The notes beneath the pieces are model-generated. The model did not search any database. It was not told the DNA's origin and worked only from the letters and a program-made list of their open reading frames with translations. Positions 1 to 64,000 of a DNA stretch of 64,000 nt are shown in pieces. Positions within the stretch are counted from its first letter, which is position 1. The number at the start of each line of letters is the position of its first letter. The stretch comes from an uncultured Streptococcus sp. (GTDB taxonomy: Bacteria; Bacillota; Bacilli; Lactobacillales; Streptococcaceae). The translations under genes and the position numbers were made by a program. The DNA lies in the NCBI GenBank assembly GCA_963525985.1, contig CAURMD010000001.1, positions 11,919 through 75,918 on the forward strand, written 5' to 3'.

Positions 1-672
1 CTTGTTTATGTCCAGAGTATTATCTGTCCAGTCATTCCATTCAAGAGCTAAAATCTCCCCTTTTCGTGCCCCTGTGAAGGCCAGAAGACGGAATAGAGTT
101 ATCTTCTCTAGATCCTTTGTTTTGGAGACAAGTTTTAAAAATTTTTTAAGTTCGTCTTTGTTATAGAAGTCGCTCTTGTTATCAGATTTCTTTCTTGTTG
201 AGGTAATCACGCTATCAACTGGATTGCTTTCTATGTATCCATGTCTGATTGCATATTTGAAAACATTATTCATCAAACCCTTTAATTTACGACCGTAAAC
301 TAACTTTCTAGACCATTCATTGGCCTGCTCTTGCATTTGAAGAGGAGTGATACTAGCTATTTTCCTATTGCCGAAAGCTGGATAGATGTGATTCTTAAAA
401 TTCCTAGAGGTCTTGATATAAGTGCTCTCTTGGACTGTCTCAGAATAATCTTTAAGCCATTTTTTAGAAATTTCCTCAACCGTTATTTCTTTCTTAGCTT
501 GCTCGCCACTCTCAATATCATCCTGAAGTTGAAGCAGTGCTGCTCTTGCTTTAGCTTTTGTAGCAAAACCACGGCGGGTGGCATATTGACTATATCCGTT
601 CACTTTACCGATATACGCACGAAACATATAAGCCGTCTCTCCGTTTTTCTTTTTATAAGATCTAATTTCCAT
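1..672 (-). CDS. int: Tyrosine recombinase/phage integrase (5' part; runs off window)
   Basis: Not in ORF track. Read by hand from ATG at 672 (SD GAGGTG): MEIRSYKKKNGETAYMFRAYIG...TRRGF.TK (arm-binding N-terminus) and ...FRLLAFTGARKGEILALEW.D (catalytic Arg box). Confidence 0.93.
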   Translation of the reverse strand, partial: MEIRSYKKKNGETAYMFRAYIGKVNGYSQYATRRGFATKAKARAALLQLQDDIESGEQAKKEITVEEISKKWLKDYSETVQESTYIKTSRNFKNHIYPAFGNRKIASITPLQMQEQANEWSRKLVYGRKLKGLMNNVFKYAIRHGYIESNPVDSVITSTRKKSDNKSDFYNKDELKKFLKLVSKTKDLEKITLFRLLAFTGARKGEILALEWNDWTDNTLDINK

Positions 673-851
673 TGATTTTCACCTCATTTCTTGATAAAAT
701 AGGGTACAAGAAAACTACCTTTTTAATGGTCGTTTTTTATATAGATATTCAAAACCTTTTCTAATTGCTTGCCTGCTAGTAGAAATTGTCTTTGAAAATC
801 TCCGTCTAGTCACTTGCTACTGTCGCCAAACTTTCAGCAAGTGACTTTTTT
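672..851 (+). ncRNA. Putative antisense RNA over the integrase leader
   Basis: TTGATT(672-677)-17 bp-TAAAAT(695-700) with extended TG; hairpin AGTCACTTGCT/AGCAAGTGACT plus T-run at 808-851. Confidence 0.4.
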
Positions 852-857
852 GTTTTT

Positions 858-940
858 AAAAAGGGAAGCAACAGTTAAGTTACTTCCCCTGGCACGCTAA
901 GGTGCAAAGTCTAAAATTATGAGGGCTTGCCTCTAAGTAA
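858..940 (-). ncRNA. Orphan structured small RNA (~80 nt)
   Basis: Consensus promoter upstream, two internal hairpins, intrinsic terminator GGGAAGTAAC/GTTGCTTCCC-T5, no ORF. Confidence 0.6.
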
Positions 941-944
941 CTTA

Positions 945-973
945 ATTATAGTTCAATTTATAAATACTGTCAA
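945..973 (-). promoter_or_regulatory. Consensus sigma-A promoter
   Basis: TTGACA (973-968), 17 bp, TATAAT (950-945) on minus strand. Confidence 0.85.
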
Positions 974-977
974 CAAT

Positions 978-1424
978 CTACTCAAATCCTTTGAAGCTCT
1001 CTAAAATCTTATCTTTTGAGTCTGTAGCATTAAGCACTAAAACAACATAATTTCCGTAGATATAAGCAGGGTGTCCGATTAACTCTTTTTCTTTCTTAGC
1101 TTCTTTAAACATTGGGTTTTTATCGTAATATTCGTAAACCTCTACAGCAGTATCATCTTCTAAGATGAACCCTTTCCCTGATTCGGCTTGAATAAGACTA
1201 GCTTCTTTTGAGATTTCTTCTTTGATAGTGAAGCCATTGCTTTCTAGCGCTTTTTTAAAATCGTCTAAGCTAGTAGCCTTTTTAGAAGCAGGTTTGTCAT
1301 TTGCTTTAGTTTGCTCCGTTTTTGGTTGTTCTGCGCTATCCTTGGTAGCTGATTGGTTGTTAGAACATGCTACTAGAACTGTAGCACTAAGCAAGATAGC
1401 TGATGTTGTTAGTAGTTTTTTCAT
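978..1424 (-). CDS. Lipoprotein of lysogeny module (possible superinfection exclusion)
   Basis: Signal peptide with lipobox LVAC; position between int and repressor. Confidence 0.75.
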   Translation of the reverse strand: MKKLLTTSAILLSATVLVACSNNQSATKDSAEQPKTEQTKANDKPASKKATSLDDFKKALESNGFTIKEEISKEASLIQAESGKGFILEDDTAVEVYEYYDKNPMFKEAKKEKELIGHPAYIYGNYVVLVLNATDSKDKILESFKGFE

Positions 1425-1439
1425 GGGTATTCTCCTTTT

Positions 1440-2948
1440 TTAAGTGAGTGTAGATTCGATTCGTAGAGTTTCTCTGTATTGTTCAGCAACAGCAACATCG
1501 GTAAAATGTACCGTATTGTTAAATTCTTTGTGTACTAAATCTTTGATTTCTTCTAAGTTTACTCTGAAGAACTCTTTGCGAGAATTTACTTTGTTGACTT
1601 CTTGTTTTCTAAAATAGTTGTGTAAAGTTGTTTCAAGAGCAGGAGCATCTTCACTGAAAATTAGAGCGTGTACATCAAACGGGAATGGAACAGAAGCACT
1701 GCTCAATTCAGATATACGATCCATTGGCTCTAGACGTCTAGTCATACCAATTTTATAAACATTTTCTCCGAAAGAGCCAATATTAGAGATGATGTAAACG
1801 AATCCAGCACGAGTATTGGTTTCTCGATTCTCAACATCTTTTTTGTCTTTTTCCAATTCTTTGATTTTATCTTCTAGTTCTTTAATCTTATCTGCATAAA
1901 GTTCTTTCTCGATATCTGTATTAGATGATTCTAGATACTTCATGAGTTTAGCAACTTCATTTCTGAATTGATTTTCCTCTTTGATGATTTTATCTTTTTG
2001 AGTTTGAAGCTCTTTCTCTACCCGTTGTTGTTCTCTCATTTCCTCTTTTTTAGCTTTCAATAATTCACGTTCTTGCTCGAGAACATAATAGTATTTATAT
2101 GTTGCATCTAGCTTTTCCAATTTAATATTTAGCAATTCTTTTGTGATTTGAACATTATCGATAGAGAATAATCTATTTAACGTTGAGAATGTATTAGTGA
2201 TCTTGTTGCGGTAAGTATCAACATTGTTCATTCTTACATTAGTCAAGTAGTAATCTGTTTCAGCATTAAATGCACGCAACAATTTTTTAGATTGTTTTTC
2301 ACGTTTCTTGTAATCATCATAAGAAGTAGAGCGACAAGCTTTTCCGTCTGCAATCAATTCCTTTTCTTTTATTTGAAGAATAGATAATGTATTTTTTAAC
2401 TCGTTAGAAGTAATATTGTCAGTAAAGTCTACAGTCGTTTCTTGAGCGATAACGATATTAGATTTTTCTTTCAATATCGCTTCATAATCTTTTTCTTCTT
2501 GTTTAAGTTTTTCTACTTTCCTACTCAATTCTTTCAAAGACGCTTTTAGGGAATATTTCTCTTGAAGAGCATTCTCTTTGATTTCTTCAGCTTCCTGTTT
2601 GGCATTCTCCAGAATTTCCTCAGCTTGATTTTGTGCTTCTATAAGAATATCATCTGCTTTATCTATGTTTTCAAATAAATCTATCTCTTTATTAGCTTGA
2701 GAAAGAATCTTATCAGCTTCTTCTTTAGCGGATTGTAAAATCATTTCCGCTTCTTTTTTACTATCAAGTATGACTTCGTATTGAGAAAGTTCGTTGAACT
2801 TCTCCTTTGATATTAAATTGTATTTCTTAGATCTTTTGTAAATAAATAGCAGACCCAATAAGGTTGATATGAACATCGTCACAGGCCATGCTAACAGTAA
2901 TATAGCAATAAACCAAGGTTGATAACGTAGTGGAATGCGTTCTTTCAT
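1440..2948 (-). CDS. Membrane-anchored coiled-coil protein with DUF4041 and T5orf172/GIY-YIG-like domain
   Basis: N-terminal TM hairpin, AK.EA..IL heptads, C-terminal GFVYIISNIGSFG..VYKIGMTRRLEP.DR..EL..ASVPF.FDVHA. Confidence 0.85.
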   Translation of the reverse strand: MKERIPLRYQPWFIAILLLAWPVTMFISTLLGLLFIYKRSKKYNLISKEKFNELSQYEVILDSKKEAEMILQSAKEEADKILSQANKEIDLFENIDKADDILIEAQNQAEEILENAKQEAEEIKENALQEKYSLKASLKELSRKVEKLKQEEKDYEAILKEKSNIVIAQETTVDFTDNITSNELKNTLSILQIKEKELIADGKACRSTSYDDYKKREKQSKKLLRAFNAETDYYLTNVRMNNVDTYRNKITNTFSTLNRLFSIDNVQITKELLNIKLEKLDATYKYYYVLEQERELLKAKKEEMREQQRVEKELQTQKDKIIKEENQFRNEVAKLMKYLESSNTDIEKELYADKIKELEDKIKELEKDKKDVENRETNTRAGFVYIISNIGSFGENVYKIGMTRRLEPMDRISELSSASVPFPFDVHALIFSEDAPALETTLHNYFRKQEVNKVNSRKEFFRVNLEEIKDLVHKEFNNTVHFTDVAVAEQYRETLRIESTLT

Positions 2949-2976
2949 AATAAACTCCTTAAAATAAGATTACATT

Positions 2977-3762
2977 TTATTTCTCTCTATAAATGCTTAC
3001 GACTTCTCCAATAATGCGGATATCGTTGCTTTCATCTAGATGTATATCTTCATAATCTGGATTCAAGCTTTCAAGATATCCCTGACGCAGTTTCTTAACA
3101 TAGTTAGCACCGTCTACTTGGAAGATACCGATTGTGTTATAGTCAATCTGTGGGGTATTCTTGATAAATAGGTAGTCGCCATTTTTTATCTTTGGCTCCA
3201 TAGAGTTACCGACGACATAAGCGATAGCGTCGTAGTTGTCTGGGATTTCATCCTCATAGAATGAAACCTCCATATCTAAATCGTCGTCCTGTATCGAACC
3301 ACTCCCAGCAGAGACAACCCCGGTAACACGTCGGTAAGTAGTCTGTCTGTAGTCGTCCAGTCTGATGATGTTTTCCGATACTTCGTTTATCTTCGTTTCT
3401 TCTTCGTTTTGCTCTTTCAGTTGCCTCTCGGCAAAAGTCAGGACTTTCCCCTGTCTAGGCGGTTCTAGTTTGTCATAGATGGATTGGATGGGGGATTTTG
3501 AGAGAAGAGATGGAGTAGCGTTGATTTGAATTTCTTGCTCATCATCAAGCATATCAATTAAATCTTCTGTAGAAATTTGCATTCCTTTAGCAATTTTTTC
3601 TATTGTGTCATAAGATGGGACAATGGGCTTTTTCGATTTCGGATGTTCATTTTTTTCAAGCATAGAAATATATCCTTTTGTTAAATCAGATAATTCACAA
3701 AAAGCATCCATTGATAATTTATGCTCTGTTCTATATGATTTTAGCAATTCTCCTAACTTCAT
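2977..3762 (-). CDS. cI: CI-like repressor (XRE HTH + S24 peptidase)
   Basis: N-terminal HTH, VSAG cleavage site, GNSMEP and VKKL S24 motifs; divergent from lytic genes. Confidence 0.93.
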   Translation of the reverse strand: MKLGELLKSYRTEHKLSMDAFCELSDLTKGYISMLEKNEHPKSKKPIVPSYDTIEKIAKGMQISTEDLIDMLDDEQEIQINATPSLLSKSPIQSIYDKLEPPRQGKVLTFAERQLKEQNEEETKINEVSENIIRLDDYRQTTYRRVTGVVSAGSGSIQDDDLDMEVSFYEDEIPDNYDAIAYVVGNSMEPKIKNGDYLFIKNTPQIDYNTIGIFQVDGANYVKKLRQGYLESLNPDYEDIHLDESNDIRIIGEVVSIYREK

Positions 3763-3784
3763 TTAAAAACTCCTTTCTATATAT

Positions 3785-3875
3785 TGTTTAATCTATTATA
3801 CATCTTTAAATAAAAAAAGTAAATTTTTTTGTTTAACACACTTGACATTTTATGTTTAACGTGTTAAACTATAAT
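3785..3875. promoter_or_regulatory. Genetic switch: rightward promoter and operators TGTTTAA-N4-TTAAAC
   Basis: Operator copies at ~3785 and ~3853, half-site at ~3830, another copy at 4600-4616; TTGACA(3842)-17-TAAACT(3865). Confidence 0.7.
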
Positions 3876-3916
3876 CAAGCTTAAGGAAATAACAAAACTA
3901 ACCAGAGGAAAATAAA

Positions 3917-4192
3917 ATGAATAAAGGACTTACAACACAAGAGCAAATCGCACTAGCGAAAGAAATCTTACAAGTTAAGAACCGCAGAGAACGCTCACTT
4001 AAACTAGGGGAAATCCTAGATCGTGAAAAACTATCATCAGATGATATGTACGAATTGTATAACACACTATTAACAACAATCAGAGTTTACGGCGATGTTA
4101 TCGGATTTGATGATAAAGATTTTCAAGAAATGGCTCTTACAATCTTAGTGCTTGAAAAGGTTGAAGAAGCTAAACAAGCTAGGGTAGCGTAG
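3917..4192 (+). CDS. Phage hypothetical protein
   Basis: ORF with SD GAGG; first gene of lytic operon. Confidence 0.75.
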   Translation: MNKGLTTQEQIALAKEILQVKNRRERSLKLGEILDREKLSSDDMYELYNTLLTTIRVYGDVIGFDDKDFQEMALTILVLEKVEEAKQARVA

Positions 4193-4253
4193 AGAGGTGC
4201 GATTCCTCTCCTAGTTATTGCTCCAAGAGCAAAATTAAAAAGGAGGCGATAGA

Positions 4254-4400
4254 ATGATAGAAAAAGTCATAGAACTTGCAGATCAATTCATTGGCTCGCA
4301 TGAAACGTACAGAGAAGCTAAAATAGCATGTGAGAAGCTATTTAGACAAGTCAGCCATGAGATTGAACTCAGGGCGCTGGAAAGTAAGATAAGGGGGTGA
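4254..4400 (+). CDS. Small phage protein (48 aa)
   Basis: Read by hand; SD AAGGAGG, MIEKVIELADQF... Confidence 0.7.
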   Translation: MIEKVIELADQFIGSHETYREAKIACEKLFRQVSHEIELRALESKIRG

Positions 4401-4404
4401 GTGC

Positions 4405-4593
4405 GTGCAAGGAGAACGTTTAAGAAAATGGCGTGAAAAAGAAAAAATGTCTCAAGAGGAACTTGCAGAGAAGTCAAATGTTTCTCGAACAACAATACAC
4501 TTGATTGAATCAGGTCAATCGTCAACAGTTAAAATTCGAACACTTCAAAAATTAGCAGTAGTTTTTAATAAGCAAGTGAAAGATTTTTTTTAA
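4405..4593 (+). CDS. cro: Cro-like XRE HTH regulator
   Basis: LRKWRE..MSQEELAEKSNVSRTTI..IESG HTH; followed by an operator copy. Confidence 0.88.
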   Translation: MQGERLRKWREKEKMSQEELAEKSNVSRTTIHLIESGQSSTVKIRTLQKLAVVFNKQVKDFF

Positions 4594-4633
4594 AGAAAAT
4601 GTTTAACAAATTAAACGAACGAGAGGAGAGCGT

Positions 4634-5096
4634 ATGACAGACTTTAAAAATTTAGATTGTCAATTTATCTTTCAAGAATGCGACTGAAAATTATACTGCT
4701 GTTAGTAATAGCTTTATCAACGATTCTGCGCTAGATTTTACAGCGGTTGGCATCATGATGGTGGTGCTGGCTAATCACCCAAACTGGCAAGTCTATCCAG
4801 AGGAGATAGCCAAGCGAAAAGGTGTTAACCGGAAGACAATTGATAAGTATTTCAAAATCTTTGAAGAAGCTGGATATTTGCGAAAAATCAGAAAAAAACC
4901 TCCTGGAAATGGAGGGAGTCATATATTCAGATTCTTTTCAGATGTAAAAATATCTGATTTCCAATTCGATATTATGAAACAGAGATTAAACATGTCTATC
5001 AAAAAGGCGTCTATGAATTATAATTCTGACATTCCAAAAAGTGAGATGTCAGAAAGTGAGATGTCAGAAAGTGAGATGTCAGATTTTGGGCACTAA
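4634..5096 (+). CDS. HTH replication-initiator-like protein, apparently split by a +1 frameshift near 4670-4674
   Basis: SD+ATG 4634 opens a 17-aa ORF; the +1 frame gives KNATENYTAVSNSFIND..L...AVGIM, a phage initiator-type N-terminus, open to 5096. Confidence 0.65.
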
Positions 5097-5151
5097 TAAA
5101 TATTAACTAACAACAAGTATTAACTAACAATAAATATTAATTAACAACAAG
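5024..5151. repeat. Putative phage origin: 3x15-bp iterons plus 3x17-bp AT-rich repeats
   Basis: AAAGTGAGATGTCAG x3 (5038-5082), inverted partial copy 5024-5033, TATTAAYTAACAAYAAR x3 (5101-5151). Confidence 0.75.
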
Positions 5152-5228
5152 TCCTACTTCTCTAAATAAATAAAAGAGAGAAATTTCAAAATTCTAATTT
5201 AGGACTTTGGTTTGGAAGGAGTAGGAAA

Positions 5229-5486
5229 ATGGAAATCAAATACATTTATAACAAAACGTCTCTTGGGTGGGTATGGCAGTTAGTAATTGATGGGTACGAG
5301 TTTTTTTATCCATGTGGCGATTTAAAAGCGTTAAAAAAATTCGTCAAATCAGAATTAGAAGTTTTGTTAGACAAAAAAGAAAGTGATAGTAATTACGGCT
5401 TGGCATTCCATGCGTGTGGATATAACGGACAAGCACAACAAGAGTACATAGATTATTGGGAAAAACAAGGAGTTAGTGTTTTTTAG
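5229..5486 (+). CDS. Phage hypothetical protein
   Basis: ORF with SD. Confidence 0.7.
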   Translation: MEIKYIYNKTSLGWVWQLVIDGYEFFYPCGDLKALKKFVKSELEVLLDKKESDSNYGLAFHACGYNGQAQQEYIDYWEKQGVSVF

Positions 5487-5622
5487 AAAGGGGGATTAAT
5501 AGAAAAATTAAGTTTAGAACCAATTTATTTCGTGAACGAAAACGAGATATGCAAAAAGCACCTGACGGCAATCAGGCGCATACTAAAAAAACTAACTAAA
5601 TTATAACACGAAAGGGAGGAGA

Positions 5623-5907
5623 TTGCCAATGGCTTTGGAATTGTTTGGAGAAGATTTCAAAAATGAACTGTTGGAAGAGCTTGTCCAGTTGAATGTGAAA
5701 GCTATGACTGAAGCCAAAATGCGAGTGACAAGAGGAACGAACTGGGCTTCGATTAAAACGGTTCAGGAACAAACAGGATGGGGTCGCAAGAAAATTGAAG
5801 ATTTCAGAGACGCAGGGAAATTCCGCTACCAGCAAAATGCTAAAGGCGGTAAGTATTTATATGACTTGAACGATGTATTACGTTTCCAAAGTCAGTTAGC
5901 AAAATAA
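5623..5907 (+). CDS. Excisionase-like/winged-helix DNA-binding protein
   Basis: WASIKTVQEQTGWGRKKIE..R..G...Q...GGKYLY pattern. Confidence 0.65.
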   Translation: MPMALELFGEDFKNELLEELVQLNVKAMTEAKMRVTRGTNWASIKTVQEQTGWGRKKIEDFRDAGKFRYQQNAKGGKYLYDLNDVLRFQSQLAK

Positions 5908-5920
5908 AGGAGAGAGAATA

Positions 5921-6247
5921 ATGTACGAACCACCATTAATTAATCAGCTTTTAGGAACTGGCGCAGTGATTTTGGGATTTATCAGCGCAGGGTTTCTAGC
6001 TCATCAGTTAGAAAAGCAAAAAGAGGAAGAAAGACGACTCCAAGAAGAGTATGATACGCAAATGATTAGAACTTGTAATGAATTGCTTGAAATGGGTCGT
6101 GAGATTGAAAGAGAACAAATCCGCAAGAACATTCGCAGAGAGTTTCCAGGCTTCACATTTGACAACGAACCGCCTCAAGGATTGCGCCCTGAGCCTCTAG
6201 CCTTGCCAGAACCACGAAGAGCACGCTATGCAAAGTATTTGGGATAG
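5921..6247 (+). CDS. Phage membrane protein
   Basis: N-terminal hydrophobic helix then coiled coil. Confidence 0.7.
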   Translation: MYEPPLINQLLGTGAVILGFISAGFLAHQLEKQKEEERRLQEEYDTQMIRTCNELLEMGREIEREQIRKNIRREFPGFTFDNEPPQGLRPEPLALPEPRRARYAKYLG

Positions 6248-6263
6248 AGCAAAGGAGACGCAA

Positions 6264-6407
6264 ATGACTAGAATTGAACTTGAAAACCGTGTATGGCTTT
6301 TGGCCAATCATGAAGAAAAAAACGAATTACTGGATCTTGGGCTAACATCCAAGGCCAGATATGTGAAAAGAGTGTTGGAACTTGGAAAGGTGTATGCTCA
6401 TGTTTGA
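6264..6407 (+). CDS. Small phage protein (47 aa)
   Basis: Read by hand; SD AAGGAG. Confidence 0.65.
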   Translation: MTRIELENRVWLLANHEEKNELLDLGLTSKARYVKRVLELGKVYAHV

Positions 6408-6516
6408 TTATGACAGAGATATAATGCAACCGCCTGAGGAGCAAGAGAAACTTGACCCAAGCGAGTATGTGGATATCGGATGCGGTAGACGTCGATACGT
6501 GGGTGATGAAATATGA
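6400..6516 (+). CDS. Small phage protein (38 aa)
   Basis: Read by hand; overlaps both neighbours. Confidence 0.55.
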   Translation: MFDYDRDIMQPPEEQEKLDPSEYVDIGCGRRRYVGDEI

Positions 6517-6692
6517 TCCAGGAGCTACACGAAGAAATCGACAACTGGCGTGCTGAGTATATGCATCTTGGCCGAGAACTCGGAGAAATCATCAACGACC
6601 AACAGGATATTATTTTGAAATTGCAAAACGAAAATAGACACTTAAAACGTGAAAATTGGAATTTGAAGAAGACGAAAGGAAGAAAGAAATGA
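6513..6692 (+). CDS. Small coiled-coil phage protein (59 aa)
   Basis: Read by hand; ATGA overlaps on both sides. Confidence 0.65.
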   Translation: MIQELHEEIDNWRAEYMHLGRELGEIINDQQDIILKLQNENRHLKRENWNLKKTKGRKK

Positions 6693-6919
6693 CGCAGATA
6701 ACCAACAAAGGGAAGTCATTTGCAAGAGCAGAAATATCTGAGAAACAAAAAGAATATATCGGACTTCTTGCTAAGTTAAGAGGTGTAACAACACAAGAAC
6801 TTCTAGGCCAAGTTGTAGAACGTTTTATTGACAGGAATTTGCAACTTATTCAAGAATACAATAATGAATTAGATGTCTTAAACAGCAAGTCTAGTCGCAG
6901 AATTAACATGAATACATAG
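6689..6919 (+). CDS. Possible ribbon-helix-helix protein
   Basis: Likely start MTQIT at ATGA overlap; beta-strand plus two helices. Confidence 0.55.
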   Translation: MTQITNKGKSFARAEISEKQKEYIGLLAKLRGVTTQELLGQVVERFIDRNLQLIQEYNNELDVLNSKSSRRINMNT

Positions 6920-6924
6920 GAGAA

Positions 6925-7839
6925 ATGAAAATGACAAACGAACTAACACACAAACAATTTTTTAACTCACCAGCAGTAAAACAGAAATTCTCAGAAGTAG
7001 TAAACGGGAACGGTCAGCAATTTGTGGCCAGCTTACTTAGCATCGTAACAAATAACAACCTACTAGCTAAAGCTACCAATGAAAGCATCATGACCGCTGC
7101 AATGAAAGCTGCAGTCCTAAACCTGCCAATCGAGCCTAGCCTTGGTTATGCGTATATCGTACCTTACAAGAACCAGGCGCAGTTCCAAGTTGGATATAAA
7201 GGGTTGATCCAGCTTGCACAACGAAGCGGACAAGTCACACGTTTAAATGCTGGAGAGGTCTATGAAAGCCAGTATAAAGGGTTTAACCCACTTACTGAAG
7301 ACCTTGAAGTGGACATGACTGCTATTCCAAAAGAAAACGAAAAAGTAGTAGGCTACTTTGCATTCATGCGTCTTGCAAATGGATTCGAAAAGACCGTCTT
7401 TTGGACCAAGGAACGAGTTCAGGCTCACGGTAAGAAGTACAGTCAGTCATTCTCTAGCAAGTATAGCCCATGGCAATCTGATTTTGATGCCATGGCTCGT
7501 AAAACAGTATTGAAGCATATGCTTTCAACCTATGCCCCACTTTCTACCGAATTGCAGGATGCGATTGTGGCAGACAACGCAGATAGTACAATTTCAAACA
7601 AGAACGAAATCAAAGACGTCACTCAAGAACCAGTTGCTGAAACATTGGACGGCATTCTTGGAGCTTCTGAAGAAGTGACTGAAAAACCAAAAAAAGAGGT
7701 TATCAACCAGGAGTTGACGACCACAGATACAAGCTACCCAGCAGATGAAGTTCCAGATTTTGATCAAGAAACGGGCGAAGTAATTGATAAGGAGCCAGAA
7801 AATGGTCAAATGGACATGCTAGAAGGGGAGGATTTCTAG
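6925..7839 (+). CDS. recT: RecT-family single-strand annealing recombinase
   Basis: LG.AYIVPY..QAQFQVGYKGLIQLAQRSG; MARKTVLK. Confidence 0.92.
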   Translation: MKMTNELTHKQFFNSPAVKQKFSEVVNGNGQQFVASLLSIVTNNNLLAKATNESIMTAAMKAAVLNLPIEPSLGYAYIVPYKNQAQFQVGYKGLIQLAQRSGQVTRLNAGEVYESQYKGFNPLTEDLEVDMTAIPKENEKVVGYFAFMRLANGFEKTVFWTKERVQAHGKKYSQSFSSKYSPWQSDFDAMARKTVLKHMLSTYAPLSTELQDAIVADNADSTISNKNEIKDVTQEPVAETLDGILGASEEVTEKPKKEVINQELTTTDTSYPADEVPDFDQETGEVIDKEPENGQMDMLEGEDF

Positions 7840-7840
7840 A

Positions 7841-9022
7841 ATGACTGAAGAATTGAAAGATGTAACAGATAGCCTAGAACTCGTTCCAGTGACAGATTTA
7901 GAAGTTGGCTTCGTCCTAAAGGCCGCCGAAATCGAAATCCAAGGAAAGGAAGTTTTGGAGCAAGCTTTAGAGTCTTATAAAAAGAAATACACTGGCTATA
8001 TCGTTACAGAAGAAACTTTATCAGATGACATTAAAGTCAAAGACGAGTTGGGACGAGTACAGCGTCAGATTGAACAAGAACTTAAAAACCAGCTTTCAGA
8101 ATACTCTAAACCTCTTGATGAAGCAAAGGCTTGGGTTGATAGCATATTAGACCCTATCAAAACTTTGCAGACAGACATTAAAAATCAAATCAGGGAGTTT
8201 GAGGAGAGAGAAACAGAAGCCCGAAAGGAAACGGTCAGAGAAGCTTTTGAATCTGCAATCGCAGAAAGCGGTACGGAACTTGACATCAAATTATTTGCTA
8301 TTTACTTTGATGATTTCAGCAAGAAGAAGTGTTTTATGGCCGACAATGTGCGAATCAATCAAGCTACTTCTAAGATGATTGTCGGATTGGTTGCAGAAGA
8401 AGCTACTAAGAAGCAACAACGTGAAGCTGGACTTATCCAGATTACAGAAGCGGCAGCTAAAGCTGGTTTCGGACCTACTGTCTACATTCGCAGTTATGAC
8501 CAGGGAGCGAAACTTGTTGATGTTTTGCAAGCAATTCTTGATGACAAGACATTAGCTGAACGAGCTAAAGCGGAAACCGAACTAAAAAAGCGTATTGATG
8601 AAATGACCGCTATCGCGGTGGCTAAAGGTTTGAACCCTGAAAAGTACGTTGATTTGCTAAGAGAAGGGCGCTCTGCTTTGGATACTATCGATATCCTACA
8701 TGCAGACGCAGATGAGCTTAGACGGACTAAAGCAGAAGCGAAACAAGATACTCAGGGTCGATTCTGCGCCCAAAATCAGCCTGAATTTGGGTCAGAAAGC
8801 AGTTCAGGGGGCAATCATACCCTAGAGCAAGAAACAGGCCGAAAATCGCAAAATATGGCTTCTGAGGATGGCGTTAAAAAATATGGTTACAAATTTACTG
8901 TAGATTTAATTTTTCCAGCAGAAAATGCAAAGGAAATAAAGGAGCAATTTAAAGAATGGCTCAATGCTCACGGCGTTCAATTTGAGCCACAAACAAAATC
9001 AGTAAAGGTGGAGATGAAATGA
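7841..9022 (+). CDS. DUF1351-like coiled-coil protein
   Basis: Coiled-coil composition; usual neighbour of recT in streptococcal phages. Confidence 0.65.
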   Translation: MTEELKDVTDSLELVPVTDLEVGFVLKAAEIEIQGKEVLEQALESYKKKYTGYIVTEETLSDDIKVKDELGRVQRQIEQELKNQLSEYSKPLDEAKAWVDSILDPIKTLQTDIKNQIREFEERETEARKETVREAFESAIAESGTELDIKLFAIYFDDFSKKKCFMADNVRINQATSKMIVGLVAEEATKKQQREAGLIQITEAAAKAGFGPTVYIRSYDQGAKLVDVLQAILDDKTLAERAKAETELKKRIDEMTAIAVAKGLNPEKYVDLLREGRSALDTIDILHADADELRRTKAEAKQDTQGRFCAQNQPEFGSESSSGGNHTLEQETGRKSQNMASEDGVKKYGYKFTVDLIFPAENAKEIKEQFKEWLNAHGVQFEPQTKSVKVEMK

Positions 9023-9831
9023 CGCTGGATTTACTTGGAGAAGATTACTACTCAGTAGCTTCCGCACGTCAATATTGGTCTATCTCGCAATACAAGCGAT
9101 TTAGGGAGTGCGAAGCACGGGCATTGGCAGAGCTAGAGGGAGAGTGGGAAGACCAACGAGATAACACAGCTCTTTTGGTTGGTAACATGGTTCACAGCTA
9201 TTTTGAAAGTCCAGAAGCACACAAGAAGTTTATGGATGAAAATGCGGATGCCATGATTTCAAAAGCTGGTAAAACCAAAGGTCAGTTAAAAGCTGACTTT
9301 CTGGTTGGCCAGCGCATGATTGAGCGATTGGAAGCTGACAAGCAATTTATGGAGTACTATGTCGGTCAGAAAGAGGTTGCTGTCACAGGCGAAATCGAAG
9401 GAGTGGAATTTAAAGGCAAGATTGACTGCCTCAATGTTGAAAAGGGCTACTTCGTGGATATCAAGACCACAAAATCAGATATTGACAGCATGGTTTGGGT
9501 TCAGGATGAAGCAAGCGGACGAAATATTCAGGTTCGCTGGTTTGAAGCTTGGGGATATGTCCTTCAGATGGCAGCGTATAAGAAAATGCTGAAAGAGCAG
9601 TATGGCAAGGAGTTTACCCCTGTTATATACGCAGTGACAAAAGAGCCGACCCCTGATACCAGAGCGATTGTTTTTCAATCTCAGGAAAAACTTGATTACG
9701 AGCTATCTGAGTTATCTATGCTTATTAAGCATCTTGACGATGTTAAAAAGGGTAAAGAAAAGGCAACGCCATGCGGTCATTGTGAATACTGCAAAACGAA
9801 AGCGTTGAGTCAGCGTGTGGAGGTGGTCTGA
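9019..9831 (+). CDS. PD-(D/E)XK exonuclease (DUF3799/RecE-like)
   Basis: KGKID...VDIKT, Y.LQMAAY, C-terminal CGHCEYC. Confidence 0.85.
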   Translation: MTLDLLGEDYYSVASARQYWSISQYKRFRECEARALAELEGEWEDQRDNTALLVGNMVHSYFESPEAHKKFMDENADAMISKAGKTKGQLKADFLVGQRMIERLEADKQFMEYYVGQKEVAVTGEIEGVEFKGKIDCLNVEKGYFVDIKTTKSDIDSMVWVQDEASGRNIQVRWFEAWGYVLQMAAYKKMLKEQYGKEFTPVIYAVTKEPTPDTRAIVFQSQEKLDYELSELSMLIKHLDDVKKGKEKATPCGHCEYCKTKALSQRVEVV

Positions 9832-10100
9832 TGAGTAAACAAGTAAAAGACATACTAGAAACTCACGACACAGGTTGTCCTCATGGCATCACATTTGCAA
9901 TACATCAAGATAAAGATGAGTGTATTGCTTTGTTTGGTCGTTCTGGTTGGCCCGGACTAAAACCTCGATTTATTCGTTGGAATGAAAGTGTCAAAAATCA
10001 AACAGCATACAAAACTGAGGAATCCTTACTTAATGCCTATGTTTGTGATGTTAAAAAAACATCGGAAGATTTTATTGTCATTCAATTATTGCCCTTTTAA
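9831..10100 (+). CDS. Phage hypothetical protein
   Basis: Coupled ORF with SD. Confidence 0.7.
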   Translation: MSKQVKDILETHDTGCPHGITFAIHQDKDECIALFGRSGWPGLKPRFIRWNESVKNQTAYKTEESLLNAYVCDVKKTSEDFIVIQLLPF

Positions 10101-10282
10101 GAGGGGGAAATAATCAAAAACCAACTATTTCCATTTTGGAAACAACTCAAAAACTAACAAGCCGTGCATTCTTGTAAAACTGCGAACTAGAAAACGTCAG
10201 TAAAGGTCATGTGATCTTGGACGAGCGACTGCCCGTATTTAGCCAATTCTCACAAAGGCAGTCGCATTTTTTAGATAAACAG

Positions 10283-11518
10283 ATGAAATTTTTGGATTTA
10301 TTCGCTGGCATCGGCGGTTTTCGTCTTGGTATGGAGTCCGCTGGGCATGAATGCGTTGGATTTTGTGAAATAGACAAATACGCTAGAGCCAGTTATAAAG
10401 CGATACATAACACAGAAGGAGAAATTGAATTACATGACATTACAAGAGTCACAGATGAGTCTATTCGAAGATTCGGAAGTGTGGACGTTATCTGTGGGGG
10501 CTTTCCGTGCCAGGCTTTCAGCATTGCGGGACACAGACGAGGTTTTGAAGATACACGAGGAACTTTGTTCTTTGAAATCTGTAGGTTCGCATCTATTCTC
10601 AGACCTAAATATCTATTCCTTGAGAACGTCAGAGGACTCCTCAACCATGACGGAGGGGCTACATTTGAAACCATCATCCGAACCTTGGACGAATTGGGGT
10701 ATGATGTGGAATGGCAAGTGCTTAATAGCAAGAATTTTGGAGTCCCCCAAAATCGGGAACGTGTGTTCATTATCGGACATCTTAGAGGAGAACGTACCAG
10801 AAACGTTTTTCCTATCAGCGGAGAAAGTGAACAATCTGATCATCAACCACCAAAAATAGAAATTATAGGCAATACTAGAAATCCGAATGGCACAAGTAAA
10901 GGAACTAAAAGCGTGGTCTATGGTTCAGGTGGTGTAGTGGGAACTTTAACCGCAACAGATTACAAAGAGCCTAAGCAGGTCGCTATAAAACAGTTCGGAA
11001 TCCTGCAACCCAATTTTAATCAATGTGGAGTGGTTTACGAAACAGACGGCATCGCACCAACAATCCGAGCCTATCAAGGTGGAGGTCTTGAACCTAAAAT
11101 CATTCAGCGTGGTCATGGGTATAATAAAGGCGGAGAATATGACATCGCTCCTACTTTAACTAGCAATGGCTATCACGAAAACAACATCCTAAGAATCAAG
11201 GAAGCGACTACTCAAGGATATTCAGAGGCAGAGGTTGGGTATAGTGTGAACTTATCACACCCAAACTCTAAAACAAGACGAGGACGAGTTGGGAAGCAAG
11301 TAGCCAATACCCTCTTAACTGGAGAAAGTCAAGGAGTAATTGAGCCTGATTTTAGAATTAGAAAGCTAACACCTCGTGAGTGTTGGAGATTGCAAGGATT
11401 TCCAGACTGGGCTTTTGACAAAGCGCAAGAGGTCAACTCGAACAGTCAATTATACAAGCAAGCAGGAAACAGTGTGACAGTCAATGTCATTGCTGCTATC
11501 GCAAAAGAATTGAAATAA
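10283..11518 (+). CDS. DNA (cytosine-5) methyltransferase
   Basis: Motifs I FAGIGG, IV GFPCQ, VI ENV, VIII Q.RER, IX R.LTPRE..RLQGF, X YKQAGNSV; ATG 10283 preferred over GTG 10211. Confidence 0.95.
   Translation: MKFLDLFAGIGGFRLGMESAGHECVGFCEIDKYARASYKAIHNTEGEIELHDITRVTDESIRRFGSVDVICGGFPCQAFSIAGHRRGFEDTRGTLFFEICRFASILRPKYLFLENVRGLLNHDGGATFETIIRTLDELGYDVEWQVLNSKNFGVPQNRERVFIIGHLRGERTRNVFPISGESEQSDHQPPKIEIIGNTRNPNGTSKGTKSVVYGSGGVVGTLTATDYKEPKQVAIKQFGILQPNFNQCGVVYETDGIAPTIRAYQGGGLEPKIIQRGHGYNKGGEYDIAPTLTSNGYHENNILRIKEATTQGYSEAEVGYSVNLSHPNSKTRRGRVGKQVANTLLTGESQGVIEPDFRIRKLTPRECWRLQGFPDWAFDKAQEVNSNSQLYKQAGNSVTVNVIAAIAKELK
10425..10859 (+). CDS. Candidate overprinted gene in +1 frame of the methylase
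   Basis: 144 open codons, AAGGAG upstream, QMSLF and SLSDILEENVP..FFLS motifs. Confidence 0.5.
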   Translation: MNYMTLQESQMSLFEDSEVWTLSVGAFRARLSALRDTDEVLKIHEELCSLKSVGSHLFSDLNIYSLRTSEDSSTMTEGLHLKPSSEPWTNWGMMWNGKCLIARILESPKIGNVCSLSDILEENVPETFFLSAEKVNNLIINHQK

Positions 11519-11531
11519 AAGGAAGTAAAAA

Positions 11532-11864
11532 ATGCTAAATAAAATCGACATACCAGGAACAGATATCACACTTGAAATCGTGGACAAGACCATCACGATC
11601 ACCAATAAAATTGAATATGATATGCAGATGCATTTTAGAAATACAGATGCAGATGCTTCTCTTGATACAAGTGGCGACGTGTTTGAGCCTCTCTACTGGT
11701 TAGATATTAAGGCGACACCGAAAATACCGACAGAGTATCATACGAGCCTTGGAATCAAGAGAGAAAAGCGTCACTTGGCCGAACTTCAGAAGTTCTTTGA
11801 GTTTATTGAGAGTAATAAACGAAACCTATTTGATCTCTGTGGATTCAAGGGAGAACTGCAATGA
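11532..11864 (+). CDS. Phage hypothetical protein
   Basis: ORF with SD, in operon. Confidence 0.75.
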   Translation: MLNKIDIPGTDITLEIVDKTITITNKIEYDMQMHFRNTDADASLDTSGDVFEPLYWLDIKATPKIPTEYHTSLGIKREKRHLAELQKFFEFIESNKRNLFDLCGFKGELQ

Positions 11865-12376
11865 AATCTCTGACATTATCGTTAGACATTTCAACTACTG
11901 CGACAGGCTGGGCCGTATTTCACGGCTCTGATCTTGTTCAGAGTGGTGTCTTAAAACATAAAAGCAAATCGTTCTTTGAACGTGGGCGGTTCATGGCTAG
12001 TGAATTGCGAGCTATTCAATCGAGAGCGCTTCAGAAGTACGACTGCCATTTTGAATCGATTGTGGTCGAGAAGAACTCAGTCATGGGGCCAAATCAGCAG
12101 TCCATGATCAGTATTGGAATTGTGACAGGTATCATTCTTGGCCGACTGATTGCTGACAATGTGTACTTCGTGAACGTGTCGACCTGGCGCAAGTACTGGA
12201 AGTTTAGTTACAAGGACCGAAGTAAAAAATCAATGAAGCTGCAGGCTGTTGCTAAGGTGTCCGATGAATTCGACCTGAACGTCAAAGACGACGAGGCTGA
12301 CGCTATCCTGATTGGTTCATGTTTTGTAAACCATGGCCAAGAATTTGGAAATCTAGAAAGCCACAAGGTGAGTTGA
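11861..12376 (+). CDS. RuvC-like Holliday junction resolvase (phage type)
   Basis: LSLDISTTATGWA, VVE, DDEADAILIG. Confidence 0.8.
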   Translation: MKSLTLSLDISTTATGWAVFHGSDLVQSGVLKHKSKSFFERGRFMASELRAIQSRALQKYDCHFESIVVEKNSVMGPNQQSMISIGIVTGIILGRLIADNVYFVNVSTWRKYWKFSYKDRSKKSMKLQAVAKVSDEFDLNVKDDEADAILIGSCFVNHGQEFGNLESHKVS

Positions 12377-12387
12377 GGAGTTAGAAG

Positions 12388-12888
12388 ATGAAACTTAAGG
12401 AATTGATTAAAGAATTTGAAGAAATCGGGATTCATGGTTTGAATATGTTTGGAACTGTAGTCAAAGGCATTCCGACCGAAACTGCAATTGATCTAATCAA
12501 ACAACTAGACGAACCAGAAAAAGTCAAAGTTCCGCAGTGTGTGGCAGATGTGATTGAAGGAGCAAGAGAACAAAGCCCAGAACTAGAAGATGCGCTTCAT
12601 TATACTTGGGGCAACGGAACTAAGGAATTCACAGAATGGTACAACAAGAAATCTAACAGAGACCTCTTCGCTCGAGCTTGGCTAGACGGCTACGAGGTCG
12701 AGAAAGAAAAAAGGTATACAGTAGTGGCGAAAGCAACAAAACAACCGCTATATTATAATGCTATGGATAAGAAACTATTCTTCTCTATGGGCGGACTAGC
12801 TACAAAATTTACTCGCAAAGAACTCGAAGAAGCTGGATTCGGTTGGGTTTTCAATTGTGAAGGTATTGAGATTGTGGAGGTGGAATAA
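12388..12888 (+). CDS. DUF1642-like protein
   Basis: KVKVPQ.VAD, FARAWLDGYEVEKEKRY. Confidence 0.8.
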   Translation: MKLKELIKEFEEIGIHGLNMFGTVVKGIPTETAIDLIKQLDEPEKVKVPQCVADVIEGAREQSPELEDALHYTWGNGTKEFTEWYNKKSNRDLFARAWLDGYEVEKEKRYTVVAKATKQPLYYNAMDKKLFFSMGGLATKFTRKELEEAGFGWVFNCEGIEIVEVE

Positions 12889-13098
12889 ATGGCAAAATTT
12901 ATTCAAATCCAATCTTGTTACAGAGGGATTGTCGAAAACGAACTTATCAATATAGAAGATATTAGTCGCATCTGTCTAGGCCCTAACATCTTATTTCTAC
13001 GAACACCTTACAGTGCCGGAGAGCGTCATATTTCTATCACTAAAGATTCAGTAGATAAATTATTGAAGGAGTTGGATATTGTTGGGGAGGTGGAGTGA
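12889..13098 (+). CDS. Phage hypothetical protein
   Basis: ORF with SD. Confidence 0.7.
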   Translation: MAKFIQIQSCYRGIVENELINIEDISRICLGPNILFLRTPYSAGERHISITKDSVDKLLKELDIVGEVE

Positions 13099-13262
13099 TG
13101 GATGAGCAAAACATTTTAGAGACACAATTGATTTTAGGTAAGCAAGTTTTAGAGATTGTCTTGGATTTGCTAAAAAACGACTCGAAAACAGGGGCAGTTT
13201 TGCCTTTAAACATAAATGACCGTGAATTTACGATTACAGTAGAAAAGGAGGTCGTAGAATGA
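13098..13262 (+). CDS. Small phage protein (54 aa)
   Basis: Read by hand; SD GGAGG, TGATG overlap. Confidence 0.65.
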   Translation: MDEQNILETQLILGKQVLEIVLDLLKNDSKTGAVLPLNINDREFTITVEKEVVE

Positions 13263-13411
13263 AACGACCTGAACGATACCCATCTGGATATTTCATTCCT
13301 GAACTGATTGAAGATGAAAATATTATCTTTAACAAAGATAGCGATTATCAGAAGCAGAAGAAAAAAGAAAAGAAGAATCCGGTCTTTAAACGAAAGAATT
13401 CAAAAAAGTAA
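13259..13411 (+). CDS. Small basic phage protein (50 aa)
   Basis: Read by hand; SD AAGGAGG. Confidence 0.65.
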   Translation: MKRPERYPSGYFIPELIEDENIIFNKDSDYQKQKKKEKKNPVFKRKNSKK

Positions 13412-13420
13412 GGAGGTGGA

Positions 13421-13618
13421 GTGATGAAGAAAATAACGTTTATCATAGGGTTAGGAGGCGAGCGAATAGAATTCAAAACAGATAGAGATGATTTTATCAA
13501 TGAATTAAAATTTCGTTATGAAAACAAGCAACTTCTTGAAATCAATCTTGGTCCTGAGATTGTATTGCTCAATCCCAGCAAAATCTTATTTGTTAAAATC
13601 AAGGAGGTCACATATTGA
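13421..13618 (+). CDS. Phage hypothetical protein
   Basis: ORF with SD. Confidence 0.7.
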   Translation: MMKKITFIIGLGGERIEFKTDRDDFINELKFRYENKQLLEINLGPEIVLLNPSKILFVKIKEVTY

Positions 13619-13875
13619 AACGATTCATAGCTATCTGGATTTTATTGTCTGCTGGATTGAACATCTGGCAGATGGACAGGATTCGAGATTTGGAAGAGAA
13701 GAAACCGATGGTTATCTATAAGGCTGATAACGCAGGCGCAGAGATATTTGGCAAGGTTGTCGAGAAAGGACGACATGGGAAGCTATACACGATTACGATT
13801 CGTGATTACGGGGTGTTCGTGGTTACGAAGGACGTGTACGAGAAAGTGAAAGTTGGAGATGAGGTGATGTTATGA
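13615..13875 (+). CDS. DUF1372-like protein
   Basis: Signal helix; IYKADNAG.EI.GKV.EK..YG.F.VTK..Y. Confidence 0.8.
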   Translation: MKRFIAIWILLSAGLNIWQMDRIRDLEEKKPMVIYKADNAGAEIFGKVVEKGRHGKLYTITIRDYGVFVVTKDVYEKVKVGDEVML

Positions 13876-14273
13876 TACCGAAATTTAGAGCGTGGGATAG
13901 CGCAAAAAAAGAAATGTTCAAAGATACTTTCGCAATAACAGAAAGTGGGCAAGTTGTAGTGGTTGAACAGGAGGATGTCGTATGCCCTCCAGATTATGTT
14001 TTTGTTGATTATCTAGTCATCATGCAATCAACAGGACTCAGAGATAAGAACGGCAAGGAAATCTTTGAGGGGGATATTTTGGCATGCAAAACTGATGATG
14101 AAGTGATAAATTTGAATGTATTTTGGGATGAAGAGCATGCTTTGTTTATGTTCGAGTCGAAAAAATATAACGAACAGGAACCTTTAGCTGAATTAGTTGA
14201 AAATAACACCTATCCGTTTGAAATCATCGGCAACATCTACGAAAACAGAGAACTTTTGGAGGATAAGGAATGA
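13872..14273 (+). CDS. YopX-family protein
   Basis: KFRAWD, MQSTGL.DKNGKEIFEGDI, EIIGNIYEN. Confidence 0.9.
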   Translation: MIPKFRAWDSAKKEMFKDTFAITESGQVVVVEQEDVVCPPDYVFVDYLVIMQSTGLRDKNGKEIFEGDILACKTDDEVINLNVFWDEEHALFMFESKKYNEQEPLAELVENNTYPFEIIGNIYENRELLEDKE

Positions 14274-14650
14274 GACCGAAAAGATACCCTTTCAGTGGAG
14301 CTAAAAAAGAGAGTGAAGCTAAGAAGATATCGTTAATGCTAAAAAAAGTCGATGAATCAGACTTGAAAGGAAGTGTTTGGGCGGAGCCTCTACCTCTCTA
14401 TAGAAAAACAAGAGTCCATGTAGAGATAGAGGGCTATGGAAAGAAAATCATAACCGAATTTAAAACAGATGATATGAATTTTTCCATAAAAGCTTCATTC
14501 TTTAAGAGGGCATTATTTAAAAGAGCTGAAATGATGTCTCAGTTTGATTTTAGAGAAACAACAACTGAAGAATGGAACCGAATAATCTTAGAACTTTTGG
14601 AGCGTGTAAATGAAATGAATCAAAACTTTAAGATGGTACAGGTACAATAA
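14270..14650 (+). CDS. Phage hypothetical protein
   Basis: Coupled ORF. Confidence 0.7.
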   Translation: MRPKRYPFSGAKKESEAKKISLMLKKVDESDLKGSVWAEPLPLYRKTRVHVEIEGYGKKIITEFKTDDMNFSIKASFFKRALFKRAEMMSQFDFRETTTEEWNRIILELLERVNEMNQNFKMVQVQ

Positions 14651-14695
14651 CACTAGTTTTTGATGGGAAAATAATTTAAAAAAGGAGTAAAAACA

Positions 14696-15556
14696 ATGTT
14701 TACACAATACAATCATGAAACAGGAAAAACGAAACTTACAAAACTTGCTAAGGGCGGTATCATTACAGTTGCAGCTGTTGCTTCACTTGGGATTTTTCGT
14801 CTCACGGCTGTGAAGCGTATCCCAGCTAATACAGTTGGGGTTAAGGTTAGCGTAATTGGTGGTGTTCAAGAAAATACCCTGCAAACAGGATATCATCTAA
14901 AAATGCCATTTATTGACAAAGTCTACACTTTATCTACGTCTGTTCAAACAAAAACAATGGAGAAAATCACGACTCAGACAAAAGACGGTCAATGGTTAAA
15001 TACTAATATCGATGTGAAATATCGTGTCAATAAAGAAAAGGCTATGACAGTCTTCTCTAATTACACAGACTTAGAAAACGTGAATAATAGCGTAGTATCT
15101 CCTGCTGTTCAGCGTGCTATTGAATCTGTAACAGGTAATTACGATATTTACGATATCCTCGGTAACAAGCGTACTGAAGTTTATGAAATGATTGACAAGG
15201 CTCTCAAGGAAAAATTTGAGTCTTATGATCTAGAGTTTGTATCTTTCACGATCACAGACCAAGATGCAGGAGATGAGATTGAGGCGGCAATCAAAAATGA
15301 ATCTGTAAAACAAAAAGAAATTGACACTGCTAAGCAGGAACAAGAAAAAGCTAAAGTTGAAGCCGATACCAAGAAAGTTCAAGCTCAAGCAGAAGCAGAC
15401 GCAGGTATCATCAAAGCAGAAGGTGAGGCCAAGGCAAACAAAGCTAAGTCAGATTCAATCACAGATAATCTTATCCGGATGAAAGAAGCAGAAGCCAGAG
15501 AGAAACATGGCTGGGTCACTGTCAACGCAGGTAGTGTGATCGCGAATAAAGAATAA
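14696..15556 (+). CDS. SPFH/prohibitin (band 7) membrane protein
   Basis: TM helix, G.H.K.PFI.KV, TKDGQ, C-terminal AEA-rich coiled coil. Confidence 0.88.
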   Translation: MFTQYNHETGKTKLTKLAKGGIITVAAVASLGIFRLTAVKRIPANTVGVKVSVIGGVQENTLQTGYHLKMPFIDKVYTLSTSVQTKTMEKITTQTKDGQWLNTNIDVKYRVNKEKAMTVFSNYTDLENVNNSVVSPAVQRAIESVTGNYDIYDILGNKRTEVYEMIDKALKEKFESYDLEFVSFTITDQDAGDEIEAAIKNESVKQKEIDTAKQEQEKAKVEADTKKVQAQAEADAGIIKAEGEAKANKAKSDSITDNLIRMKEAEAREKHGWVTVNAGSVIANKE

Positions 15557-15633
15557 AATAAAAAAGCCAAGACACCCTCTGTCTCAGCTAATAGTTCTCG
15601 CAAAGACTATTATATCACAAAAGGAGATAGAGA

Positions 15634-16053
15634 GTGAACAAGGCTAAAGAGCTATTGAAAGAATTACAAGACCTTGACATGGACATCCAAAGCCGTATAG
15701 ATGAAATCAATGAGCTTGAGGCAGGTTTGCTCTCAAGTCCTAAATGGTCAGGTGTCAAAGTCCAAGGTGGACAGACTAGAAAAGTTGATGATGTCTATAC
15801 TCAGCTTGTCGTGATGAAAGAGGCTATAGAGCAGGATACTAAAGAGGTCATTAACAGAAAACTTGAATTAGGTAGAATGATTAACAAGCTTAAAAATCCA
15901 AAAAGCAGGTCTGTCCTTAGAATGACTTACATTACTAAGACTTACATTGAGGATATTTGCGACAATTTGAGAATTAGTAAGGCAACTTATTACAGATTAC
16001 GCAAACAGGCTGAATCCGAACTAGAGGAGACAATCATAGACAAAGTGAGCTAA
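15634..16053 (+). CDS. RinA/ArpU-like late transcription activator (DUF1492)
   Basis: C-terminal sigma4-like HTH (ISKATYYRLRKQA); last gene before packaging. Confidence 0.85.
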   Translation: MNKAKELLKELQDLDMDIQSRIDEINELEAGLLSSPKWSGVKVQGGQTRKVDDVYTQLVVMKEAIEQDTKEVINRKLELGRMINKLKNPKSRSVLRMTYITKTYIEDICDNLRISKATYYRLRKQAESELEETIIDKVS

Positions 16054-16088
16054 AGTGAATGCGCATGAAGTCTAAAATCTGTTAGAAT
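16042..16088 (+). promoter_or_regulatory. Putative late promoter
   Basis: AAAGTGA direct repeats (16042, 16052) in place of a -35; TG-T-TAGAAT at 16080-16088. Confidence 0.55.
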
Positions 16089-16108
16089 GGTAGTGTCAAG
16101 AATTGAAA

Positions 16109-16191
16109 AGAGAGGTCTCAGAATTTGGTAGATGGTTACCTGAAATCAGGGTGTCGTAAAGGCATTGAGGGTTCGAATCCCTCCCTCTATT
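16109..16191 (+). ncRNA. Degenerate tRNA-like element
   Basis: Acceptor AGAGAGG/CCTCTAT (1 mismatch), T-arm GAGGG-TTCGAAT-CCCTC, long variable arm; anticodon arm non-canonical. Confidence 0.55.
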
Positions 16192-16250
16192 TCGTTCATT
16201 GACGTCTCCTTTATCTTTATTATATTTTTTCGAGGCTTCGGTCTCGTTTT

Positions 16251-16312
16251 GGCGGTGACAGGTAAGTGGTTTCTCTCCTATGTTTCCTTCGGTTCGATTC
16301 CGGGCATCGCCG
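16251..16312 (+). ncRNA. Short tRNA-like element (acceptor + T arm)
   Basis: GGCGGTG/CATCGCC stem; TTCGG-TTCGATT-CCGGG T-arm. Confidence 0.55.
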
Positions 16313-16396
16313 TTAAAGACTACAAAAAAATAAAAAAAGGAAAACTTTCAAATTGATTACTAATTAACACGCAAGTTTGTAGTCTACTTGCAAGAA

Positions 16397-16421
16397 GGTC
16401 ACACATCGTGTGGCTTTTTTT
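16397..16421 (+). terminator. Intrinsic terminator upstream of terS
   Basis: GGTCACAC-ATC-GTGTGGCT plus T-run. Confidence 0.65.
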
Positions 16422-16454
16422 GATTTACAAAATAAACAAATCAGGGAGGAGGGC

Positions 16455-17138
16455 ATGGAAAAAAGCGAACTAGCACGCAAAGACTATGAGGCAGGAATGA
16501 AGTACAAAGACATTGCTATTAAACATGATGTCTCAATCAACACAGTCAAATCATGGCAACGTAGGCATAATTGGACTCGTATAAAAAAGGGTGCACCCAA
16601 AAATCCAAGAGGTGCACCCAAAGGGAATAAGAACGCAGTTGGTCATGGAGCGCCTAAAGGCTCGCAAAATGCCCTTAAACACGGCCTGTTTGCTAAGTAT
16701 CTACCGCAAGGAGTGCATGAGATATACGAGCAACTGGCAGATAAGCAACCAATTGATATTCTTTGGGAGAACATTCAGCTAACCTATGCTAATCTTTTGC
16801 ATGCTCAGCGCATTCTGTACGTTCAGGACGTTGATGATACAACCACTATGCTTATTGCAAGCACAGCAAAAGGCGGAGAAAGCTATGAAGTTCACACTGC
16901 TTGGGATAAGCAGGGTAAGGCTTTAGCTGCAATTGCAAGAATACAGTCAGAACTTAGAAATATGATTAAAACATATGATGAACTGACTCGCTCAAGCCTT
17001 GCTACAGAGGAGCAGAGATTGAGAATTGAGATTCTGAAATCTAAACTGCCTGACAATGAACCTGAGAACGTTCATGATGATGGTTTTATCAAAGCATTAG
17101 AAGGGATAGTCGAAGAAACGTGGCGAGAAGAAAAATAA
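16455..17138 (+). CDS. terS: Terminase small subunit
   Basis: N-terminal HTH, GAPKGN.NA.KHG repeats; SD GGAGG before ATG 16455. Confidence 0.9.
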   Translation: MEKSELARKDYEAGMKYKDIAIKHDVSINTVKSWQRRHNWTRIKKGAPKNPRGAPKGNKNAVGHGAPKGSQNALKHGLFAKYLPQGVHEIYEQLADKQPIDILWENIQLTYANLLHAQRILYVQDVDDTTTMLIASTAKGGESYEVHTAWDKQGKALAAIARIQSELRNMIKTYDELTRSSLATEEQRLRIEILKSKLPDNEPENVHDDGFIKALEGIVEETWREEK

Positions 17139-18400
17139 AGACCAGTACATTCGAATTCCAACCTTTTAGCAGAAAGCAGAATAAGGTGCTAAGTTGGTGG
17201 CTTTGGAACTCTCCAGTTCATGAGTCAGAAGGCATTATTGCTGATGGCGCTATCCGTTCTGGCAAGACTGTTTCTATGAGTCTAGCTTTCGTTATCTGGG
17301 CGATGACATCATTCAACCATCAGAACTTTGCGATGTGTGGTAAGACAATCGGATCTTTCAATCGTAACGTCCTGAAACTGTTGTTGGTTATGATACAGTC
17401 AAGAGGTTTTAGCTATGTCTATCATCGGACGGATAACCTGATAGAAATCTCAAAAGGCGACGTGTCGAATGATTTCTATATCTTTGGTGGTAAGGACGAG
17501 AGTTCACAGGATCTTATTCAAGGTTTAACGCTGGCAGGTATCTTTTTCGATGAAGTGGCGCTTATGCCTGAGTCCTTTGTTAACCAGGGCACAGGGCGGT
17601 GTTCTGTGACAGGTTCCAAGTGGTGGTTTAACTGCAACCCAGACGGGCCTTATCATTGGTTTAAAGTTAACTGGATAGACAAAGCAGAAACAAAGAATAT
17701 GCTTTATCTGCATTTTGATATGGACGACAACCTTTCTCTTTCAGAGAACATCAAGAAGCGTTATAGAAGTCAATATCAAGGTGTTTTCTATCAGCGATAT
17801 ATCCAAGGTCTTTGGACGGTTGCAGAAGGTATTGTCTACGATATGTTCAGTAAGGATAAGCATGTTGTATCAACATTGCCAGAAATGAGTAAGACGGGCA
17901 AATATGTTTCGGTCGACTACGGTACGCAAAATGCGACCGTTTTTCTTTTGTGGGAAAAAGATATCAACGGTAAGTATTACTTAACAAGGGAATATTATTA
18001 CTCAGGTCGTGACGAGAACGTACAGAAGACCAATGCTGAGTACGCTGATGATCTAACTGCTTGGCTAGGAGATACGAACATCGAACGAATCATTATTGAC
18101 CCGTCTGCTGCTTCATTCATTGCCGAATTGAAGAAGCGAGGATATAAAATCAAAAAAGCTAGAAATAATGTTCTTGAAGGCATTCGTTTTGTTGGGTCTA
18201 TGCTAGGCCAAGAGAAAATAGCAGTGCATGAGAGCTGTGTGAATACGTTGAAAGAGTTCCACGCTTATGTCTGGGACGAGAAAGCCTCAGCAAACGGCGA
18301 GGACAAGCCTATCAAACAGTTCGACCACGCAATGGACGCCCTACGTTATTTCTGCTATACAGTATTATTCAAGTCAGGAGGTATGACTGTTTGGAAATAG
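17120..18400 (+). CDS. terL: PBSX-family terminase large subunit
   Basis: GAIRSGKT Walker A, FFDEV Walker B, VDYG, DHAMDALRY. Confidence 0.95.
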   Translation: MARRKIKTSTFEFQPFSRKQNKVLSWWLWNSPVHESEGIIADGAIRSGKTVSMSLAFVIWAMTSFNHQNFAMCGKTIGSFNRNVLKLLLVMIQSRGFSYVYHRTDNLIEISKGDVSNDFYIFGGKDESSQDLIQGLTLAGIFFDEVALMPESFVNQGTGRCSVTGSKWWFNCNPDGPYHWFKVNWIDKAETKNMLYLHFDMDDNLSLSENIKKRYRSQYQGVFYQRYIQGLWTVAEGIVYDMFSKDKHVVSTLPEMSKTGKYVSVDYGTQNATVFLLWEKDINGKYYLTREYYYSGRDENVQKTNAEYADDLTAWLGDTNIERIIIDPSAASFIAELKKRGYKIKKARNNVLEGIRFVGSMLGQEKIAVHESCVNTLKEFHAYVWDEKASANGEDKPIKQFDHAMDALRYFCYTVLFKSGGMTVWK

Positions 18401-19806
18401 AAGTAATTAAAAATATAATCAAGTCGCAGATGGTCAAACATGGAAAGTTTGTCTCACAAGCAGCTGAAGCCGAGAAATACTATCGTAACGAGAATGATAT
18501 TAAACGAAAGCGTAAGCCTGCCGATAAGAAAGGCGCTGAGAATGAAGAGAAAGCAGAAGATAATGCGTTTCGTAATGCTGACAACCGTATTAGTCACAAC
18601 TGGCACCAGTTATTGCTTGACCAGAAAAAGGCTTATGCGTTGACCTATCCGCCTACATTTGATGTGGACGATAAAAAGGTAAATGATAAGATTGTAGATG
18701 TCTTAGGAGACGATTATGAACGTATCAGCAAACAACTTTGTGTGAATGCAGGAAATGCTGGCATCGCTTGGCTTCATGTTTGGAAAGACGCTAGTGATAA
18801 CTCGTTTAGATACGTTTGCGTGGACTCAAAAGAAGTGATACCAATCTACTCAAAGTCTTTGGATAAGAAGTTGATTGGGGTACTGCGAGTTTACTCTAGC
18901 ATAGATGAAACAGATGGTAAAAATTACACTGTTTACGAATATTGGAACGACAAAGAATGCTCTTTCTATCGTCATGAAAAAGAAAAGCCACTGGAAGAAT
19001 TGGAGTCATTCCAAGCAATTTCTTTGATTGATACTATGAATGGAGACCGATCTAGTGACAATAGCTTTAAGCATGATTTTGGCCTTGTTCCTTTTATTCC
19101 GTTCAAGAATAACGAAATTGAGACCAATGACTTGAAGCCAATCAAAGACCTGGTCGATGTTTACGATAAGGTCTTTAGTGGATTTGTCAATGATACAGAC
19201 GATGTTCAAGAGGTTATCTTTGTTCTTACAAACTACGGTGGACAAGACAAGCAAGAGTTTCTTGAAGATTTGAAACGCTACAAGATGATTAAGATGGACA
19301 ACGACGGCATGGGAGACCAATCAGGAGTTACAACCATTGCTATTGACATTCCAACCGAAGCCAGAAATCTGATTTTAGAGCGGACGAAGAAACAAATCTT
19401 TATCAGTGGCCAAGGGGTTAACCCTGAAACAGATAAGCTAGGCAACAGTTCAGGCGTTGCTTTGAAGTTCCTTTACTCTCTTTTAGAGTTAAAAGCTGGG
19501 AATATGGAAACTCAGTTCAGAAGTGGATATGCCACACTCGTTAAGATGATCTTGAAACATCTAGGGTTATCCGATAAACTCAAAATCAAGCAAACATGGA
19601 CACGGAACTCAATCAATAACGATACAGAAATGGCTCAAGTAGTTTCTACTCTTGCAACTATCACATCAAGAGAGAACGTAGCTAAATCAAATCCAATTGT
19701 AGAAGATTGGCAGGATGAACTACGCTTGCAGAAAGCTGACCAAGAGGAACAATCTGAAAAACTCTACGACATGGAAGAGGTAGAGCATGAGTCGGAAACT
19801 GAATAA
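18391..19806 (+). CDS. Portal protein (SPP1 gp6-like)
   Basis: H.FG.VPFIPFKNN, GNSSGVALKF; position. Confidence 0.93.
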   Translation: MEIEVIKNIIKSQMVKHGKFVSQAAEAEKYYRNENDIKRKRKPADKKGAENEEKAEDNAFRNADNRISHNWHQLLLDQKKAYALTYPPTFDVDDKKVNDKIVDVLGDDYERISKQLCVNAGNAGIAWLHVWKDASDNSFRYVCVDSKEVIPIYSKSLDKKLIGVLRVYSSIDETDGKNYTVYEYWNDKECSFYRHEKEKPLEELESFQAISLIDTMNGDRSSDNSFKHDFGLVPFIPFKNNEIETNDLKPIKDLVDVYDKVFSGFVNDTDDVQEVIFVLTNYGGQDKQEFLEDLKRYKMIKMDNDGMGDQSGVTTIAIDIPTEARNLILERTKKQIFISGQGVNPETDKLGNSSGVALKFLYSLLELKAGNMETQFRSGYATLVKMILKHLGLSDKLKIKQTWTRNSINNDTEMAQVVSTLATITSRENVAKSNPIVEDWQDELRLQKADQEEQSEKLYDMEEVEHESETE

Positions 19807-21340
19807 AGAAGAGAAAATTGCCTTTATCGAATCTCTTGATGACCTCAACCGAGAAGAGAAAGACAGATTGCTATATGAGCTGGCTCAGATTGACGACCTC
19901 AGCGAGATAATAGACTACATCGATAATTTATACCACCGAACACTAAAACGTATTACAGGGCGTTTAGAGGCGTTTGAGAGGGTATCTAAAAATCGTAGTG
20001 ACTCATTACCATTTTATCTGTTATCCCTGACTAAGACTGACCAATTAAAAACCAAGCAAGAGATTGCTGGTTTTGTTAAGAAACATCCTGATTTAACAGA
20101 GTGGTCAAGGTCAATAAAGGTCAAAACAAATGCAGATGCCTTGTTCGCTGGCGTTGAGATGGATGTCGCTGAAATGACTGGCAAAATCAACAAGCGAATA
20201 GAAACACATCTCAAGCAAACCTACCAAGAAACCTACTTAAATCGTGCTTACAACTACCATAAACAGACCAAAAGAGAACCGAATTTCAAGCCTGAGCGCC
20301 TAGAAGAAGAGTATCTTCAAAAGGCAATCAACGAAAACTTCAAAGGCAAGCGGTTCTCTGAGCGTGTTTGGGGCAGCAATATGGACGAACTGGTTAGTAA
20401 AGTAGAATCGCTTGTAACCAATGATTTAAACCGAGGCTATCCGATAGACCAGTCCAGTAAGCTTCTAGCAATTGAGTTTGAACGTGCTCGTAATCGTGCA
20501 GTGACTGTTTTACAGACGGAAACAAACGGTATTCAGGCTCAGGCAACGCTGGATGAATATCAGGACGACAATATCAAGAAGTACAGGTATCTAGCGACCT
20601 TAGAAGTTCACACATGCCCTATTTGTGGTGAGTTGGATGGTAAGGTATTTCTTGTTAAGGATGCAGAGAAAGGTGTAAATTACCCGACCATGCACCCTCA
20701 CTGTCGATGTACAACGGTTCCTGCCTTAGAAAAAGGTGGGAAACGCTATGCAAGAGATATTGAAACAGGAAAAGGCTACGAGGTAGATAGTGGTCAGACC
20801 TTCAATGATTGGCGAAAGCAGCAACTTAATAAGTATGGCCAGACTGCTATCAAGGACAAGCTACAAGCTGAACGATTGGAAAAGGACAGAGTCCGCAGAA
20901 CCAAGGAGCAGTTCATAGCTTATAGGCAGGTTTTAGGCTCTCAAAATATGCCCAAAACATTTGCAGGCTTCTATGATTTGAAGTATAATAACGTTGAGGG
21001 ATACAAGGAACTAAAAGACCGCATCAGATGGACAAAGTCCAAGTTTCCTACTGAGAAATCTTTAAATGGACATTTCAAAAGTCATGGGAAAGAGTTCGGA
21101 GCGGAAAGCCCTGAAGAATATCAACAATTGGCTAGAAATTTATTATCTTCTGTTGTCTCTAAAAATATTATAGGTTATGATACTGGAGAAAGAAGAGTTC
21201 GATTTAATCGAGAAACGGGGACAATTGCGATTGGGAAAAGAAATGCCTCAGGAAAAGTGAGAATAACAACTATGTTTAAGCCAGATGATGGAGAGGAATA
21301 TTACCATGACGACTATAAAAAAGAATATAATAATGATTGA
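19787..21340 (+). CDS. MuF/SPP1 gp7 minor head protein with C-terminal toxin-like extension
   Basis: TC.IC..LDG and P.MHPHCRCT MuF motifs; tip HF.SHG.EFG...Y...A...RFN..TG...ITTMFKP. Confidence 0.88.
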   Translation: MSRKLNKEEKIAFIESLDDLNREEKDRLLYELAQIDDLSEIIDYIDNLYHRTLKRITGRLEAFERVSKNRSDSLPFYLLSLTKTDQLKTKQEIAGFVKKHPDLTEWSRSIKVKTNADALFAGVEMDVAEMTGKINKRIETHLKQTYQETYLNRAYNYHKQTKREPNFKPERLEEEYLQKAINENFKGKRFSERVWGSNMDELVSKVESLVTNDLNRGYPIDQSSKLLAIEFERARNRAVTVLQTETNGIQAQATLDEYQDDNIKKYRYLATLEVHTCPICGELDGKVFLVKDAEKGVNYPTMHPHCRCTTVPALEKGGKRYARDIETGKGYEVDSGQTFNDWRKQQLNKYGQTAIKDKLQAERLEKDRVRRTKEQFIAYRQVLGSQNMPKTFAGFYDLKYNNVEGYKELKDRIRWTKSKFPTEKSLNGHFKSHGKEFGAESPEEYQQLARNLLSSVVSKNIIGYDTGERRVRFNRETGTIAIGKRNASGKVRITTMFKPDDGEEYYHDDYKKEYNND

Positions 21341-21512
21341 TGGATGGGAACATGTTAATTGTCCCGTATGTGGAAATTTAGTAGAAACTTATGATATTTG
21401 CGAGGTTTGTCATTGGCAGAATACGGGAGCGTTTAATATCGATGGCGGTCCAAATAAAATGACACTTGCAGAGGCTAAAGAAGCTTATGCAAAAGGTTTA
21501 CCGATTAGATAA
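21333..21512 (+). CDS. Cys-rich CPCC-type protein (candidate immunity)
   Basis: CPVCG..YDICEVC.W....GGPN.MTL.EA; overlaps MuF stop; followed by terminator. Confidence 0.75.
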   Translation: MIDGWEHVNCPVCGNLVETYDICEVCHWQNTGAFNIDGGPNKMTLAEAKEAYAKGLPIR

Positions 21513-21568
21513 ATAAGCACCTAGAGAAATCTAAGTGCTTTTTTCGTACTCAGAAAGGAGTGAAAGAT

Positions 21569-21781
21569 ATGGAAGATTGGAAAGAAAGATTTAGAAAAGA
21601 ATACTACGAATTGAGAGAACGATTCCAAAAGTTGGATAGGATGATTAGTTTATACGAAAAAGGACAGATAGAGTTTCAACCTAAATGTCCCATTGATTTG
21701 TTAAAAAGTCAGCGTTCAACCATGTGGAATTATTTAAAAATTCTAGAACAACGTGCAAAAATTGAAGAAATAAAATTATAA
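21569..21781 (+). CDS. Small phage protein (crAss001_48-like)
   Basis: ER...EY.EL.ER..KL...LL..Q...M..Y..ILE.RA pattern. Confidence 0.7.
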   Translation: MEDWKERFRKEYYELRERFQKLDRMISLYEKGQIEFQPKCPIDLLKSQRSTMWNYLKILEQRAKIEEIKL

Positions 21782-21871
21782 AATCTAACCGCATCGAAAT
21801 CGAGGCGGTTTTCTAATGCTCTAACCGTATGGAATCCCGTACGGTTAAATTTATATGTTGGAGGTATTACT

Positions 21872-22006
21872 TTGAGGATGTATACAAAAATAGCACTAAC
21901 AATTGCTGTAACCGTCATTACAACAAAGCTAGTGCTACACATAGAAGAACAGCGAAAAATCAGAGACTTACATAATCGAATCGCTAAACTAGTTCAAATT
22001 GACTAG
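21872..22006 (+). CDS. Small membrane-anchored peptide (44 aa)
   Basis: Read by hand; SD GGAGGT. Confidence 0.5.
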   Translation: MRMYTKIALTIAVTVITTKLVLHIEEQRKIRDLHNRIAKLVQID

Positions 22007-22013
22007 TGTCTTT

Positions 22014-22110
22014 CGCCCTGAACATGGCGTTAAAAGGTTCAACTATTGGACAAGTCCGTAGTCCTAATAAAAGCGGAGCGACTGGTGATGGAGAACACCT
22101 AAAAAGCCTA
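22014..22110 (+). promoter_or_regulatory. Tandem pseudoknot leader upstream of scaffold gene
   Basis: CGCC/GGCG + TGAAC/GTTCA; GGAC/GTCC + TCCGT/GCGGA; GGTG/CACC; each followed by an A-rich linker. Confidence 0.55.
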
Positions 22111-22133
22111 GCGTAGAGGAAAGGATTTTCAAA

Positions 22134-22715
22134 ATGAAAAAAGAACAACTGGCAAACATCGGCTTAACTGAAGACCAAATTTCTCAAGTCTTCGCTTTGC
22201 ATGGTGTGGATATCCAAAAGTTAAAGGATGATGTGGCAAGTAAAGATAGCGAATTGGAGAGCGTGCGTGGACAGCTGACACAACGTGACCAAGACTTGAA
22301 TGATTTGAAGAAAAAAGGCGCAGATGTTGAAGATATTCAGCAAAAGCTAGCAGACTTACAAGCTAAGTACAAGCAAGATACAGAAGCGCTTGAGATGAAA
22401 CTAGCAGATGAGAACAAATCTCGCTTAATCGATGCTGAGTTGACAAAAGCTGGCGTTCGAGACGCAGAAATTTTCGAGAAAATCTTAAACAAAGACGAAA
22501 TCTCTGTAAAAGATGGCAAATTGATTGGCTTAACTGAGCAAATCGAAGCTCAGCGTGCTAAGAGTCCATATCTATTTAACGGGGAGAAACAAGCCCAATA
22601 CACGCCAAATCAAGGCGATGGGCAAGGTGCTAATTTAGGGAATTGGGAAACTGCCATGAGCAATCCCGACGTCAACCTAACTCAATTTTTAGAACAACAA
22701 GGAGAAAATAACTAA
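22134..22715 (+). CDS. Capsid scaffolding protein (Phage_GP20-like)
   Basis: MK.E.L...GLT.DQI, GL.EQ......PYLF; precedes capsid. Confidence 0.9.
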   Translation: MKKEQLANIGLTEDQISQVFALHGVDIQKLKDDVASKDSELESVRGQLTQRDQDLNDLKKKGADVEDIQQKLADLQAKYKQDTEALEMKLADENKSRLIDAELTKAGVRDAEIFEKILNKDEISVKDGKLIGLTEQIEAQRAKSPYLFNGEKQAQYTPNQGDGQGANLGNWETAMSNPDVNLTQFLEQQGENN

Positions 22716-23707
22716 TGGCTAATGAAATTACAAAAATTCTAGACACGATTACACCTCAACAGTACAATGCCTACATGCAACAGTACACGGCTGCTAAATC
22801 TGCTTTCGTTCAAAGTGGTATCGCAGTATCAGATGAGCGTGTCTCTAAAAACATTACATCTGGTGGTCTTTTGGTCAACATGCCTTTCTGGAATGACCTT
22901 GCTGGTGATTCTGAGGTTCTCGGAAATGGCGACAAAGCCCTAGAAACTGGGAAAATTACTGCTGGAGCAGACATTGCCTGCGTTCTTTATCGTGGACGTG
23001 GTTGGGCTGCCAACGAATTGACTGGTATTGTAGCTGGTTCTGACCCAGTACGTGCTATCTTGAACCGTATCGGTGCTTATTGGCTACGTGAAGACCAAAA
23101 AGCCTTGATTGCTACCTTGAATGGTATCTTTGCTACTGGTACCGGTGGAGAGAAAGGTGCGCTTGAAGAAACTCACGTATCAGACCAATCAAAAGCGTCT
23201 ACTGGTATCGATGCAGCTATGGTACTTGACGCCAAACAATTGCTTGGAGATTCTGCTGATCAAGTTACTGCTATTGCTATGAACTCAGCGGTTTACACTA
23301 AACTACAAAAAGACAACTTGATTCAATACATCCAGCCAACAACTGCGACTATCAACATCCCTACCTACCTTGGTTACCGTGTCATTATCGATGATGGCAT
23401 TAAACCGACAGGAGATGTTTATACATCATACCTTTTCCGCACGGGTTCAATCGGTCTCAATACAGGAAATCCATCAGGATTGACTACATTTGAAACTTCT
23501 CGTGAAGCCGCTAAAGGCAACGACATGATTTACACTCGTCGTGCCCTTGTTATGCATCCTTACGGCGTGAAATGGACTGGCGCAGAAGTGGCTGAAGGAA
23601 ACATCACTCCATCAAACACTGACTTGGCTAAATTCAAAAACTGGCAACGTGTTTATGAGCCTAAGAACATCGGTATTATCGCTTTGAAACACAAAATCGG
23701 CAAATAG
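22715..23707 (+). CDS. Major capsid protein
   Basis: SPP1 gp13-like: VNMPFWNDL.G, LAGSDP-like motif, HPYG. Confidence 0.92.
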   Translation: MANEITKILDTITPQQYNAYMQQYTAAKSAFVQSGIAVSDERVSKNITSGGLLVNMPFWNDLAGDSEVLGNGDKALETGKITAGADIACVLYRGRGWAANELTGIVAGSDPVRAILNRIGAYWLREDQKALIATLNGIFATGTGGEKGALEETHVSDQSKASTGIDAAMVLDAKQLLGDSADQVTAIAMNSAVYTKLQKDNLIQYIQPTTATINIPTYLGYRVIIDDGIKPTGDVYTSYLFRTGSIGLNTGNPSGLTTFETSREAAKGNDMIYTRRALVMHPYGVKWTGAEVAEGNITPSNTDLAKFKNWQRVYEPKNIGIIALKHKIGK

Positions 23708-23722
23708 ATTGGGTGACAGAAT

Positions 23723-24118
23723 ATGATTCAAGAATTGAAACAAGACAACACAATGTACTTGATCTCATGCGTTCGGAAAATGCGTCAGGATAATTATTTC
23801 AAAGATATGGAAGTTCTTCACTACGCTTTGACCCAAGCAGAAAACGAGATTTTGAATTATATTCACCAAGACAGTGTGCCTGGACGTTTAGAGAACGTAT
23901 GGATAGACATGACCAACGACTTACTGGACAAGGTCAAGGAGCAAAGCGTTCTTGCTAAAAAAGCTGACGCAGACGACTTTTCGGTTAAGAGTATCAAAAT
24001 GGGTGATACGACAATCGAAAAGGTTAGCCCTTACGAAATGATTCAACGAATGAAACAAGTGCCGTCATCACTTGAGCGCTACAAGCGTCAGTTGAATCGC
24101 TTTAGGAAGCTACTATGA
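23723..24118 (+). CDS. Head-tail connector protein
   Basis: Position; VKSIK.GDT and L..FRKL motifs. Confidence 0.75.
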   Translation: MIQELKQDNTMYLISCVRKMRQDNYFKDMEVLHYALTQAENEILNYIHQDSVPGRLENVWIDMTNDLLDKVKEQSVLAKKADADDFSVKSIKMGDTTIEKVSPYEMIQRMKQVPSSLERYKRQLNRFRKLL

Positions 24119-24471
24119 CCGAATATGCTAAGACAGTCTTTGATTGCTTGTATGACTGTAAAATGACGGTTAAAGGTTATACAGAGCAAGAGATAGACGG
24201 TTTGACCAGTATGTCAGAAAGCGTGCTATTAGAGGACATTCCTTGTAGGATTTCGCAAATGAGCAATAGTTCAACGAACGGGAGCGACTATCAAGCTAAC
24301 GGCTATGATATGAAACTATTTTGCTCAGTTGTCTATGATATCCCTGCAGGGTGCAAGATTGAGGTGACTGATAGAAATGGGCACGTTAAAGTGTTTACAC
24401 GGTCTAATGTGCCTATTGATCAGTATTGGTCACATCAAGAAATTGCTATAAAGCTAGAGGGCAAGTCATGA
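24115..24471 (+). CDS. Head-tail adaptor (XkdH-like)
   Basis: IPCRIS, I.AG.KIEVT, SHQEI. Confidence 0.75.
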   Translation: MTEYAKTVFDCLYDCKMTVKGYTEQEIDGLTSMSESVLLEDIPCRISQMSNSSTNGSDYQANGYDMKLFCSVVYDIPAGCKIEVTDRNGHVKVFTRSNVPIDQYWSHQEIAIKLEGKS

Positions 24472-24959
24472 GTGGCAGTTTTGATTATCGTAGTTTCGCT
24501 AAGTTTGCTAACAACTTCAACAGGAATGCAAATCATGCGATAGTAGACCTATTTATGAGACAGACCTTGAATTATGAAGGTACAGAACTAAAATCCAAAG
24601 TAAAAGAGAGAACGCCTGTCGGTGTTTATACGGATCATTGGGTGGAGTTCACTACCAAAGATGGCAAACACGTCAAATTTTGGGCAAGTGCTCATGGTAA
24701 ACAAGGCGGAACCTTGCAAAAAGGCTGGTCTAAAAGCCGTATTGAAGTATCTGGACGGACTTATAAGCAGAAAGTTTATAACAAGGTCTACTATGGCCCA
24801 CACGTTGAGTACGGGCATAAGACAGTCAATGGTGGCTTTGTTCCAGGGCAATTTTTCCTTCATAAAACGGTTGAAGATACTAAAAGTGATATGGAGAAAC
24901 GTGTCCATGATAAGTATGATGGCTTTATGAGAAAGGTAGTGTTAGGAAATGGCAAATAA
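24468..24959 (+). CDS. HK97 gp10-family neck protein
   Basis: TPVG, G.L..GW, Y..HVEYGH, FVPGQFFL. Confidence 0.85.
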   Translation: MSGSFDYRSFAKFANNFNRNANHAIVDLFMRQTLNYEGTELKSKVKERTPVGVYTDHWVEFTTKDGKHVKFWASAHGKQGGTLQKGWSKSRIEVSGRTYKQKVYNKVYYGPHVEYGHKTVNGGFVPGQFFLHKTVEDTKSDMEKRVHDKYDGFMRKVVLGNGK

Positions 24960-25365
24960 AGGCTTTCGGTTAGTCGAGGAGTTAGTTAGTCACATCAAGG
25001 GGTTATATCCTGACATCAGGATTTATCTGGATGAAGTAGAGCAAGGTTTTAAAGAGCCTTGTTTTTTTATCCATGTTGTTGATACTAAGTACACTCCAGA
25101 AGCTAACAAGTATGTGAAAGTACGTTCTAAAGTGGATTTGTCTTATTTTCCTCCTAAGAAAAAGCGTAGCGAGTGTTTAGCAATGCAGGAAGAATTGAGT
25201 TATAAACTCTTACACTTGCCGACGATTCATTTATTTGACCGTCAGTATGAAGTGGTTGACAACGTTCTGCATTGTATTTTTAACGCAAGCACACGCTTGA
25301 AGTTAGAAGAGGAAGATATCAAACAACGTGAATTGAAAGTGAAAGAAGAGGTAAAAGATGGATAA
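24949..25365 (+). CDS. Tail terminator-like protein
   Basis: IY...V.QGF.EPCFFI; VDNVLH. Confidence 0.75.
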   Translation: MANKGFRLVEELVSHIKGLYPDIRIYLDEVEQGFKEPCFFIHVVDTKYTPEANKYVKVRSKVDLSYFPPKKKRSECLAMQEELSYKLLHLPTIHLFDRQYEVVDNVLHCIFNASTRLKLEEEDIKQRELKVKEEVKDG

Positions 25366-25528
25366 TGTAGACGGAATTGTGTTCCCTACTGCGGACATTT
25401 TGGAAAGTAGCGCTTTTACCAACGGAGAAAAAGACATTTTGGGGGCTATTTTAGATCCAGAAGAGTCTTATAGTTTGGAAGAAGCAAGAGCAAAACTAGA
25501 ATACGAACTAGGAAGGAAGATTAAGTAA
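25358..25528 (+). CDS. Small tail-associated protein (56 aa)
   Basis: Read by hand; coupled to sheath by TAATG. Confidence 0.7.
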   Translation: MDNVDGIVFPTADILESSAFTNGEKDILGAILDPEESYSLEEARAKLEYELGRKIK

Positions 25529-26841
25529 TGGCAGGTGGAATTTGGAAACGCCAAAATAAAGTAAGACCAGGTGCTTACATCAACGTCAAATCAAAAGACA
25601 TCGCAATGACTCGCCTTGGCGGTGACGGTGTCGTAACAGTACCGCTAGCACTCAGCTTCGGTGAGTCAAAGAAATTGATGAAAATCCGACGTGGCGAAGA
25701 CCTATTTAAAAAACTAGGCTATGAGCAAGAAAGCCCACAGCTTTTGTTGCTGAACGAGGCATTCAAACGTGTGAGTGAAGTCTTGCTTTATCGTCTGAAT
25801 ACAGGCGAAAAGGCAAACGTAAGCCTTTCAGACAACGTAACGGCTCAAGCTAAATATAGCGGTGTCCGTGGGAATGACATTACAGTAACGGTCAAAACAA
25901 ACGTAGACGACCCAAGTTCATTTGATGTTGTCACATTCCTTGATACTGTTGTTATGGACTCGCAGACTGTAAAAGTCTTGGCCGATTTGAAAAACAATGA
26001 TCTAGTTGAATTTTCAGGAACTGGCGAACTGCAAGCGGTGGCTGGTGCTAAACTTACTGGCGGTACTGACGGTGCAGTCTCAACCCAAGACTACTCAGAA
26101 TACTTCAAAGCGCTTGAAACAGTTGAATTTAACTATATGGCCTTGCCAGTAGAAGACGCTTCTATCAAGAAAGCAGCTATCAACTTCATCAAACGTATGC
26201 GTGAAGACGAAGGACTTGGTGCTCAATTGGTTGTTGCGGACTCTGACGCAGACAGTGAAGCAGTAATCAACGTTAAAAATGGCGTTATCTTGTCTGATAA
26301 GACAGTTATTGATAAGACGAAAGCGACTGTTTGGGTTGCAGCTGCAAGCGCAAATGCTGGTGTTGAAAAATCATTGACTTACGAGAAGTACGAAGACTCT
26401 GTTGATGTTGTGGGTCGTTTGAGCCACACAGAGACAGAAGATGCGCTCTTGAAAGGGCAATTTGTCTTCACTGCTCGTCGTGGCCGTGCAGTAGTTGAAC
26501 AAGATATCAACTCACACGTCAGCTTCACGATTGAGAAGAACCAGGACTTCCGTAAAAACCGTATCTTGCGCACTTTGGATGATATCGTGAACGATACTCG
26601 TTATGCTTTCTCTGAGTATTTCCTTGGTAAAGTAAGCAACAACGAAGATGGACGTCAAGCGTTTAAAGCGAATCGTATTCGTTACTTCAAAGACCTTGAA
26701 GCTCGTGGTGCTATTGAAGACTTCAAAGTTGAAGACATCGAGGTGCTACGTGGTGAGTTGAAAGAGTCTGTAGTGGTTAACGTAAAAGTGAAACCAGTGG
26801 ACAGCATGGAAAAACTGTACATGACAGTTACAGTAGAGTAG
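25528..26841 (+). CDS. Tail sheath protein (XkdK-like)
   Basis: MAGG.W..QNKVRPGAYIN; V.PVDSMEKLYMTV. Confidence 0.93.
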   Translation: MAGGIWKRQNKVRPGAYINVKSKDIAMTRLGGDGVVTVPLALSFGESKKLMKIRRGEDLFKKLGYEQESPQLLLLNEAFKRVSEVLLYRLNTGEKANVSLSDNVTAQAKYSGVRGNDITVTVKTNVDDPSSFDVVTFLDTVVMDSQTVKVLADLKNNDLVEFSGTGELQAVAGAKLTGGTDGAVSTQDYSEYFKALETVEFNYMALPVEDASIKKAAINFIKRMREDEGLGAQLVVADSDADSEAVINVKNGVILSDKTVIDKTKATVWVAAASANAGVEKSLTYEKYEDSVDVVGRLSHTETEDALLKGQFVFTARRGRAVVEQDINSHVSFTIEKNQDFRKNRILRTLDDIVNDTRYAFSEYFLGKVSNNEDGRQAFKANRIRYFKDLEARGAIEDFKVEDIEVLRGELKESVVVNVKVKPVDSMEKLYMTVTVE

Positions 26842-26854
26842 GAAAGGAGATAGT

Positions 26855-27319
26855 ATGGCTTTTTTAAAAGGTCGTGACGTAATCAGCGGTCAGGAAGGTA
26901 CCGCTTTTATTCACATCGACGGAAGAAACGAGTTCATGTTCTATATCAAGGAACTTGAAGCGACAGTTAAGAAAAACAAAGAAGAAGTCCGCACCCTTAA
27001 CAAACGTGGTACGCAAGTAAAAGCGACTGGTTTCAAGGGAGAAGGTAAGATGACTATCTACGGTGTAACTTCAACATTCAAGGAAATGATGTTGGACTAC
27101 ATGAAGAATGGTCGGGATACATTCTTTGATATCCAAGTGACCAATGACGATGCGACAAGTTCAATCGGTCGTCAAACAACTATCTTGCGTGAATGTAACC
27201 TTGATGAAGTTGTGATGGGTCAACTAAAAGTTGAGGAAGATTTCTTGGAAGAAGAAGTCAACTTTACTTTTGAAGATGTGGATATCTTAGAAAAATTTAA
27301 TGCGCCTAAATTAGGTTAG
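26855..27319 (+). CDS. Tail tube protein (XkdM-like)
   Basis: D.ISG.EG.A, G.Q...L..C.LD, FTFED. Confidence 0.9.
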   Translation: MAFLKGRDVISGQEGTAFIHIDGRNEFMFYIKELEATVKKNKEEVRTLNKRGTQVKATGFKGEGKMTIYGVTSTFKEMMLDYMKNGRDTFFDIQVTNDDATSSIGRQTTILRECNLDEVVMGQLKVEEDFLEEEVNFTFEDVDILEKFNAPKLG

Positions 27320-27334
27320 AAAGAGGACAGATAA

Positions 27335-27739
27335 ATGGCAATTTCAGACTTTTTACTAGAAAACGTTCAACGAGATGCAACTAAAGAAGTGACACTAGAA
27401 CGTTTCAAATCTCCTTTTGTCATTCGTAGTATTGACGAAAGCTTAAACGATACGTTGAAGAAACGTGCAACAATCAAGAAGAAAAATCGTCAAGGCGTGA
27501 CTATTCCTGAGTTTAACAATGAGAGATACATTGACTCATTGATGGTAGCCTGCGTTGTTACCCCAGACTTAAAAGATGCTCAACTGCAAGAGTCTTATCA
27601 CACAGTTGGAGATGAAGCAGCAACTTTGAAAACTATGTTGAAGATCGGGGAATATAATCGACTTATGCAAGAAATTCAGTCACTTAACGGCTTTGATGAA
27701 GACATCAATGATCTTGTTGAAGAAGCAAAAAACGACTAG
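27335..27739 (+). CDS. Tail assembly chaperone (XkdN-like)
   Basis: V.PDL.D..LQ.SY, GEY, EEAKN end. Confidence 0.88.
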   Translation: MAISDFLLENVQRDATKEVTLERFKSPFVIRSIDESLNDTLKKRATIKKKNRQGVTIPEFNNERYIDSLMVACVVTPDLKDAQLQESYHTVGDEAATLKTMLKIGEYNRLMQEIQSLNGFDEDINDLVEEAKND

Positions 27740-27930
27740 AGGACGGGGACGCAGAGTTGAGTTATGCTTACTACTGTTTGCATCAATTCAACTGGACTCC
27801 GTCCTTTTTGGATAGCTTGTCCAAGCGTGAAAAAGCCTTGATTTTTGCCTTTATCGATATCCGAGTAGAAGCAGAGCAAAAGGAACAGAAAGAAATGGAA
27901 AGAAAAAGTAGAGGAAGGAGGAGACGGTAG
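27727..27930 (+). CDS. -1 frameshift extension of tail chaperone (gpGT-like)
   Basis: A AAA AAC heptamer at 27727-27733; -1 frame open to TAG at 27930. Confidence 0.8.
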   Translation, partial: KKRLEDGDAELSYAYYCLHQFNWTPSFLDSLSKREKALIFAFIDIRVEAEQKEQKEMERKSRGRRRR

Positions 27931-27933
27931 AAG

Positions 27934-30180
27934 ATGACTACATTAATGCAAACACTAGCGCTTAGAGATAATTTCTCAAGCCCTTTAAATCGAATTAACA
28001 GTACGATTAACAGGACTATTGCTAAGTTCGGAGAGTTGGATAGACGTGTTAAGAAGATGACGCAAACTGCAACGATTAAAGTCAAAGCAGATATGCCTAA
28101 GAATTTAACTGCGCCCAAAGCTACTAGCCCTGTAGCGCCTAAAATGGCGACACCTATCGCTCCTAAACTTCCTTCGGCTGGGCCTCTTGTTGGTGGTTTA
28201 GGTGTGGCTACATCCATGCTTGGTCGAATGACTTCTATTTCTCGTGCTTTAAATTTCATGGTTGCTATTCAAGCCTTGAGGCAAATGGCTAATTTAATGA
28301 GTGGTCTGATTAAGTCAGGCGATGATTATATTCAGACCATGGCAAGGCTTAAGACGATAGAAGATGGAACTAAGACAGGCCAAGAACTTCAAGATAGTAT
28401 CATGGCAGCGGCACAACGCTCAAGGACTGGCTTCGGTATCCTGGCAGACTCAGTGGCTAAACTACGCTCACAAGCTGGAGAAGCCTTTAAAAGCAATGAT
28501 GAAGCTATTGCATTCGCTGAACAGTTGAACAAGCTGTATAAAATCGGTGGTGCAAGCTTAGAGCAACAAAAAGCAGGGACGCTTCAAATCACACAGGCAC
28601 TTGCTTCAGGGGTTCTTCGTGGTGATGAGTTCAACTCTATGATGGAGAACGCTCCGCTTGTTGCCCAAAAACTAGCTAGACACCTTGGTGTCAGTGTTGG
28701 TCAATTGAGGGCAATGGCTAAAGATGGTCAATTAACTGGAGATACTCTTAAGAACGCCTTGCTTGGTTCAGCAGTTGAAACAAACGCTGAGTTTGCGAAA
28801 ATGCCGATGACCTTTGCCGACATGATGACTCAGGTTGGTAACGTTGCTTCATACGCATTTCAGCCTTTAATTCGAGCGTGGCAAGAGTTCATTAACAGTA
28901 CCGCTGGACAAAACTTCATGGCAGGTTTAGAGACCGCTATGTTTGCGATTGGCCAGATAGCTTTGTGGCTCTTTAATCTCTTTGTTGCAGGTTGGAACTG
29001 GGTTACTGAGAACATCAATATAGTCATGACTGCATTAACACTTCTTGCGGCAGTTGCTCTTATAGCAGGTGTTGCAATGTTTGTAGCGGGTTTGATGGCA
29101 GGAGCACCTTGGGCTTGGCTGATGCTGATACTGATAGGTGTAATTGGAATCGCGCTATTAATCGGTACAGCTCTAAACGCTATGGGGATTTCATTCTTAG
29201 ACGTTGCAGCTGCTATTGTTGCAGCCTTTGTCTTTGTCGGAACGATTGTTTATGACATTATTATGTTCGTTATTAATCTTGTCATGTATATGATTGCACC
29301 GATTGTAAATTTCTTCATAGCCATTTACAATATTGGTGTAGCAATTGCGGAGTTTTTGAGAAATGTCTTTAAACACCCGATATATTCCATCAGAAAGTTA
29401 TTTTATAATCTTATTCGAACTGTATTAGATTATTTTGCTTCGTTTGTTGATGGGGTAGTCAATGTAGCGCAATCTATCGGTAATGCTTTTATAGCCGGTG
29501 CAAACATGGCTATTAAAGCTATCAACTGGATCATTGACGCTTTAAACAAAATACCAGGAGTGAATCTAGGAAAAGTTGGCGAAATGGGCTACATGTCTAA
29601 TGACGGTAGTTTTGCCAATGGTATTCGTGCGATGGGAGAGATGTTTAATCCAGGAGATGCTCCTGATGATTATGAATCTTTTGACGGCATGCGTGCCAAT
29701 ATGATGACTCCAGGCGGTTTGTGGGATGGGATGAAAAATCCTTTCTCAACTGCTGGCAATGCTTTTAGTGGTACTAAGGCTTTTGGTCAAGGTGTTGGTG
29801 ATGCTATGCAAGGCTTCGTTGATAAGATGAAAGGCCAAGACGAACTTGCTTCTAAATTTGACCAAATGAACCAAACGCCTGCAGGGGCTGGTGCTCCTTC
29901 TGGTGGTGCTGGTGGCCTTGGCGACAAGCTAGGTAAAGGCAAGAACATTGGTAACGTCGGTAAGATTGAAGATGAAGTCAAGCTGAAAGACGAAGATATC
30001 AAGATGATGCGTGACGTTGCAGAACGTAAGTACATCATTGATTACCAAGTTCTAACACCTCAAGTTAGTGTCAATTACGAGTCTAAAAATAGCGCTACTG
30101 AACAAGATATCAATGATCTAGTTGGCAAGATTGAAGAAAAGATTGTCGGTTTGGTCGATAGCGACCTAGGAATTGCATAG
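27934..30180 (+). CDS. Tape measure protein
   Basis: QALASGVLRGDEFNS.MEN motif; hydrophobic centre. Confidence 0.92.
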   Translation: MTTLMQTLALRDNFSSPLNRINSTINRTIAKFGELDRRVKKMTQTATIKVKADMPKNLTAPKATSPVAPKMATPIAPKLPSAGPLVGGLGVATSMLGRMTSISRALNFMVAIQALRQMANLMSGLIKSGDDYIQTMARLKTIEDGTKTGQELQDSIMAAAQRSRTGFGILADSVAKLRSQAGEAFKSNDEAIAFAEQLNKLYKIGGASLEQQKAGTLQITQALASGVLRGDEFNSMMENAPLVAQKLARHLGVSVGQLRAMAKDGQLTGDTLKNALLGSAVETNAEFAKMPMTFADMMTQVGNVASYAFQPLIRAWQEFINSTAGQNFMAGLETAMFAIGQIALWLFNLFVAGWNWVTENINIVMTALTLLAAVALIAGVAMFVAGLMAGAPWAWLMLILIGVIGIALLIGTALNAMGISFLDVAAAIVAAFVFVGTIVYDIIMFVINLVMYMIAPIVNFFIAIYNIGVAIAEFLRNVFKHPIYSIRKLFYNLIRTVLDYFASFVDGVVNVAQSIGNAFIAGANMAIKAINWIIDALNKIPGVNLGKVGEMGYMSNDGSFANGIRAMGEMFNPGDAPDDYESFDGMRANMMTPGGLWDGMKNPFSTAGNAFSGTKAFGQGVGDAMQGFVDKMKGQDELASKFDQMNQTPAGAGAPSGGAGGLGDKLGKGKNIGNVGKIEDEVKLKDEDIKMMRDVAERKYIIDYQVLTPQVSVNYESKNSATEQDINDLVGKIEEKIVGLVDSDLGIA

Positions 30181-30193
30181 GAGGTAGAAAGAA

Positions 30194-30886
30194 ATGGCGA
30201 TTGGTATTTTTGTAGAGTACAAAGGTCAGGTCACACAACTTCCTGTCAATCCAGAAGAACTGAAAACGAAGAATAGCGCCAATAACGAGTCAACAACGAG
30301 TATTGCGCTAGGAGAAATAACCCAGATGAGTTTTCCTAAACTCTCTGAGGTTACTTTTACTTCATTCTTCCCCAGAGACACTTTCCGCTCTTATGTCCTG
30401 AATAAATCAGGAACGCCTGAAACCTATGTTCGACTCCTAAAGAAAATCATGGACGGGAAAGAACCTTGTCGCTTGATTATCTCTGGCGTGGGTATCAATA
30501 TGCTTGCGACAGTTGAGAGTTTTGAACAACAAAGAAAAGCTGGTATTCATGAGGATGTTTACTACGACATCACTTTTAAAGAGTACAAGATGGCCAAGGC
30601 TAGGTTTGTAAAAATCGAGAAGAAGGTATCAGAAGAGAAGAAAGCTAGTCAGCCTCAGAAAGAGCAAGCTCCCTCAACTAAGAAAGAAGTGACTATTGGT
30701 GCAAAGGTGCTCGTCAATGGGCAGTTGCATAGAGATAGCTACGGAGAAGGGCCTGGTCAAACCGAGTCAAACGCAACTAGACTTGTCAATTATATCAATA
30801 TGAAAGGGTCGCATCCTTATCACGTTACTATGCTGGATGGCGGTTGGCGTGGTTGGGTTACTGCTGATTCGGTGCAAGTCCTATGA
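30194..30886 (+). CDS. Tail tube initiator/XkdP-like protein
   Basis: LPVNPEE, D.YY.I.FKEY. Confidence 0.8.
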   Translation: MAIGIFVEYKGQVTQLPVNPEELKTKNSANNESTTSIALGEITQMSFPKLSEVTFTSFFPRDTFRSYVLNKSGTPETYVRLLKKIMDGKEPCRLIISGVGINMLATVESFEQQRKAGIHEDVYYDITFKEYKMAKARFVKIEKKVSEEKKASQPQKEQAPSTKKEVTIGAKVLVNGQLHRDSYGEGPGQTESNATRLVNYINMKGSHPYHVTMLDGGWRGWVTADSVQVL

Positions 30887-31851
30887 TGGAATTTCTGATT
30901 CAAGATGTGAATGACGGTAAAGTCTTTGATATCACTGAGTTGGTCGGAGGTGTCAAATGGGAAACCAGCATTGATTTTCAGCCGGGGAAACTTGAGTTTG
31001 ATATGATTATAGACTCGCAGGTTGCTTGTAACTTTGGGGATGTTATTCGCTTCAAGGTGGATGATAAGGGCATTTTTTACGGCAAAGTTTTCAAGAAAAA
31101 GCGGAAATCAGCTAAGAAATGGTCGGTTACCGCTTATGACAGAATGAGGTATCTGAAAAACACTGACACAATAGTGTTTGAAGCCTCTAAGAGTCATGAA
31201 ATCTTTAGTAAGATTTGCGAAATATCAGAACTTGAGTACAAAGTTGTTGATGAAGGTAACTGGACGTGTCCTGAGAAAATCGAGGATAAAAAAACTTATT
31301 TTGCGATGATCCAAAACGCCTTGGACTTGACATTGATTCATGGTGGAATGTGGTACATCATCAGGGATAACTTTGGTACAGTCGAGCATATAGCCTTAAA
31401 TTCGCTGATTACTGACTTAGTAATTGGAGATGATAGCGTGGCTAAAGACTTTGACTATGAAGGCTCTATCGATGATAGTTTCAACTATGTGAAGCTGACT
31501 AAAGACAACAAGCAGAGTAAGAAGCGTGAAGTTTACGTCGTGAAAGATTCTAAAAATGTTGCTCTTTGGGGAAAATTGCAGTACCACGAAAAAGTGGATG
31601 AAAAGATGAATGAGAGTCAGATTCAACAGAAGGCTGAACTCTTATTGAAAGCTAAGAATCATCCTAAAAAGACTTTTAAAGTTCCTTGTTTAGGACATCT
31701 TGGAATCAGTGCAGGCAACAGTGTTGTGCTGGATTTTGCTGATTTAGAGTCTGAAGGGATTAAGAAGAACAGTCTTGGCATCATCTCTAAATGTACCCAC
31801 AAGTGGGATAAGGTGCATACAATGGATTTAGAATTGAGGACGCTGGAATAA
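30883..31851 (+). CDS. Baseplate hub (XkdQ-like)
   Basis: PGKL.F, TAYD..RYLKN.DT, WG.LQY. Confidence 0.85.
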   Translation: MMEFLIQDVNDGKVFDITELVGGVKWETSIDFQPGKLEFDMIIDSQVACNFGDVIRFKVDDKGIFYGKVFKKKRKSAKKWSVTAYDRMRYLKNTDTIVFEASKSHEIFSKICEISELEYKVVDEGNWTCPEKIEDKKTYFAMIQNALDLTLIHGGMWYIIRDNFGTVEHIALNSLITDLVIGDDSVAKDFDYEGSIDDSFNYVKLTKDNKQSKKREVYVVKDSKNVALWGKLQYHEKVDEKMNESQIQQKAELLLKAKNHPKKTFKVPCLGHLGISAGNSVVLDFADLESEGIKKNSLGIISKCTHKWDKVHTMDLELRTLE

Positions 31852-32153
31852 TGGCAGGAGAGTTATTAGCACGCCTTTTGGCGCAAGGAGTAGATGATGG
31901 GACAGACAGGACAGATATTGTTTTTGGCTCTGTCACATCTGTTTCTCCTTTAACAATCAAGGTTAATAATAAACTTGAAATCCCTGAGTCCTTTTTAGTT
32001 CTAAGTCCGATGGTTAAAGAACTACGTACTGGAGATACTGAAGGGGACAACAAGAGATGGATTGTTTTTCGTGATCTTGAAGCAGGAGACAAAGTCTTAA
32101 TGATTAAAGCCCAGAACGGGCAATTATACTACGTTTTACAAAGGATGGAGTGA
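31851..32153 (+). CDS. DUF2577 baseplate protein (XkdR-like)
   Basis: G.V.SVSPL.I; L..GDKV.....GQ.Y.VL. Confidence 0.8.
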   Translation: MAGELLARLLAQGVDDGTDRTDIVFGSVTSVSPLTIKVNNKLEIPESFLVLSPMVKELRTGDTEGDNKRWIVFRDLEAGDKVLMIKAQNGQLYYVLQRME

Positions 32154-32548
32154 AGATGGTAGATATACGAAACATTGAAGAAGTTGTTTTGCCATCCTAC
32201 ACTTATCAAGTGAAAAATGGCAGAATACACGGATATATAGATGGATTAGAGGCCATGAGGCAAGCAGTTGAAAAGATTTTGCTTACAGAACGGTTTGAGT
32301 GGGTCATCTACTCTTCAAACTACGGAGTAGAATTGGAGCGCTTGATAGGAAAGCCTTATGATTTTGTAAAAGCTGACCTTGAGAGGACAATTTCTCAAGC
32401 CTTGTTAGTTGATACAAGAATTAAAAGTGTCCAAAATTTCTTCATCGAGCAACAAACCAAGGACAGTTTGCTTTGTATCTTTGAAGTCCATACTATATCC
32501 GGTTTATTTAAAGTTGAAAAGGAGGTGACGCTGATTAATGATAGGTGA
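32150..32548 (+). CDS. DUF2634 baseplate protein (XkdS-like)
   Basis: DGLEAM.QAV.K.L.TER, IYS..YG.EL. Confidence 0.85.
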   Translation: MKMVDIRNIEEVVLPSYTYQVKNGRIHGYIDGLEAMRQAVEKILLTERFEWVIYSSNYGVELERLIGKPYDFVKADLERTISQALLVDTRIKSVQNFFIEQQTKDSLLCIFEVHTISGLFKVEKEVTLINDR

Positions 32549-33665
32549 TTTCTTAGAAAAATACACGTTTGATTATCTGATGAATGACGCTCTTTCTCGT
32601 GTCAATGAAAATATTGATACACGGGAAGGTTCTATCATCTATGACGCATTGGCGCCTGCTTGTTACGAGTTAGCTGGTTTTTATTTACAGTTGAAAAATC
32701 TACTGTTGGATACATTTCCACAGACTGCTATTGGCCAATATCTAGACTACAAGGTGGAAGAGTTCGGTCTACATCGTTATCCGTCAAAAAAAGCGGTACG
32801 CTTTGCGGAGTTTAAAAATGAGAGAAAAGAAGGCGTACAAATCGCTTTGGGTTCTCGTTTTGCGACAATTGACGATGCTGCACTCATCTACAAGGTTGTT
32901 CGTGCAACAGATGTAGTAGGTAAGTATGAAGTAGAGTGTGAGACGACTGGTGTTGTCGGAAACCGATACTACGGCAATATCTTACCCTTAGAGAACTACA
33001 GAAACCTCGCTACGGCTGTCTTGGGGGAAATCGTTACATCTGGTCAAGATGAAGAAACTGACGATGAATTGCGGAAGCGTTTCTTGATTTACGTCAATGA
33101 GAAGCCGTTTGGAGGTAACTTCATCGAGTACGTTCAGCGTGTCCGTGAAATTGACGGTGTTGGCGCAGTTCAGGTCTATCCAGTTTGGAATGGCTCAGGA
33201 ACGGTTAAAGTGGTTGTATTAGACAATGACTTGAACTTAGCATCTGCTGAGACAATCAAGAGAGTACAAAACATCCTTGACCCATTAGAACAGACAGGAA
33301 AAGGAGTCGGACTTGCTCCTATCAATCATCGTGTGACAGTTACAACTGCGACACGATTCCCGATTGATATTGAGTTTAAACTTGAGTTGATGACAGGATA
33401 TCAGCTAAATCAAGTAAAAGAACTGGTAGACAAGGCTCTAGACCAGTATTTCTTGGACTTGAGAAAGAACTGGGCGCAATACTCAGATGTCAACACCTAC
33501 AGCATGAAAATCTATCGCTCGCAGTTAATGGCCAAGTTACTGACCATTACAGGTATCGCAAACGTTGATAAGATGAAATTGAATAACCGCGAAGCTGATT
33601 TAGCACTTGTTTTTACAGGACAATTACAACAATTGCCGTATAAAGGAACAGTGAGGACGGTTTAA
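32538..33665 (+). CDS. Baseplate J-like protein (XkdT)
   Basis: D.REGSI.YDALAP, G.DEE.D.ELR.R, P.WNG.GTVKV. Confidence 0.92.
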   Translation: MIGDFLEKYTFDYLMNDALSRVNENIDTREGSIIYDALAPACYELAGFYLQLKNLLLDTFPQTAIGQYLDYKVEEFGLHRYPSKKAVRFAEFKNERKEGVQIALGSRFATIDDAALIYKVVRATDVVGKYEVECETTGVVGNRYYGNILPLENYRNLATAVLGEIVTSGQDEETDDELRKRFLIYVNEKPFGGNFIEYVQRVREIDGVGAVQVYPVWNGSGTVKVVVLDNDLNLASAETIKRVQNILDPLEQTGKGVGLAPINHRVTVTTATRFPIDIEFKLELMTGYQLNQVKELVDKALDQYFLDLRKNWAQYSDVNTYSMKIYRSQLMAKLLTITGIANVDKMKLNNREADLALVFTGQLQQLPYKGTVRTV

Positions 33666-34258
33666 TGGTGAAAGAAGTAAACTTATCTGAATACGTTCCC
33701 GATTATTACGAGGGCGTCAAGGATATGAAAGAACTGGTTCGGGTTGAAAATGCTCTGTTTAAAGACGGTACTATCTCGTTAGAGCAGTTCATCAAGAATC
33801 AGTTCATTATGCTCTGTGATGTCCCTACCTTAACGAAATTTGAAGAAGTCTACGGTATTGTTGCTCATGCTGACGATACGTTGGAGTGGAGAAGAGAGCG
33901 TGTCTTGTTGCGGATCAATATGAGGCCACCATTTTCATGGTGGTTTTTAATTCGCAAATTAGACGACCTTTTCGGAAAAGGAAAGTACAAGGCTTCAGTA
34001 GATTTCGCTAATCAGGTTTTACTGATTGAGTCCGGCGCAGAAACGAGCGGACTTTTTAGAGAATCGGTTATCTTTGTCAATGCAATCAAGCCAGCAAATA
34101 TGGGGTATACACATATCCCGACAGTAACAGAACGAGTCAAGCTGAAAGAACGGTTATTCAAGACTTCGGTAGATTTCGCTAGAGCAGGTTATGCAGTTGT
34201 AGGAGTGACACCTTTTGAATACGAAGGGCCACAAGAGGAGGTTTTATTCAATGATTAA
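33665..34258 (+). CDS. DUF2313/YmfQ-like baseplate protein
   Basis: Y.P.YY, TLE.RR.R, IKPAN. Confidence 0.82.
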   Translation: MVKEVNLSEYVPDYYEGVKDMKELVRVENALFKDGTISLEQFIKNQFIMLCDVPTLTKFEEVYGIVAHADDTLEWRRERVLLRINMRPPFSWWFLIRKLDDLFGKGKYKASVDFANQVLLIESGAETSGLFRESVIFVNAIKPANMGYTHIPTVTERVKLKERLFKTSVDFARAGYAVVGVTPFEYEGPQEEVLFND

Positions 34259-34526
34259 AGAAACGTTACTAAATACAGTTACAGAAACCGTACTAGCTAA
34301 AATCAACAAAGCAAGATTGAATGACAATCAGATTGTGACGATACAGAAGCAACGAGAGCAGCATTTTGTCCTTATTGATTTCTTGGTACCAGACTCAATA
34401 AAAGAAATCAATAAGATTGAGTTGTTAGATGATTCAAATGCGCCTCAGTCTGTTATTGATGTATACGTTCCGATTGAAACAACGACACGATTCAAATATA
34501 GACTGGAGGTGCTAACAGATGGCTAA
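34251..34526 (+). CDS. Tail-associated hypothetical protein
   Basis: SD GAGGAGG before ATG 34251. Confidence 0.7.
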   Translation: MIKETLLNTVTETVLAKINKARLNDNQIVTIQKQREQHFVLIDFLVPDSIKEINKIELLDDSNAPQSVIDVYVPIETTTRFKYRLEVLTDG

Positions 34527-34968
34527 AATTTGGAGGTCAAGAGATATCATCGGCGCTGAAGATGCGCAACGGTGGGAAAACAAAGCCGACTTAAGTCACA
34601 GGCATAAGGTTGCAGACATAGACGGTCTGCCTGAAAAGATTGACGAGTTCACCAGAAGCAAGGCTGAAAAAGTTGACCTATCTGCTCACATCAACAACCG
34701 CAACAACCCACACAATGTAACCAAGGCGCAGGTAGGCTTGGGGAATGTGGACAATGTAAAGCAAGCCGGTTACATAGATCATGAAGCTACTAAAAGAGAA
34801 GTCGCCGAGCAAGAACAACGATTGTCATTGCTAGAAGAAATGGTATTACAGAATCGATTCTATGTACCAATCAAAGCGGAAGATAATGATGATGTATTGT
34901 TAGGAGACGAAAACAACAATCTAGTCGTAGCTGATTGGAAATACCAAATAGTAGAAAGGGAGGAATAG
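34519..34968 (+). CDS. Tail fibre-related protein
   Basis: H.H..ADI.GL and NPH.VTK.QVGLGNVDN fibre motifs. Confidence 0.8.
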   Translation: MAKIWRSRDIIGAEDAQRWENKADLSHRHKVADIDGLPEKIDEFTRSKAEKVDLSAHINNRNNPHNVTKAQVGLGNVDNVKQAGYIDHEATKREVAEQEQRLSLLEEMVLQNRFYVPIKAEDNDDVLLGDENNNLVVADWKYQIVEREE

Positions 34969-34972
34969 ATGA

Positions 34973-35461
34973 ATGGTAATTATGAGTAACCAAGTTAGAA
35001 AAGCTACTGATTTGCCAACGTTATCCAACGTATCGGACGGAGATGTGGTGCTAATTCATAGTGGAGCAGGATTAAAGAAAGTTCCTGTGTCCACTTTGAA
35101 ACGAACATTTACAACACCGCAAACAGCTATATCAGTAGCTACATCAAACTCAAACGGTATCGTCAGACCGGATAATCAGACGACAGAAGTGTCAAATGGT
35201 GTGATGAAAGCAAAGACTGCAACTAGTGGACAGGCTGGTGTGGTGCGACCGGATAACTCAACGATTACAGTCGATAGTTCGGGTGTTTTGCGAGTAAACA
35301 GGTCGGCGCTTGGAATTCCAAGTACACCGTCCGAAGTAGTTGCAAATAAGCTGATTAACCAAAACGGAAACCAGCAAATGAAGTATTGGTATGGATCTAA
35401 ATATCAATATGATGCACTCTCAACCAAAGACCCCAATACAATCTATGATGTGTATGAGTAG
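34973..35461 (+). CDS. Tail fibre-related protein
   Basis: Repeat AT...G(I/V)VRPDN.T..V x2; W.G...QY......D.NT.Y. Confidence 0.75.
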   Translation: MVIMSNQVRKATDLPTLSNVSDGDVVLIHSGAGLKKVPVSTLKRTFTTPQTAISVATSNSNGIVRPDNQTTEVSNGVMKAKTATSGQAGVVRPDNSTITVDSSGVLRVNRSALGIPSTPSEVVANKLINQNGNQQMKYWYGSKYQYDALSTKDPNTIYDVYE

Positions 35462-35469
35462 GTGATGCT

Positions 35470-35856
35470 ATGGCTACAAGAGAAGGAATTTATGTCGGAG
35501 GACATGAAATAGTTCAACGTTACGTTGGAAGCAGATTAGTATGGGAAAAATTCAATCTAATTCTCATAGGGAGCGGAAACTTTAATTTTACAGCAGAGAG
35601 AGATGATAAAGTTGTTATCAATTTAGATAATGCAAACGGTATTTATTCATTGGAAGATTTGAATAGATATAAAGAGGCTACAGCGGTAAAAAGGGGTGGT
35701 AAAACCTTTAGAATAAATTCAGTGCAATTGACGACAAGGACAGGATCATTTAATGAATTTTATGGTTCTTTTTCAATGCGTTTTAGAAGTAGAACTGATA
35801 GAGATACGTTCTTACATTTAGGAACTAACACTTCATTTTATAAAAGCAAGAGGTAA
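35470..35856 (+). CDS. Tail fibre tip-associated protein
   Basis: IYVG..EI...YVG..LVW N-terminus; AT-rich remainder. Confidence 0.65.
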   Translation: MATREGIYVGGHEIVQRYVGSRLVWEKFNLILIGSGNFNFTAERDDKVVINLDNANGIYSLEDLNRYKEATAVKRGGKTFRINSVQLTTRTGSFNEFYGSFSMRFRSRTDRDTFLHLGTNTSFYKSKR

Positions 35857-35862
35857 TCAAAC

Positions 35863-36498
35863 ATGGAATTTGTATTAGTAAATAAATTTTTTAGAGTTGG
35901 CAAGACGGAAGTCTCTATTCAATGTGACAAGCCGTTTACTTTCTTCACTCGTGAGTTAGAGGGTGACCGCTTGGGTGATACAGACGAAACGCTCATTGAA
36001 GCAGTCAAAGAGATTCTACGAACCGAATTAGACCCAACAAGTGCCATTGTCAAAAACCAAGAACAATTGGCTAAAACGACTGCAGCACTTGAACAAGCGA
36101 ATCAGCTTATGGAAGGTATGCAGAAGGTCAGCTTGCATAATACTGACGATATCGAAGAAATCTTTGAACGCTTGGAAGTACTCGAGAAACACAACGGTAT
36201 TGATCATGAGCATGAGGACAAAGCAGAGGGGCATGAGGAAGCACCTCACGTTGCCGAGCCAGAAACCCATCCTGCTGAACCTGCTCCAGTAACTCCACCG
36301 GTTCAACCAGAACCCCAACCAGCCACAGAAGTAGCCACAAACGGAGTACCGAACGTGGTCGTATCTGAACCAGCACCAGCTCCAGCGCAACCAGTGGCAG
36401 AAGCGCCTATCCAACCTGCACCAGCAGTAGAACAACCAACAGAAAGCGAGACAGAACATGAAATTCCTACACCGACAAGCGAAGCGAGCACTAGTTAA
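35863..36498 (+). CDS. DUF1366-like protein with Pro/Glu-rich tail
   Basis: Position; low-complexity C-terminus. Confidence 0.65.
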   Translation: MEFVLVNKFFRVGKTEVSIQCDKPFTFFTRELEGDRLGDTDETLIEAVKEILRTELDPTSAIVKNQEQLAKTTAALEQANQLMEGMQKVSLHNTDDIEEIFERLEVLEKHNGIDHEHEDKAEGHEEAPHVAEPETHPAEPAPVTPPVQPEPQPATEVATNGVPNVVVSEPAPAPAQPVAEAPIQPAPAVEQPTESETEHEIPTPTSEASTS

Positions 36499-36517
36499 GA
36501 CAATGGAGGTAGCAACA

Positions 36518-36670
36518 ATGAGTAAGATTACATTAGAACAAGCTAAAATCGACATGTACATTAACCTGCTGAAACGTGGAGCGATTGACTTTTTATTTGT
36601 CAACAAACGCTTCCGAGACCGTGTGCGTAAAGAATTGGAACGCCTTGGGTTGAGCAATTTAGCGAACTAG
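36518..36670 (+). CDS. Small phage protein
   Basis: SD GGAGGT before ATG 36518. Confidence 0.65.
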   Translation: MSKITLEQAKIDMYINLLKRGAIDFLFVNKRFRDRVRKELERLGLSNLAN

Positions 36671-36674
36671 AGAG

Positions 36675-37118
36675 GTGTTTATGGATGTCTTTGAGAAAAT
36701 AGAACACTTTTTCACTAGCGTAATGCCAGTGCTAACTCCAACAATCATTGCTTGGATAAGCTACCGGTTGCCGAAAAAAACCAAAGAAGAAACAGATAAA
36801 ATCGTCTCGGAACTAACCGATGTCAAGAAACAAATTGAAGATGTCCAGACTACCGCTAAAGATAGCAATTCCAAAATCGACGAAGTGCAAGAAAAATTAA
36901 AAATTCACGATGAGGCGCATCTAAATACCATGAAGTTGCGCCTTGGCCGTGATATGCGAAGGGCTATTAATAGAGGATATACCTCTAGAGAAGAATTCTC
37001 ACTAGTGGAAAGCATGCATAAAAGCTATAAAACTCTAGGAGGTAACGGCTACATAGATCGTTTATTCAGCGATTTTGAAAAATTGGATATTACAAAAGAA
37101 ATCTTAATTGATGATTAG
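36675..37118 (+). CDS. Membrane-anchored coiled-coil protein (holin-like)
   Basis: N-terminal TM; Y..LGGNG motif. Confidence 0.7.
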   Translation: MFMDVFEKIEHFFTSVMPVLTPTIIAWISYRLPKKTKEETDKIVSELTDVKKQIEDVQTTAKDSNSKIDEVQEKLKIHDEAHLNTMKLRLGRDMRRAINRGYTSREEFSLVESMHKSYKTLGGNGYIDRLFSDFEKLDITKEILIDD

Positions 37119-37135
37119 ATAGAAAGAGGTTCAGA

Positions 37136-37621
37136 ATGGGTTGTAACAAACGTAGAGTTAATACAACCAATTTGGCTCGAATTGATGGTGGCGACCTTAT
37201 TAAACAAGGGGATTTGTCTTCTACTTTTGGATTCGAATTGTTAGACGAGAATTACCGTGTTATGACCTCGTTTGAGGGTCAAGATGCGGTTGTTACTCTA
37301 ACAAAGGGACAACGCAGATGGAAGACAACTGCTCCCGTCACTAGCCATTCTGTCAATTTTAATTTAGATAGTATTCTACCAAGCGGAAAATACCGAGTGG
37401 AAATCTCGGTTGGAGGGTATATCTTCCCAAGCGATAGAGATACTTATATTGAAATTGAAGACTCAGATAAAGAATTGGTTACGGAAGATGTCTATACTTT
37501 GAAGGAACTAGACATCGAGAAAGAAGTAAAAAAACAGCTTGCAGAAAGGCCTGCAAGCGAAGGTGGAGTATGTCCGGAATTTCCCGATCTACTCTTCTTT
37601 TATAATATTGGAAAGGTATGA
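37136..37621 (+). CDS. Phage structural/hypothetical protein
   Basis: IKQGD, YIFPSD motifs. Confidence 0.65.
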   Translation: MGCNKRRVNTTNLARIDGGDLIKQGDLSSTFGFELLDENYRVMTSFEGQDAVVTLTKGQRRWKTTAPVTSHSVNFNLDSILPSGKYRVEISVGGYIFPSDRDTYIEIEDSDKELVTEDVYTLKELDIEKEVKKQLAERPASEGGVCPEFPDLLFFYNIGKV

Positions 37622-37959
37622 AAACAATGGACACAACAAAATTAACAGCATTCGCACAAGCAGTCGGATCAGATATCAAGGAAGTGAAGCAAAGCGTCAG
37701 CACTAAAGTAGAAACTTCAGCAATGACGCAAGCTATCTCACAGGCAGTTACTCAAGCTAAATCCGAGGTTAAAGCTGAAATCTTGGGTGAGGGAACGCCT
37801 GAAAATCTGGATACGCTGAAAGAAATTGCTGAAAAAATCACGAGCATGGGGCAAGACGAAAACGGCGCACTTTTGGGCAAAGTAACAGAAGTTAGCGGAC
37901 GTGTAGACCAGATTGCCAATGTTGACTTGGTCGCAATCTACAACGCAGCGAAAGCGTGA
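37618..37959 (+). CDS. Phage fibre-like protein
   Basis: FAQAVG.DIK; PE.LDTLKEIA. Confidence 0.7.
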   Translation: MKTMDTTKLTAFAQAVGSDIKEVKQSVSTKVETSAMTQAISQAVTQAKSEVKAEILGEGTPENLDTLKEIAEKITSMGQDENGALLGKVTEVSGRVDQIANVDLVAIYNAAKA

Positions 37960-38720
37960 TAGACATGAGCAATTTAGAGGAATTTGCCCAAGCGGTCGGT
38001 CGTGACGTCAAGGCGCTGAGCCAAAAGCCTGAGCCAAGGCTGACACTGACAGGAATTACCCTTGGCATCGTTGGAGGCAATCATGTCACCCTACCGTTAC
38101 CAGACAATGTAGGGCAAGAAATCCGTGGTACTGGCTCACCAGAAGGGCGTATAAGTGCAGAAATAGGAGCGACTTACATCGACACAGCTAAAACTAACGG
38201 AGCTTTAAAATGGATTAAGACTACTGATGATGGAAATCAAGGTTGGAAAGTCATTCATGGTGACACTGGTTGGGTGTTAGGTTGGCAGAAGGATAGAGGT
38301 GATAATAAAAACCGAATGTATTTCAGACGTAAAAATGATGTTGTGCATGTTAAATTCGAACCTAAAATTAGTGATAGTGTTACGACTCCTGAAGTTAATT
38401 TAATATTAGATAATGGAGGTGTTAGTTGGGCGGATACCCTATCTATTCAAGGTTTCCAACCTGTTGATGATATACTTCAGACTATATTTAAAAAAACTAT
38501 AGATGTTTATAGTGAAGTATATGCAGCTGAAAATTCAGAAGATGTACAAGGAACGGGAGCTGTGATTCTTCGCTTCTTGTATAATAGTGATAATTTAAAA
38601 ACTGGATTGGAGTTACTGATTGCAACTAGTAGCTTAGGTGCAGCAGACAATCACGTCAACCCATTCTCTTATTTAACAGAAGATGAGTGGCCAACAACAT
38701 TACCAACTATAGGAGGATAA
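37956..38720 (+). CDS. Putative receptor-binding/fibre protein
   Basis: FAQAVG.DVK; G.GSPEG.I.A..G..Y.D; GDTGW; SYLT.D.WPTTLP end. Confidence 0.65.
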   Translation: MIDMSNLEEFAQAVGRDVKALSQKPEPRLTLTGITLGIVGGNHVTLPLPDNVGQEIRGTGSPEGRISAEIGATYIDTAKTNGALKWIKTTDDGNQGWKVIHGDTGWVLGWQKDRGDNKNRMYFRRKNDVVHVKFEPKISDSVTTPEVNLILDNGGVSWADTLSIQGFQPVDDILQTIFKKTIDVYSEVYAAENSEDVQGTGAVILRFLYNSDNLKTGLELLIATSSLGAADNHVNPFSYLTEDEWPTTLPTIGG

Positions 38721-38724
38721 AAAT

Positions 38725-38982
38725 ATGATTAACTGGAAACTACGATTACAAAATAAATACTTTTGGCTGACTGCCATTCCAGCCTTCTTGCTTGTCTTGC
38801 AAGCAAGTGTAGCAGTCTTTGGATACCATCTGGATTTAGGTGATATCGGCAACAAGCTGATTCTGCTTGTTAATGCGGTATTCGTGTTCTTGACTGCTAT
38901 CGGTTTGGTCAATGACCCAACCACAAGCGGAATCACAGACAGTGCACGAGCGTTAGAATACAAGAAACCAAGTGAGGAATAG
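38725..38982 (+). CDS. Holin (phiLC3 family)
   Basis: MINWKLR.QNK.FW; DPTT.G..DS..AL.Y. Confidence 0.93.
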
Positions 38983-38984
38983 GT

Positions 38985-39941
38985 ATGGATATCGATACAA
39001 GCAGACTACGTACAGACTTGCCGATTGTTGGGTTTGAGCCTTTCCGTCAAGTACACGCTCACTCAACAGGCAACCGAAACTCAACTGCTCAAAATGAGGC
39101 GGACTACCACTATAGAAAGGACCCTGGACTTGGGTTCTTTTCTCATGTCGTTGGGAATGGTCGTGTCATGCAGGTAGGTCCTGTAAACAAGGGAATGTGG
39201 GACGTTGGGGGCGGTTGGAATGCTGAGACCTATGCAGCAGTTGAATTGATTGAAAGCCATTCAACTAAAGAAGAGTTCATGACGGACTACCGTCTGTATA
39301 TCGAATTGCTTCGAAATCTAGCTGATGAAGCAGGTTTGCCGAAAACTCTTGATACAGACGACTTGGCAGGTATCAAAACGCATGAATACTGTACCAATAA
39401 CCAGCCGGATAACAGTAGCGACCACGTTGACCCGTATCCTTATCTTGCGAAATGGGGCGTTAGCCGTGAACAGTTTAAGCGAGATATTGAGAACGGCCTA
39501 GGCGCTGAAACAGGCTGGCAGAAGAATGACACAGGCTATTGGTATGTACACTCAGGCGGCTCTTATCCAAAAGACAAGTTTGAGAAGATTGACGGCACCT
39601 GGTACTACTTCGACGGTTCAGGCTACATGCTTGCAGACCGCTGGAAGAAGCACACAGACGGCAACTGGTACTGGTTTGACCAATCAGGCGAGATGGCCAC
39701 AGGCTGGAAGAAAATCGCTGAGAAGTGGTACTATTTCGACGTAGAAGGTGCCATGAAGACGGGCTGGGTCAAATACAAGGACACATGGTACTACCTAGAC
39801 GGTAAAGAAGGTGCCATGGTATCTAACGCCTTTATCCAATCAGCAGACGGCACAGGCTGGTACTACATTAAACAAGACGGAACAATGGCAGATAAGCCAG
39901 AGTTCACAGTAGAGCCAGAAGGCTTGATTACTACGAAATAA
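38985..39941 (+). CDS. LytA-like N-acetylmuramoyl-L-alanine amidase endolysin with choline-binding repeats
   Basis: HAHSTGN, VELIES, DHVDP; WYYF..G.M.TGW repeats. Confidence 0.97.
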
Positions 39942-39985
39942 TCTTAAAAATAAATAGAAAGGAAATTTTCTAAAATGTTCTTTTT

Positions 39986-40013
39986 ACCGCAGGCTCAGGC
40001 TTGCGGTTTTTTT
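39986..40013 (+). terminator. Lysis operon terminator
   Basis: ACCGCAGG/CTTGCGGT plus T-run. Confidence 0.85.
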
Positions 40014-40044
40014 GTTTGACAAAATTCAAAAAATGTGCAAAAAT

Positions 40045-40183
40045 AAGTAGAATTGAAAACAGGAAAAATCTACCTCCTTTCGATTCGCCCAGCCTTTTCT
40101 TGAGGCAATGAGGGGGCGGAGAGACGCGCTCGTCAACAGAAGTATCTCATTGGAAATGTTGCTCACTTTTTAGTGAGCTTTTT
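40045..40183 (+). ncRNA. Candidate RNA antitoxin with terminator
   Basis: Follows TTGACA at 40016; pseudoknot-forming stems; GCTCAC/GTGAGC-T5 terminator just before the toxin SD. Confidence 0.55.
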
Positions 40184-40198
40184 ATCTAAGGAATAGGA

Positions 40199-40714
40199 AT
40201 GAAAAGTAAGAAGTTAAAATTAGGTCAAATTGATTTAGAAATGTGCAAGGATTACGACCTTATTCAAGCGATGGACTATGACTTTAAGACGAAGGAAGTA
40301 ATGAATAAAGGAAGGGGATTTGCGGTAACTGTTGTCAAAATACAGGGGCTAACATTCTTGATTCCATTTAGAAGTTACATTCCTAAAAAGTATCAGTTGA
40401 AGTATAAGCTTAGAAATTCGGCAAAAGAAGGATATGTTGAAGGATTAGATATTGGTAAAACATTGATTTTAGAAGATGAAAGTTATTTACTGAATACGAC
40501 TTTCCGCCTTCGGAAAATCGAAGATTATTATAAAGTAATGGACAATGATAGAGCTATTATTAATAAGTTGGTAAAAGCTATTATAGACTATAATCACGCT
40601 TTGGAAATAGATGATAGAAACAAACTTGAAGATCCTAAACGTTTTAAATTCTCAACATTTCAGAATTATTCTACTAGATTAAAAGTAATTACAGAAAAAG
40701 ACTATTTAGAATAG
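40199..40714 (+). CDS. Type III toxin-like endoribonuclease (TenpN/ToxN/AbiQ-like)
   Basis: Motif order K.R, F.IP.RS.I, GLD..K.LI, ST.Q.Y recalled from TenpN-family toxins; low GC. Confidence 0.72.
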   Translation: MKSKKLKLGQIDLEMCKDYDLIQAMDYDFKTKEVMNKGRGFAVTVVKIQGLTFLIPFRSYIPKKYQLKYKLRNSAKEGYVEGLDIGKTLILEDESYLLNTTFRLRKIEDYYKVMDNDRAIINKLVKAIIDYNHALEIDDRNKLEDPKRFKFSTFQNYSTRLKVITEKDYLE

Positions 40715-40723
40715 CTGATGTTT

Positions 40724-40752
40724 CCGCAGGTCGTTTGGCTTGCGGTTTTTTT
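40724..40752 (+). terminator. Terminator resembling the one at 39986
   Basis: CCGCAGG...GGCTTGCGG plus T-run. Confidence 0.8.
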
Positions 40753-40883
40753 ATTTGTCTGAAATTGACTTGTTGATATCAACAAATAGCTTTATAAAGC
40801 GCTTGGTTGCCAATTTTGTTAACGTCAACAAAATCGCTCTGAAAGTACTTTCTAAAATAAAAAAAGATTAAATTTCTTTGTGT

Positions 40884-40917
40884 TTTTGTTGACATACGTC
40901 AACAAAAGGTGTATAAT
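40884..40917 (+). promoter_or_regulatory. Consensus promoter with palindromic operator over -35
   Basis: TTTTGTTGAC-ATAC-GTCAACAAAA; TTGACA(40889)-17-TATAAT(40912). Confidence 0.88.
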
Positions 40918-40951
40918 TAAGACATAAAGATAAGGAAAGAGGAAATCAAAA

Positions 40952-41347
40952 ATGAAAAAAGTAGCTTACGACAAATCAGGAGTCATGAAAGAAGCTTGGA
41001 ACTTGTTTAACAATGATGACATCACTCTTGCAGATTTTGAACATCTTGGATGGATGGAATGGAAAAGCGAAAAAACATTTGCTCTTTGCTTAAAAGAAGC
41101 TTGGGGCCGTGAAAAAGAAGTTGTTGAACGTGTTAACCAAAAATACGCTGAAGCTGAAACATCTGAAGAAGTGAAAGCTTGGGATTGGGCTTGCAAAAAA
41201 GTGGGTGTTGCATTCGAAATGGACGCTTACACAAAAATGACAAATGTTGAAAACATGGAAAAAGAAGCTTGGCCAGGAACTAGTGTATGGTCACTAGCTA
41301 TGCGTGCAGTAAAACTTCATATGGAACTTTTCGGGCAAAAAGCCTAA
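40952..41347 (+). CDS. acrIIA3: AcrIIA3-like anti-CRISPR protein
   Basis: Motifs recalled from AcrIIA3: K..(I/V)MK.AW..F, KTF..CLK.AW, SEE.KAW.WA..K, SVW..AM.AVKLH..LF. Confidence 0.8.
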   Translation: MKKVAYDKSGVMKEAWNLFNNDDITLADFEHLGWMEWKSEKTFALCLKEAWGREKEVVERVNQKYAEAETSEEVKAWDWACKKVGVAFEMDAYTKMTNVENMEKEAWPGTSVWSLAMRAVKLHMELFGQKA

Positions 41348-41362
41348 AATTTTTAACCCATC

Positions 41363-41393
41363 TGTTGACATAAGTCAACAATAATGCTATAAT
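41363..41393 (+). promoter_or_regulatory. Second consensus promoter with the same operator
   Basis: TGTTGAC-ATAA-GTCAACA; TTGACA(41365)-17-TATAAT(41388). Confidence 0.88.
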
Positions 41394-41425
41394 ATAATCA
41401 AGATGAAGAAAGAAGGAAAAACAAA

Positions 41426-41677
41426 ATGAACACATATAAAGAACAACTTCAAGAACTTCAACAATTTGCATTTGATATCATCAAAGAATATCCAATTGAC
41501 AAAGAAGCAGCGAACGTACTAGCTGAACTTGCTAATGCAAATAATCAAGATCGTATCAAATTTTTCGAGTTGAACAAGGACGAAGATACAAGAAAAGTAT
41601 TTCACGCTTTGGCATCAAGCGGTTCAGTTGCTCAATGGCTTGAAGATTATGCTTTAGTAGCATACATCAACGATTAA
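41426..41677 (+). CDS. Small acidic protein, candidate anti-defence/Acr
   Basis: 83 aa, D/E-rich, own promoter, between acrIIA3-like and HTH genes. Confidence 0.75.
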   Translation: MNTYKEQLQELQQFAFDIIKEYPIDKEAANVLAELANANNQDRIKFFELNKDEDTRKVFHALASSGSVAQWLEDYALVAYIND

Positions 41678-41688
41678 GAGGTAACTAG

Positions 41689-41874
41689 ATGAAAATCGAC
41701 ACGAAGAAGGTAGAGATGGTCTTGATGGACGAGACCATCCCTGCCAATCTCTTTGAAAAAGAGTTAGGCATTTCACGTTCAGCAGTCACTAGATTGCGAA
41801 AAGGAGAGCGCGAGTTTAAAAATTTCACAATCGATACTGCTGAAAAAATTCAAAGATGGATTGACAAGAAATGA
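41689..41874 (+). CDS. Small HTH protein, candidate Aca repressor
   Basis: KELGISRSAVTRLRKGER.F.N.TI.TA.K HTH. Confidence 0.8.
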   Translation: MKIDTKKVEMVLMDETIPANLFEKELGISRSAVTRLRKGEREFKNFTIDTAEKIQRWIDKK

Positions 41875-42479
41875 AGCTTGATTTGACAGGGAATAAATAC
41901 GGTCGTCTGACCGTCCTTGGCGACGACGGAACAAGAACAAAAAGTAGCAAGGTGTTGTGGCATTGTCTTTGTGAATGTAGCAATACAACCTATGTACGTG
42001 CTGACCATTTAAAAAATGGCTCAGTTGTCTCTTGTGGTTGTATGAGCGAAGAGAAAAAGCATGAACGCTTTAAGGATTTAACGAATACTGAAACGGATAA
42101 TTTTAAAGTAATTGATAGAGCACACTCAAAAAATCAACGTGTCTACTGGAATTGCATTTGCAAGCATTGCGGGAATCACATCGAGTTGCAAAGCAATCAG
42201 ATAGAGCGATATTCAAGCTGTGGTTGCAAGCAAAATCGCAGTACAAAAGAGCGAATGGCTGAGATATCTGATCCGAAATCACTAAGAACCAACAAGCCTA
42301 CTGCCAAAAGCACAACAGGCGTTCGAGGGGTATATTACAACAAGCGTAAAAATAGATACGTTGTATATATCAACGTTGATAAAAAAACAAAATATTTAGG
42401 TAGTAGCGTCTATCTGGAAGAAGCTACGAAAATGCGCCGTGAAGCAGAAATCGAATATGGATATAAACAGGAACCGTGA
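41871..42479 (+). CDS. AP2-domain DNA-binding protein with two Cys-rich repeats
   Basis: DLTG.KYGRLTV, W.C.C.C, SCGC x2; TGVRGVY...Y.V.I....K.KYLG....EEA...R..AE. Confidence 0.85.
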   Translation: MKLDLTGNKYGRLTVLGDDGTRTKSSKVLWHCLCECSNTTYVRADHLKNGSVVSCGCMSEEKKHERFKDLTNTETDNFKVIDRAHSKNQRVYWNCICKHCGNHIELQSNQIERYSSCGCKQNRSTKERMAEISDPKSLRTNKPTAKSTTGVRGVYYNKRKNRYVVYINVDKKTKYLGSSVYLEEATKMRREAEIEYGYKQEP

Positions 42480-42497
42480 CAATCATCACGGTTTTCT
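42472..42497 (+). terminator. Terminator of accessory operon
   Basis: AACCGTGA/TCACGGTT-TT. Confidence 0.7.
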
Positions 42498-42843
42498 ATT
42501 TTGCAAAAACACGCATTTTGAACGATTAGAAAGCAAAATCACAATCCTATTGTTCAAAAAAGCGTTTTCTTGAAGAATAGGAAGGGGAATCGTGGTGTAT
42601 TATTGTCAAAAACGCCATTTTGTTAACAATGCCTTCCCTTTCTTTTTTGATTATTGTCAAAAACGGTGTTTTGTTAAAATTAATATTTTTGATGAAGATT
42701 TTTTGAAATATAAATAGAAAATTGTGGTATAATGCAAGTAGATTTCAATACAGGGTTGAGCCGTGATTTTAGCCAATTTTGAAAAAGAGAGTTACAAAAG
42801 GAGTCACAAAAACTGCTATAATTTGATTTAATAGGTTTTTTAA

Positions 42844-42860
42844 GACTCCCACCGGCTCCA
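42844..42860 (+). other. attR core (displaced tmRNA 3' end)
   Basis: GACTCCCACCGGCTCCA matches the recalled streptococcal ssrA 3' half; repeat GAGTYACAAAA x2 at 42788-42811 may be arm sites. Confidence 0.8.
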
Positions 42861-43022
42861 TTATTCCTTTGCATTCTTTTGCATTCCTTGGTAAAACGTT
42901 GTTAAATCAACGTTTTTTGTTTTTTTCTTTGGTATTCTTTTGCAAAAAAAGAATACAACATTTTGTTGTATCCTAAATATTAAATCAAGTCCTGAATTTT
43001 CTTAAGTTTTTATCATATTTTC

Positions 43023-43180
43023 TGTTATAATTAAGGTTCCTTAAGAAAAATAATGAAAAACTAAATGTTTTTCATATAGTTTTCATTTTTGTGTTATAAT
43101 TAAGGTGCCTTAAGAAAAATATTAAGGTGCCTTAAGAAAAATAATGAAAAAACTAAATGTTTTTCATATAGTTTTCATTG
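43023..43180. repeat. Duplicated promoter/operator block upstream of mntH
   Basis: TTAAGG-NN-CCTTAA x3 (43031, 43100, 43122); ~55-bp block repeated twice. Confidence 0.75.
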
Positions 43181-43259
43181 TTTTAATAGTTTAAAGTCAA
43201 TCTTATTTTTCTCTAATAGAAAATAATGAAAAAGTAGGTTTAGAAAGAGGTAAGTATCT

Positions 43260-44594
43260 ATGTCTTCTCATAAAAAAGTGTCACTCTCTGAGATTAATCA
43301 ATCTATCGATACTCCAAATAACAATCATTTCTGGCAAAATTTAAATGCCTTTTTAGGTCCGGGTGCTCTTGTCGCAGTTGGTTATATGGATCCAGGAAAC
43401 TGGATTACCAGTGTAGTCGGTGGTGCTTCCTATAAGTATAGTCTCTTGTTTGTTATCTTGATTTCATCTCTCATTGCCATGCAACTTCAGCAGATGGCAG
43501 GAAAGCTTGGTATTGTAACCCAGATGGACCTGGCTCAAGCAACGGCTCATCATTCACCTAAATGGCTTCGTTATAGTCTATGGGTGATTTTAGAATTAGC
43601 CTTGATGGCGACAGATCTGGCAGAAGTTCTAGGTTCAGCGATTGCTCTCAATCTTCTCTTTAAGATTCCGATTATGATAGCAATTCTCTTGACCGTGTTG
43701 GATGTTTTTCTCTTATTGCTTCTGATGAAATTTGGCTTTAAGAAGATTGAAGCTATTGTGACAACACTGATTTTAACCATTCTAGCAATTTTTACCTATC
43801 TGGTAGCTTTGTCACATCCAAGCTTCCAAGGAATCGTTGAGGGTTATCTACCGAATGCAACCTTATTTGAAAGTCCCTTGCCAGGGCATGAAAGTCAATT
43901 AACCTTGGCACTAGGGATCGTGGGAGCAACGGTTATGCCCCATAACCTCTATTTGCATTCTTCCTTGTCACAAACTCGGAAAATCAATCACAAGGACAAG
44001 AATGATGTTCGAAAAGCCGTGCGCTTTATGACCTGGGATTCAAATCTCCAATTATCCTTGGCCTTTGTGGTTAACTCCCTTCTATTAATTCTCGGGGCGG
44101 CTCTCTTTTTCGGCCATGCATCTGAGATTTCTGCCTTCTCTCAAATGTATAATGCCTTGCAGGATTCTACTATTGCAGGAGCTATAGCTAGCTCGACCTT
44201 ATCAACCTTGTTTGCCTTGGCTTTATTAGCCAGTGGTCAAAATTCGACAATTACGGGTACCTTGACTGGACAAATCGTTATGGAAGGTTTCTTGCATATG
44301 AGATTACCTCAATGGTTCATTCGTTTGGCAACTCGTCTCTTTGCCTTGTTGCCTGTCATGATTGTAGCGGTTCTGTTTGGTCATCAGGAAAAAACATTAG
44401 ATCAGTTATTGGTTTATTCACAAGTCTTTCTTTCGATTGCTCTTCCATTTTCAATCTTCCCACTGATTTATCTAACTTCTAAGAAATCACTGATGGGAGA
44501 ATTTACCAATGCCAAATGGAATACCATCCTTGGCTATATCGTTTCCATTATCTTAACAATTCTCAATGTGAAATTGTTATTTGATATTTTCTAA
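43260..44594 (+). CDS. mntH: NRAMP-family Mn2+ transporter
   Basis: GYMDPGN, GATVMPHNLYLHS, GQ.STITGT..GQ. Confidence 0.95.
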   Translation: MSSHKKVSLSEINQSIDTPNNNHFWQNLNAFLGPGALVAVGYMDPGNWITSVVGGASYKYSLLFVILISSLIAMQLQQMAGKLGIVTQMDLAQATAHHSPKWLRYSLWVILELALMATDLAEVLGSAIALNLLFKIPIMIAILLTVLDVFLLLLLMKFGFKKIEAIVTTLILTILAIFTYLVALSHPSFQGIVEGYLPNATLFESPLPGHESQLTLALGIVGATVMPHNLYLHSSLSQTRKINHKDKNDVRKAVRFMTWDSNLQLSLAFVVNSLLLILGAALFFGHASEISAFSQMYNALQDSTIAGAIASSTLSTLFALALLASGQNSTITGTLTGQIVMEGFLHMRLPQWFIRLATRLFALLPVMIVAVLFGHQEKTLDQLLVYSQVFLSIALPFSIFPLIYLTSKKSLMGEFTNAKWNTILGYIVSIILTILNVKLLFDIF

Positions 44595-44672
44595 GAAATT
44601 CACCCGAGTTATAAAACAAGCATATAAGAAAAAAGATACCCAAGATTTCTTGGGTATCTTTTTTAAAATAAA

Positions 44673-44760
44673 CGGAAGACATGGGATTCGAACCCACGCA
44701 CGCTGTTACACGCCTACCGCGTTTCCAACACGGCCTCTTAAGCCTCTTGAGTAATCTTCC
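44673..44760 (-). tRNA. tRNA-Ser(GGA)
   Basis: Cloverleaf with long variable arm; anticodon arm CCGTG-TT-GGA-AA-CGCGG. Confidence 0.95.
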
Positions 44761-44921
44761 AATACTTACTCAAATAGTCTACCATAAAGGCCCTTATCTT
44801 GCAATAAAAATTCTAGAAATAAGGAAAATGATAGATTTTGAAAGAAAATGATAAAAAATGCTTGACTTTTAAATAAAGTGTGATAGAATGAATAGTGTAA
44901 ACGATAACAGGAGGTGATTCG

Positions 44922-45662
44922 GTGTTAAAAACAGAGCGGAAGCAACTGATTTTAGAGGAGTTAAATCAACATCATGTAGTTTCTCTAGAAAAATTAGTTA
45001 GTTTGCTAGAGACCTCAGAATCAACGGTTCGAAGAGACTTGGATGAGTTGGAAGCGGAAAACAAGCTTCGTCGTGTGCATGGTGGAGCAGAATTGCCCCA
45101 TTCCTTGCAGGAAGAAGAAACCATTCAAGAAAAATCTGTCAAAAACCTTCAAGAGAAGAAGTTGTTGGCTCAGAAAGCAGCCTCTCTCATCAAGGAACAA
45201 GATGTCATCTTTATCGATGCTGGAACAACAACTGCTTTTTTGATTCATGAATTGGTCAATAAGAATATTACTGTAGTGACCAACTCGATTCACCATGCTG
45301 CTCAGTTGGTTGAAAAGCAGATTCCGACTGTCATGGTTGGAGGAAGTGTCAAGATGGCGACAGATGCTAGCATCGGGGGCGTTGCTCTTAACCAGATTAA
45401 CCAATTGCACTTTGACCGTGCCTTTATCGGGATGAATGGTGTGGACGATGGCTATTATACGACTCCTGATATGGAGGAGGGGGCTGTGAAGCGTGCTATT
45501 TTAGAGAATGCCAAACAGACTTATGTCTTGGTGGATTCGTCTAAAATTGGACAAACTTGCTTTGCCAAGGTAGCACCACTCAAACGAGCTATTGTTATCA
45601 CAAGTCAAGGGCATGATCTCTTGCAGGCTATTAAGGAGAAAACGGAGGTAATAGAAGTATGA
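44922..45662 (+). CDS. fruR: DeoR-family fructose operon repressor
   Basis: SESTVRRDL..LE, RVHGGA, IDAGTT. Confidence 0.93.
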   Translation: MLKTERKQLILEELNQHHVVSLEKLVSLLETSESTVRRDLDELEAENKLRRVHGGAELPHSLQEEETIQEKSVKNLQEKKLLAQKAASLIKEQDVIFIDAGTTTAFLIHELVNKNITVVTNSIHHAAQLVEKQIPTVMVGGSVKMATDASIGGVALNQINQLHFDRAFIGMNGVDDGYYTTPDMEEGAVKRAILENAKQTYVLVDSSKIGQTCFAKVAPLKRAIVITSQGHDLLQAIKEKTEVIEV

Positions 45663-46570
45663 TTTATACAGTCACACTCAATCCATCCATTGATTATATC
45701 GTGCGTTTGGACCAAGTCCAAGTCGGTAGTGTCAATCGTATGGACAGTGATGATAAGTTTGCTGGTGGGAAAGGAATCAATGTCAGTCGTGTCTTGAAAC
45801 GCTTGGATATATCAAATACAGCGACGGGATTTATTGGTGGCTTTACTGGTAAATTTATCACAGATACTTTGGCTGATGAAGCAATCGAGACACGATTTGT
45901 CCAAGTGGCAGAAGATACTCGTATCAATGTCAAGATTAAAGCGGACCAAGAAACAGAAATCAACGGGACTGGTCCAAATGTGGAACCAGCCCAGTTAGAA
46001 GAATTGAAAGCTATTCTTTCAAGTTTAACAGCAGAAGATACAGTTGTTTTTGCTGGTTCAAGTGCTAAGAATCTAGGCAATGTCATCTACAAGGATTTGA
46101 TTGCCTTGACACGCAAGACTGGTGCGCAAGTCGTTTGTGATTTTGAAGGACAGACCTTGATTGATAGTTTGGACTACCAGCCACTTTTGGTCAAACCAAA
46201 CAATCATGAACTTGGAGCGATTTTTGGAGTGAAACTCGAAAGTTTAGATGAAATTGAGAAATACGCTCGTGAGTTACTGGCTAAAGGTGCTCAAAACGTC
46301 ATTATTTCTATGGCTGGTGACGGTGCTCTTCTTGTCACATCTGAGGGAGCTTACTTCGCTAAACCAATCAAAGGAACAGTCAAAAATTCTGTCGGAGCTG
46401 GCGATTCTATGGTCGCTGGATTCACAGGTGAATTTGTCAAATCAAAAGACGCAGTAGAAGCCTTCAAATGGGGAGTAGCTTGCGGAACGGCAACCACCTT
46501 CTCAGATGATTTGGCAACGGCGGAATTTATTAAAGAAACATATGAAAAAGTTGAGGTAGAAAAACGATGA
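45659..46570 (+). CDS. fruB: 1-phosphofructokinase
   Basis: TVTLNPSID, GGKGINVS, VGAGDS. Confidence 0.95.
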   Translation: MIYTVTLNPSIDYIVRLDQVQVGSVNRMDSDDKFAGGKGINVSRVLKRLDISNTATGFIGGFTGKFITDTLADEAIETRFVQVAEDTRINVKIKADQETEINGTGPNVEPAQLEELKAILSSLTAEDTVVFAGSSAKNLGNVIYKDLIALTRKTGAQVVCDFEGQTLIDSLDYQPLLVKPNNHELGAIFGVKLESLDEIEKYARELLAKGAQNVIISMAGDGALLVTSEGAYFAKPIKGTVKNSVGAGDSMVAGFTGEFVKSKDAVEAFKWGVACGTATTFSDDLATAEFIKETYEKVEVEKR

Positions 46571-48519
46571 AAATTCAAGACCTATTGAGAAAAGATGTCA
46601 TGTTGCTCGATTTGCAAGCAACTGAAAAAACTGCTGTCATCGAAGAGATGATTAAAAGCTTGGTAGACCACGGTTATGTGACAGATTTTGAAACCTTTAA
46701 AGAAGGAATTTTGGCGCGTGAAGCTCTGACTTCTACTGGTTTAGGAGACGGTATAGCAATGCCTCACAGCAAAAATGCTGCTGTCAAAGAAGCGACTGTT
46801 CTCTTTGCTAAGTCAAACAAGGGTGTTAATTACGAAAGTTTAGATGGGCAACCAACCGACCTCTTCTTTATGATTGCGGCTCCAGAAGGTGCCAATGACA
46901 CTCACTTGGCAGCCTTGGCAGAATTGTCTCAATACTTGATGAAAGACGGTTTTGCTGACAAACTTCGTCAAGCAACATCAGCTGACCAAGTTATCGAACT
47001 TTTTAACCAAGCTTCAGAAAAAGCTGAGGAGCCTGTTCAAACACCTGCTAATGATTCTGGTGACTTTATCGTGGCTGTTACAGCTTGTACGACAGGTATT
47101 GCCCACACTTACATGGCCCAAGAAGCCCTTCAAAAAGTGGCTGCTGAAATGGGTGTTGGAATTAAGGTCGAAACCAACGGTGCTAGCGGTGTTGGAAACC
47201 AACTCACTGCTGAGGACATCCGAAAGGCTAAAGCTGTTATCATCGCAGCAGACAAGGCAGTTGAAATGGATCGTTTCGATGGCAAACCATTGATCAATCG
47301 TCCGGTTGCTGACGGTATCCGTAAGACAGAAGAGTTGATCAACTTAGCTCTTTCTGGAGATACTGAAGTCTACCGTGCTGCTAATGGAACAAAAGCTGCA
47401 ACAGCCTCTAACGAAAAACAAAGCCTTGGTGGTGCCTTCTACAAACACTTGATGAGTGGCGTATCCCAAATGTTGCCATTTGTTATCGGTGGTGGTATCA
47501 TGATTGCCCTTGCCTTCTTGATTGATGGTGCTTTGGGTGTTCCAAATGAAAACCTTGGCAATCTTGGTTCTTACCATGAGCTAGCTTCTATGTTCATGAA
47601 AATTGGTGGTGCTGCCTTTGGTTTGATGCTTCCAGTCTTTGCAGGTTATGTTGCCTACTCTATCGCTGAAAAACCAGGTTTGGTAGCAGGTTTCGTGGCT
47701 GGTGCTATTGCCAAAGAAGGTTTTGCCTTTGGTAAAATTCCTTATGCCGCAGGTGGTGAAGCAACTTCAACTCTTGCAGGTGTCTCATCTGGTTTCCTAG
47801 GTGCCCTTGTTGGTGGATTTATCGCAGGTGCTTTAGTTCTTGCTATCAAGAAATATGTCAAAGTTCCTCGTTCACTTGAAGGTGCTAAATCAATTCTTCT
47901 TTTGCCACTTCTTGGAACAATCTTGACTGGATTTGTCATGCTAGCTGTGAATATCCCAATGGCAGCAATCAACACTGCTATGAATGACTTCCTAGGCGGT
48001 CTTGGAGGAGGTTCAGCTGTCCTTCTTGGTATCGTCCTTGGTGGAATGATGGCTGTTGATATGGGTGGACCAGTCAACAAAGCAGCCTATGTCTTTGGTA
48101 CAGGTACGCTTGCGGCAACTGTTTCTTCAGGTGGTTCTGTGGCTATGGCAGCAGTTATGGCTGGAGGAATGGTGCCACCACTTGCCATCTTTGTCGCAAC
48201 ACTTCTTTTCAAAGATAAATTTACCAAAGAAGAACGTAACTCTGGTTTGACAAATATTATCATGGGCTTGTCATTCATCACTGAGGGAGCGATTCCATTT
48301 GGTGCCGCTGACCCAGCTCGTGCGATTCCAAGCTTCATCCTTGGTTCTGCAGTAGCAGGTGGCCTTGTTGGTCTTACTGGTATCAAACTCATGGCGCCAC
48401 ACGGAGGAATCTTCGTGATTGCCCTTACTTCAAATGCCTTCCTTTACCTCGTTTCTGTCTTGGTCGGAGCAATCGTAAGTGGTGTGGTCTATGGTTACCT
48501 ACGCAAACCACAAGCATGA
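46567..48519 (+). CDS. fruA: PTS fructose EIIABC
   Basis: GIAMPH, AC.TGIAHTYMA, DMGGPVNKAA. Confidence 0.96.
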   Translation: MKIQDLLRKDVMLLDLQATEKTAVIEEMIKSLVDHGYVTDFETFKEGILAREALTSTGLGDGIAMPHSKNAAVKEATVLFAKSNKGVNYESLDGQPTDLFFMIAAPEGANDTHLAALAELSQYLMKDGFADKLRQATSADQVIELFNQASEKAEEPVQTPANDSGDFIVAVTACTTGIAHTYMAQEALQKVAAEMGVGIKVETNGASGVGNQLTAEDIRKAKAVIIAADKAVEMDRFDGKPLINRPVADGIRKTEELINLALSGDTEVYRAANGTKAATASNEKQSLGGAFYKHLMSGVSQMLPFVIGGGIMIALAFLIDGALGVPNENLGNLGSYHELASMFMKIGGAAFGLMLPVFAGYVAYSIAEKPGLVAGFVAGAIAKEGFAFGKIPYAAGGEATSTLAGVSSGFLGALVGGFIAGALVLAIKKYVKVPRSLEGAKSILLLPLLGTILTGFVMLAVNIPMAAINTAMNDFLGGLGGGSAVLLGIVLGGMMAVDMGGPVNKAAYVFGTGTLAATVSSGGSVAMAAVMAGGMVPPLAIFVATLLFKDKFTKEERNSGLTNIIMGLSFITEGAIPFGAADPARAIPSFILGSAVAGGLVGLTGIKLMAPHGGIFVIALTSNAFLYLVSVLVGAIVSGVVYGYLRKPQA

Positions 48520-48607
48520 AACTTAGATAGAAAATGAAAAGATTGGACCGTTTGGTGCAGTCTTTTTCTCTTTCCGAAATGCCTGTGAAATATGGTATAA
48601 TAGAAGA

Positions 48608-50911
48608 ATGGCAAACAAGAATACAAGTAAAACAAGACGGAGACCGTCTAAAGCAGAACTCGAAAGAAAAGAAGCGATTCAACGAATGTTGATTTCGTTG
48701 GGAATCGCTATTTTATTGATTTTCGCAGCCTTCAAATTAGGGGCTGCAGGTATCACTCTTTACAATTTAATACGCTTGCTGGTGGGGAGCCTAGCTTATC
48801 TGGCAATATTTGGCATCCTACTCTATCTCTTCTTTTTCAAGTGGATACGAAAACAGGAAGGGCTCCTATCTGGCTTTTTCACCATATTTGCAGGCTTGCT
48901 CCTGATTTTTGAAGCCTACTTGGTTTGGAAATATGGTTTGGACAAGTCCGTTCTAAAAGGAACCATGGCTCAGGTTGTGACGGATTTGACTGGTTTTCGA
49001 ACGACCAGTTTTGCTGGAGGAGGCTTGATTGGGGTCGCTCTTTATATTCCAACCGCCTTTCTCTTTTCAAATATCGGCACTTACTTTATTGGTTCTATCT
49101 TGATTTTAGTGGGTGCCCTCCTAGTCAGTCCTTGGTCTGTTTATGATATTGCTGAATTTTTCAGTAGAGGATTTGCCAAATGGCGAGAAGGGCATGAGCG
49201 TCGAAAAGAGGAACGCTTTGTCAAACAAGAAGAAAAAGCTCGCCAAAAGGCTGAGGAAGAGGCTAGATTAGAACAAGAAGAAGCTGAAAAAGCCTTACTC
49301 GATTTGCCTCCTGTTGATATGGAAACGGGTGAAATTCTGACAGAAGATGTTGTACTTGACGCTCCACCTTTTCCAGAAGAAGATTGGGTGGAACCAGAAA
49401 TCATCCTGCCTCAACCAGAGCTTGAATTCCCTGAACAGGAAGATGGCTCTGATGATGAAGATGTACAGGTTGATTTTTCAGCCAAGGAAGCCCTTGAATA
49501 TAAACTTCCAAGTTTACAACTCTTTGCCCCAGATAAACCCAAAGACCAGTCGAAAGAGAAGAAAATTGTTCGAGAAAACATCAAAATCCTAGAAGAAACC
49601 TTTGCTAGCTTTGGTATCAAGGTGACGGTTGAACGGGCTGAAATTGGGCCATCAGTGACTAAATATGAAGTTAAGCCAGCAGTTGGTGTAAGGGTCAACC
49701 GCATTTCCAATCTAGCAGATGACTTAGCACTGGCTCTGGCAGCCAAGGATGTTCGGATCGAAGCTCCAATCCCAGGGAAATCTCTCGTTGGAATCGAAGT
49801 GCCTAACTCCGAGATTGCCACTGTGTCTTTCCGTGAACTATGGGAACAATCTCAAACGAAAGCAGAAAATCTCTTGGAAATTCCTTTAGGAAAGGCTGTT
49901 AATGGCATAGCAAGAGCTTTTGACCTTTCTAAAATGCCCCACTTGCTCGTCGCAGGTTCGACGGGTTCAGGGAAGTCAGTAGCAGTTAACGGTATTATCG
50001 CTAGCATTCTCATGAAGGCAAGACCAGACCAAGTTAAATTTATGATGGTCGATCCCAAGATGGTTGAGTTGTCTGTTTACAATGATATTCCCCACCTCTT
50101 GATTCCAGTCGTGACCAATCCACGCAAAGCCAGCAAGGCCCTGCAAAAGGTTGTGGATGAGATGGAAAATCGATATGAACTCTTTGCCAAGGTGGGAGTT
50201 CGGAATATTGCAGGCTTTAATGCCAAGGTAGAAGAGTTCAATGCCCAGTCTGAGTACAAGCAGGTTCCGCTACCGCTCATTGTCGTAATTGTAGATGAGT
50301 TGGCTGACCTCATGATGGTGGCCAGCAAGGAAGTGGAAGATGCTATTATCCGTCTTGGGCAGAAGGCGCGTGCTGCTGGTATCCACATGATTCTTGCAAC
50401 CCAGCGTCCATCGGTTGATGTTATCTCTGGTTTGATTAAGGCCAATGTTCCGTCTCGTGTGGCATTTGCGGTTTCATCAGGAACAGACTCCCGTACGATC
50501 TTGGATGAAAATGGAGCAGAAAAACTGCTTGGTCGAGGTGACATGCTCTTTAAACCGATTGATGAAAATCATCCAGTTCGTCTCCAAGGCTCCTTTATCT
50601 CGGATGATGATGTTGAACGCATCGTAAACTTCATCAAGGCTCAGGCTGATGCGGACTATGATGAGAGTTTTGATCCAGGTGAGATTTCTGAAAATGAAGG
50701 TGAATTTTCAGATGGTGAATCTGGTGGAGATCCGCTTTTTGAAGAAGCCAAAGCTTTAGTCATTGAGACCCAGAAAGCCAGCGCATCCATGATTCAGCGT
50801 CGTTTGTCAGTTGGATTTAACCGTGCGACCCGTCTCATGGAAGAGCTTGAGATGGCAGGTGTTATTGGTCCAGCTGAAGGTACGAAACCTCGAAAAGTTT
50901 TACAACAATAA
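48608..50911 (+). CDS. ftsK: DNA translocase FtsK
   Basis: TM N-terminus, [16 protein letters not shown], gamma domain. Confidence 0.97.
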
Positions 50912-50954
50912 AAAATAGCTTCTTTCCAAGTTTGGAAGGAGGCTATTTTAGTGA

Positions 50955-51392
50955 TTATTGATTACTTTTATTTTCTGAAGTTGGAGTATTATTGGACTGT
51001 TTTTCATTATCAGCGGCAGGCTTACTTGGAGTAGGAGCAGGAGTAGAAGAGTCCTGATTTACTGTTTTCTGTTCTTCTTTTTTCTCTTCCTTGACGCTGG
51101 ATTTTGGTGTTTCCTCTTGCTGTGTTTTTTCTTGACTAGTGTTAGTTTCCTTAGTTGGACTGGTGTTTTCCTTAGGGGATTCCTTTTGGATTTCTTTGAC
51201 AATGGTTGTCGTCTGGGTTGTCGCAGGTTCTTTTTTAGTATTTTTGTTATTATCCAAGGCGTTCATGATAGTGATACTTGCGGTAATTAAGCCAAGGATA
51301 CTACCGATAGTAGCGACGGTTTTTTGAAAGACTGTAAAGCCTTTTTTGATGTGTTCTGTTTTTGGTTTTGAAGTTCTACGATAATTAGACAT
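50955..51392 (-). CDS. Conserved membrane-anchored protein
   Basis: Single TM plus T/E/K-rich tail; SD present. Confidence 0.8.
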   Translation of the reverse strand: MSNYRRTSKPKTEHIKKGFTVFQKTVATIGSILGLITASITIMNALDNNKNTKKEPATTQTTTIVKEIQKESPKENTSPTKETNTSQEKTQQEETPKSSVKEEKKEEQKTVNQDSSTPAPTPSKPAADNEKQSNNTPTSENKSNQ

Positions 51393-51530
51393 ACATTCTC
51401 TCCTTTAATTAAAATTTATTATACCTCATTTCTTTAAAAAAATCTTAAAAAAAGAGGAAATGCCCTTTCTTGTCGCAGGCTTCGTTTCATGATACAATAG
51501 AAGGAGTGATTTTAGAAAGCGTGAGAAAAC

Positions 51531-52673
51531 ATGATTTACTTTGATAATTCGGCGACGACCAAGCCCTATCCTGAAGCCCTTGAAACCTATATGCAGGTGG
51601 CGTCAAAAATTTTAGGGAACCCATCTAGTCTCCATCGTTTGGGAGACCAGGCAACACGAATCTTAGATGCTTCTCGTCAGCAAATTGCAGATTTAATCGG
51701 TAAGAAAAGTGATGAAATCTTCTTTACCTCTGGAGGAACAGAAGGGGATAACTGGGTCATCAAGGGTGTGGCCTTTGAAAAAGCCCAGTTTGGCAAGCAC
51801 ATCATCGTTTCGAACATTGAACATCCAGCAGTTAAGGAATCAGCCCTCTGGCTGAAAAGTCAAGGATTTGAAGTGGATTTTGCTCCAGTTAATGAAAAAG
51901 GATTTGTGGATGTTGAGGCGCTAGCAGATTTGATAAGACCTGATACGACCCTCGTTTCTGTCATGGCTGTGAACAATGAAATCGGTTCTATCCAACCTAT
52001 TGAGGCTATTTCAGAACTATTAGCAGACAAGCCAACTATTTCCTTCCACGTGGATGCGGTTCAGGCGCTTGCCAAGATTCCGACTGAAAAGTATCTGATA
52101 GAACGAGTGGATTTCGCGACCTTCTCTAGTCACAAGTTCCACGGAGTTCGTGGTGTTGGTTTTGTCTATATCAAGTCTGGCAAGAAGATCACGCCTCTTT
52201 TAACAGGTGGAGGTCAGGAACGTGATTACCGTTCGACAACTGAAAATGTGGCAGGGATTGCAGCGACAGCCAAGGCTCTCCGTTTATCTATGGAAAAGCT
52301 AGATATCTTTACGAGCAAGACTGGGCAGATGAAGGCAGTGATTCGTCAAGCCCTTCTGGATTATCCAGATATTTTTGTCTTCTCGGATGAGGAAGACTTC
52401 GCACCTCATATCCTGACTTTTGGAATCAAGGGTGTTCGTGGTGAAGTCATCGTTCACGCCTTTGAAGACTATGATATTTTCATCTCAACGACCTCTGCTT
52501 GTTCGTCCAAGGCTGGGAAACCTGCAGGAACTCTGATTGCCATGGGAGTGGATAAAGATAAGGCTCAGTCAGCTGTGCGTCTAAGCCTAGACCTTGAAAA
52601 TGATATGAGTCAGGTCGAGCAGTTTTTGACCAAGTTAAAATTAATTTACAACCAAACTAGAAAAGTAAGATAG
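51531..52673 (+). CDS. Cysteine desulfurase (NifS/IscS2 type)
   Basis: [27 protein letters not shown]; upstream of thiI. Confidence 0.93.
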
Positions 52674-52681
52674 GAGCATTT

Positions 52682-53896
52682 ATGCAGTATTCAGAAATTA
52701 TGATTCGCTACGGAGAATTGTCAACCAAGGGCAAAAACCGTATGCGTTTCATCAATAAACTTCGCAATAATATTTCAGACGTTTTGTCTATCTATCCCCA
52801 AGTTAAGGTAACGGCAGATCGTGACCGTGCCCATGCTTATCTCAATGGAGCTGATTACACAGCAGTAGCAGAATCGCTCAAACAAGTTTTTGGAATTCAA
52901 AACTTTTCCCCTGTTTATAAGGTTGAAAAATCTGTAGAAGTTCTGAAGTCTGCTGTCCAAGAGATTATGCAGGACATCTACAAGGAAGGCATGACCTTTA
53001 AAATCTCTAGTAAACGTAGCGACCACAACTTTGCGTTGGATAGTCGTGAACTCAACCAAACCCTTGGAGGAGCTGTTTTCGAAGCCATTCCAAATGTGCA
53101 AGCTCAAATGAAAAGTCCTGACATCAATCTTCAGGTGGAAATCCGTGAAGAAGCAGCCTATCTTTCTTTTGAAACTATTCGTGGGGCTGGTGGTTTGCCA
53201 GTTGGAACTTCAGGTAAAGGGATGCTCATGTTGTCAGGAGGGATCGACTCACCTGTAGCAGGTTATCTTGCACTTAAACGCGGGGTGGATATTGAGGCCG
53301 TTCACTTTGCCAGCCCACCTTACACGAGTCCTGGTGCACTAAAAAAAGCCCAAGATTTGACCCGTAAATTAACCAAGTTTGGGGGAAATATCCAGTTTAT
53401 CGAAGTTCCTTTTACAGAGATTCAAGAAGAAATCAAGGCTAAAGCGCCAGAAGCTTACTTGATGACTCTAACTCGTCGCTTTATGATGCGGATTACAGAT
53501 CGTATTCGTGAGGTACGAAATGGTTTAGTTATCATCAATGGGGAAAGCCTAGGTCAAGTAGCCAGCCAAACCTTGGAGAGCATGCAGGCTATCAATGCAG
53601 TTACCAACACTCCCATCATCCGTCCAGTTGTGACCATGGATAAGTTGGAAATCATCGATATTGCTCAGGAAATCGATACCTTTGACATTTCAATCCAGCC
53701 TTTTGAAGACTGCTGTACCATTTTTGCGCCAGATCGTCCAAAGACCAATCCTAAGATTAAAAATGCAGAGCAGTACGAAGCGCGTATGGATGTTGAAGGT
53801 TTAGTTGAGCGAGCAGTGGCTGGGATTATGATTACCGAGATTACACCTCAAGCTGAAAAAGATGAAGTTGATGACTTGATTGATAGCCTACTATAA
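52682..53896 (+). CDS. thiI: tRNA 4-thiouridine synthase
   Basis: THUMP domain, [20 protein letters not shown]. Confidence 0.96.
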
Positions 53897-54032
53897 TCAG
53901 AAAATCCAAAAGAATTTAGAAAAATAAATGAAAAAGTTAGTTTTTAATTCCAAAAACGGAAGCAAAACTAACTTTTTTTCTATAATTGTGATATAATAAG
54001 ATAAAATTTTGAATATAGAGAGTTTTCTGACA

Positions 54033-54857
54033 ATGAACCAATCCTATTTTTATCTAAAAATGAAAGAACACAAACTCAAGGTTCCTTATACAGGTAAGGA
54101 GCGCCGTGTGCGTGTTCTTCTGCCTAAAGATTATGAGAAAGACACGAATCGTTCCTATCCTGTTGTTTACTTTCATGACGGGCAAAATGTTTTTTATAGC
54201 AAGGAGTCTTTCATTGGTCATTCATGGAAGATTATCCCAGCTATTAAGCGTAATCCTGATATCAGTCGCATGATTGTCGTTGCCATTGATAATGATGGTA
54301 TGGGGCGGATGAATGAGTATGCGGCTTGGAAGTTCCAAGAATCTCCTATTCCGGGGCAGCAGTTTGGCGGTAAGGGTGTGGAATATTCTGAGTTTGTCAT
54401 GGAGGTGGTCAAGCCTTTTATCGATGAAACCTATCGTACAAAAGCAGACCGCCAGCATACAGCCATGATTGGTTCCTCACTAGGAGGCAATATTACCCAG
54501 TTTATCGGTTTGGAATACCAAGACCAAATTGGTTGTCTAGGGGTCTTTTCTTCTGCCAACTGGCTCCACCAAGAAGCCTTTAACCGCTATATCGAGCGTC
54601 AGCAACTATCGCCTGACCAGCGCATCTTCATCTATGTGGGAACAGAAGAAGCGGATGATACAGACAAGACCTTGATGGCTGGCAATATCAAACAAGCCTA
54701 TATCGACTCGTCGCTTCGCTATTACCATGATTTGATAGCAGGGGGAGTACACTTGGGCAATCTTGTCTTGAAAGTTCAGTCTGGTGCCATCCATAGTGAA
54801 ATCCCTTGGTCGGAGAATTTACCAGACTGTCTGAGATTTTTTGCAGAAAACTGGTAA
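54033..54857 (+). CDS. Alpha/beta hydrolase (esterase family)
   Basis: HDGQN, GSSLGG. Confidence 0.88.
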   Translation: MNQSYFYLKMKEHKLKVPYTGKERRVRVLLPKDYEKDTNRSYPVVYFHDGQNVFYSKESFIGHSWKIIPAIKRNPDISRMIVVAIDNDGMGRMNEYAAWKFQESPIPGQQFGGKGVEYSEFVMEVVKPFIDETYRTKADRQHTAMIGSSLGGNITQFIGLEYQDQIGCLGVFSSANWLHQEAFNRYIERQQLSPDQRIFIYVGTEEADDTDKTLMAGNIKQAYIDSSLRYYHDLIAGGVHLGNLVLKVQSGAIHSEIPWSENLPDCLRFFAENW

Positions 54858-54875
54858 AGTAAGAAAGGAGAAAAT

Positions 54876-55616
54876 ATGCATATTGAAAACCTTAGCCACT
54901 GGAGTGGTCACCTCAACCGTGAAATGTACCTTAATCGTTATGGACATGCTGGGATTCCAGTTGTGGTCTTTGCTTCATCAGGTGGTAGTCACAATGAATA
55001 CTATGATTTTGGCATGATTGATGCTTGTGCTTCCTTTATTGAGGAAGGCCGTGCTCAGTTCTTTACCCTGTCCAGTGTAGACAGTGAGAGCTGGTTGGCC
55101 ACTTGGAAAAATGGGCACGACCAAGCAGAGATGCACCGTGCCTACGAGCGCTATGTGATTGAGGAGGCCATTCCTTTTATCAAGCACAAGACAGGTTGGT
55201 TTGATGGAATGATGACGACAGGTTGCTCAATGGGCGCCTACCATGCACTCAATTTCTTCCTTCAGCATCCAGATGTCTTTACCAAGGTGATAGCTCTCAG
55301 TGGTGTTTACGATGCACGTTTCTTTGTTGGCGATTACTACAATGACGATGCTATTTACCAAAACTCGCCAGTAGATTATATCTGGAACCAGAACGACGGC
55401 TGGTTTATTGACCGTTATCGTCAGGCAGAGATTGTGCTTTGTACGGGTCTCGGTGCCTGGGAACAAGATGGCTTGCCATCTTTCTACAAGCTCAAAGAAG
55501 CCTTTGACCAGAAACAAATTCCAGCCTGGTTTGCTGAATGGGGACACGATGTCGCCCACGACTGGGAATGGTGGCGCAAACAAATGCCTTATTTCCTCGG
55601 TCATCTCTATTTATAA
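54876..55616 (+). CDS. Esterase-family protein
   Basis: GCSMGAYHA, HDW.WW. Confidence 0.88.
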   Translation: MHIENLSHWSGHLNREMYLNRYGHAGIPVVVFASSGGSHNEYYDFGMIDACASFIEEGRAQFFTLSSVDSESWLATWKNGHDQAEMHRAYERYVIEEAIPFIKHKTGWFDGMMTTGCSMGAYHALNFFLQHPDVFTKVIALSGVYDARFFVGDYYNDDAIYQNSPVDYIWNQNDGWFIDRYRQAEIVLCTGLGAWEQDGLPSFYKLKEAFDQKQIPAWFAEWGHDVAHDWEWWRKQMPYFLGHLYL

Positions 55617-55628
55617 AAGGAGTTACCT

Positions 55629-56795
55629 ATGAATTACCTTGTTATTTCTCCCTACTATCCACAAAACTTTCAACAGTTTACCATCGAACTAGCCAATAAA
55701 GGCATCACCGTCTTGGGAATTGGTCAAGAGCCTTACGAGCAATTGGATGAGCCCTTGCGCAATAGCCTGACCGAATATTTCCGTGTTGATAATCTTGAAA
55801 ATATAGATGAAGTCAAACGTGCAGTTGCTTTCCTTTTCTATAAACATGGCCCGATTGACCGCATCGAGTCTCATAATGAATACTGGCTTGAGTTAGATGC
55901 AAGTCTTCGTGAGCAATTCAATGTTTTTGGTGCCAAACCAGAGGATCTCAAAAAGACGAAATTTAAGTCTGAAATGAAGAAACTCTTCAAAAAAGCAGGT
56001 GTCCCCGTGGTACCTGGAGCTGTTATCAAGACGGAAGCAGATGTGGATCAAGCTGTGAATGAAATCGGCCTTCCAATGATTGCCAAACCTGATAATGGAG
56101 TGGGAGCAGCCGCAACCTTTAAGCTTGAGACAGAGGACGATATCAATCACTTCAAGCAAGAATGGGACCATTCGACCGTTTATTTCTTTGAAAAATTTGT
56201 CACTTCCAGCGAAATTTGCACCTTTGATGGTCTAGTGGACAAGGATGGAAAGATTGTCTTCTCAACAACCTTTGACTACGCCTATACACCGCTTGATCTC
56301 ATGATTTACAAGATGGACAATTCCTATTACGTTCTCAAGGATATGGATCCTAAATTACGTAAATATGGTGAGGCAATTGTCAAAGAATTTGGTATGAAAG
56401 AACGGTTCTTCCATATTGAGTTCTTCCGTGAAGGGGACGATTACATTGCCATTGAGTACAATAACCGTCCTGCAGGTGGTTTCACTATTGATGTTTATAA
56501 CTTTGCTCACTCTTTGGATCTCTATCGTGGATATGCTGCTATTGTAGCAGGAGAAGAGTTCCCAGCGTCAGACTTTGAAGCTCAGTATTGTTTGGCTACT
56601 TCTCGCCGTGCAAATGCTCACTATGTCTATTCTGAGGAGGACTTGCTTGCCAAATATAGCCAGCAGTTCAAGGTTAAAAAAATCATGCCAGCTGCCTTTG
56701 CGGAACTTCAAGGGGATTACCTTTATATGCTGACAACTCCGAGTCGACAAGAAATGGAGCAGATGATTGCAGATTTCGGACAACGTCAGGCTTAA
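55629..56795 (+). CDS. ATP-grasp domain protein
   Basis: K..MK, KPD.GVG, FHIEFF, E.N.RP.G. Confidence 0.88.
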   Translation: MNYLVISPYYPQNFQQFTIELANKGITVLGIGQEPYEQLDEPLRNSLTEYFRVDNLENIDEVKRAVAFLFYKHGPIDRIESHNEYWLELDASLREQFNVFGAKPEDLKKTKFKSEMKKLFKKAGVPVVPGAVIKTEADVDQAVNEIGLPMIAKPDNGVGAAATFKLETEDDINHFKQEWDHSTVYFFEKFVTSSEICTFDGLVDKDGKIVFSTTFDYAYTPLDLMIYKMDNSYYVLKDMDPKLRKYGEAIVKEFGMKERFFHIEFFREGDDYIAIEYNNRPAGGFTIDVYNFAHSLDLYRGYAAIVAGEEFPASDFEAQYCLATSRRANAHYVYSEEDLLAKYSQQFKVKKIMPAAFAELQGDYLYMLTTPSRQEMEQMIADFGQRQA

Positions 56796-56954
56796 GGGAC
56801 TATAGGATTAAGGAAAATGACTTTCTTAATCCTTTTGTTTTTTATAAGAAATAAAATCGCTTTCTTATATAATCTTTTGGGAAAGTAGTTGCTAAAAGAT
56901 ATAAAAATTGATAGAATAAGGATTGTCTAAAAAATTTTAAGGAGAATCTATCAA

Positions 56955-57824
56955 ATGGATTTCACATGGGCAATTAAATATGCCACTGAATTTTTGGGAA
57001 CTGCTATTTTGATCATTCTTGGAAATGGTGCAGTTGCTAACGTTGAACTTAAAGGTACGAAAGGTCACCAAAGTGGCTGGATCGTTATCGCTGTTGGTTA
57101 TGGTATGGGGGTTATGATTCCAGCCTTGATGTTTGGTAACGTATCTGGAAACCACATCAACCCAGCCTTCACTCTTGGACTTGCAATCAGTGGTCTCTTC
57201 CCTTGGGCACAAGTTGCGCCTTATATCATCGCACAAGTTTTGGGTGCTATCTTTGGTCAAGCCTTAGTTGTGGCAACACACCGCCCATACTACTTGAAAA
57301 CTGAAAATCCAAACAACATTTTGGGTACTTTCTCAACAATTTCAAGTTTGGATAATGGTACAAAAGAATCACATTTTGCAGCAACTGTTAATGGTTTTGT
57401 AAATGAGTTTGTTGGTTCATTTGTTCTTTTCTTCGCAGCCCTTGGTATGACTAAAAACTTCTTTGGTTCTGAAGTGCTTCAATACATGAAACAAATGGCT
57501 AGTCAAGCAGGTCAAAATGTTGACTTTTCTGATTTAGCAATCAAAGCCCAAGTAGCACCACATACTGCTTCAGGACTTTCAGTAGCTCACTTGGCACTTG
57601 GTTTCCTTGTTATGGCTTTGGTAACATCACTTGGTGGACCTACAGGACCTGCCTTGAACCCAGCCCGTGACTTGGGACCACGTCTCCTTCATGCTTTCCT
57701 TCCAAAATCAGTTCTTGGTGAGCACAAAGGTGATTCAAAATGGTGGTATTCTTGGGTACCAGTAGTAGCACCTATCGCAGCAGCAATTGCGGCAGTAGCT
57801 ATCTTCAAATTCCTTTACCTATAA
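56955..57824 (+). CDS. gla: Aquaglyceroporin (MIP family)
   Basis: Two NPA motifs, NPARD. Confidence 0.92.
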   Translation: MDFTWAIKYATEFLGTAILIILGNGAVANVELKGTKGHQSGWIVIAVGYGMGVMIPALMFGNVSGNHINPAFTLGLAISGLFPWAQVAPYIIAQVLGAIFGQALVVATHRPYYLKTENPNNILGTFSTISSLDNGTKESHFAATVNGFVNEFVGSFVLFFAALGMTKNFFGSEVLQYMKQMASQAGQNVDFSDLAIKAQVAPHTASGLSVAHLALGFLVMALVTSLGGPTGPALNPARDLGPRLLHAFLPKSVLGEHKGDSKWWYSWVPVVAPIAAAIAAVAIFKFLYL

Positions 57825-57950
57825 GAAATTGAAACCGAGGATTTCCTCGGTTTTTTTAGATGGAATTTTTACGAAAAATTGGTAAATTTGAGCATAATAT
57901 CTTGTAAAAAATTCTAAAATCCTATAAAATAAAAAGTGACGGAGGAATTT

Positions 57951-58676
57951 ATGAATGTAAATCAGATTGTACGGATTATTCCTACTTTAAAAGTTAATAA
58001 TAGAAAATTAAATGAAACATTTTATATTGAGACCCTTGGAATGAAGGCCTTGTTAGAGGAGTCAGCCTTTCTGTCACTAGGCGACCAAACAGGTCTTGAA
58101 AAGCTGGTTTTAGAAGAAGCACCAAGCATGCGTACTCGTAAGGTAGAGGGAAGAAAAAAACTAGCTAGATTGATTGTCAAGGTGGAAAATCCCTTGGAAA
58201 TCGAAGGACTCTTATCTAAAACAGATTCGATTCATCGATTATATAAGGGGCAAAATGGCTACGCTTTTGAAATTTTTTCACCAGAAGATGATTTGATTTT
58301 GATTCATGCGGAAGATGATAGAGCAAGTCTAGTAGAAGTAGAAGAAAAACCTGAATTTCAAACAGATTTGGAATCAATTTCTTTGAGTAAATTTGAGATT
58401 TCTATGGAATTACACCTCCCAACTAATATCGAAAGTTTCTTGGAATCATCTGAAATTGGGGAATCCCTTGATTTTATCCCAGCTCAGGGTCAAGATTTGA
58501 CTGTGGACAATGCGATTACTTGGGACTTATCTATGCTCAAGTTATTGGTCAATGAACTAGATATAGCAAGTCTTCGCCAGAAGTTTGAGTCTACCGAATA
58601 TTTTATTCCTAAGTCTGAAAAATTCTTCCTTGGTAAAGATAGAAATAATGTTGAATTGTGGTTTGAAGAAGTATGA
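57951..58676 (+). CDS. cppA: CppA (C3-degrading proteinase-like) protein
   Basis: IPTLKVNNR..N..FY, LEEAPSMRTR as in pneumococcal CppA. Confidence 0.85.
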   Translation: MNVNQIVRIIPTLKVNNRKLNETFYIETLGMKALLEESAFLSLGDQTGLEKLVLEEAPSMRTRKVEGRKKLARLIVKVENPLEIEGLLSKTDSIHRLYKGQNGYAFEIFSPEDDLILIHAEDDRASLVEVEEKPEFQTDLESISLSKFEISMELHLPTNIESFLESSEIGESLDFIPAQGQDLTVDNAITWDLSMLKLLVNELDIASLRQKFESTEYFIPKSEKFFLGKDRNNVELWFEEV

Positions 58677-59608
58677 AGTGGACCAAGATTATTAAAAAAA
58701 TAGAAGAACAAATCGAGGCAGGGATTTATCCCGGAGCCTCTTTTGCGTATTTTAAGGACAATCAATGGACGGAGTTCTATATTGGCCAGAGTAACCCAGA
58801 GTATGGCTTACAGACTGAGGCAGGACTAGTTTATGACCTAGCTAGTGTCAGCAAGGTTGTTGGGGTTGGCACTGTTTTTACCTTCTTGTGGGACAAAGGT
58901 CAATTAGATATTGATAGATCAGTAACCGATTTTTTACCTGAGAGTGACTATCCAGATATCACTATTCGCCAGCTTTTAACACACGCAACAGATCTTGATC
59001 CGTTTATTCCCAATCGTGATCTTTTAACAGCCTCAGAATTAAAGGAAGAGATGCTTCATCTCAACAGACGAAGTCAGCCAGCCTTTCTTTATTCGGATGT
59101 TCATTTTTTGCTGTTGGGCTTTATTTTGGAAAGAATCTTTGATCAAGACTTGGATGTGATTTTACAGGAGCAAGTTTGGAAACCTTGGGGAATGACAGAA
59201 ACCCAGTTTGGACCTGTTGAGCTTGCTGTTCCAACAGTCAGAGGTGTAGAGGCAGGCATCGTGCATGATCCAAAGGCTCGTCTCTTGGGCAGACATGCTG
59301 GTAGTGCTGGTTTGTTTTCGACTGTGAAGGATTTACAAATCTTTTTAGAACACTATTTAGAGGACGATTTTTCAAGAGATTTGGGTCAAAATTTTTCTCC
59401 TTTGGATGACAAGGAACGTTCTTTAGCATGGAATTTGGAAGAAGATTGGCTAGACCATACGGGCTATACAGGTACATTTGTCATGTGGAATCGTCAGAAG
59501 AAAGAAGCGGTCATTTTCCTATCGAATCGTACCTATGAAAAGGATGAGAGGGCTCAATGGATTGTAGACCGCAATCAAGTAATGGATTTGATTCGTAAAG
59601 AAGAGTAA
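58673..59608 (+). CDS. Serine hydrolase (beta-lactamase-related)
   Basis: ASVSK, YSD, HTGYTG. Confidence 0.88.
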   Translation: MKWTKIIKKIEEQIEAGIYPGASFAYFKDNQWTEFYIGQSNPEYGLQTEAGLVYDLASVSKVVGVGTVFTFLWDKGQLDIDRSVTDFLPESDYPDITIRQLLTHATDLDPFIPNRDLLTASELKEEMLHLNRRSQPAFLYSDVHFLLLGFILERIFDQDLDVILQEQVWKPWGMTETQFGPVELAVPTVRGVEAGIVHDPKARLLGRHAGSAGLFSTVKDLQIFLEHYLEDDFSRDLGQNFSPLDDKERSLAWNLEEDWLDHTGYTGTFVMWNRQKKEAVIFLSNRTYEKDERAQWIVDRNQVMDLIRKEE

Positions 59609-59616
59609 GGAGAGAC

Positions 59617-60513
59617 ATGTCAAATAGTTTAAAAGGGACTCTATTAACAGTTGTGGCTGGGATTGCTTGGGGCTTGTCAGGAACGAGTGGCCAATACCTG
59701 ATGGCACACGGAATTTCGGCTCTGGTCTTGACTAACTTACGACTTTTAATCGCTGGTGGGATTCTTATGCTCTTGGCTTATGCTACTGCAAAGGATAGAA
59801 TGCTGGCCTTTTTAACGGATAAGAAGAGTTTGCTGTCTCTTCTTATTTTTGCTCTAATTGGTCTTTTTCTCAACCAATTTGCCTATCTAACTGCTATTCA
59901 GGAAACCAATGCAGGAACCGCGACGGTGCTTCAGTATGTTTGTCCTGTTGGGATTTTGATTTATAGCTGTATCAAGGATAAGGTGGCGCCGACACTGGGA
60001 GAGATTGTTTCTATCATATTAGCTATCGGAGGGACCTTCCTGATCGCAACACATGGGCAGTTGGACCAGTTATCTATGACACCTGCAGGTCTGTTCTGGG
60101 GTCTCTTTTCTGCTCTGACTTACGCCCTGTATATCATTTTGCCCATAGCCTTGATTAAGAAGTGGGGGAGCAGTTTGGTCATTGGTGTGGGAATGGTTAT
60201 AGCAGGTTTGGTCGCCCTTCCTTTTACAGGGGTTCTACAGACTACTATCCCAACAAGTCTTGATTTTCTCCTTGCTTTTGCGGGCATTATTCTTATCGGA
60301 ACTGTCTTTGCCTATACAGCTTTCCTTAAAGGAGCCAGTCTGATAGGACCGGTCAAGTCAAGCTTGTTGGCTTCAATTGAGCCAATCTCGGCGGTTTTCT
60401 TTGCCTTCCTAATTATGAATGAACAATTTTATCCCATTGATTTTCTTGGCATGGCAATGATTTTAATTGCAGTAACTTTGATTTCGTTGAAAGATTTGCT
60501 CTTAGAAAAATAA
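59617..60513 (+). CDS. EamA/DMT transporter
   Basis: Ten hydrophobic helices, duplicated EamA pattern. Confidence 0.9.
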   Translation: MSNSLKGTLLTVVAGIAWGLSGTSGQYLMAHGISALVLTNLRLLIAGGILMLLAYATAKDRMLAFLTDKKSLLSLLIFALIGLFLNQFAYLTAIQETNAGTATVLQYVCPVGILIYSCIKDKVAPTLGEIVSIILAIGGTFLIATHGQLDQLSMTPAGLFWGLFSALTYALYIILPIALIKKWGSSLVIGVGMVIAGLVALPFTGVLQTTIPTSLDFLLAFAGIILIGTVFAYTAFLKGASLIGPVKSSLLASIEPISAVFFAFLIMNEQFYPIDFLGMAMILIAVTLISLKDLLLEK

Positions 60514-60556
60514 AAAAGCCTCTTTGTATGTGACAGAGAGGTTTTATGTAGTATTT

Positions 60557-60708
60557 TATACTCAATGAAAATCAAAGAGCAAACTAGGAAACTAGCCGCA
60601 GGCTGCTCAAAGCACTGCTTTGAGGTTGTAGATAAGACTGACAAAGTCAGTCACATATATAATCCAAGGCGACGTTGACGCGGTTTGAAGAGATTTTCGA
60701 AGAGTATT
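60557..60708 (+). repeat. BOX element (boxA-B-C)
   Basis: TATACTCAATGAAAATCAAAGAGCAAACTAGG...GAAGAGATTTTCGAAGAGTAT. Confidence 0.93.
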
Positions 60709-61405
60709 AATTGTTTTCAAGATAAAATTCAAATCGTTCGCCTACATACTGACTTTTTACGTATTCAAAAGCAGTACCATCTTCTAGGTAGGAAACCTGA
60801 GTTAAACCAAGAATAGCATGTCCTTTTTCAACTTCCAAATAGTGGGCAATTTTTTCTTTAGCAAGGCGAGCATAGATGGTCTGATGTGATTTACCGATAC
60901 GGTAGCCGTGTTTTTGTAGAGTCTGGAAGAAATGACTAGTGATTTCTTCTTTTTTAAAGTCCTTAATGAATTTCTCAGGAATAGAAGCAACTTCATAAAC
61001 CAGAGGGACTTGGTCGGCATAGCGGACCCGTTCCATTCGGATAATATTTTCCGTTGGAGAAATGCCTAACTTGGCAACTTCCTGCTCATTGGGAATGGTT
61101 TTTCTGTAGGAAATGAGCTGGCTAGAGGGTACTTTACCTTGGGACTTAACAATTTCAGTAAAACTGGTTGTCCCTCGCATCTTTTCTTGTACTCGAGTAC
61201 TGGAAACAAAGGTGCCGCTTCCTACACGACGCTCTAAAACGCCTTCTTCGACTAATAGAGATACAGCTTGGCGAAGGGTCATGCGACTGACTGCAAACTG
61301 CTCTGCTAAATCTCGTTCACTGGGAAGTCTCTCACCAATGGCCCAACGATGTTCGTCAATATCCTTTTTAATCTGATCATGGATTTTCATATAAGCAGGT
61401 AGCAT
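60707..61405 (-). CDS. GntR (HutC/UTRA) regulator
   Basis: LPSERDLAEQF.VSRMTLRQA plus UTRA domain. Confidence 0.93.
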   Translation of the reverse strand: MLPAYMKIHDQIKKDIDEHRWAIGERLPSERDLAEQFAVSRMTLRQAVSLLVEEGVLERRVGSGTFVSSTRVQEKMRGTTSFTEIVKSQGKVPSSQLISYRKTIPNEQEVAKLGISPTENIIRMERVRYADQVPLVYEVASIPEKFIKDFKKEEITSHFFQTLQKHGYRIGKSHQTIYARLAKEKIAHYLEVEKGHAILGLTQVSYLEDGTAFEYVKSQYVGERFEFYLENN

Positions 61406-61477
61406 ATTTTTCACTTCATTTCTATCTTTTCTCTATTGTACCCCAATAAACTAGAAAAAGTCAAACTTCGCCTTGTT

Positions 61478-61583
61478 TATACTCTTCGAAAATCTCTTCA
61501 AACCACGTCAGCGTCGCCTTACCGTACTCAAGTACAGCCTGCGGCTAGCTTCCTAGTTTGCTCTTTGATTTTCATTGAGTATT
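61478..61583 (-). repeat. BOX element (boxA-C)
   Basis: Reverse-complement BOX lacking boxB. Confidence 0.92.
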
Positions 61584-61651
61584 AGTTGGTAATTCGGCCT
61601 TATTTGTGATAGAATATTGGAAAAAGATATTTCTTTTGAGAAAGGAAAAAG

Positions 61652-63214
61652 ATGAGCAACATATCAACTGATTTGCAAGATGTAGAAAAAATCATCGTAT
61701 TGGACTATGGTAGCCAGTACAACCAGCTGATTTCACGCCGTATCCGTGAGATTGGTGTTTTTTCAGAACTAAAAAGCCATAAAATTTCAGCTGCTGAAGT
61801 TCGTGAAATCAATCCTGTAGGCATCATCCTTTCAGGTGGTCCAAACTCTGTATACGAAGATGGTTCATTTGATATTGACCCAGAAATCTTCGAACTTGGA
61901 ATTCCTATTTTGGGAATCTGTTACGGAATGCAGTTATTGACCCATAAACTTGGAGGAAAAGTTGTCCCTGCAGGTGACGCTGGAAATCGTGAATACGGTC
62001 AATCAACCCTAACTCACACACCATCAGCGCTTTTTGAATCAACACCTGATGAACAGACTGTATTGATGAGCCATGGTGATGCTGTTACTGAGATTCCTGC
62101 TGACTTTGTTCGTACAGGTACATCAGCTGACTGCCCATACGCAGCCATTGAAAACCCAGATAAACACATTTACGGTATCCAATTCCACCCAGAAGTTCGC
62201 CATTCTGTATACGGAAATGATATCCTTCGTAACTTTGCCCTTAACATCTGTAAGGCTAAAGGCGACTGGTCAATGGATAACTTCATCGATATGCAGATCC
62301 AAAAAATTCGTGAAACCGTCGGTGATAAACGTGTCCTTCTTGGCCTATCAGGTGGGGTTGACTCATCTGTCGTTGGGGTTCTTCTCCAAAAGGCTATTGG
62401 CGATCAATTGATCTGTATCTTCGTAGACCACGGTCTTCTTCGTAAAGGAGAAGCGGACCAAGTTATGGACATGCTTGGTGGTAAGTTTGGTTTGAATATC
62501 GTCAAAGCAGACGCTGCTAAACGTTTCCTTGATAAACTTGCTGGCGTTTCTGACCCAGAACAAAAACGTAAAATCATCGGTAACGAGTTTGTCTATGTCT
62601 TTGATGACGAAGCAAGCAAGCTCAAAGATGTGAAATTCCTTGCTCAAGGAACTCTTTATACAGACGTTATCGAGTCTGGTACGGATACCGCTCAAACTAT
62701 CAAGTCACACCACAACGTGGGTGGTCTTCCAGAAGACATGCAGTTTGAATTGATTGAACCACTCAACACTCTTTATAAAGACGAAGTTCGTGCCCTTGGT
62801 ACAGAGCTTGGTATGCCAGACCATATCGTATGGCGCCAACCATTCCCAGGACCAGGACTTGCTATCCGTGTTATGGGTGAAATCACTGAAGAAAAACTAG
62901 AAACAGTTCGTGAATCAGACGCTATCCTCCGTGAAGAAATTGCCAAAGCTGGCCTTGACCGCGATATCTGGCAATACTTCACAGTGAACACAGGCGTTCG
63001 TTCAGTTGGGGTTATGGGTGACGGTCGTACGTATGACTACACGATTGCAATCCGTGCAATCACCTCTATTGATGGTATGACAGCTGACTTTGCCAAAATT
63101 CCGTGGGATGTCCTTCAAAAAATCTCAGTACGTATCGTAAACGAAGTGGATCATGTTAACCGCATCGTCTACGATATTACAAGTAAACCACCTGCAACCG
63201 TTGAGTGGGAGTAA
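61652..63214 (+). CDS. guaA: GMP synthase
   Basis: [27 protein letters not shown]. Confidence 0.98.
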
Positions 63215-63270
63215 TAGATAAGAGTAACTTAGGCTAAGAATCCTTGATTTAACAGCATGAAGATAATAAA

Positions 63271-63327
63271 ACTCCATAAAATCTGTAGTGGCTAAAATCC
63301 ATCTCAGATTTTATGGAGTCTTTTTTT
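63271..63327 (+). terminator. guaA terminator
   Basis: ACTCCATAAAATCTG/CAGATTTTATGGAGT plus T-run. Confidence 0.8.
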
Positions 63328-63756
63328 GTTTGCTATCAAGCGTGAAATGAAGTTGCTACTTAGTAAATGGGAAATAGAAAGAACTTTCACTCTACAACAA
63401 TTGTGAAGTGAACTTTATCTATCTCTGAGTCTAGAAATTGAAATTTGTAATAAAAATGTTATATTTCACAAAGAACTCCCAATATTTCATGGGGGGGGGT
63501 AAATATGCGTATAACGAGAAAAAATACTTAATAAAATAAATAGTTATTATTTTTGTGTATTTTATTTTGTGATAAATTTATTATTAGCGGCTATTTCTAC
63601 TTTTGCTGTGAAAGAAAACAGTGGATATCTGTTGATTTATATTCAGAAAGTATTAAAATAGTAAAACAGGCTATAATATACACAATTGCTTATGATTTAG
63701 TATATGTTTATTATTGTGTGATAAAAGAACTCAAAAAATAATAAGGGAGAATAGAA

Positions 63757-64000
63757 GTGAAATTCGAAAAACGTCAAAAGTTTGCCATTAGGAAATTCAG
63801 TGTCGGTGTGGCATCTGTTTTGATTGGGCAATTCTTTATTGGTGCTGTAGCCAATGCGCCAGTTGTACGCGCCAGTGAAGTGATTGGTGTCCATGCGGAA
63901 AAGCAAAAGGACCCAGATGCTGAAGTAGCTCAACCCAAGGTAGAAGCAACTACTGTAGACACTGATACGAATCAAGTCGTTCCTAAACCTGAGTCAGATC
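63757..64000 (+). CDS. YSIRK-signal surface protein (5' part)
   Basis: Read by hand from GTG 63757: MKFEKRQKFAIRKFSVGVASVLIG. Confidence 0.88.
   Translation, partial: MKFEKRQKFAIRKFSVGVASVLIGQFFIGAVANAPVVRASEVIGVHAEKQKDPDAEVAQPKVEATTVDTDTNQVVPKPESD

Follow-up and report, generated by a model that had tools for sequence, protein, structure and literature searches.

The locus described here lies at the right end of a temperate Streptococcus prophage, probably of the mitis group, and is very probably an acr-aca12 module for anti-defence that is repressed by its own Aca12 protein. Every component and the architecture are already in print, and the locus is an ordinary streptococcal acr-aca12 module. 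A paired change of recognition-helix residue and operator base may, however, offer a view of how Aca repressors diversify and of how prophages cross-repress anti-CRISPR promoters.

Prophage context and anatomy of the locus

The window (the whole stretch of 64,000 nucleotides that was analysed) carries the module downstream of the lysin gene in a prophage of ~43 kb, which is integrated at the tmRNA gene. The 3' end of the tmRNA is duplicated, with the intact tmRNA at window position -567 and the copy at 42844, which delimits ~43.4 kb of prophage. Upstream of the module, a holin-like ORF is followed by a choline-binding amidase endolysin and then by a TenpIN-like type III toxin-antitoxin unit. 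This phage-borne unit (40016-40745, + strand), lying between the lysin and the acr module, consists of a promoter at 40016, ~140 nt of non-coding sequence that has no tandem repeats, a terminator at 40161-40178 and a 171-aa TenpIN-like toxin (phrog_8049; 80 bits, below the cut-off of 90); an Rfam search of the unit returned no antitoxin match. One public-run contig (depth 7.7), the single contig of this kind, joins 40745 straight to 42492, so that the whole module is absent, terminator to terminator, and the toxin-antitoxin unit is retained. The host is probably a mitis-group streptococcus, since a Streptococcus mitis record contains an identical 61-aa HTH protein and S. oralis one that is 97% identical.

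Several further features were observed in the window. Between the module terminator and attR (42545-42680) lie a 28-nt direct repeat spaced by 51 nt and a 17-nt inverted repeat, possibly arm sequences of the att site. A GP20-b RNA motif at 22048-22110 (+ strand) scores above the Rfam gathering score, and the early region of the prophage encodes a 411-aa C5-cytosine methyltransferase-like ORF (10283-11518, + strand; motifs judged by eye). A 91-aa ORF (3917-4192, + strand; phrog_20440) is the first gene past the promoter that faces away from cI, before cro; its homologues, 86% identical, lead the Aca12-operator operons of L032-L035, and a similar gene leads L068. We regard this ORF as a candidate anti-defence gene outside the locus.

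The first-pass annotation had described two perfect TTGACA-17-TATAAT promoters, each with the palindrome TGTTGAC-N4-GTCAACA over its -35 hexamer, that drive a 131-aa ORF and a unit made up of an 83-aa ORF, a 61-aa HTH and an AP2 gene. All of these elements are borne out (Table 1). The leaders are indeed alike, although the pattern written for them is only approximate in spacing, and the two promoter cassettes are 70% identical across 57 nt. Perfect promoters of this type number ten in the whole 1.24 Mb assembly, two of them in the locus. The palindrome has no third match in the 64-kb window at up to two mismatches (100 shuffles gave a mean of 0.31 matches and reached two matches once), and these two are its only exact copies in the host assembly (65.7% complete).

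Table 1. Features of the module and its borders (window coordinates)
Feature	Position	Strand	Remarks
Intrinsic terminator	40724-40745	+	Fold z = -4.8; ends the upstream toxin-antitoxin-like unit; left module boundary
Two zero-spacer palindromes	40771-40830	n/a	TGTTGAT/ATCAACA at 40771, TGTTAAC/GTCAACA at 40817; 5' of P1
Operator 1 (predicted), TGTTGAC-N4-GTCAACA	40887-40904		Spans the -35 hexamer; geometry of the EMSA-validated Aca12 probe; putative binding site
Promoter P1	40889-40917	+	12/12 consensus; presumed active
acrIIA3, 131 aa	40952-41347	+	NCBIfam NF033948; homology to Listeria A118 AcrIIA3
Operator 2 (predicted), TGTTGAC-N4-GTCAACA	41363-41380		
Promoter P2	41365-41393	+	12/12 consensus, plus TG extension
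83-aa acidic protein, pI 4.5	41426-41677	+	phrog_16094 / gp83 / Song-2022 'orf8' family
aca12, HTH-only form, 61 aa	41689-41874	+	Arg30/Arg41 subtype
AP2-domain protein, 202 aa	41871-42479	+	Start overlaps aca12 stop; Song-2022 'orf2' family
Terminator hairpin	42470-42495	+	z = -4.2; right module boundary
attR core	42844-42860	+	Duplicated tmRNA 3' end

A terminator scan of the + strand listed none between the two bounding hairpins, so P1 probably reads all four genes and P2 the last three. Both leaders are unstructured (fold z 0.85 and 0.05), unlike many aca12 operons, for which a 5' UTR hairpin is predicted; the leader of L014, for example, has this hairpin (z -4.1). Control of the present locus is therefore probably transcriptional only. 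Within the locus, the Rfam search gave no match, and PADLOC returned 0/6. Reads from 4 of 24 RNA runs left the module uncovered.

HTH protein and operator types

The 61-aa HTH protein, proposed at the outset to be the Aca that acts on the palindrome, appears from homology to be an Aca, specifically of the Aca12 family. It aligns with the 140-aa reference-type Aca12 of L055 over 59 aa (41% identity, 68% similarity, E 6e-17), and the first 62 residues of the L055 protein match row 17 of Table S1 in PMC8934645 by eye. The family profile of the HTH matches Aca11 (9lx2; E 1e-7) and the AcrIIA15 HTH. With the single sequence as query, Aca11 is matched weakly (E 0.008). The gene lies downstream of acrIIA3 in one operon. 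The ~80-aa C-terminal extension of the 140-aa reference protein is absent, with a stop after residue 61 that overlaps the AP2 start, and HTH forms of 61-65 aa occur in both subtypes. Aca12 is reported to have been described as a domain of AcrIIA36, and the extension is not an established hallmark of Aca12. Given the stop at residue 61, the protein is not AcrIIA36-like in its full-length form, and the label of an Aca12-type HTH is still allowed.

Aca11, too, is a short protein: in the accessible parts of PMC12282945 and PMC12658196 it is described as standing alone at 63 aa and repressing two promoters as a dimer. According to the same sources, mutation of Aca11 Q28/R39 nearly abolished repression or strongly reduced binding, and it is with these residues that Arg30/Arg41 of the 61-aa HTH align. 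The Aca11-type operator core (AT-rich 11-2-11, between -35 and -10) has no match in the host assembly. The published Aca12 EMSA probe, TACTTGAC-GAAC-ATCAAGTA over the TTGAC of the -35 (PMC13551039, accessible part), shares its TTGA-N6-TCAA core and its geometry with the palindrome of the locus. The outer bases differ, being G..C here and C..G in the probe. We call operators with the outer bases found here G-type, and those of the published C..G form, including sites with a relaxed right arm, C-type.

For the pairing between HTH and operator, viral contigs were scanned for the locus operator plus a -10, and HTH genes were counted within 2.5 kb. An HTH of this type (54-100% identity) adjoins the palindrome at all 13 loci found by the pattern, and AP2 at 4 of the 13. 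The reverse scan with the published C-type form is less specific, with Aca12 at 2 of 9 loci. With 13 of 13 sites adjoining Aca12, the G-type operator is a specific marker for finding anti-defence cargo. A protein search gave 39 loci; 20 of these carry a G-type and 15 a C-type operator, 35 in all. When identical HTH domains are counted once, 28 remain, of which those with Arg30 go with 12 G-type sites, no C-type site and 2 cases of none, and those without Arg30 go with no G-type site, 13 C-type sites and 1 case of none. Each of the 16 Arg30 classes that have a site shows G..C as outer bases, each of the 10 Glu/Gln30 classes shows C..G, and in the Gly/Ser30 forms the right arm is relaxed (4/4 classes). 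AP2 is found alongside both operator types (7/20 G, 3/15 C), as are several cargo families, orf8 included, so the operator follows the HTH and not its neighbours. This swapping of cargo genes between operator types supports the suggestion, made from the sequence at first reading, that the locus is built from promoter-operator-RBS-gene cassettes.

The HTH stands without an operator at 4 of the 39 loci. L042 has an HTH copy with a diverged helix beside an AcrIIA6-like gene, and the HTHs of L043, L044 and L060 are stranded outside acr operons. The region at L042:1480 and L064:2439, both loci with an AcrIIA6-like 183-aa gene, share another promoter-spacer palindrome, of the TATC-TATATGATA type, which replaces the Aca12 operator; L064 has no Aca12. 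This palindrome suggests a separate regulator, perhaps AcrIIA6 itself. As a separate observation, a second small HTH gene (~59-63 aa, AcrIIA15/Aca-like, 23-27 bits) lies near attR in L009, L011 and L055, and in some relatives the opposite strand bears a -10/leader stretch like that of P2; neither was detected in the 64-kb window.

In a tree built with the helix left out (49 columns), the two HTH/operator groups part at the deepest branch (support 86/84), so that the covariation counts as roughly a single event in evolution. The Fisher p of 2e-7 makes too much of it, being neither a fair test nor independent evidence; the query alignment, moreover, included HTHs first found via the DNA pattern. 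A set of 400 further genomes of the genus yielded eight matches, three of which were earlier loci again. Three new non-Arg30 loci are C-type, one (L073) has no promoter, and L074 has a distant Arg-bearing HTH and lacks the palindrome. Phage MissE2, reached via orf8, is likewise non-Arg30 and C-type, which makes four further loci in all (L063, L068, L071 and L072), non-Arg30 throughout and C-type as predicted. No new Arg30 Aca12 locus occurs in this out-of-sample set (400 further genomes and phage MissE2).

We tentatively propose that Aca12 might comprise two or more orthogonal groups of repressor and operator, Arg30/Arg41 with G..C and Glu/Gln30 with C..G, similar to phage immunity groups, and that the operator might mark anti-defence cargo. 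With the module read in the same way, the difference between G..C and C..G could also, though less probably, be neutral lineage drift, all Aca12 proteins cross-repressing through the TTGAC-N4-GTCAA core and forming no separate specificity groups. For drift, the split is a single deep branch, the 14-bp core is common to both forms, and in several C-type sites mismatches in the right arm are tolerated. The Aca12 logo (Fig. 1C of PMC13551039) may already cover both forms. Against drift, both operator arms change together, the change falls at residues that contact DNA in Aca11, and the operator keeps to its HTH as cargo passes from one group to the other. The literature searched gave no description of two Aca12 specificity groups, although that logo or the AcrIIA36 paper may cover them.

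Cargo of the operon

AcrIIA3: the identification of the 131-aa protein as an AcrIIA3 homologue is upheld by NCBIfam NF033948 (175.4 bits against a cut-off of 70, profile positions 1-119 of 119) and by an alignment to the founder of the family from Listeria phage A118 (43% identity over 126 aa, E 1e-29). By virtue of its family, it would be expected to inhibit type II-A Cas9. The structural model is all-helical (pLDDT 93.1). A fold search gave no clear relative (best Z 6.3 over 55 residues), a sequence search gave no solved AcrIIA3 structure, and all ESM Atlas scores for this query were under 0.9. A relationship to AcrIIA2 finds no support in the profile comparison (E 0.37), and the non-match of folds does not exclude it. 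At its N-terminus, the two-helix 'AW...AW' motif of AcrIIA3 (residues 8-55, 40973-41116) resembles the N-termini of orf10-like (E 4e-6) and orf1-like (8e-4) cargo.

83-aa protein: the second ORF had been taken as unknown, which does not hold, as it is a homologue of the 'orf8' of Song 2022, tested negative as an Acr candidate (PMC8934645). It is 54% identical to the copy in phage 20617, which matches orf8 in Table S1 of that paper by eye. Homologues (46-61% identical) are present in 26 Streptococcus phage records, and Song-2022 orf8, Sfi11 gp83, TP-J34 orf83 and Cp-7 ORF28 (phrog_16094) are likewise 83 aa, with nothing substantive that differs. The model is a confident five-helix bundle (pLDDT 94.7). 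Its likeness to the REC-binding helical bundle of AcrIIA26 is a hint only: among 48,161 chains the C-terminal part of that protein ranks first (Z 4.7, rmsd 3.0, 68 aligned), level with unrelated chains, and the profile comparison with an AcrIIA26-like ORF (E 0.28) gives no support from sequence. Matches to Pfam PilO and to PDB haemolysin/chitinase fall below cut-off and were discarded, a BFVD search returned only the protein's own family, and the ESM Atlas gave no usable match. A profile search of the whole library returned 16 matches, namely 14 short family members or fragments and two long, unrelated-looking repeat proteins. From its position, acidity and conservation, we consider the protein at about even odds to be anti-defence cargo, directed at a non-Cas9 system or another Cas9 orthologue, as against a neutral passenger. 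In the pneumococcal phage Cp-7, an orf8-family homologue (L062:375-623) leads the leftward terminal operon, which has two annotated promoters and no Aca12 operator.

It is improbable that the real target of the module is something other than Cas9, the AcrIIA3 and orf8 families hitting another defence or a host process and Cas9 inhibition being secondary or lost. AcrIIA3 and orf1, which share the N-terminal motif just described, are both reported to be toxic in E. coli, and in the yeast screen of a preprint none of 27 AcrIIA3 homologues was active, their activity being context-dependent. Orf8 belongs to 17 candidates inactive against SpyCas9, St1Cas9 and St3Cas9, and orf2 was also negative against these three (PMC8934645). 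The leading position of the orf8 homologue in Cp-7 points the same way, as does the Cas9 search of the host assembly (65.7% complete), which found none. On the other side, that preprint also describes AcrIIA3 as an inhibitor of SpyCas9 in bacteria, and among the neighbouring cargo of sister loci are established type II-A Acr families (AcrIIA5-, 25-, 26-, 30- and 31-like, by eye from Table S1). Cas9 is, moreover, common in the genus: 14 of 36 same-genus genomes encode it at full length, and two more matches are weak.

AP2 protein: the 202-aa product has two Pfam CapR matches and a weak AP2 match, and was likened by eye to 'orf2' (Table S1 row 6, PMC8934645). It has no Pfam HNH match, and the PHROG 'HNH' matches mostly cover its ends only (2-66 or 140-200). 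The zero-spacer palindromes upstream of P1 are the only such sites in the host assembly; comparable sites occur, with both HTH subtypes, in 6 of 10 AP2-bearing loci versus 3 of 29 AP2-lacking ones, counts that ignore the kinship of the loci. Resembling operator half-sites, they are possibly the site of the AP2 protein. It is very improbable that AP2, or a cI/Cro-type phage regulator, binds the main palindrome, with the truncated HTH left over as a remnant: AP2 is a DNA-binding domain on the same transcript and the HTH is ~80 C-terminal residues shorter than reference Aca12, but 9 of the 13 operator loci have no AP2, AP2 is found with both operator types and with the unrelated Aca11 operator, the palindrome is nowhere else in the prophage, cI/cro region included, and the 61-aa HTH is identical in several independent contigs.

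Proposed working and known relatives

Our preferred reading remains a self-repressed acr-aca12 module, and its working can be outlined from relatives. Upon phage entry, when the repressor is not yet present, the two near-perfect housekeeping promoters would fire an early burst that yields AcrIIA3, the 83-aa cargo, the 61-aa HTH and the AP2 protein. AcrIIA3 would, as its family suggests, block type II-A Cas9. The HTH would then dimerise as Aca11 does and, by analogy with the Aca11 and Aca12 experiments, bind the 18-bp palindrome over each -35, shutting off both promoters and its own synthesis. The sequence pattern is that the HTH-only Aca12 of this locus, with Arg30/Arg41, goes with the G..C operator and validated Aca12 with C..G; a corresponding specificity in reading these sites is presumed.

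If Aca12 does comprise orthogonal groups, a superinfecting phage would have its anti-CRISPR burst silenced by the Aca12 of any resident prophage that belongs to its own group, and so be left exposed to Cas9; selection would favour operator switching, and cargo genes could be shuffled freely. The operator would then flag anti-defence genes that may act on non-Cas9 defences, among them the 83-aa orf8 proteins and the 91-aa family of position 3917. The 61-aa HTH might also serve as an orthogonal repressor.

Among known systems, the closest are the acr-aca12 operons of Song 2022 (PMC8934645), which likewise follow the lysin and have the order acrIIA3 - small ORF - aca12 - AP2 'orf2'; Fig. S1 of that paper draws an acrIIA3 - orf13 - aca12 - AP2 locus. 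L015 and L058 have this order; their orf13 matches Table S1 by eye and their HTH has the same sequence as the 61-aa protein, so the short HTH has probably already been labelled aca12 in print. The present locus differs in that the cargo of P2 is the orf8 homologue. The Aca12 operons of PMC13551039, in its accessible part, share the palindrome over the -35, the TTGA-N6-TCAA core and a prediction of multi-promoter control; control of two promoters by one Aca is published for Aca11/Aca13 and predicted for Aca12. Compared with reference Aca12, the protein described here is a stand-alone HTH of 61 rather than 140 aa, with Arg30/Arg41 in place of Glu30/Lys41, and its operator has G..C in place of C..G as outer bases.

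The acrIIA25.1-aca11 / acrIIA3-AP2 locus of Streptococcus sp. F0441 (PMC12282945, PMC12658196; PDB 9lx2), as far as its accessible description goes, also contains an AP2 gene and two near-identical promoters, one of them for acrIIA3, that a single ~60-aa HTH of the same fold family controls. The flank 5' of its acrIIA3 promoter is visibly similar, by eye, to 40843-40890. It differs in gene order, in the weak single-sequence match of its Aca11 noted above, and in its operator, an AT-rich 11-2-11 repeat between -35 and -10 that is unrelated to this palindrome. Finally, gp30 of Listeria phage A118 is the AcrIIA3 with which the 131-aa protein shares the family and the identity given above; in contrast to A118, acrIIA3 stands here without acrIIA1/acrIIA2 and under predicted control by Aca12.
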